A DNA stretch of 64,000 nt, taken from Macrostomum lignano (lineage: Eukaryota). This document shows positions 1-64,000 of this stretch, one piece after another. The stretch is taken from the NCBI GenBank assembly GCA_002269645.1, contig NIVC01001492.1:1-64000 (forward strand). The letters are read 5' to 3'. A program made the translations under genes and the position numbers. Positions within the stretch are counted from its first letter, which is position 1. Each line of letters starts with the position of its first letter. Under the pieces are notes generated by a model that searched no databases, was not told the origin of the DNA, and saw only the letters and a program-made list of their open reading frames with translations.

Positions 1-82
1 TAAAGCTTGGCTTGGTGCAGTTCTGGGGCGATATTGTGCGACGTTGTCAATTGCTTTGGTTGCTCAGGCTCCTCTTCATCGC

Positions 83-2636
83 TTATTTTGTCTTCGTCAG
101 TTGATTTTTGTTCATTGACATGCTCGATTGAATGTTTTTAATCGGATTGCCGCTCCATTGACTTGGGTATCGTGGGCGATGTATTTTGCTGTTTCTTGGA
201 CTTTTCAGCGTTGGGTTGTTTGTCTGGCATTGTTTTCTGATCGTCGTCACCATTTGGCGCGTGTTTGTTCTTCCTTTGCATCCATTTCTGCGCGCGTGGA
301 AGAGCTTGTAGCGGTAGAAGTGCGCCGCTACAAAAAACACAGCAGCTAGAAAGCATAGTACAATTGCAACTATAAGAAGAATGGTCGTCACGTTCGACAA
401 TGCGCCAGAGTTCGAATCAGACGAATTAACTGAGCTCGACTTCGTCTGTCTTGAACTTTTAGGATCGTCGCTTTGCAATCGATTCCAGCCTCTAGATGGA
501 AGCTCGAGCCATGCAGATTCCACAGCTAGCAGGAGCCGGAGAAGCGATTCTCGCCCAATGCTGCCCGATAAACTGCAGCCGAGGCTGCACTTTCAGCGAC
601 TAATCGTTGTCGACGACCGCTACTGGCATCCTTGTCAAATCTGTTCTCTGAATAGTAGAACAGCTGAGTGCAACGCAATCGCGCAATTGGTTCTGACGTC
701 ACGAGCTGACTGACGCTGCTTAACGTTTGCTGGGGCGGCTCGCCTCCTCTGGGCTGCAGTGTGAACAGAAAAGCGACGGAGACGCCCATGCTTGGCAGTC
801 TAGCGGCTAGATTGGTCTCTAACGGGCATCGGAACTGATGGCACTGCACAGTTTCATTCAGACAGTCGGCCAGGCAGAACGCGTTGGCTGGTGCTGGTAA
901 AACTTCTACCACTGAGAAAGCCACTAGACCGCGACCGCGAGCGTCCATTGAGTGGCAGCGTATAAGTATAGAGCCACCGGAAGTGCTGTCATTGTCTAGA
1001 CGAATCTGAGTAAAACGCAGGCTAAGCTCGATACCCCCGCCAGGAATAGACAAGAATGAGTCTCTGTGGACGTTTCCACTCCACCCAGGGAGCCATGCAG
1101 TCTTAGCTGAGTGACTGTTGAAGCAGCTGACGATTCTGACAACAAATCAAGGCCACATACCGTGCAGTTAAATGACAATGACTGGCGATCCGACCAAAGT
1201 TTCCGACTCCTTGGAGGTGGAACAAAAACTACGCTGCGAGATGGAGGTCGGTTGCCGCACAAGCTCGGTCTAGCAGCAATGCGCACGCTAAAAGCTTGCG
1301 GCGATAGTGTGGCGCTGGCTGTCCCTACAAGTGACGCCGCACTTCGACAAGTCCAAAGACCAGCTAACGGTGGCGGGCCTGGATTTCCTGGCGGTTTCCA
1401 TGGCAATAAAAGTAGCCGGTGAGGCTCTACTAGGCTTCCCAAAGCCGGATCTGGTGGTTTAACCGCCTCAGACCAGGTGCTTGCGTTTTGGCCTTGCAGC
1501 CAACTGAACTTACAATTCGGATCGTCTGCAGAGGCAGCCAGACAGAGGAAGGGGCATGGCAGAGCGTGAGTTATGGGTGGATCATCGTACAAGTCGATAC
1601 TGAGTACAGCAGGATCATGACTTATTCTTTCGGGAATAAAAGCAGAGGTCGCGACATCAGTTCTGTTTTCGATAGTGCTCACTTGAATGCGCCATCGAAG
1701 GAAAAGTCTCTGGCCACTCGGCAGTTGAGCGTCAGCGCTAATGCAGATTTTGGCTGGGCTCCAATCGCCTGTCCAGCCCAAGCGAAGACGACCGGCAAAG
1801 TAGACAGCATAGAAGGATGCCGGATCGCTTGAATTCGATTGGAGCCATGGAGACGCTACAGCTGGATTGCTGCAGTTGTAAAGCGCGTACACCGCTGTAT
1901 GCAGAGGCAAAGCGGCCACGGACAGTGTCGGAGACGGCATCAAATCGCAATCCAGTGCCACAAACTGGAGCAGGTTTTGCTGACGCTGCATGATGCGGCG
2001 GCACGGAAGGCTTGAGCTTCCTTGACTGTCAATAAGGGCACTTCTAGCCGGTCGCTCATCCCACAGTCGAACTCGAGCGGAACTCGCGACAACGGCACCA
2101 CCCAGGCGAAGGTGGCAAGCGATGACGAGAGCGCTGCGGTCCAGCGTCGGCTTAGAAAACGCCAGTGTGAGTACGGAGCCTTCTGACTTTCTGAAGACAC
2201 CTCTGGCCGGCGCAAATCCTGGTCCAAGGTCAAAGCTGAACTTCTGCTGACCGCTGCCTGAGCCCGCTTGAGCAGTCAACGTGTGCCGTCTCTGCAATCC
2301 AGTTGATGCGTCGTCGACACTCCAGCTGAGCTCAAGCTGCGATGCAGACTCGCCGTCGCCACCATCAAGCAAACACGCCAGCGCCACTGTGGACCCGTTT
2401 GCAATGACGAGAAAGGCATCATTGGTCTGGTGGGCGCTCCAAACAATGGCTTGCTTAGAGGCGGCGGCAGCTGTTAACTCTTTAGAGTTCGGTGGTCGAA
2501 ACAGCGGTAGCGACGAGTGGCGTAGCTCGCGCGGCGAGTCTGGTGACAATGTCAAAGCCGTACACGGCAGAAGGATCAGGTTGAGCTGGATGATGAAGCT
2601 AAATAGGCTGATAGGCTTGTACTCAATCTTGGACAT
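83..2636 (-). CDS. Ig-like single-pass membrane protein, apparently intronless, about 851 aa if two -1 frame breaks (near 1095 and 565) are repaired; assembly error or young pseudogene
   Basis: ORFs 996-2720, 526-1053 and 83-523 abut in successive frames. N-terminal hydrophobic signal peptide (ISLFSFIIQLNLILLPCTALT), several Ig-like C...W...C patterns (LACLL..LSWSV..IACHL; LCLAA..FSWL..LWTCR), TM helix TTILLIVAIVLCFLAAVFFVAAHFY followed by a basic stop-transfer segment. Confidence 0.65.
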
Positions 2637-3221
2637 CGCTTCAAGCTTCACGTTTGACGTTGGAATCCGGAAAAGTCTGCAGCCGCGATCGTAGCATGTT
2701 TGCGCCAGAGGCCGGCGCAACTTAACTTGTTGCCCAACTGACTGACCGCTTCTATTTTTGCTGAATACAATTAACAGGCGGCCGCAGTATTAGCATGTAT
2801 ACTTGTCGTCTTAGAATTGTTTTTGTGATCTATTGTTATAAAACACGCGATAGATCAGGTTCTACCATAGAAGTTTTTACTTGAAAAGTGACTTAGCTCG
2901 GATCTATTCATAAAACTTACAAATCTTACTTACGAGCTACAAAGCAACTTTTATGTGTGCGTGTGAGTTTACCTGTTCGATGGGTCAGCGCAACGGACCT
3001 TTACAGTAATAATAATTTAATAATTGCATGATTCTGTGCCCCCTGGCGAAACGCATTGGGCGAAATCTCCCATTGCACTGAATCCTGGGCGCATTCAAGC
3101 ACGCCAATGCTAGCTCGTAGAAAGTTATGCATGTTAAGTCTCTGTGCTTTGGGAGTCGGTTCGGGGAACTGGGGCACAAAAAAGTTATCGAATTTTCCAT
3201 TTCACACCTAACACTGCTCAC

Positions 3222-3473
3222 CTCATCTCGCTTTTTCTTCAGCACCAGCTTAAAATCGCGAATCTTTTCATCTTGTTCGCGAAATTTCTCCTTCAACTTG
3301 ACGTGGTCCTGGTACAGGCTGAGGTATTTATCCTCCAGATCTTCGCGCAACCATTTGCCGATCATCGCTTTGTCCAGCTGGTTGGCGGTGAGCGGCTGCA
3401 GCGGCGGGACGCCATTGGCGAATTTTGCAGAGTCAGGTCTGCTGCGTTTCACTGGCAGATGGCCCGAGTCCAT
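3222..3473 (-). CDS. Coding exon resembling the N-terminal coiled coil of RPGRIP1L/fantom (MKS5); possible 53-nt intron 3169-3221 and second exon 3001-3168 would give 139 aa
   Basis: GCCATGG start at 3473. MDSGHLPVK...WLREDLEDKYLSLYQDHVKLKEKFREQDEKIR resembles, from memory, RPGRIP1L GDLPVKD...[31 protein letters not shown]. Donor GAG|GTGAGC at 3222/3221; candidate acceptor TTTTTGTGCCCCAG ending 3169. Confidence 0.5.
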
Positions 3474-5657
3474 GGCTTCTGCTGCAGCAATCAACGATGC
3501 GATACGATTATAATTAAATATTTTCGTTATGTCTTATGGCCAATATATTGGCACAATTACCTGACAGAGTATCTACATGGTATTCAATCTTTAATTGAAA
3601 GAACTATTTTTAGTGCAAATTTTCAGAAATTATTCATGTCGGCTGACTATACTAACTGTTCTGTAGCAATATGACTCAAAATTAGCAACCATATAATTAA
3701 ATACATGTTTTTATTTGAAGTAAAAAACATAAATCAAGCTTTTCCACCTCTTAATTTAATCTGTAGGAATAGCTCTATGATTAAATAAATTAGACTTTTG
3801 AAATGTAGAAGCCTTTGAATTCTCCCAATTTTTCTTAAATTTGTTTGAAAAAATATGTATAAATTTTGTGGAGAAAGAACTTCAAAGGATTTAACTTTTT
3901 GAATCATATTTCTTTCAAAATGTTTTCAATCATATAACCATAATATTGCTATCTGATAAATTTGACTTTCTACTATCTATAAATATACTGCACTAAAATT
4001 GGAGATGAGAGTACTATAGAGAGCCTGCCAAGGAAAAAAGTAAAATTAAAGAGCAATCATAGTGTGGCCTAATTTGTGGCGCATGACCAAGATGGCCACA
4101 GCTCTAAGTGTCTAAATAGATGATAATAAGCCTTGGTCTATATATTTCACTTATTTCCTATTGGTAATAATTCGAGAAATAAATACCAAAAAGATGCTAT
4201 ATTATAATTGTATTATATTAGGCCCCTATATTATAGTCATTCCTTTGGCTTTAGCTTTTATTTATAGCTTGATCTATAGATATTTATTCAGCTATATCAA
4301 GCAAGTAGCCTAGGGCCTAACACAAAATAAATACCTTGACTTGGTGCATATTTATCTTAATTTTTGTATAGCATTACTAGTAGCAATATTTGGTTTCTTA
4401 ATAAACAGATACTGATAGATTTGATAGATGTAATGATAGGGAATAAATTGGCATAAACACTGAAAAAGATGAAAGTTTTTGTATGATAGGTAATTAGTTT
4501 CAAATCGATTATTACATTAGTATTTATGAATGTGATTGATTGAACATAATATTTACTATAAAAATAGCTACTATGTTGCTAATTAATAATAAAAAAAGAG
4601 AGCAGAGCCAAAGATATTCAATGTTGTGGCCATCTTGTTCTTACACCTAATTTTAATATAGCGTTTTTTGAATTCTCTACATTTCAATCTCTAACCTTCA
4701 GAATGGATATATTAAAACCTGTGCAGGAGCATATAAAATAAACAGGAATTGCAAATTTTACTCTTTTTAATATTAATTTAATATTAATATTAATTTTTAA
4801 TAGACTACTCCCTCTACTTCTACTACTTCTTTTAATATTAATAGACTAGTCAAAAGTTTAAGTAACAATCGACTAAATTCAGTCAAAGAAAGTTGCAGTA
4901 AGACACAAAACTTGTAGTGAAGAAGAAAAACTACTCTTTGTTTGGTTGTTGTACCGCCAAACAGGATCTCCTCCATGGCCCCCAGATTTTTGCAGAAGTT
5001 GACGGAAATATTCGAACAAATCTGAAAGAATTATAAAGCTGAACCAGTCATGACAATAAATAATATACCTACCTATAAAGTAGGTAAAAATTTTCTGTTG
5101 ATACTTTTATTTCCCTTTTAAATTTTAGAGTCGAAATAAGTAAGCTTTTGACTACTACATACACAAAATTATGCTTTGTTTATTTTAGCGTTTTTCAAAA
5201 GAATAATTCCGAGAAACTGTATTCAGATATTGGTTTTCGAATCTGATAATAAAATGTGTTTCAAACTGTATATTCAGTGCTTTAAATTTAACATTTTGCT
5301 TGATTTTAATTCGATTTAGCTTGATTTAGCTCGTGGATCCATGTATATATGCAAATCAAGGACCACTGTGTATGTATATAACTATTATGTAAAGTGGTCC
5401 TTGCAGGAGTTGTTATTGATATTGTGATATTTTTTTAACTAGTGGGATCTACTGTTTATAATAAACTTTTTATTGTACCTCTAGAGCAACATTCACGTAC
5501 ATATAGTCGTTTCTGACTTTTGCAACTATGGCTAAGCGCCTTTTTTATTTTTACAAAATTAGCCCGAACTTTTATGGATTTCAAAGCGTCGAAAGGCGCC
5601 CACACAAATACAAACCAAATGACGTGGCTGTCTAAAGCAGTTTGGTGCTATTTTGTT

Positions 5658-5663
5658 TTTATT
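5658..5663 (-). promoter_or_regulatory. Candidate polyadenylation signal AATAAA for the ATPase
   Basis: TTTATT on + strand about 140 nt past the stop codon, in AT-rich sequence. Confidence 0.35.
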
Positions 5664-5800
5664 GAAGAAAAAATGTTCTGTCATTAAAATAAACGGCTCG
5701 TTTTGAAGCAAAGCAGCGAGTTATAGAAGCAAAATAAATTGTTGTTGTTTCATTATTAATCGATTTCAGCAGAGTGGACGGGCAAGGACCGTAACTACTC

Positions 5801-8800
5801 TCAGTAGTAAGTCTCCCGTTCAACAACATTCCCGGGAGACAGTCGACGAAGCAGAAGTTTCCTAATCTCGTCGAAGATAAAGATTAGGCTGCTGTGGCCG
5901 AGCGGCAGGAAGCACCAGACGAATTTCAGCGGCATCATTTTGAGCACCATGTAGGAGTAGGGCACGTAACTCAGCAACATAGCTAAGATGGTCTCGAAGA
6001 ACAAGCTGCCGGTCATGGGATGATTTCGCATGCCTGGAATTGAAAACATGTGTGTGCTTCTCTAAATGTACAGTGCAGTTGGTTGCGTGACTCAGGTTCT
6101 ACTTCATTTTCTATTCATTTCCGGAACCTGATGTGGCCTTTACTAATTTAGCAATGAAATTAGAAGCAATTTTGATGGTTAAAATTAGGAGAGGGAGAAT
6201 CTGACTCGAAAAGTCAAGCTCTGCATCAGCTTATGAATGTACATGTGTAGGCATTGTAGGCGATAATTTCTGCGTTACAGGTGGACAGACTCAGTGTTAC
6301 AGGTGACAGACTCAGTTTTACAGGTGACAGACTCAGTGTTACAGGTGACAGACTCAGTGTTGCAGGTGACAGACTCAGTGTTACAGGTGACAGACCCAGT
6401 GTTACTGGGGACTGTCTCCCTGATTACCTTATCTACATGTGCTTATACTGTATTAGTGTTACAATTATTTGCTTCATTGGTAGATTGGGATGATATACAA
6501 TTAATTATTCTTGTTACAGATGGTTGCCTTTGTGATGTTGTCAGCGTCTCGGTAGAATCTTTCTATAAGAAGATAAAAACACACTGGAAGCATATAAAAT
6601 GACTTTCCCGTTGGCTGAGAAAGTGATTAAGGTGCATATTCATAGGCCCGAGTTCCCCATAATGATACGAAACTCATTGAAGCGATAAACACGTTAATGG
6701 ATTTTCGGTTGCTTTGGCAATAATCTTCTTTGGGCGCGCTGGTTTGATGCTTCTCTGATCTTTCCGGCTGCTCATGGCATAGCAGATGATCGCATGATGC
6801 GTGTATATCGCACTTTGCTCAGCTGATCGTGTATGATTGATTGGATTGACGGGAAATTCTGCCTCAATGGCACGGACGCTATAGCATGTTTTACAAATTC
6901 TATAGTAGGAATTCTCTTGTGTACTCGTATTACGCTCGTATTAATCTATTTTGCAGACTTTATGTGTATTTGGATTTGTAGTTATTAATTCTAAGTTAAT
7001 ATTTGAGTTTGCAGTCATCACTGAGGATTCTGTGCAGTCATCATGCACTGAGGATTCTGCAGTCATCACTGAGGATTCTGTGCAGTCATCACTGAGGATT
7101 CTGTGCAGTCATCACTGAGGATTCTGTGCAGTCATCACTGAGGACTCTGTGCAGTCATCACTGAGGATTCTGTGCAGTCATCACTGAGGATTCTGTGCAA
7201 TCATCATGCACTGAGGATTCTGTGCAGTCATCATGCACTGAGGACTCTGTGCAGTCATCACTGAGGATTCTGTGCAGTCATTCTCATGCTCAATATTCTG
7301 AAAACTTACCCTGCTGGAAGACGGACAATCGCCTGGTCTTGCAGATGACTAAATCCGCCCATTGCACAATCACGATGGCAATAAAGAAGCCGGTCTGACA
7401 GGACATTTCCAGTTTTTTACGCTCGTTGTAGGTCCATTCCTGACCGAATGAGTCCTCCAGACTGTCCTCCGTACGGTTGTCCCAAGGCTCGCGCAAGAAG
7501 AACAGCCTCCTGGGTAGGAAGCCATTGTGAGCCATGATGCAGAAGTACACCAGCCAGCCTGCGGCAGCCTGCAGCATCCCAATCTGCCCGTAGGCCATGC
7601 CGATCAACCGACCGTTGACCAGCCGGTCTCGGCTCGGGTTCCTCGGCGCCCGGCTCATAATGTCGTTCTCGGCCGATTCGTAAGCGAAGCTGATCGCAGG
7701 GAACATGTCTGTGCCGAGGTCGATGCACAGGATGTGCACTGTGCCCAGGGCCAGCGGCAGGCCCAGCACAATGAAGAATATGAATGGCACCATCTCTGGC
7801 ACCTTCGAGGTGAGCGTGTACGCGATCGACTTCTTCAGATTGTCGAATATGAGACGGCCTGGGAATTTTTTAGCGGATAGCAGTTGGAAGCGAAATTGAA
7901 GTTTTTGACATCCAAAAATGGGGGCTTCTAACTCTAGAATGAATTCTTTGATGTCATTTTTGACAACCAAATATCCTTGATTTGGAAGTTTCTGACACCC
8001 AGACTGAGGCTTGCATTCATTGCATTCCCAACCAAGCAACGCAGCGTGATCTACTCTCCCAAAAAAACGTCTCGATTTCGGTTCATCGAGCTGGCCTCTC
8101 ATCCAGTTAAGCCAGTCAACTCAACTGAGCAGCTTTCGTGCCCCACCCCCCAAGAATTCAATCTCTCTGGATTGGATAAAGACAAGCGCCTCCCCCAAGC
8201 TGAGTTGAGACCGACCGACCATAGGAAAGTCCGACGGCGAGGCTGTTTTATGCAATCGAATTGCGAGAGCCGTCGCTAGAGAGGGGGACTTTTTCAATCG
8301 GGAAAACTCTCATTTCTTCCCGGCGACCACTGCCTCTGCCCCGAGCTGCGTAAATCTTACTAAATAACCGTCAGATGCAAATTTTTACTTTTGAGATTAA
8401 ATTGACTGGCTGGGCTCGGTTGGGAGCTGGGAAATATGAGCTATTCGAGAGCTCGAATATGACCGTGCCTTGATGATTTTGTGGACGTTAAATAAGATGA
8501 AATTACCCGAAGGATGTGGCAATTTAAGGTTCATCTGAAATCCTAACCGGAGCTAAATGACTTCACTAACTCTAGTCTCATAAACTCCATCTCTAATCTT
8601 CCCGGAATTCTCTTAGAATATCTCACTTACGACCTCACCTTCTTCAACTCCAACAACAATGGAAGCGAAATTGTCATCCAGCAGTATCATGTCCGCCGCC
8701 TGCTTGCTCACGTCGCTCCCAGTGATGCCCATAGCAACGCCAATGTCCGCCTTCTTCAAAGCCGGCGAATCGTTCACTCCGTCCCCAGTCACCGCCACAA

Positions 8801-11800
8801 TATTGCCCAGCTTTTGAAATGCTTCAACAATGATGAGCTTCTGCTGCGGACTGGTCCTGGCGAACACTATCTCCCGGTGTTGGCGAATGATTTCAACCAG
8901 CTCGTCCGCTGACATGTCCTTGAGCTGGCCGCCATTCACTACTCGGGCCTCGGCTTCGGCCGGGTTCACCGATTCTACGGGAACTCCGCGCTCTTTGGCC
9001 AGCGACTCGGGCGTCCGGCTGTTCGGCGAGATGATACCGACACCTCGGGCGATGGCCGCCGCCGTGATTGGATGGTCGCCGGTAACCATGACTACCTGTT
9101 TTTAGTAACAGTGGACAGTTAGGCTTTGCTTGCAAGCGTTAGGTTAAAAACAGCCCAGCAACAGCCTAGCAACAGCCTAGCAAAAAACTAACAACAGTCT
9201 AGCAACAGCCTAGCAACAACCTGACAACAGCCTAGCAACAACCTAAAAACAGCCTAGCAGCAAACTAACAACAGCCTAGCAACAGCCTAGCAAAAAACTA
9301 ACAACAGGCTAGCAGCAACCTAACAACAGTCTAGCAACAGCCTAGCAACAACCTAACAACAGCCTAGCAACAATCTAACAACAGCCTAGAAACAGCCTAG
9401 CAAACCTAACAACCTCCTAGCAACAGCCTAGCAACAGCCCAGCAGCAGCCTAGCAACAGCCTAGCAACAACCTGACAACAGCCTAGCAACAACCTAAAAA
9501 CAGCCTAGCAGCAAACTAACAACAGCCTAGCAACATCCTAGCAAAAAACTAACAACAGGCTAGCAGCAACCTAACAACAGTCTAGCAACAGCCTAGCAAC
9601 AACCTAACAACAGCCTAGCAACAACCTAACAACAGCCTAGAAACAGCCTAGCAAACCTAGCAACCTCCTAGCAACAGCCTAGCAACAGCCCAGCAGCAGC
9701 CTAGCAACAGCCTAGCAACAAACTAACAACAGGCTAGCAGAAACCTAACAACAGTCTAGCAACAGCCTAGCAACAACCTAACAATAGCCTAACAACAACC
9801 TAACAACAGCCTAGCAACAGCCCAGCAACAGCCTAGCAACAAACTAATAGTATCCCTGGATTTTACACATTTTTCTCCTTGGCATTATCTCACCTTATTG
9901 ATCTCCAAAAGTTAGCAAGGAATTTTGAAAAGCTAAAGCTACCTGTGCCTGAAATTAGCTTAAACAATTAACAAACCCTCCAAAACCAAATGTGATTTAA
10001 AAAATGAGGAAGAAGCGCAGCGCACCCGGATCCCGGCGCTCCGGCATTTCTCCACCGCGTACGGCACGGCAGCTCGTGGCGGATCGATCATGCTCATCAG
10101 GCCGACAAAGCGATAGCCGGTGAGTGGAAAGTTCACCGTCTCAGTATTGTACTTGTAGTTGTCGGGATAATCCTTGGCAGGTAGTCGAAAGTCGCAGAAG
10201 CCGAGCACTCGCTCCCCGAGGCTGCCCAAGTTTTCGTAGGCGTCCTGAAATTTTTTCTTCCACTTGGCGTCCAGAGCGACCTCGGCGCCGTCAACGAGAA
10301 TGCTCGAGCAGCGGTCCAGAATCCGCTCCGGAGCGCCCTTCATCACGCACAGGTGGCGAGCTTCGCCGTCCATTTGAACAGTTCTGTGCACAGAAACCTG
10401 CATGTGCGTACGACGAGTTTTGAATGTTTAAATCACTCGGCACGGGGTAAAATGGAAAACTTTTGTATTGGTCAGACTGGAAATCTCAGTTGGAACAATT
10501 GAATGTTACTGGGGTCATTGGAATGTAACTGGGGTCAATGAAATGTTACTGGGGTTATTGGACTGGTACAGGGGGTCATTTAAATGGTAAAGGGGTCATT
10601 GGAATGGTAAAGGGGTCATTGGAATGGTACAGGGATCATTGGAATGGCAAAAGGGTCATTGGAATGGTACAGGGGTCATTGGAATGGTTCAGGGATCATT
10701 GGAATGGTACAGGGGGTCATTAGAATGGTACAGGGGTCATTGGAATGGTACAGGGGTCATTGGAATGGTACAGGGGGTCATTGGAATGTTACTGGGGTCA
10801 TTGGAATAGTACAGGGGGTCATTGGAATGGTAAAGGGGTCATTGGAATGGTAAAGGGGTCATTGGAATGGTAAAGGGGTCATTGGAATGGTAAAGGGTCA
10901 TTGGAATGGTACAGGGGGTCATTGGAATGGTAAAGGGGTCATTGGAATGGTAAAGGGTCATTGGAATGGTACAGGGGTCATTGGAATGGTTCAGGGGTCA
11001 TTGGAATGGTACAGGGGGTCATTGGAATGGTACAGGGGTCATTGGAATGGTACAGGGGTCATTGGAATGGTACAGGGGGTCATTGGAATGTTACTGGGGT
11101 CATTGGAATAGTACAGGGGGTCATTGGAATGGTAAAGGGGTCGTTGGAATGTTACTGGGGTCATTGGAATGGTAAAGGGTCATTGGAATGGTACAGGGGT
11201 CATTGGAATGGTACAGGGGGTCATTGGAATGGTAAAGGGGTCATTGGAATGGTACAGGGGTCATTGGAATGGTACAGGGGGTCATTGGAATGGTACAGGG
11301 GGTCATTGGAATGGTAAAGGGGTCATTGGAATGGTAAAGGGTCATTGGCATGGTACAGGGGTCATAGGAATGGTACAGGGGTCATTGGAATGGTACAGGG
11401 GGTCATTTGAATGTTACTAGGGTCATTGGAATGGTACAGGGGGTCATTGGAATGTTACTGGAGTTATTGGAATGGTAAAGGGGTCATTGGAATGGTAAAG
11501 GTCATTGGCATGGTACAGGGGTCATTAGAATGGTACAGGGGGTCATTGAAATGGTACAGGGGGTCATTTGAATGTTATTGGGGTCATTCGAATGGTACAG
11601 GGGTCGTTGGAATGTTACTGGGGTCATTGGAATGGTAAAGGGTCATTGGAATGGTACAGGGGTCATTGTAATGGTACAGGGGGTCATTGGAATGGTACAG
11701 GGGTCATTGGAATAGTACAGGGGGTCATTGGAATGGTAAAGGGGTCATTGGAATGGTAAAGGGTCATTGGCATGGTACAGGGGTCATTGGAATGATACAG

Positions 11801-14800
11801 GGGGTCATTGGAATGTTACTGGGGTCATTGGAATGGTACAGGGGTCATTGGAATGGTGTCGGGTCAGAAAAATAGCAACATGGTCATTCCATAGTTATCA
11901 TGTACTTAGGAGGGTCAACGGAGTCACGGAATTTAACTTTACTGGGGTCATTGGAATGGTACAGGGGGTCCTTGGAACGTTACTGGGGTCATTGGAATCG
12001 TAAAGGGGTCATTGGAATGGTACAGGGATCATTGGAATGGTAAAGGGTCATTGGAATGATACAGGGGGTCATTGGAATGGTACAGGAGGGTCATTGGAAT
12101 GTTACTGGGGTCATTGGAGTATTACTGGGGTCATTGGAATGGTACAGGGGGGTCATTGGAATGTTACTGGGGTCTTTGGAGTATTACTGGGGTCATTGGA
12201 ATCGTAAAGGGGTCATTGGAATGGTGCAGGGATCATTGGAATGGTACAGGGGGGTCATTGGAATGGTACAGGGGGTCATTGGAATGGTACAGGGGGTCAT
12301 TGGAATGGTACAGGGGGTCATTGGAATGGTACAGGGGGGTCATTGGAATGTTACTGGGGTCATTGGAGTGTTACTGGGGTCATTGGAATGTTACTGGGGT
12401 CATTGGAGTGTTACTGGGGTCATTGAAGTGGTACAGGGGGGTCATTGGAATGTTACTGGGGTCATTGGAGTGTTACTGGGGTCATTGGAACGTTACTGGG
12501 GTCATTGGAATGGTACAGGGGTCATTGAAATGGTGGCGGGTCAGTAAAATAGCAACATGGTCATTCCAAAGGTATCATGTGTGACAGGAGGGTCAACGGA
12601 GTCACTGAAGTTTTACCCTCACCTGAAACTTGTTCTGCGAATTGAAGGGTATCTCAGCCAGTTTCGGGCATTTCAGTCTAGCGGCGGCCACCGACTTGAC
12701 TTCGCTGGGCAGGTTCAGCTCCGAGCACTTCAGCAGGGCCGTCTCGGAGGCGTCGCCGTTAACTTTACGGCGAAGCACCGGATGTGACTCCTGGTTGGCC
12801 TCAAATTTAGCCCGGCTGCAGAGCATAGCAACTCGAACTGAGAAGTTGGTTAGTTCACAAAGACTCAACTGTTTGACACAAAGACTCGGACTGTTAGACA
12901 CAAAGACTCTACTGTTAGACACAAAGACTTGGACTGTTAGACACAAATATTCTACTGTTAGACACAAAGAATCTACTGTTAGACACAAAGACTCGGACTG
13001 TTAGACACAAAGACTCTACTGTTAGACACAAAGACTTGGACTGTTAGACACAAATATTCTACTGTTAGACACAAATATTCTACTGTTAGATACAAATAAT
13101 CTACTTTTAGACACAAAGACTTGGACTGTTAGACACAAAGACTCGGAGTGTTAGACACAAAGACTTGGACTGTTAGACACAAAGACTCGGAGTGTTAGAC
13201 ACAAAGACTTGGACTGTTAGACACAAAGACTCAGAGTGTTAGACACAAAGACTCTACTGTTAGACACAAAGACTCAGAGTGTTAGACACAAAGAATCTAC
13301 TGTTAGACACAAAGAATCTACTGTTAGACACAAAGAATCTACTGTTAGACACAAGTATTCGGACTGTTAGACACAAAGAATCTACTGTTAGACACAAGGA
13401 TTCGGACTGTTAGACACAAAGAATCTACTGTTAGACACAAAGAATCTACTGTTAGACACAAGGATTCGGACTGTTAGACACAAAGACTCGGAGTGTTAGA
13501 CACAAAGACTTGGACTGTTAGACACAAAGACTCAGAGTGTTAGACACAAAGACTTGAACTGTTAGACACAAAGACTCAGAGTGTTAGACACAAAGACTCG
13601 GACTGTTAGACACAAAGACTCGGACTGTTAGACACAAAGACTCGGACTGTTAGACACAAAGACTTAGGCCCAGAAACTCATCTGCAATACATAACCTACT
13701 GTTAGAGACACAATGGACTGGTAGTCACAAATGCGACCTTTATGATCTGAGCTAATAGAACTGAAAATAAATAAATTTGGCCGCAAATCTAGCTTACACA
13801 ACGCTGAGCAAGTAACATCGCTAACATCGAATTTCTGACTTCCGCTCTGATTCTCAGTGGTGTCAACGTTGTACACTTTGCCGGAATACCACAGATGGGC
13901 AACCGTCATGCGATTCTGAGTCAGCGTACCTGCAATTAATCGGATTTAAGCGCCATCCACGTAGGTGTTTTTAAATTAAAGTGTGTACCAGTAACTAAAA
14001 GTACTCTATCTCAAGTTTCACCGGTTTTGTCGGAGCAGATAACAGAGGTTGAGCCGAGCGTTTCGACAGCTTCCAGATTCTTAACCAGACAGTTTTTCAC
14101 CGCCATCTGCTTAGCGGTCAGAGTGAGACAGAGCGTCACAGTTACCAACAAACCTTCGGGCACGTTGGCAACAATGATACCAATGAGGAACAGCACCGAC
14201 TGGATCCACTTGTAGCCAAAGGCGAATGAGATGCCAAAGAACACCAGGCCGGTGATAACTGCGACCGCCGTGATGATGCGGACAAAGTAGTCGATTTCTC
14301 TGGCAATGGGAGTCTTGCCCGTGTCCAGACCGCTGGTGAGGTTAGCGATTCGCCCCATCACTGTGTTGTCGCCGGTGAAAGTCACAACACCGATGGCCTC
14401 TCCTTCGAGTACGTTGGTGGAAAAGAAAGCCAAATTCTTGGTCTCAAGAGGATTTTCGTGTGTAAACTCGGGCGACCTGGGCTGCGGCTCGCTCTCCCCT
14501 GTGAGGCACGAGTTGTCCACCTTGAAGCTCTTGCAGCTCAGAACCCGGACGTCTGCTGGCATTCGATCGCCAGCCTGAACCCGGATGACATCGCCAACTA
14601 CCAAATCTGTGGCGGAAACATCCTGCTCGACGCCGCTTCTGATGACACGAGCGTGCTGCGGCACCATCTTCTTGAAGCTGTCCATTATGGCTTCGGATTT
14701 GGACTCCTGGTAGAATGAGAAACAGCCGGTGAGCAGGTTGACAACTGCAAGCACGATGCCTAAGATGAGCTGCTCAATTTGAGCATACTGCCCGTTTTGA

Positions 14801-15947
14801 GCTCGGTCGATGCCGTAGGCCACAATGCACAGAATGGAGGCGATCCACAGCAGGTTGGCAAACATGTTGGTCATGCAGCGCAGCAACCGCAGCCACTGAG
14901 GCGTTGTCGGCGGCGGCGTGAGCTCGTTGCTACCGTACAGTTCGAGCCTACGTTCGGCTTCGGATTCCTCTAAGCCCGATTCGGCGTCCGTGCCGAGTCG
15001 CTGGAGGGCAGAGAGAGAGTGAAGATGAGAGTTGCTTTTGTAGATAAGTTTAATAGTGAATCAAGGTTATTTGTCCAAAGCAAAAAATTCAAAATCCCCA
15101 AGCTCTATGGTCAGGTAAAAGCTGTGTTCATTAACCAGAAACGGAGCCAATAATGTAATCATGGCCAACGAACATTGTGCATGCACATTGTTACAGCAGT
15201 TCATCAGGAAACGCAAACGCTAGCTGGAACTGCAACTCCTCTTCTCCTTTAACAACATGGAGGCCGATATATATCAAGAGGTGAATAAAAATTGCAGTAA
15301 ATATTCGTGTTCAATAAACATAAAAATCAGGGGGGGGGGCAAGATGCTTAATGGATTAGCATAATGTTTTTCAATAACAGGAAGCTCTAAGCTGTAAATC
15401 CTCCCCCTAAGGTGAGGTCTTTCACCGCGTTGCTTTTGTGACGTTCTAATGCGTCTGGCAAACGGTAAGTCTACAGCTGTAGTTCCAGGAACGTTGCTTA
15501 GTTCTTTGAAAAAGGAAAAAAGCACAGAAAATCAAAAGACGGCAGCGGTTTAGACAGGCTTTAGCTAATTAAGGAATTGGAACTGGTGTACAGTACAGCT
15601 GGTCAGGCCAGTTATTTTGGGAAAAATTTTTTTTCGGAAAGATGCTTTCTCGGGTTGAACAAACGTGTTTTTTACATATACGAATAATTGAAGTTTTTTC
15701 AAACATTGGTAGGTAACAGTTTGACATGCGCAACACTTTTGTTTAAATAAAGGCTCGCAGATATATTAGCACTGAAAATTACCTGCATCAACTCCGCTAC
15801 GGGAACTTTGTGATCGTCAATTTCAATTTCTTTCTTCAAGTCGTTCAGTTCGCGATCTTTCCGCATCACATCCGTGTTGTTGATGTTGTAAGGCACATCG
15901 GCGCTGCTGTCTGCAGGAGGCCTCGGCGCCGGCCAGAGGAGTCGCAT
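5801..15947 (-). CDS. ATP1A-like: Na+/K+-ATPase alpha subunit-like P2C ATPase; exons 15947-15783, 15000-14022, 13929-13798, 12837-12623, 10397-10026, 9095-8639, 7858-7310, 6033-5801 (3102 nt, 1033 aa; start codon uncertain)
   Basis: All seven introns are GT-AG and phase-consistent. Motifs [77 protein letters not shown] and C-terminal RETYY. Confidence 0.95.
6274..6406. repeat. 21-bp minisatellite (TTACAGGTGACAGACTCAGTG), about 6 copies, in the last ATPase intron
   Basis: Direct tandem copies visible. Confidence 0.9.
7011..7281. repeat. 23-bp minisatellite (GCAGTCATCACTGAGGATTCTGT) with 27-bp variants
   Basis: About 11 tandem copies ending about 27 nt from the donor at 7309. Confidence 0.9.
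9148..9847. repeat. 11-bp-based minisatellite (AACAGCCTAGC) with a higher-order duplication of about 252 bp
   Basis: Variants AACCTCCTAG at about 9411 and 9663, and AACCTAAAAACAG at about 9240 and 9491. Confidence 0.9.
10500..12530. repeat. 20-21-bp minisatellite (GGGGTCATTGGAATGGTACA), about 2 kb, intronic
   Basis: About 95 degenerate tandem copies; source of the many [13 protein letters not shown] pseudo-ORFs. Confidence 0.95.
12855..13663. repeat. 21-22-bp minisatellite (CTGTTAGACACAAAGACTCGGA)
   Basis: About 37 copies filling most of ATPase intron 13797-12838. Confidence 0.95.
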
Positions 15948-16744
15948 CCACCAGCTGCGAATGTTTCGAAAATCGATGATTGACGTCAGTGACGGCCGGC
16001 TGTCGTTGACCCTGACCGGCTGTCTTCGTTGGCGAGCGTAGCGATACTCGCGAAGAATTACACTGCGCGCAGCCAAAGGCGCTCGAAAACCCTGATGGTC
16101 TGGCATATTCTTTTAAATATTCAGGAGATTTGATGTGTCGCAATTTCAGAGCTGAGTCTGGAGTCTGGCTTGTTGAATTGAAACCCGGGTAAGTTGACGA
16201 CTTGCTTCATAAATGCCTCAATGCCATAGACTAAAGCTCACGAGATAATTAAAGAATGTACTAATGCCATTCTTTCGGTTTTGAAGAATTGAATGATTTT
16301 TAAAAGTACATATTGGCTTTGACTTCGCAGTACTTACTTTTAAATACACGCAAACCCCAGCCTTAGCACACTAATTCGCGTAATTATTACTTGCGACGAA
16401 CTGCATCGATTCGTTGGTTCGTTACTAAATCGAGTTGATTCAATACTCTCAGCATTCCTCTCCCTCCAACTGCTCTGCTTCCGTCTGTTCTCAGATTGAG
16501 TAAAGACGAGATCGGTAAATCAGTCCGTTTCGATTAGCTTTAGCAGGCATGATGAAGAGACAAGAATCCAGTTGCGGCGTCTGCATGAAAATCCATAATT
16601 ATTGAGTACCAAGGCATGTTTCATGGTTTAGAAATAGGAAATGTTTTGACTGCAATTTTTAATGCGCTTGTAGATTGCGCTTCTATCTCAGCGTGTTCTG
16701 CTGCAATTGTGAGGCAGGGAGTGAGGGAGAGGGTAAGCTTGATA

Positions 16745-16865
16745 GGGTTAGAGATGGTGAGGGAAAGGGTGAAAGAGGGTGAGTGAGGGAGAGGGTGAGT
16801 GAGGGAGAGGGTGAGTGAGGGAGAGGGTGAGGGAGAGGGTGAGTTAGAGGCCAGTGAGAGGGTGA
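16745..16865. repeat. GA-rich low-complexity repeat (GAGTGAGGGAGAGGGT)
   Basis: Degenerate 16-bp purine-rich units. Confidence 0.7.
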
Positions 16866-17323
16866 CGGAGAGAGCTCAAGAGAGGTAGGGGCGATGGTAA
16901 GGACGAGGTCGAAGGCGAAGGCGCAGGCACATACGCGTGGGTACCGCATTGCATTCAACCCAGTTTGACATTTAACAACAATGAGCAGCTCAGATTCAAC
17001 CGGCTCAAAGGTTAACAGCATTCGTGAAAAAGGACTGAAATGCCATGTATACTTGCAAAGTTTTTTTGGAACATCATTGCACTTTAACAGCGGGACTTTC
17101 CCTCGATGTTTTTTCAATTATGTATGCTTCATCTATCATTTCTGATTTTGATTTACAATGCAGCCCGGTTCCTAACAAAACTGATAATCAAATTCATGCA
17201 GACTCGCCATGGGGGGGCTACCAGGCAGGCAGACGGAGAAATTAAAATTGCAAAAAGCATGACAGACTGAAGCGAAAAATTTGGTAGCCATGCACGCATG
17301 AAGAACGGATGAGCGATTCGTAA

Positions 17324-17554
17324 CTCTCGCACTTTTTTTGAGCCGCTGCTGCGCCCCCAGAGCCGGCTTCCTTCAGATCCCCGGGGATCTCACTCGGTCG
17401 GGGCTGCGCATGAGCGAGAGTCGGGAGGAGAAAGGGAACCCCGGCATCCCTTCACTCCTGCTCTTCCCAGGTCTCAGCTGCTCGAGACTGGGGAACTTTT
17501 TCTCGCAGGCCTCGCCCTGCCCGCCATGTCGCTGTCAATACAGGGGCACCAGGC
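17324..17554. other. GC-rich multi-hairpin element of unknown identity, upstream of the ATPase
   Basis: 16-bp perfect palindrome at 17375-17390 plus at least four further stems (see findings). Confidence 0.4.
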
Positions 17555-17900
17555 AAAGGAGGGAGAGCCAGGGAAAGAAACTCAATAAGCGCAAATCCGT
17601 CTGCACAAAGCGCAGTATTTGACAGAGAAATCTGATCGCCAAGGGATAAGCGGATTTCGCATGGGCTCGCATCGGTAGCAGACAGACCACTTGGAACTTG
17701 AGCTTCCTTAATGAGCAGATTGTCCAGTACAGAGGCTAGTTGTGTAATCTGTGTGCAGCATCGGAGAGAGTTAAGAGTGCAATGGCCAGACATTAGTTTT
17801 ATGAGCTAGTATGATGATCGACGATACCCTGCCATCAGCTTAGTCAGCAGATGGAATGGGTTACCGCATTTACCGCCAGCGCTGCAAGTTAAGCGACCAG

Positions 17901-18445
17901 GGTGCTGGCGCCCCTGGTGCTGGCGCCCCTGGTGCTAAAGCCCCTGGTGCTGGCGCCCCTGGTGCTGGCGCCCCTGGTGCTGGCGCCCCTGGTGCTGGCG
18001 CCCCTGGTGCTGGCGCCCCTGGTGCTGGCGCCCCTGGTGCTGGCGCCCCTGGTGCTGGCGCCCCTGGTGCTGGCGCCCCTGGTGCTGGCGCCCCTGGTGC
18101 TGGCGCCCCTGGTGCTGGCGCCCCTGGTGCTGGCGCCCCTGGTGCTAAAGCCCCTGGTGCTGGCGCCCCTGGTGCTGGCGCCCCTGGTGCTAAAGCCCCT
18201 GGTGCTGGCGCCCCTGGTGCTGGCGCCCCTGGTGCTGGCGCCCCTGGTGCTGGCGCCCCTGGTGCTGGCACCCCTGGTGCTGGCGCCCCTGGTGCTGGCG
18301 CCCCTGGTGCTGGCACCCCTGGTGCTAAAGCCCCTGGTGCTAAAGCCCCTGGTGCTAAAGCCCCTTGGTGCTAAGGTTCCTGGGTGCTAAAGCCCCTTGG
18401 TGCTAAGGTTCCTGAGTGCTAAAGCCCCTTGGTGCTAAAGCCCCT
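17901..18445. repeat. 15-bp GC-rich minisatellite (GGTGCTGGCGCCCCT; variant GGTGCTAAAGCCCCT)
   Basis: About 35 copies. Confidence 0.95.
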
Positions 18446-19378
18446 GTAAAGACAGCTGTGTAGCTATAGCTATGATTTGACTGAGCATTTAAAAAAAGCA
18501 TAGTTAGGAACAACAGTAACCCCCGCTAGGAGTTCACTGCTATCGTCAGACAATAACGTTAACTGTTAATACAATAGCTTCACAGAGGAAGAACAGCCAT
18601 TGTGTCAACATCAGAAATTTCCAACTGTCGATTGCCAACTGTCTGCTTTTTTTCATTTAAAAAGCCTTCATCCAATTTGCTAGAAGCTAGAAATAGCTAC
18701 CAACCACCAGCTACTCAAAAGCTGTCAGATAACATTGATTAGTCCAGACTACTGCTAGGGGTGCGCTGTCCATAATGCAGATCCCATGGGACAGCGGGAA
18801 CAACTGGTCAAGAACCCGACGTCCAATCACGGGTCTCTCAGGCCGCTTCTAAGTCCCGCACCAGCCAAGAGTGGATGAGTAAAGTGCCCACCACAAAGCC
18901 TAAAAAACACAAGCAGATCGCTCAGTTTTGACCTCCTTTGCCGCACACTTGACTATCAGTTACTTGTTGGCATCGATTTAAAAAAAACTCTAACAAAGGA
19001 ATCAAAATTAACATTATAAGCAGAGCGACTGCAGAGACCAAACAGTCAGGGCGGAGCGCCGCCCTAACATGCTGTCCTTAAAACTGCCTCTAGCGCGGCA
19101 ACTTCAAGCAGAGCTCAGTCAACCCTCGAATCGAGTAACAGTTCATTAAAATCGTAAAGTGAGAACATCATGGAGATACAACAAGGAGGTGAGCAGTTGT
19201 GTATCTACCATATCTGCTATTCTCCGATGAAAGCAATTGTCACTAGTCTCTTGTAGCTAAAATAAATATCTTGTTGAAAACAGACCTTTTCTGACTGGTT
19301 CTAGTACATGATAAACTTCTATCTTTCTTGAACTATATAATTTTGACTTGTAAGATTTTTCTTCTGGTTAGACATAAT

Positions 19379-19692
19379 CAGGGGCGTCGCCATGAGTTAT
19401 ATGGTGGGGGGACAAAGACAATTATTTAACGTGTACATGTACATTTCTATTATTTTGAGAATCGTGTTGTCAGCGCTCATTTTAGCGCCGCAGGCATTCC
19501 TTTTAGCGCCATAGGCACTATTTTGGCGCCGAAGGCGCTATATTTGATATTTTAGCGCCCTGAAAAAAAATTTTTGATTACCACAACGGGTCACAAGGTG
19601 GGGTGGGGGGGACAAAGCATTGGCATGTCCCCCATAGCATTTACTGGAGGGGGTCATGTCCCCCCTGTCCCCCCCCGGTGGCGACGCGCCTG
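19379..19692. mobile_element. hAT-type MITE, 314 bp
   Basis: TIRs CAGGGGCGTCGCCA / TGGCGACGCGCCTG (13 of 14 match); perfect 8-bp TSD GACATAAT at 19371-19378 and 19693-19700. Confidence 0.9.
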
Positions 19693-19949
19693 GACATAAT
19701 ACACCTACTAAAAGATTCGTAATCTTCTTAGGACCACAAAGCGGCTCAATATTAGCTTAGCTTATACAATAAAGCTTTAAAATTGAGTTAGTTTTTTGCC
19801 TTAATCCCACCTGATTTAGATTAGCACAAACCGCTAATATCGTTCGTATGCAACTTCTAAGTCGATTTTATTCGAATATTTGTTCCTGTCATTCAGGATA
19901 AAAAAGTTTTATAAGCCTTATCATTGGATTACCAGTTGAGTCATTTTTT

Positions 19950-21600
19950 CGCCTCCTAATACAGACGGCCCTGCAAAGCTGGATATTTCTGATGAAGAGA
20001 CGGCTGCTCACTTTCCCTCTTACAATTGAAGGGCGCACACAGCCGTTTCCGATTAGCTGTCAATAGCGACTCATCAATCATCCATGCAGGAACATTATAG
20101 TCCATTGCCCAACTGCGATAACTCCCACGCGCTCAAGTGCATACAGATTTTAATATTTCTCTCAATATTGCTTTCCAAATAGGAAATCAAACAGAACAAT
20201 ATCCCCAGCTAAACCCAGCTTGGCAACGAAAAAACAATTCTAGTGATACGCTTTGGTCGCTGCCCTGTCCTGTTCTGCGTACACCTCAGCTCCGTGAACT
20301 ATATGCTTGTAGGTAGCTGCATGTAGTGCTTCCTTGACAGTACGAAGGGCAGTGAACATTCGCCCAGAGTTGCATAACACCAACCGAAACGCCTTGGCGG
20401 CATCTTTTGATCTCATCTTATTAACCCCGGCATACCTAAGAGGCCAGGCATGGAAATACCAGTACAGTATAGGGGCATTAATTCTGCTTGAATTGCTGCT
20501 CTGCGTCACACCGCGTATCAGATGGCAACTTTGTGCATCACATTGGCACAATTGCATTCACTGTGCCACATTCAGCTAGTGTGAGAAACACTGATGCACC
20601 TTTGCAGCATTGCTTTGGCATCTGAGCTGGTCTAACACAGCTCCTTGACAGTGAAACCCCGATACATTATTTAGTTGGTTTGAGTCACAGGGCAGGCCAC
20701 AACCGCGAGGGAGCTTTGATGAGGCAAAAGTACCTTGAAAAGTCACGCAATTCTCAGGTGTACAAAGCGATGCAGCTGATAAGAATCAGTCTTTTTAGCA
20801 CTGAACTGTGTTGATCCACAGAGAGAGCAAAGATGAGATTTTCCAGGCGCAGACGGTTGTCGATGGAAGAAAATTCTACATCAAACTGTGAACAGAGCCT
20901 TAGATCAATACATAAGAAACGAGTGGCAAAATTTTTGTCGGGAGAGAGTAGGGAGAGTTTGCGAAGCAGCAACAGCATTGCTTAGTATAGTAGACTAGCA
21001 CAACGCCCCCCTCAACGGAATTAGCTGGGTGGGGAGGCGTGTCTAGGGAGTTGGCCAGTGCGAACTGAATAGAAAACATCTGCGCCCTATTCAAGGACCT
21101 GCCTTCCCTTTGCACGCTTCCCGAGACGGGCCCTTCTCATCCTTCACACCGTCTGTCAAATTCTGCAATCCACTTCAGCCTGGCTGTGCCAACTCTTCAA
21201 CTAACGCTTCATCGCCTCTCTTCAGTCTGTGGATCAGGATGGCCCCGCAGTGTAAATGGTCGCACACTTGACTCAACTTTAGCCCACAGCACAAACAGGA
21301 AGCTGACAGGGAGCCCCCTGGGTAAGAAGCAGCATATATAGGTTGCTACAACTTGGCTTTTCCAGGAAAATCTGTGCTCCATCTGCCACGAACAAGGCCT
21401 GATAGCTTTTCGACTCAGACAAACAATACTTGAAGGTCTGCGTGCCGTAAAAGGAGAAACTGCATACGTGTCTGATGTGTGTGGGGTAGCAGAGAAGGCG
21501 GAGATAGCGGCTGAGGGCAGACCTGATGCAGCATCTCGTGATTCTCCTCTCTGGCCGCCTACTGAGCAATACTGTAGCTGAATGCCAGCGCATGTGGGTT
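19950..21600 (-). mobile_element. Highly decayed non-LTR retrotransposon fragment (RT-like)
   Basis: Broken frames with remnants of RT motifs: DFSRYF (cf. DFSKAF), RGVTQSS (cf. GVPQGS), RYAGV (cf. KYLGV), ATYKHIVHGAEVY. Boundaries are uncertain. Confidence 0.4.
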
Positions 21601-24600
21601 AGCTTTACAGGAAATCTTCCCTATGCTCCACGAGAATCCGTCCGCGTCGCTCTCCGATCCCCCCTCTTCTCTCGTCTCGCATTTCTATCCGGTTCGCATT
21701 TCGATTCCTTTCCTGAAGCAGAGGCTCCTTTCCGCATTCTTTTCGCGCTTGCACCGAGCCACATTGGGGCGGATGGAGTCCCTACTCTTGTAGAAAACAA
21801 CCTCATCAGCTCTAATTTTCAGACGAGCGCGCTAGTTGAGAAAAACCCGTTTGCGTGTCGCGAATTCGAATACAGAAGCTCACGATTTTTGGCTAGCTTT
21901 GTATTAATAAATCAACTCGCGCCTTTTGCCGAATGTAAGTTTCTAAGCTTAGATTAAAATCTGGAAGGCTGATTATTCAAAATCATATATTGCACTTTTC
22001 ATAAGTACTTTGGGCCTGATGAGAAGCAAAAAGGAAGCACGAGAGCTATAAGAAGCAAACTTTGAGCTATATTCAGTAAAAAATTTTAAAAGGTTACGCT
22101 TCAGTTGATGTTGCAAGTGCTTCTTTGCTTGAGCCGCGAGACAGTCTTAATCTGCTGTAGTCGGACACCTATCAGATGCTCAATATGGCTCAGTGTGCTC
22201 TGCACCACACGCAGCTCAGGCGACTAAACCTAAGCCCGATCTATAAGTTGGTCACGTGTTAGGCCTTTGCCCCCACCCCAGGTTGTGGTCTATTTTTAGG
22301 CTTAATCGGCGATTGAATGAATGTCGGGTCGCGAGTCATTTGCATCCTGAGGACTGACTCGTCCTCGCCGTAGGGATCTGTGTGGCAGTGCTATTACGAG
22401 CTAATATGTGAATTAAAAGAACTAATCTGGAATTATTAACTAGCTATATCTGGATGAATTGATACTTTTACCAGAAAAAATCTGTGAAACGATAGATCAG
22501 TGTCATGCATTGAGGACTAGAGGATCTCTATTTTGTTGAGCACGAGTGGAACACAAGATAGACCTGATAGCTTGGACCTCTCGTTCAGGATGGCCGTCTG
22601 ATATAGAAACTATTTGGTCCGGTGGCTTGGTATTAGATTTCCGAAGCAGTGAAAGGGACGAATATGCGCGGTAAAAAAGAGGCTGAATTACAGCCTAAAG
22701 TCTCTCTGCGGTGCAAAGTACTTCTCGCTCCCATCCCTCACTCGCTGTGTGAGCTCTCCACTCCATACGCATCTAGCGGTCTCCGTCCCAACAGCCTTTA
22801 TGTCTACCCACTCTGTGTGGAGGAGAAACTTCAGTCCCCTGGATCTTTAAGCAGCGTGCAAAGAGAGTTTGGCGGCTGGCTACGCTGTATACTTTCCTCT
22901 CTTCTCAATTTTAGGGTCCTTTTGAGCTCAGTCTGCGCTAAATTTGTTGGGTCAGCATTTTTAGAGTATTGGATCGAGAGAGAGAGATTCTGGATTGGAC
23001 TCAATCCTATCCACTTGTGAGTTCTAGGCCTGAGCTGAAATTGCTGGGGAATTGAGACCAGGTCAGGTCAGCGGCCTGCCAGAGCTCATTCACTCTGTTC
23101 TGCACTTACTCCAGTTGGCTCTCTTTTAGAAGAAACACCCAAATTAATTTTTGGTGAGAGGCAGATATAGTCCTCATGTGATTAAGTATTGGGCATGATT
23201 GAGTCGAAAACAATGTACACAGTCTAGCACTAAGCTCGTTAAAGTGCTTTGAAAGAACACCGTTTGCTTGCAGTCCTGCATAATCCCCGGGGCTCAAAGG
23301 CCTAAAAGCATAGCGAAGGCTAGAATCTCATAAATCATATTTAACGAGCCCGGTCTGAGTCTGAGCGCCTGTCAGATGTCCATATTTAACTATTAGTTAA
23401 CCTTTTAAGCTTATACTTCTCCTGTTTACACCCAAGTCAGTAAATTGCAGTCAGCAAGGATGCTCACCATGCACGGTGCCATCTTGAGTCGGTTAGCCTG
23501 TTGTATAAATTATCCGCAATTCTATATAGACACCGATAGAGCGTTAGAGCGAGAGCTGGAAGTTTAGCATTGTCAACCCAGGCTGTAGAGAGAAACATAC
23601 CTATGGGGGACGGAATGCGTCCTAATTAATTATTAATGAGGTCGCCCCCCCGGTGGTCACTCCCTGCTAGGCCTCAGGCGCGGCACCCGTCCAGGTCCGG
23701 CTATCCCTTGCCATCTTTTATATATTTCTCTGTTTCTCAACGATAGTCACTTCCGCTCTCTACCAGAAAGAACAGTACCGCAGCTGGGCACCCCCCGCGC
23801 ACTGGTACTTTTCTAAACTACTAGGCGCGTACAAAAAAGCAAATTCTGTCAACCGGTTGAAGAGCTGACAGACTTGTGTGTACACTGGCACTGTTGAAAC
23901 TGCGATATAGTCAGAGAAAGAGAGAGAGGCAGACAGACAGAGGGGTAAATCATATATAGTACTGAGCTACCTCTGAATACAATCAATAAAAAAATGTACT
24001 GTCAAGATAGCCAGAAGATCAATAAATCATTTGCTTGACTGATCATGTTTGAGAAACACTGACTGATAGAAGATTTTCGTTGACGATCTATTGTGTAAAT
24101 ATGAAACGCGTCTATAATATTGCCAATAAAACTGCGACATGATTTATTTCCGAGGTTTTACTAAAACCCTAATGTACTTAGATTGCAGAAAACTAATAGT
24201 GGTCCTTGTTTAGCCAACTAATTTTTAACAGTCATAATTTTCTTTTACTTGACCGTAAACTTGCAGATTTAAGTGTAAAACGTTAGCCTAGCAAGCGTGG
24301 TTGAACGGGCAGCTTCCCCCCCACAGCCTTTTATGAATGCATTTGGCAGGCAGCCACTGACTGTACGAGTTCCCAGTCGAGGACTGGGATCGGGACAAAT
24401 CAACAGGGGGAGTCCCATGAGGATTCCTGCAGTTCCCGCTTATGCGGCTACTGCTGCTGCTGACTTTTATTAGAATTGTTGGCTGGTTGGTGAGAGAGTG
24501 AGTGAGATGGAGCTTGGCAGAGAGGCTGGAGTGCCCGAGTGGAGTCCCTAATTGGAGTTTGAATAGCATTCTCGGGCACATAAATGAGTCTGTACATGCA

Positions 24601-55000: not shown

Positions 55001-57904
55001 ACCTCAACCATAGGGAGCCTTTGCCGCAGCTCGCATGGTGCCCCTGGCTGCGTCCAGCCGCGGGCCACTGAGTCGTATGCCAGTTGCCAGCAATCGCGGA
55101 TGCGCAGCCTCTAAGCTAGGAGGACGCTAGAAGCAGAGTGGAGGCTTCCATCTGTGAAGCAGGAGCGGACTGGGTCTTGTACACGGACGGCTCAGCAGCA
55201 AGAGGCTGCCTAGATGGAGGCGCAGCCTGCGTTATCACTAAAGGCGACCTGACCGCTCCCGAGATCCTGGATGTCGTGGCAGTACGTGGAGCCTCGCCCA
55301 CCTGCAGCTTTGACAAGGAAAGATGCACGCTTGGTCTAGCTATTAACTGGCTCAAAGCCCACTGTGCACCTGGCAGCGTGCTCATCTGTTCTGACAACAG
55401 GGCACTCCTGGACGCTCTTCTTAGCTCCCGCCCAAATTGACTGCTCCTGGACCTCTTTTGCGCTACTGCATCCATCACACTTCAATGGGTCCCAGCACAC
55501 TGCGGAATCATCGGCAACAAGGCAGCGGAAGCAGCTGCCAAGGCTGCTGCTGCTGACGTCACTGCCGACACCGCTGTGGCCGCCATCTCTTTCCGCAGTG
55601 CAGCGGCAGCGATTTGTTGGGTGATCAGCGACCCTCCGCTGTCCCATGCTTGCACCGCCGCTGTCTACTGCGCGCTTAACTGCCAATAGGATTGGCAGGA
55701 GTTGCTGAATTGGCAGGATGCATTGCTCCTGGCTAGACTCCGTGCTGGACATTGCAGTCTTCTTCGGGCCTATAGCAGCATTGTCAACCCGACTGCCGAC
55801 TCCATTTGCCACCGCTGCAAGGAAGGCCCGGAAGACCTCGAGCACTGGCTTAGTTGCCCGGCCCTCTGGCATCTGAGGCTTTTGATTTTCAACACGGACA
55901 GACTGGACCTCGGGGTCCTGACCACCGCCCTAGCGAGGTTGGTGGCGCTAGCGAGACACAGTCTCTGACTGTCCTCGGTGCCTTTGCCCCAACAACAACA
56001 CCAACAACAGCAGCAGCAGCAGAGTTTAAGGCTGCTGCCTTACCAGCTGCGGCAACAAAGTGCAATGTGCTACAGGTGCAACCGCAAGCATCATGCTGAT
56101 GAGTGCCTGCACCGGCGGTACACTTTGCTACACACAAACTGAGGCTACCACGTGCAGAATTTATATAGCCGAGAGCACTGCACTACTGTGCCACCACTAT
56201 CATCAGCCCGAATAAAAATTAAGCTAGCTAAAGGACAAGAAGAAAACCAGGGTACACTTGCGGTGATTGAGCCGTTAAAACCGGCTTGGTGAAAAGAAGA
56301 TGTGCAGCATCTGGATGCCACGCCTGCACTAATATCTATGGCTAATGGAGAAGGTGCTATCGAGATGATTAATCGAGGAACAACATTAATCAAAGTATGA
56401 GTGAATGCCCTAGTCGGGATTGCTAGACCAATCAGACTGCCCAAGTTACAATTCTTTCTGCTGCCTAAGCTAGAAGCCTCAGTCAATCAAGTCCAAGACA
56501 AAGATCCTAACGCTTGGATCAAGGAGATTGACATTGGCGAGGACTTGTCCAATGACTAGCACGCTCAAGTCATTGAGCTATTGAAGAAGTACAAGACCAT
56601 CTTCTCGCAGGGGCCACATGATCTTGGCCGAACCTACCTGGTCACCCACAACATCGTATTGAAGGACAAGGATCCTATACATCTGCCGACCTGGCGGATT
56701 CCGCCGCATCTACTGCCTAAGGTGGACCAGCTACTTGAGGATCTGCTTGCCAAAGACCTGATTCGACCAAGCTTCTCCAGCTATAACACCCCGCTGGTGA
56801 TCATCCCGAAGAAGGACAGCAGCCTAAGAATTGTACAAGATTTCAGGAGTCTGAACCAAAAGTGTGAGTACTTTCCATACCCGATTTCTAATATCCAAGA
56901 AGCATTCGCCAGCCTCGAAGGAAGAAAGCTATTCAGCACGTTCAACCTCAATAGCGGCTATTATTAGATTCCACTGCATCCAGAGGATCAATATCTGACT
57001 GCCTTCGTACCTGCCTGAGTACATTGCAAAGCATCAGCGCAGACTGGCCGAGACCAAGAGAATTGTGCGACAGCGATTGCGAGCCGAGATCCAATGCCGC
57101 GAAGAATACTATGAGAACCAACCCAAGCCCATGGAACTGCAGCCCAGAGACCTGGTCTGCCTGGCCAACCTAAAGCTTGAGTTTGGCGAGCTGCCGAAGT
57201 TTCACCAGCCATACAAAAGCTTGTGTGCTAGTGTATGTTTCTGTTAATTACCTTTACTATTCTTTGTGCCTAATAAAATGCCTATTACGATTCATACATG
57301 TAAATTAGCCAATTTTTAAACCATGTTATAAATCACCATGTTAAATTTGCGTGCAAACTAGAAACTAATTTTAGCATTTGTTTTACTATGCAAAATATTA
57401 TCGATAAATATTTTTGTTATAAACATAGCCGTCTAAAACAGTATATATAAGAGTGATTTTGCCAAATAAAAGTAACCTTTTCTTGCTCTCGAAATATTCG
57501 TGCACTATAATATTGGTTTGTTCTATATTCTCAGATAAACTTTGAAATCTTGTTGAGTTAGTTATTTTAAGGAAAAAGGGAGTGACAGTGCTCAGAAACT
57601 TACTAAGAGAAGGGATTGGGAAAATATTACAAAGGGAAATTCAGAGAGTTGTGCTGTGACCCTCTAATCCCGGTGAACGCCCGACTAGGACAATATAATA
57701 AGTTCATGTACCAGTACTAGACCACTCAGGCCATACATAAGACGCTACCAGACTAATACATCAGACACTACCAGACTAATACAGAAAACGCTACCAGAAA
57801 ATCCAAATGAAATTCTAAGAAACAGTTAGAAACATTAAGGCAAGATTTAGTGTCAGTAGTAGAATTAGTGAGATATTAAGAAGAAAGAGTCAGCCCCTGT
57901 AACA
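52090..57904 (+). mobile_element. Decayed, internally deleted Ty3/gypsy LTR retrotransposon(s): PBS sites, gag, RT N-terminal half (56581-57010), integrase-downstream remnant, PPT and 3-prime LTR (about 57583-57904)
   Basis: gag-like QQGKNESVDNY...LANRAF...LVDQF. RT: HNIVL..PIHLPTWRIP...LIRPSFSSYNTPLVIIPKKDSSLRIVQDFRSLN...FNLNSGYY, followed by stops. PPT AAGGAAAAAGGGAG then TG at 57583; LTR end ...TGTAACA. Outer boundaries are uncertain. Confidence 0.8.
54684..56004 (+). mobile_element. 5-prime-truncated non-LTR retrotransposon with RNase H and C-terminal CCHC (I-group-like), nested in the gypsy gag-pol region
   Basis: RT thumb TFKAMKLSVFHYVSPA*QPW...TEALHLKAG. RNase H YTDGS...ICSDN...LQWVPAHCGIIGNKAA. 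LARLRAGH...CHRC...EDLEHWLSCP. (CAA)n tail; candidate 14-bp TSD CAACAGCAGCAGCA at 54670-54683 and 56005-56018. Confidence 0.85.
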
Positions 57905-58469
57905 ATTTGGTGGCATAACGGTGGAATTTTCATAGAGAGCCAAAAGGTCTGCAACAACTTTGGTGGCAATAGTGGGATAATTGAAGGAAAAATCAGCCCT
58001 GTTACACTTGTACAAAGTTAACAGAAAGGTCGGCGAAGTAGCCTATTGGATCCAGCCAGCAACTGCCCAATGAGGACGCCCCGCCAAAATTTTGGTACAT
58101 CGCAACAACATAATTAAGGTGCCACAGATAATGGCAAATCAACTGCAGGAGCCGCCGCGCCAGACAGAGTGGCCAATGTTGCCCTGACAAAGCTCAGCCT
58201 AACCTGCGTGACAGCCATTTGTTTGAGCTGAGCCTGCGCCATCCAGAAGTGCTGCCTGAGGGCGACCCGGATCTGCCTGACATTGGCATGGAGCTTGAGA
58301 TTTAAAGGTATTTACCAATGAATTTTCTGTTGCGCCAAGTTGCTAACTTTTGATGCGCATTACTAGTAGTAGTCCAATTTGTGAACACATTCCGCTTTTA
58401 ATTTTGCTGTAAGCTTTCTCTGCACCTGCTCTGTGCTAAAAGCTGGTTTTAATTTTTCCATTTAAATTT

Positions 58470-58825
58470 CTCTTTTCCTTATGCTTTCCGAATAAAAGCA
58501 GGCGTCAATTTCAATTTCAATGTACTTTTCCTTATGCTTTCCAGATAAAAGCAGGCGTCAATTTCAATTTCAATGTATTTTCCTTATGCTTGAGGGATAA
58601 AAGCAATTTCAATTCAATGTACTTTCCTTATGCTTGAGGGATAAAAGCAATTTCAATTTCAATATACTTTCCTTATGCTTGAGGGATAAAAGCAATTTCA
58701 ACTTCAATGTACTTCCCTTATGCTTGAGGGATAAAAGCAATTTCCATTTCAATGTACTTTCCTTATGCTTGAGGGATAAAAGCAGCTGTTAATTTTGCCA
58801 TTCCTTATGCTTTCCAGCTAAAAGC
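58470..58825. repeat. About 45-bp tandem repeat (TTTCCTTATGCTTGAGGGATAAAAGCAATTTCAATTTCAATGTAC), probably in an LTR-element leader
   Basis: About 8 copies, roughly 550 bp downstream of the PBS at 57908. Confidence 0.85.
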
Positions 58826-61749
58826 AGGGTACATTCTGAACAGTTTCAGTGCTCATGTAAAGTGCACGATTTGCTATTTATCCTATGCATTTCATTAATT
58901 TAGCACTCTTGCACTCTCTATTTATCCTTAGGCTTTCTGGAAAAAGCTTGTACCAATGCGATCATATTTATTCAACACAACGATTATTTAACCCATGCAA
59001 ATTATTTAGTCAATGCGATACCATATGAAATCATTGTGTAATTGCATTCATTAGTTGAATCCCCATTTCATGTGAACTTCTTTACACGCGCTTAAAGTGC
59101 AGAAGTATCCCATTTTCACCTTATGCTTTCAGGAGAAAAGCAGCTAACTAAATTGTAAAATCTAGTTCGTTTAAACCTAAGGTCCCCCTCTCTGCTATTT
59201 TGTGAGCCCATTGTCTCGGGCATACATGTGCAACAGTTGGCCGAGTTGGCCGATCCGGCTGATTGATTTGGCGTCCAACCAATGTAAGTCGCAAAAAATG
59301 TTCACCCGAATAAATACAAAAGTAGTACTAAGTAGATGATGAGGCATTTTGCCTTGATAAGACAGTCATAGCTACTCCTGCCGTTTATCCAAAGTTGTGT
59401 TAATTTTGCTTTAGGTTTCTTTTATATGTAAGTCGCATTTTTGGCAAAAGACCACGTCGCATCTTTGTTAAAACTAAGTCACACGGCCGACTGAATTTTG
59501 GAGGTTGCACATGTATGGTCTTGGGGCCAAGCAGACTATGCCCCACTCAGGTCAAGCACCCCAGATCTAGGCCTTGTCCACAGTGGAGAGCATTCGAGGA
59601 CTTGACTGCCCCCCTGCTCTTTCTTGAATTTTGCTCAAGCCAGGGAACTCGTGAGAGCTGCCAGTTTGGCTCCTCTTTCCCCTGTGCAATTTGTTAACAC
59701 CTGTGCATTGTAACTTATGAAGCCCCACACCTGTTATACTGGTCGCTAACCTTCTATTATTCTATTATGCTATTTTAACTTTGCTATGCGATATACAGTT
59801 TGTTTAACTGCCAATCTGTTTAATGTGAGCCGTTTAAGGCGCCCCCATCTGATTCATTTGTTCTCGACCCCCGCCGTGCAGTTATCTGTTTATTACTCCT
59901 TGATTTCATGCACCCACCCCATTTTTTGCAGGCCACCATAGAGTGCATGAGGAAGCATCAACCCGCTCCCACAGTTGGTGCCTTTTCTGCCTTTTATTCA
60001 ATGGTTGGTTTTGAGCCTAACTATTTAAAGGCCACTTTCTCTTGTTTGTCATCAATTGGTTTTATTCCACAATATTATAGCTAATTCTGCTCTGTCAAGT
60101 TATCATTTTCTATTATTGTTAATCTCCGACAAGTTTTGACAAATTCAATCTGTAAAACCTGTTGGTTTGTGTCATGACCAATGGCGCCGTGCCCAGAGAC
60201 GTCGACGAGCAAGACCACGCTCACTGTGACGCCCAGCTTGGCGACCGCCCTGAACCAGGCCCCGTGGCTTGATGCGCAGTCCGCCATGACGATTCAGGCT
60301 ATCACAGCCACTGCGGATGGCATGAGTCCTGCCAGAATCTGTTTGGAAGAGGCGTTGAATGACGCCTATTTGCAGGCCACCCAAAAAAGTTGTGTGCAAT
60401 TGGACGCCCCTTGGAGGGCATTGTGTGGCCTCATGCCTCCTAAGTCCATGCTTGACATCCTAGAGCGCCTGCTAGAGTGCGCCGAGGACTGCTTGCGGCA
60501 ACAGCCTGGACACCCTCAGCCAGCTCTGGCCTTGCTGTTGGCGCTATCCTACCTGGAGGCTGGCCATCTCCAGGATGGCTGGCGGCCCCGACTTTGCGCA
60601 TTCTGGGACTCTGCCATCTTAAAAGCCCCGGAGTAGCTGCTGTACGAGGAAGGGCGCATGTATGTGCTCGGGTGGCCCCCAGCTAGCTCACCCCCAACCG
60701 CTGAACCTGCCCAGCAGCAATCGCGGGCCAAAGCCAACCGAGAGCCCGCCCACCTGCAGCACGGAGGTGGCACTTCCAGCGACGGCTGCCCGTCTGGCCG
60801 TGGAGGTTGAGTTTCAACCAGCCAAGGCCACTAATCTAAAAGCGAAAACAAGGTTTTGTTTTAACAATTTCCATTTGAGTGCGCCCCAGTGCATGTGGCA
60901 GTGGGGTTGCCACAGTTAATTAATTTTTATTTTAATAGTTATTCAAATGCATGCCAATATTTTCTTGCATGAGTGCCAACCTATGTCTATGCGGCCATCT
61001 GTAGTTCAATGACCTCACCTTTCTCTCTGTTGGCCCCAAGTATAGACCATTTGTTGAAACTTATTTTCCCAATTTCTAGCCCAATGCATTTTCATTAGTT
61101 GTTTTTAATCATTTTCTGCATGTTTTCAGTCAGTTTTTACTCAATAGCCATCCCTATTGCAGCGCATGGCTTAAGTACAACAGACGCCTACACAACCTGC
61201 GCCACGCTGTGAAATGACTTACCTGTGAAAGAAACCCTAAAGCAAAATAAACGGCAGGAGTAACTATGACTGTCTTATCAAGCCTAAATGCCTCGGCATC
61301 TAATTAGTACCGCGCTGCGCCATACTAATCGCCGCGCGCCGTGCCGCGCCGCGCCGTATTAGATCCGCGCCGGACGCCGTCCGCCAAAATTCCCATGCGC
61401 TGCAATCAGGATAGCCATTGTGTGGCCCCAGTGTTGGCAAGTTCAGGCCCCATGCCTAGAATTAATATATATGTCCTACTATAAATAAGTTGCACTCTGT
61501 TTAATTTTCTGCATACTCTTTCGCTCCCCCTCTCCCTTCTGTTTGCTCTTTTGCTCTTGTCTTCTTACTGTTAGATTAGCATATCAGTTTCTTCATTTTA
61601 AGTTTTTATTAGCGCACTGGCGGCCGTGAAATTAATTGTCAGTAGCAATTTACTTTGATCTATAAATAACCTGCTCAAGCTATTAATAATCTGTTTCAAT
61701 AATAAATATCGACAACTTAAACCTTTAACATTTATTTTGTTGACATAAG

Positions 61750-62430
61750 CCATGGCCTATCTTGAATCATTTGCCCATGGGGCATAAAATGACCAATTCT
61801 CAACTCAAAGAAAGCTCTGAGACCCTTTACATTCCATAATACATAAAACTGTGCAACTGTGGTGGCAGCTAATACGGCTAGCAAAAGAATAATTAAGAGC
61901 CCTGGGACAGATTAGATCATTTCTTATTTTTCAGAATTCTATGAGTTCTAAGAATTCTATTATTTTTATTTTGCCTAACTTTGGCAATTACTATTATTAA
62001 TTTTTTGTATTATTAAAAAATCACCATTCTGTGCTAAATCAAATTCCCGCCAAAATATTGTATACACATATATTTGTTTAAATGCACTAGTTGTTTTAAC
62101 AAAGTAATTTTGTTTTAGTGAATCAAATTAATTTGTTTTAGTAAAGTCTTTGTTTAAATGAATGTTACACTAGCCAATGGAGAGAAAGATTTGTTAGTAT
62201 TAATAAAAGACAAAAACTAAGGAACTTTCTTCAACCTTCTTTGTGGTTCTCTATTTGTAACATTTCTCTGTAACAATGCTGAAGAATTAGCATTGTTACA
62301 ACTTTAGTAGGGCCTAACAGTAATGACATCATTATAGAGGACAGAAAAATATATACTATAATAGCTGATGCCGATGGTATCAGTGTGATGTATAAATAGA
62401 GAGGAAAAAGAACTGTGACAACTTGTTGGC
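61750..62430 (+). mobile_element. Additional LTR-end/PBS fragments of the same gypsy family
   Basis: 61750-61870 is a close copy of 53198-53315; 62260-62420 resembles 52080-52240. Confidence 0.65.
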
Positions 62431-62641
62431 TTAATAGTGAGATTTCTTACCATATAGGGCCTAGGAATACCTTAGCCTACTATAACTTAAAGTATAATAT
62501 AGCTAATTAAGATAGGCTTATGCCATTAGCATTTGGCTATTGGCTAGGCCTACGCTAGGCCCTAGTCAAACTTGTGTCTAGGCCTAACTATATATACCAA
62601 TGGCAATCTTAATACTTTGTAGATCAATAATATCATATATA

Positions 62642-63339
62642 TGAGTATAACTTTGGCTGTCAACTCCTCCATCAACTTTTCCGTCAGCTTTTCCATTAAC
62701 TTTTCCATTAAATTTTCCGTTAACTTTTCTGTCAGCTTTTCTGTTAGCTTTTCCGTTAACTTTTCCGTCAACTTTTCTGTCAAATATTCTGTCAAATTTT
62801 CCGTCAACAATTTATTGTTCTCAAAAAACATATTTGACTTTCTCGAATAGGATCAATGGATCATCATGCAAATAGCTCTTTGATCATTTATTGTGTTTGC
62901 ATGCTTATATATCAATGAAAAAACAAGCCTACATTAGTAACAACATGCATCTTTTCCATTTTCCCTAGTATCAACGCTTTATTTCACAAAGATAAATCAA
63001 TGAAGAAGTGCAGATGTTGTAGTGCAGGTAGTGCAGCAAAACCAATTAAATTCTGGAACATGTCGCGCTGACTTGCGTGTGTTTTTTTTATAATTTATAC
63101 ATGTACATGTATACTCAACGAATTTAAAGCATGTATAAAAAATTGCTAAGGAAACTGCACTTATGCAAAAAATTAACACTTTCCATTCAGAGTATACAAA
63201 AAATTTGATAGAATATTTTATGGACTTGCAAATGTTGATGAAATAGTTAACGGAAAAGTGATGAGATATTTGGCAGAAAAGTAAATGGAATAGTAAACGG
63301 AAATGTTGACGGAAGAGTTGACGGCCAGAGTTATACTTG
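62642..63339. mobile_element. Mutator-like non-autonomous DNA element, about 700 bp, with 12-bp subterminal repeats (AACTTTTCCGTY)
   Basis: About 45-bp imperfect TIRs (AGTATAACTYTGGCYGTCAACTCYTCCRTCAAC...); 9-11-bp TSD TATCATATATA at 62631-62641 and 63340-63350. Confidence 0.75.
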
Positions 63340-64000
63340 TATCATATATATAGACTTTAACTTAAGGACTATTTATATTATTACATACCAAAAATATATA
63401 TATATTATTTCTATAGCCTACTCAGGCAACTTAGCAATAGACAAAAAGTTCCACCTGTTGTTGTACAACTTTTCATTTAAAATACACAGTAAAATGTGAT
63501 TGTGAATAAAAGTATCTTTGCCTTTGCTTTGCTTAGTGGGTGGAACTTTCGACTGATGACGGATGTTGTTGGGGATCAAATCTCAAAACCACCTATGCCT
63601 TGCCTACTAGTCTGGAGAGTCTAGGTGTTATCTATATATTTATAGTCGATAACATTTTAGTATAGTTAGATATTGGATAAAGAGACGAAATATTTTTATA
63701 GTTAAACCTTTGCACTTTGCTGCGCAATGCGCGATATAACTCTCTCATAGAAAATGGGATTCTACCCGTATTACGCCACACGGTAATAAGCATTTTACGG
63801 CCATGATTACGGCTCGATAAGCATCGGGAGTTTTTCGTCTTTCGTGTGTTTCGGAAAACAGGCCTGGCAGACAGACTGCCGAGCTCAAGCTCAAGGGGGT
63901 ACGGGAAGCTAGTTTAATCGTGTCTGAACGTTGTACTGACATAAGTTGATGCCTCCCCAGCATCACATACGCGAGTCTCATTTGGATTAGCGTACTGGAG

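Follow-up and report, generated by a model that had tools for sequence, protein, structure and literature searches.

The flatworm Macrostomum lignano probably has, in addition to its canonical Na,K-ATPase, a functional and transcribed second alpha-subunit gene that encodes a single-lysine pump of the "K785 type" which, by analogy with known pumps, would move fewer ions per ATP. This gene (BOX15_Mlig006173g1, hereafter Mlig006173g1) is located on the minus strand of the window that we analysed, a stretch of 64,000 nucleotides of contig NIVC01001492.1. It is a P2C ATPase gene with 8 exons encoding 1086 aa, with a coding span of 5801..16106 that ends in the stop codon at 5803-5801. An exon model that we built independently, in which every intron is of the GT..AG type, yielded a protein 100% identical to the GenBank entry PAA67335.1.

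Exon 1 (15783..16106, with its GT donor at 15782-15781) contains the annotated Met, an N-terminal extension of 80 aa and the first part of the Cation_ATPase_N region, and exon 2 (14022..15000) encodes M1-M4, the A domain (TGES) and the DKTG motif, with the codons of Glu327 at 14157-14155 and of the phosphorylated Asp369 at 14031-14029. They are followed by exon 3 (13798..13929), exon 4 (12623..12837, N domain), exon 5 (10026..10397, N/P domain with KGAPE and DPPR) and exon 6 (8639..9095, P domain). Exon 7 (7310..7858) covers M5-M8 and holds all the ion-site residues of M5, M6 and M8, and exon 8 (5801..6033) encodes M9-M10 (SLFFET, with Glu954 kept), the C-terminal ERETYY and the stop codon. 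The P-type ATPase catalytic motifs are complete in the translation (TGES, DKTGT with the phosphorylated Asp, and others), all the Pfam domains were found (Cation_ATPase_N, E1-E2_ATPase, Cation_ATPase, Hydrolase, Cation_ATPase_C) and the protein scored 1575.3 bits against TIGR01106, for a cut-off of 946.1, covering positions 2-997 of the 997 in the profile. Mlig006173g1 is an intact P2C gene. Its product resembles Na,K-ATPase (1393 bits to pig alpha1) more than H,K-ATPase (1199 bits to the gastric enzyme), and the fold of this protein is beyond question because it is ~63% identical to pumps of solved structure. The M7-M8 loop has SFGQ (DSFGQEWTY) where pig and the trematode genes described below have the SYGQ beta-subunit motif.

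The distinctive feature of the predicted protein is found in M5. The minus strand around positions 7805-7803 reads ACG CTC ACC TCG AAG GTG CCA GAG, translated as TLTSKVPE, and in the alignment of the flatworm segment (TLTSNIPEITPF) with pig alpha1 (PDB 3WGU, mature numbering) the lysine pairs with Asn776, just as the first-pass annotation of this DNA had proposed. The AAG codon (7803..7805) corresponds to Lys845 of the annotated protein (Lys765 in a 1006-aa model) and to Asn785 in Xenopus numbering. Asn776, which belongs to the canonical site I/II set, was invariant in all the 205 canonical Na,K-ATPase alpha sequences that we collected.

Mlig006173 exists in three genomic copies that are at least 98% identical to each other. 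The lysine codon and its 18 flanking nucleotides are the same in the two further copies (L001, L002), and TSK is also found in two UniRef models with different accessions (P0002, P0003). This recurrence in several copies indicates that AAG is not a base error, a possibility that had been raised when the lysine was first noticed. Comparison of the copies revealed 13 distinct substitutions in exons, 11 of them synonymous and 2 non-synonymous (Q29P and V259I), which corresponds to an omega of 0.04–0.08 (767 synonymous and 2491 non-synonymous sites); between copies g1 and g2, introns differ by ~1.35% and exons by 0.30%. Purifying selection thus conserves Mlig006173 across its duplicated copies. 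In addition, the GenBank annotation of NIVC00000000 was made from assembled transcripts only (PMC5730564) and our splice model of Mlig006173g1 agrees exactly with it, this transcript evidence applying to Mlig006173 as a group since it does not distinguish the three copies. The gene is, therefore, neither untranscribed nor evolving neutrally, the other objection formulated at the outset. Some features of the data might still be taken to mean that the AAG was introduced by sequencing or assembly, or that the gene is a decaying duplicate, the lysine being in either case devoid of biological meaning: the M. lignano DV1 assembly is PacBio-based and highly duplicated, the protein forms a long branch, with ~64% identity to every other pump, and copy g2 carries a frameshift, caused by two 1-nt deletions within short homopolymers of exon 7, near positions 7635 and 7629 of the window. 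These deletions look like assembly errors, the alternative being a true frameshift in g2. Facing the identical codon in three contigs, a frame open over 8 exons with canonical splice sites and all motifs intact, the low omega and the transcript-derived gene model, this reading is already largely refuted and we regard it as extremely improbable.

Apart from the lysine, the ion sites are well preserved. E327, Y771, S775, E779, D804, D808, Q923, D926 and the C-terminal YY, rightly listed as retained in the first-pass annotation, are accompanied by N324, T807 and E954, such that 776 is the sole altered position within the coordinating set of sites I, II and III. Among the retained residues are those characteristic of Na,K-type pumps (Y771, T807, Q923, D926, E954, Ser at 775 and the C-terminal YY). 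Two other changes occur in M6: a His (CAC, 7734..7736) at the Thr799 position, five residues before Asp804, and a Phe (TTC, 7701..7703) at the Val810 position, after Asp808. The former had been flagged as non-canonical and is indeed so, with Thr in 202 of 204 canonical sequences and His in Mlig006173 alone; the latter is otherwise found only in the trematode paralogues. The Phe at position 953 had received the same label, which turned out to be mistaken: 200 of the 205 canonical pumps, including that of M. lignano itself and almost all of them from invertebrates, have Phe here, and Glu is found in just five, one of them the vertebrate reference, so that E953F appears as a change only when a vertebrate sequence serves as reference. 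After the alignment with the crustacean alpha2KK pump we suspected that E953F and N935L might co-vary with the lysine, an idea rejected in view of the frequencies of Phe953 and Leu935 (51/205) in canonical pumps. Finally, the extracellular M1-M2 loop (14770..14808) is divergent, with a 1-aa insertion, Asp instead of Q111, and Ile/Glu at positions 121/122, where D121 and N122 are each invariant in the 205 canonical pumps. The loss of D121/N122, like T799H, is peculiar to Mlig006173. The loop thereby departs from the residue set of pumps sensitive to cardiotonic steroids and, judging from these residues, the pump may be insensitive to ouabain.

A lysine at position 776/785 characterizes a class of pumps already described and is, therefore, no new idea: the "K785-type" class comprises the alpha2KK of Artemia and Daphnia and alpha1 subisoforms of freshwater fish (PMC10756188). 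Mlig006173g1 has the defining lysine in an otherwise intact pump and represents the single-lysine form because Asn324 in M4 is kept (IVANVPEGL, codon AAC at 14166-14164 in exon 2), whereas alpha2KK has at this position (Xenopus Asn333) a second lysine that rescues K+ affinity. The Artemia franciscana alpha2KK (PDB 8K1L), which has a Daphnia orthologue, is similar to Mlig006173 in the position of the M5 lysine, in the conservation of E327, S775, E779, D804, D808, Y771, Q923, D926, E954 and the C-terminal ETYY, and in being an additional paralogue beside canonical pumps. They differ in that T799H, V810F and the changed M1-M2 loop occur only in the flatworm protein, and a deletion shortens the M6-M7 loop of alpha2KK by 2 aa. 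The Mlig006173g1 protein scored lower against 8K1L (1347 bits) than against vertebrate alpha1 chains (1393 bits), which suggests that it is not orthologous to alpha2KK. The freshwater-fish subisoforms (salmonids, cichlids, zebrafish) have, according to PMC10756188, one lysine at the same M5 position and are paralogues beside canonical pumps tied to extreme external salinity. Unlike Mlig006173, they are vertebrate-specific duplicates. The salmonid form was reportedly described by Jorgensen in 2008 as also altered at site III (Asp926 and Glu954), two residues that are intact in Mlig006173. The alpha subunits of the gastric and non-gastric H,K-ATPases (ATP4A and ATP12A) share the P2C fold and also fill a cation site with a tethered M5 lysine, but at the Ser775 position, one residue away from that of Mlig006173, which keeps both Ser775 and site III. 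The H,K-ATPase lysine blocks site I, and some residues contributing to site III are missing in these enzymes (PMC10756188); the gastric pump is described in PMC8481561 as carrying out electroneutral 1H:1K exchange.

The description of Mlig006173 in the first-pass annotation as a catalytically intact pump with a tethered cation is well founded as regards the intact motifs and remaining site residues, and it has precedents for the lysine as surrogate cation in alpha2KK and in the Xenopus N785K mutant; as a correction to that annotation, the class was already known. By analogy with these two pumps, the epsilon-amino group of the M5 lysine would lie in the site I/II cavity, taking the place of one K+ when the pump is in E2 and of one Na+ when it is in E1. 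Transport would remain Na+-selective and electrogenic, but each ATP would move fewer ions (most likely 2 Na+ outwards against 1 K+ inwards), and the apparent affinities for K+ and Na+ would be lower. In alpha2KK, the M5 lysine has been located in the ion cavity by cryo-EM and a 2Na:1K stoichiometry has been measured (PMC10756188). The Xenopus alpha1 N785K mutant, with the lysine on its own, is functional and electrogenic, with K0.5 values changing from 0.21 to 2.66 mM for K+ and from 3.3 to 9.3 mM for Na+; the single lysine thus entails a ~13-fold loss of K+ affinity in the Xenopus background, and lysine-bearing pumps are expressed less (PMC10756188). Lacking the M4 lysine through which alpha2KK regains K+ affinity, Mlig006173 probably operates with a millimolar K0.5 or offsets it in another way; we speculate that the M6 changes T799H and V810F might serve as compensation. 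A pump that transfers fewer charges for each ATP can build up steeper gradients or a more negative membrane potential, a property that would suit an animal regulating salt and water in the intertidal zone.

We infer the reduced stoichiometry by analogy, given that 2Na:1K has been measured only in double-lysine pumps and that Mlig006173 keeps Asn324. This absence of the M4 partner lysine of the measured 2:1 pump, the intact site III and remaining site I/II residues, and the fact that no stoichiometry is reported for the single N785K mutant (PMC10756188) would all fit a pump that keeps 3Na:2K and in which the lysine merely tunes affinities or voltage dependence, its side chain swinging clear of the sites during occlusion. 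We consider this unlikely, as in molecular dynamics simulations of alpha1K785 the E2 state with two K+ was unstable and Lys785 served as a cation surrogate, and the Hill coefficients of the single mutant (1.14 for K+ and 1.3 for Na+) point to fewer cooperating ions (PMC10756188). A more radical possibility is that the lysine, His799 and the changed M1-M2 loop together alter the transport itself: exchange might be electroneutral (1:1), the substrate might be H+ or NH4+, or Na+ might be extruded independently of K+, the lysine acting as counter-ion. Built-in Lys or Arg counter-ions do stand in for counter-transport in other P-type ATPases (PMC10654040), a neighbouring lysine serves the H,K-ATPase in its 1H:1K exchange, and both T799H and the lost D121/N122 motif, the latter at the outer mouth, set Mlig006173 apart. 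However, a lysine at exactly position 785 preserved Na+ selectivity and electrogenic transport, and it was a lysine at the Ser775 position (Xenopus Ser784) of a Na,K-ATPase that abolished Rb+ uptake (PMC10756188). Together with the canonical Ser775, Y771, T807, Q923, D926 and E954 and the higher scores of the protein to Na,K-ATPases than to H,K-ATPases, these results make altered transport rather improbable, and a Na+-selective, electrogenic pump with fewer ions per ATP is the reading that we favour.

M. lignano also possesses a canonical Na,K-ATPase alpha, Mlig021528, with TSN in M5 and 63% identity to Mlig006173. The two genes have two intron positions in common (at pig residues 372 and 606) and both show the invertebrate states F953 and E954, but Mlig021528 has the Asn776, Thr799, Val810 and D121/N122 that are changed in Mlig006173. 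Other flatworms have comparable lysine-bearing genes: we found a K-type paralogue with TSK and Asn324Met in six plagiorchiid trematodes (Clonorchis, Opisthorchis, two Paragonimus species, Fasciola gigantica and Echinostoma). Their lysine codon is AAA and the flanking codons vary synonymously; the retention of the lysine in six species shows that it is viable in the long term in flatworms. These proteins are 56–58% identical to that of Mlig006173 and share with it, besides TSK, V810F, G950S (in five of the six trematodes) and nine more rare states, but they have Met at the Asn324 position, Thr at 799 and conserved D121/N122, in contrast with the Asn324, His799 and lost D121/N122 of Mlig006173.

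In neighbour-joining (NJ) phylogeny, each long branch, when included alone, was placed unstably (17–25% with flatworm canonical pumps, 33–40% with vertebrates), so that these trees leave one or two origins of the flatworm lysine both plausible. The Macrostomum and trematode K-type sequences grouped together in 200 of 200 NJ bootstrap replicates (84–100 of 100 with gamma-corrected distances), and a search for indels shared by the Macrostomum and trematode K-type genes found none. A separate origin of the Macrostomum lysine, with the clade as a product of long-branch attraction and no flatworm-wide K-type lineage, has in our opinion close to an even chance. Changing one third codon position suffices to turn Asn into Lys. 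According to PMC10756188, the replacement has arisen repeatedly, in branchiopods and in more than one lineage of fish. The gene structures also differ, the four trematode loci that we fetched having no or almost no introns, and those of Opisthorchis, Paragonimus and Fasciola gigantica being single-exon loci beside or inside a CASK-like gene, as against the seven introns of Mlig006173, three of which are at positions common to canonical genes; the M4 partner residue is Met in the former and Asn in the latter. Against a separate origin stand the NJ support for the joint clade and the 12 rare residue states, several of them in cytoplasmic domains, shared by the Macrostomum and trematode K-type sequences versus 0–5 in control comparisons (rare meaning present in 2% or less of the 205 canonical sequences). 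As a more tentative scenario, which we put forward with considerable doubt, rhabditophoran flatworms might hold an old, separate lineage of single-lysine pumps, intron-bearing in Macrostomum and turned into a retrogene at the CASK locus in plagiorchiid flukes. These pumps would have solved the K+ affinity problem without an M4 lysine (Met324 in flukes, His799/Phe810 in Macrostomum) and might work at a reduced, possibly different, stoichiometry that serves osmotic regulation both in intertidal sand and during freshwater larval life.

We also looked for relatives beyond the flatworm genomes. The C-terminal halves of the Macrostomum and Clonorchis proteins, used for a profile search, retrieved nothing but fragments and missed the queries themselves; the only yield was four crustacean-like TSKIPE fragments. 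Such environmental fragments have 8K1L as best match, unlike the flatworm gene. Metagenome contigs scanned with a degenerate DNA pattern for AYTLTSK[IV]PE gave five loci, four of which are P2C exons with TSKIPE and none of which has the flatworm signature DMFPAIS; the remaining one (L004) was rejected as a pump exon, being a chance match within an unrelated ORF. In the open-access literature, covering the gene identifier, M. lignano salinity and ATPase, and the schistosome SNaK1, we found no earlier description of Mlig006173 or of flatworm lysine-bearing pumps, which is weak evidence of absence.

To our knowledge, lysine-bearing pumps are the only natural Na,K-ATPases with an altered ion count per ATP. 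Until now they were tied to brine crustaceans and to the gills of freshwater fish. Mlig006173 adds to this known class rather than opening a new category, yet the same substitution under selection in a flatworm makes a third animal lineage, with a conserved relative in six fluke species, liver and lung flukes among them. If the scenario of an old flatworm lineage were true, lysine-bearing pumps would include a third solution with a mechanism of its own, and liver and lung flukes would possess a pump variant specific to parasites. M. lignano is genetically tractable, with established transgenesis. The flatworm lineage makes it possible to ask whether a single M5 lysine is enough to lower the stoichiometry, how the loss of K+ affinity is made up for in pumps without the M4 lysine, and whether animals in general resort to such pumps where salinity is extreme or fluctuates.

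The locus carries an intact and transcribed gene, kept under selection, that encodes a Na,K-ATPase-type alpha subunit; among the ligands of ion sites I and II, only Asn776 is changed, to Lys. The gene (Mlig006173g1, hereafter g1), which we assembled from reading frames and GT..AG junctions, spans 16106-5801 on the minus strand in eight exons (16106-15783, 15000-14022, 13929-13798, 12837-12623, 10397-10026, 9095-8639, 7858-7310 and 6033-5801), and its predicted product was 100% identical to GenBank PAA67335.1 (BOX15_Mlig006173g1, 1086 aa). This protein matched TIGR01106, the model of the P2C family, along its whole length (1575 bits, cut-off 946) and contained all five Pfam domains expected of the family. 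Among solved structures it was nearer to the Na,K-ATPases (pig alpha1, 1393 bits) than to the H,K-ATPases (1199 bits). The canonical paralogue of the same animal, Mlig021528, is 63% identical and reads TSN at the M5 motif.

As the first-pass annotation had proposed, the codon AAG at 7805-7803 (-) encodes a Lys in M5, within [17 protein letters not shown]. Aligned with pig alpha1 (3WGU, mature numbering), this Lys falls opposite Asn776, a residue invariant in the 205 canonical alpha sequences gathered from our searches. The residues that had been listed as retained (E327, Y771, S775, E779, D804, D808, Q923, D926 and the terminal YY) are all present, together with N324, T807 and E954. Since the Asn324 codon (AAC at 14166-14164, minus strand) is kept, the pump is a single-Lys form. 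Of two further changes reported as non-canonical, T799H (CAC at 7736-7734, minus strand) was found in no other sequence of the set. E953F is present but is not unusual: of the 205 canonical sequences, 200 carry Phe953, invertebrate in nearly every case and including the canonical pump of M. lignano itself, and only five carry Glu953, among them the vertebrate reference. V810F (TTC at 7703-7701, minus strand) is common only to this gene and to the trematode genes with the same Lys. In the M1-M2 extracellular loop (14770-14808, minus strand), Asp121 and Asn122, both invariant in the 205 canonical pumps, are missing, one amino acid is inserted and position 111 is Asp; the loss of Asp121/Asn122 leads us to predict, speculatively, that the pump has lost steroid binding and is insensitive to cardiotonic steroids. 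In exon 7 (7310-7858), the beta-subunit contact motif of the M7-M8 loop reads SFGQ, compared with SYGQ in pig alpha1 and the trematode genes.

The assembly contains three copies of the pump gene, g1 in the window, g3 (locus L001) and g2 (locus L002), and large duplicated blocks are known in the DV1 line (PMC5730564). The Lys codon and its flank are identical in all three, so that the Lys is not a base error; TSK was also read in two UniRef models under different accessions (P0002 and P0003). Over 3261 coding bases, the copies differed at 13 distinct variable sites, 11 synonymous and two non-synonymous (Q29P in the N-terminal extension and V259I), with omega values of 0.04-0.08 (767 synonymous and 2491 non-synonymous sites) that indicate a gene under selection rather than neutral decay. 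The binomial probability of two non-synonymous changes in 13, against a neutral expectation of 76%, was estimated at ~6e-6. Between g1 and g2, divergence was ~1.35% in introns and 0.30% in exons. In exon 7 of g2, two single nucleotides are missing from short homopolymers, equivalent to window positions ~7635 and ~7629; the resulting frameshift truncates the GenBank protein PAA87915.1, and in g3 both sites carry substitutions. An assembly error is the likelier explanation for this frameshift, because P0002, a model with the V259I of g2, is uninterrupted there. Copies g1 and g3 have nine coding differences; six of these are synonymous and lie within 127 nt of exon 7 (7740-7614), three of the six being shared with g2, a cluster resembling a tract of gene conversion or recombination between copies. 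Assembled transcripts (StringTie/TACO and a de novo transcriptome; PMC5730564) were the only source of the assembly's GenBank annotation, which coincides with our independently built splice model; at least one copy must therefore be expressed as a transcript spliced in this way.

Large minisatellites fill the introns of the gene (10501-12534, 20-nt unit x100; 12856-13664, 22-nt x37; 9149-9841, 11-nt x63; 7010-7281, 23-nt x11; 6274-6412, 21-nt x6.6) and account for long ORFs on the plus strand that are spurious (GHWNGTG..., DRLSVTG...), as well as for many off-diagonal BLAST matches between gene copies. Downstream of the pump, two minus-strand ORFs of 574 and 169 aa (996-3494) had no Pfam match in the window; the gene called downstream of copy g3 carries a C2-C2_1 domain. 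Elsewhere, exons of a SYDE-like RhoGAP gene lie at 38993-40057 and 44466-45065 on the plus strand (C2_SYDE, 3.7e-14), with the RhoGAP domain split across two ORFs. Long simple-repeat ORFs ([21 protein letters not shown]) and a poly-Gln-rich ORF (17856-18374, 24995-25990, 27192-27845, 29550-30800 and 46455-48956) gave no Pfam match where tested and are probably repeat DNA and not genes, in keeping with the high repeat content of the M. lignano genome.

A search with the Clonorchis protein retrieved paralogues with the same Lys (K-type) in six trematodes: Clonorchis, Opisthorchis, two Paragonimus species, Fasciola gigantica and Echinostoma. All six proteins combine TSKIPE with Met at Asn324; the Lys codon is AAA in Opisthorchis and Paragonimus, whose adjacent codons differ synonymously. 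The genes are single-exon in Opisthorchis (L009, 501-3512), Paragonimus (L010, 501-3503) and Fasciola gigantica (L012, 3001-6096), and the Echinostoma model (L013, 3001-6169) is ~170 nt longer than its CDS. In the first three, they adjoin, or run antisense inside, a CASK-like gene (Pkinase/L27/PDZ/SH3/GuK); single-exon genes at this locus suggest one ancient retroposition. The older Clonorchis model P0005 (GAA48524.1, 1160 aa) repeats ~150 aa of the N/P domain relative to the newer 1003-aa P0245, a duplication that is probably an artefact of annotation or assembly. The top matches included no K-type protein from a schistosome or a cestode, a weak sign of absence.

Whether the Macrostomum and trematode Lys share one origin or arose twice stands, on these sequence comparisons, at roughly even odds. 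Their joint split received NJ bootstrap values of 200/200 (84-100/100 with gamma-corrected distances), and they have in common 12 residue states (0-5 in control comparisons), each found in at most 2% of the 205 canonical sequences, with N776K, V810F, G950S and a number of cytoplasmic sites among them. Both points weigh against independent gain, to which we nevertheless give about the same probability as to common descent: both are long branches whose positions in the NJ tree are unstable when placed singly, no shared indels were found between them, and three ancestral intron positions (pig residues 372, 483 and 606) survive in the Macrostomum gene, in contrast to the trematode paralogues, which lack introns in at least three of six species. 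Moreover, a single step turns Asn into Lys, a change known to have recurred in other lineages (PMC10756188).

It was right to propose a tethered cation displaced by one residue from the Lys of the H,K-ATPase, and the first-pass interpretation largely holds, but this class of pump was already established (Artigas et al. 2023, PMC10756188). Artemia alpha2KK, also present in Daphnia, has Lys at Xenopus Asn333 and Asn785 (pig Asn324 and Asn776), whereas the M. lignano pump has it at Asn776 only; the latter is probably not an alpha2KK orthologue, because the alpha2KK structure (8K1L) scores below vertebrate alpha1. In that cryo-EM structure the M5 Lys lies within the ion cavity, directed at site II, and molecular dynamics describe it as a cation surrogate; a Xenopus double-Lys mimic carries two Na+ per Rb+ (PMC10756188). 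The single mutant N785K is functional and electrogenic, with K0.5 rising from 0.21 to 2.66 mM for K+ and from 3.3 to 9.3 mM for Na+ and Hill coefficients of ~1.1-1.3, whereas S784K, at the adjacent H,K-ATPase Lys position, abolishes Rb+ uptake by a Na,K-ATPase (PMC10756188). Fresh-water-induced K785 alpha1 subisoforms occur in cichlids, salmonids and zebrafish (PMC10756188). Pumps with TSKIPE are also encoded by environmental fragments from metagenomes and metatranscriptomes (proteins P0156, P0157, P0163 and P0242; loci L003, L005, L006 and L007), P0156 having alpha2KK (8K1L) as its best match, so that environmental eukaryote data do contain Lys-bearing pumps, if rarely.

What is new is a Lys-bearing Na,K-ATPase in Platyhelminthes, a single-Lys form of the pump whose changes in M6 and M1-M2 are unique, and a conserved trematode K-type paralogue with Asn324Met, intronless in at least three of six species; the open-access literature searched contained no earlier mention of any of these. 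By analogy with what has been published on the structure and function of pumps with this substitution, the ammonium group of the Lys would fill part of the site I/II cavity, each cycle would carry one Na+ and one K+ fewer, and apparent affinities would drop; Na+ selectivity and electrogenicity would persist because site III is intact. More speculatively, the role of the M4 Lys might be taken over by His799 and Phe810, or by Met324 in flukes, and the animal might tolerate a millimolar K0.5 for K+. M. lignano is a free-living intertidal flatworm and the subject of salt-stress work (PMC8406910), and the pump could conceivably be used in osmoregulation.
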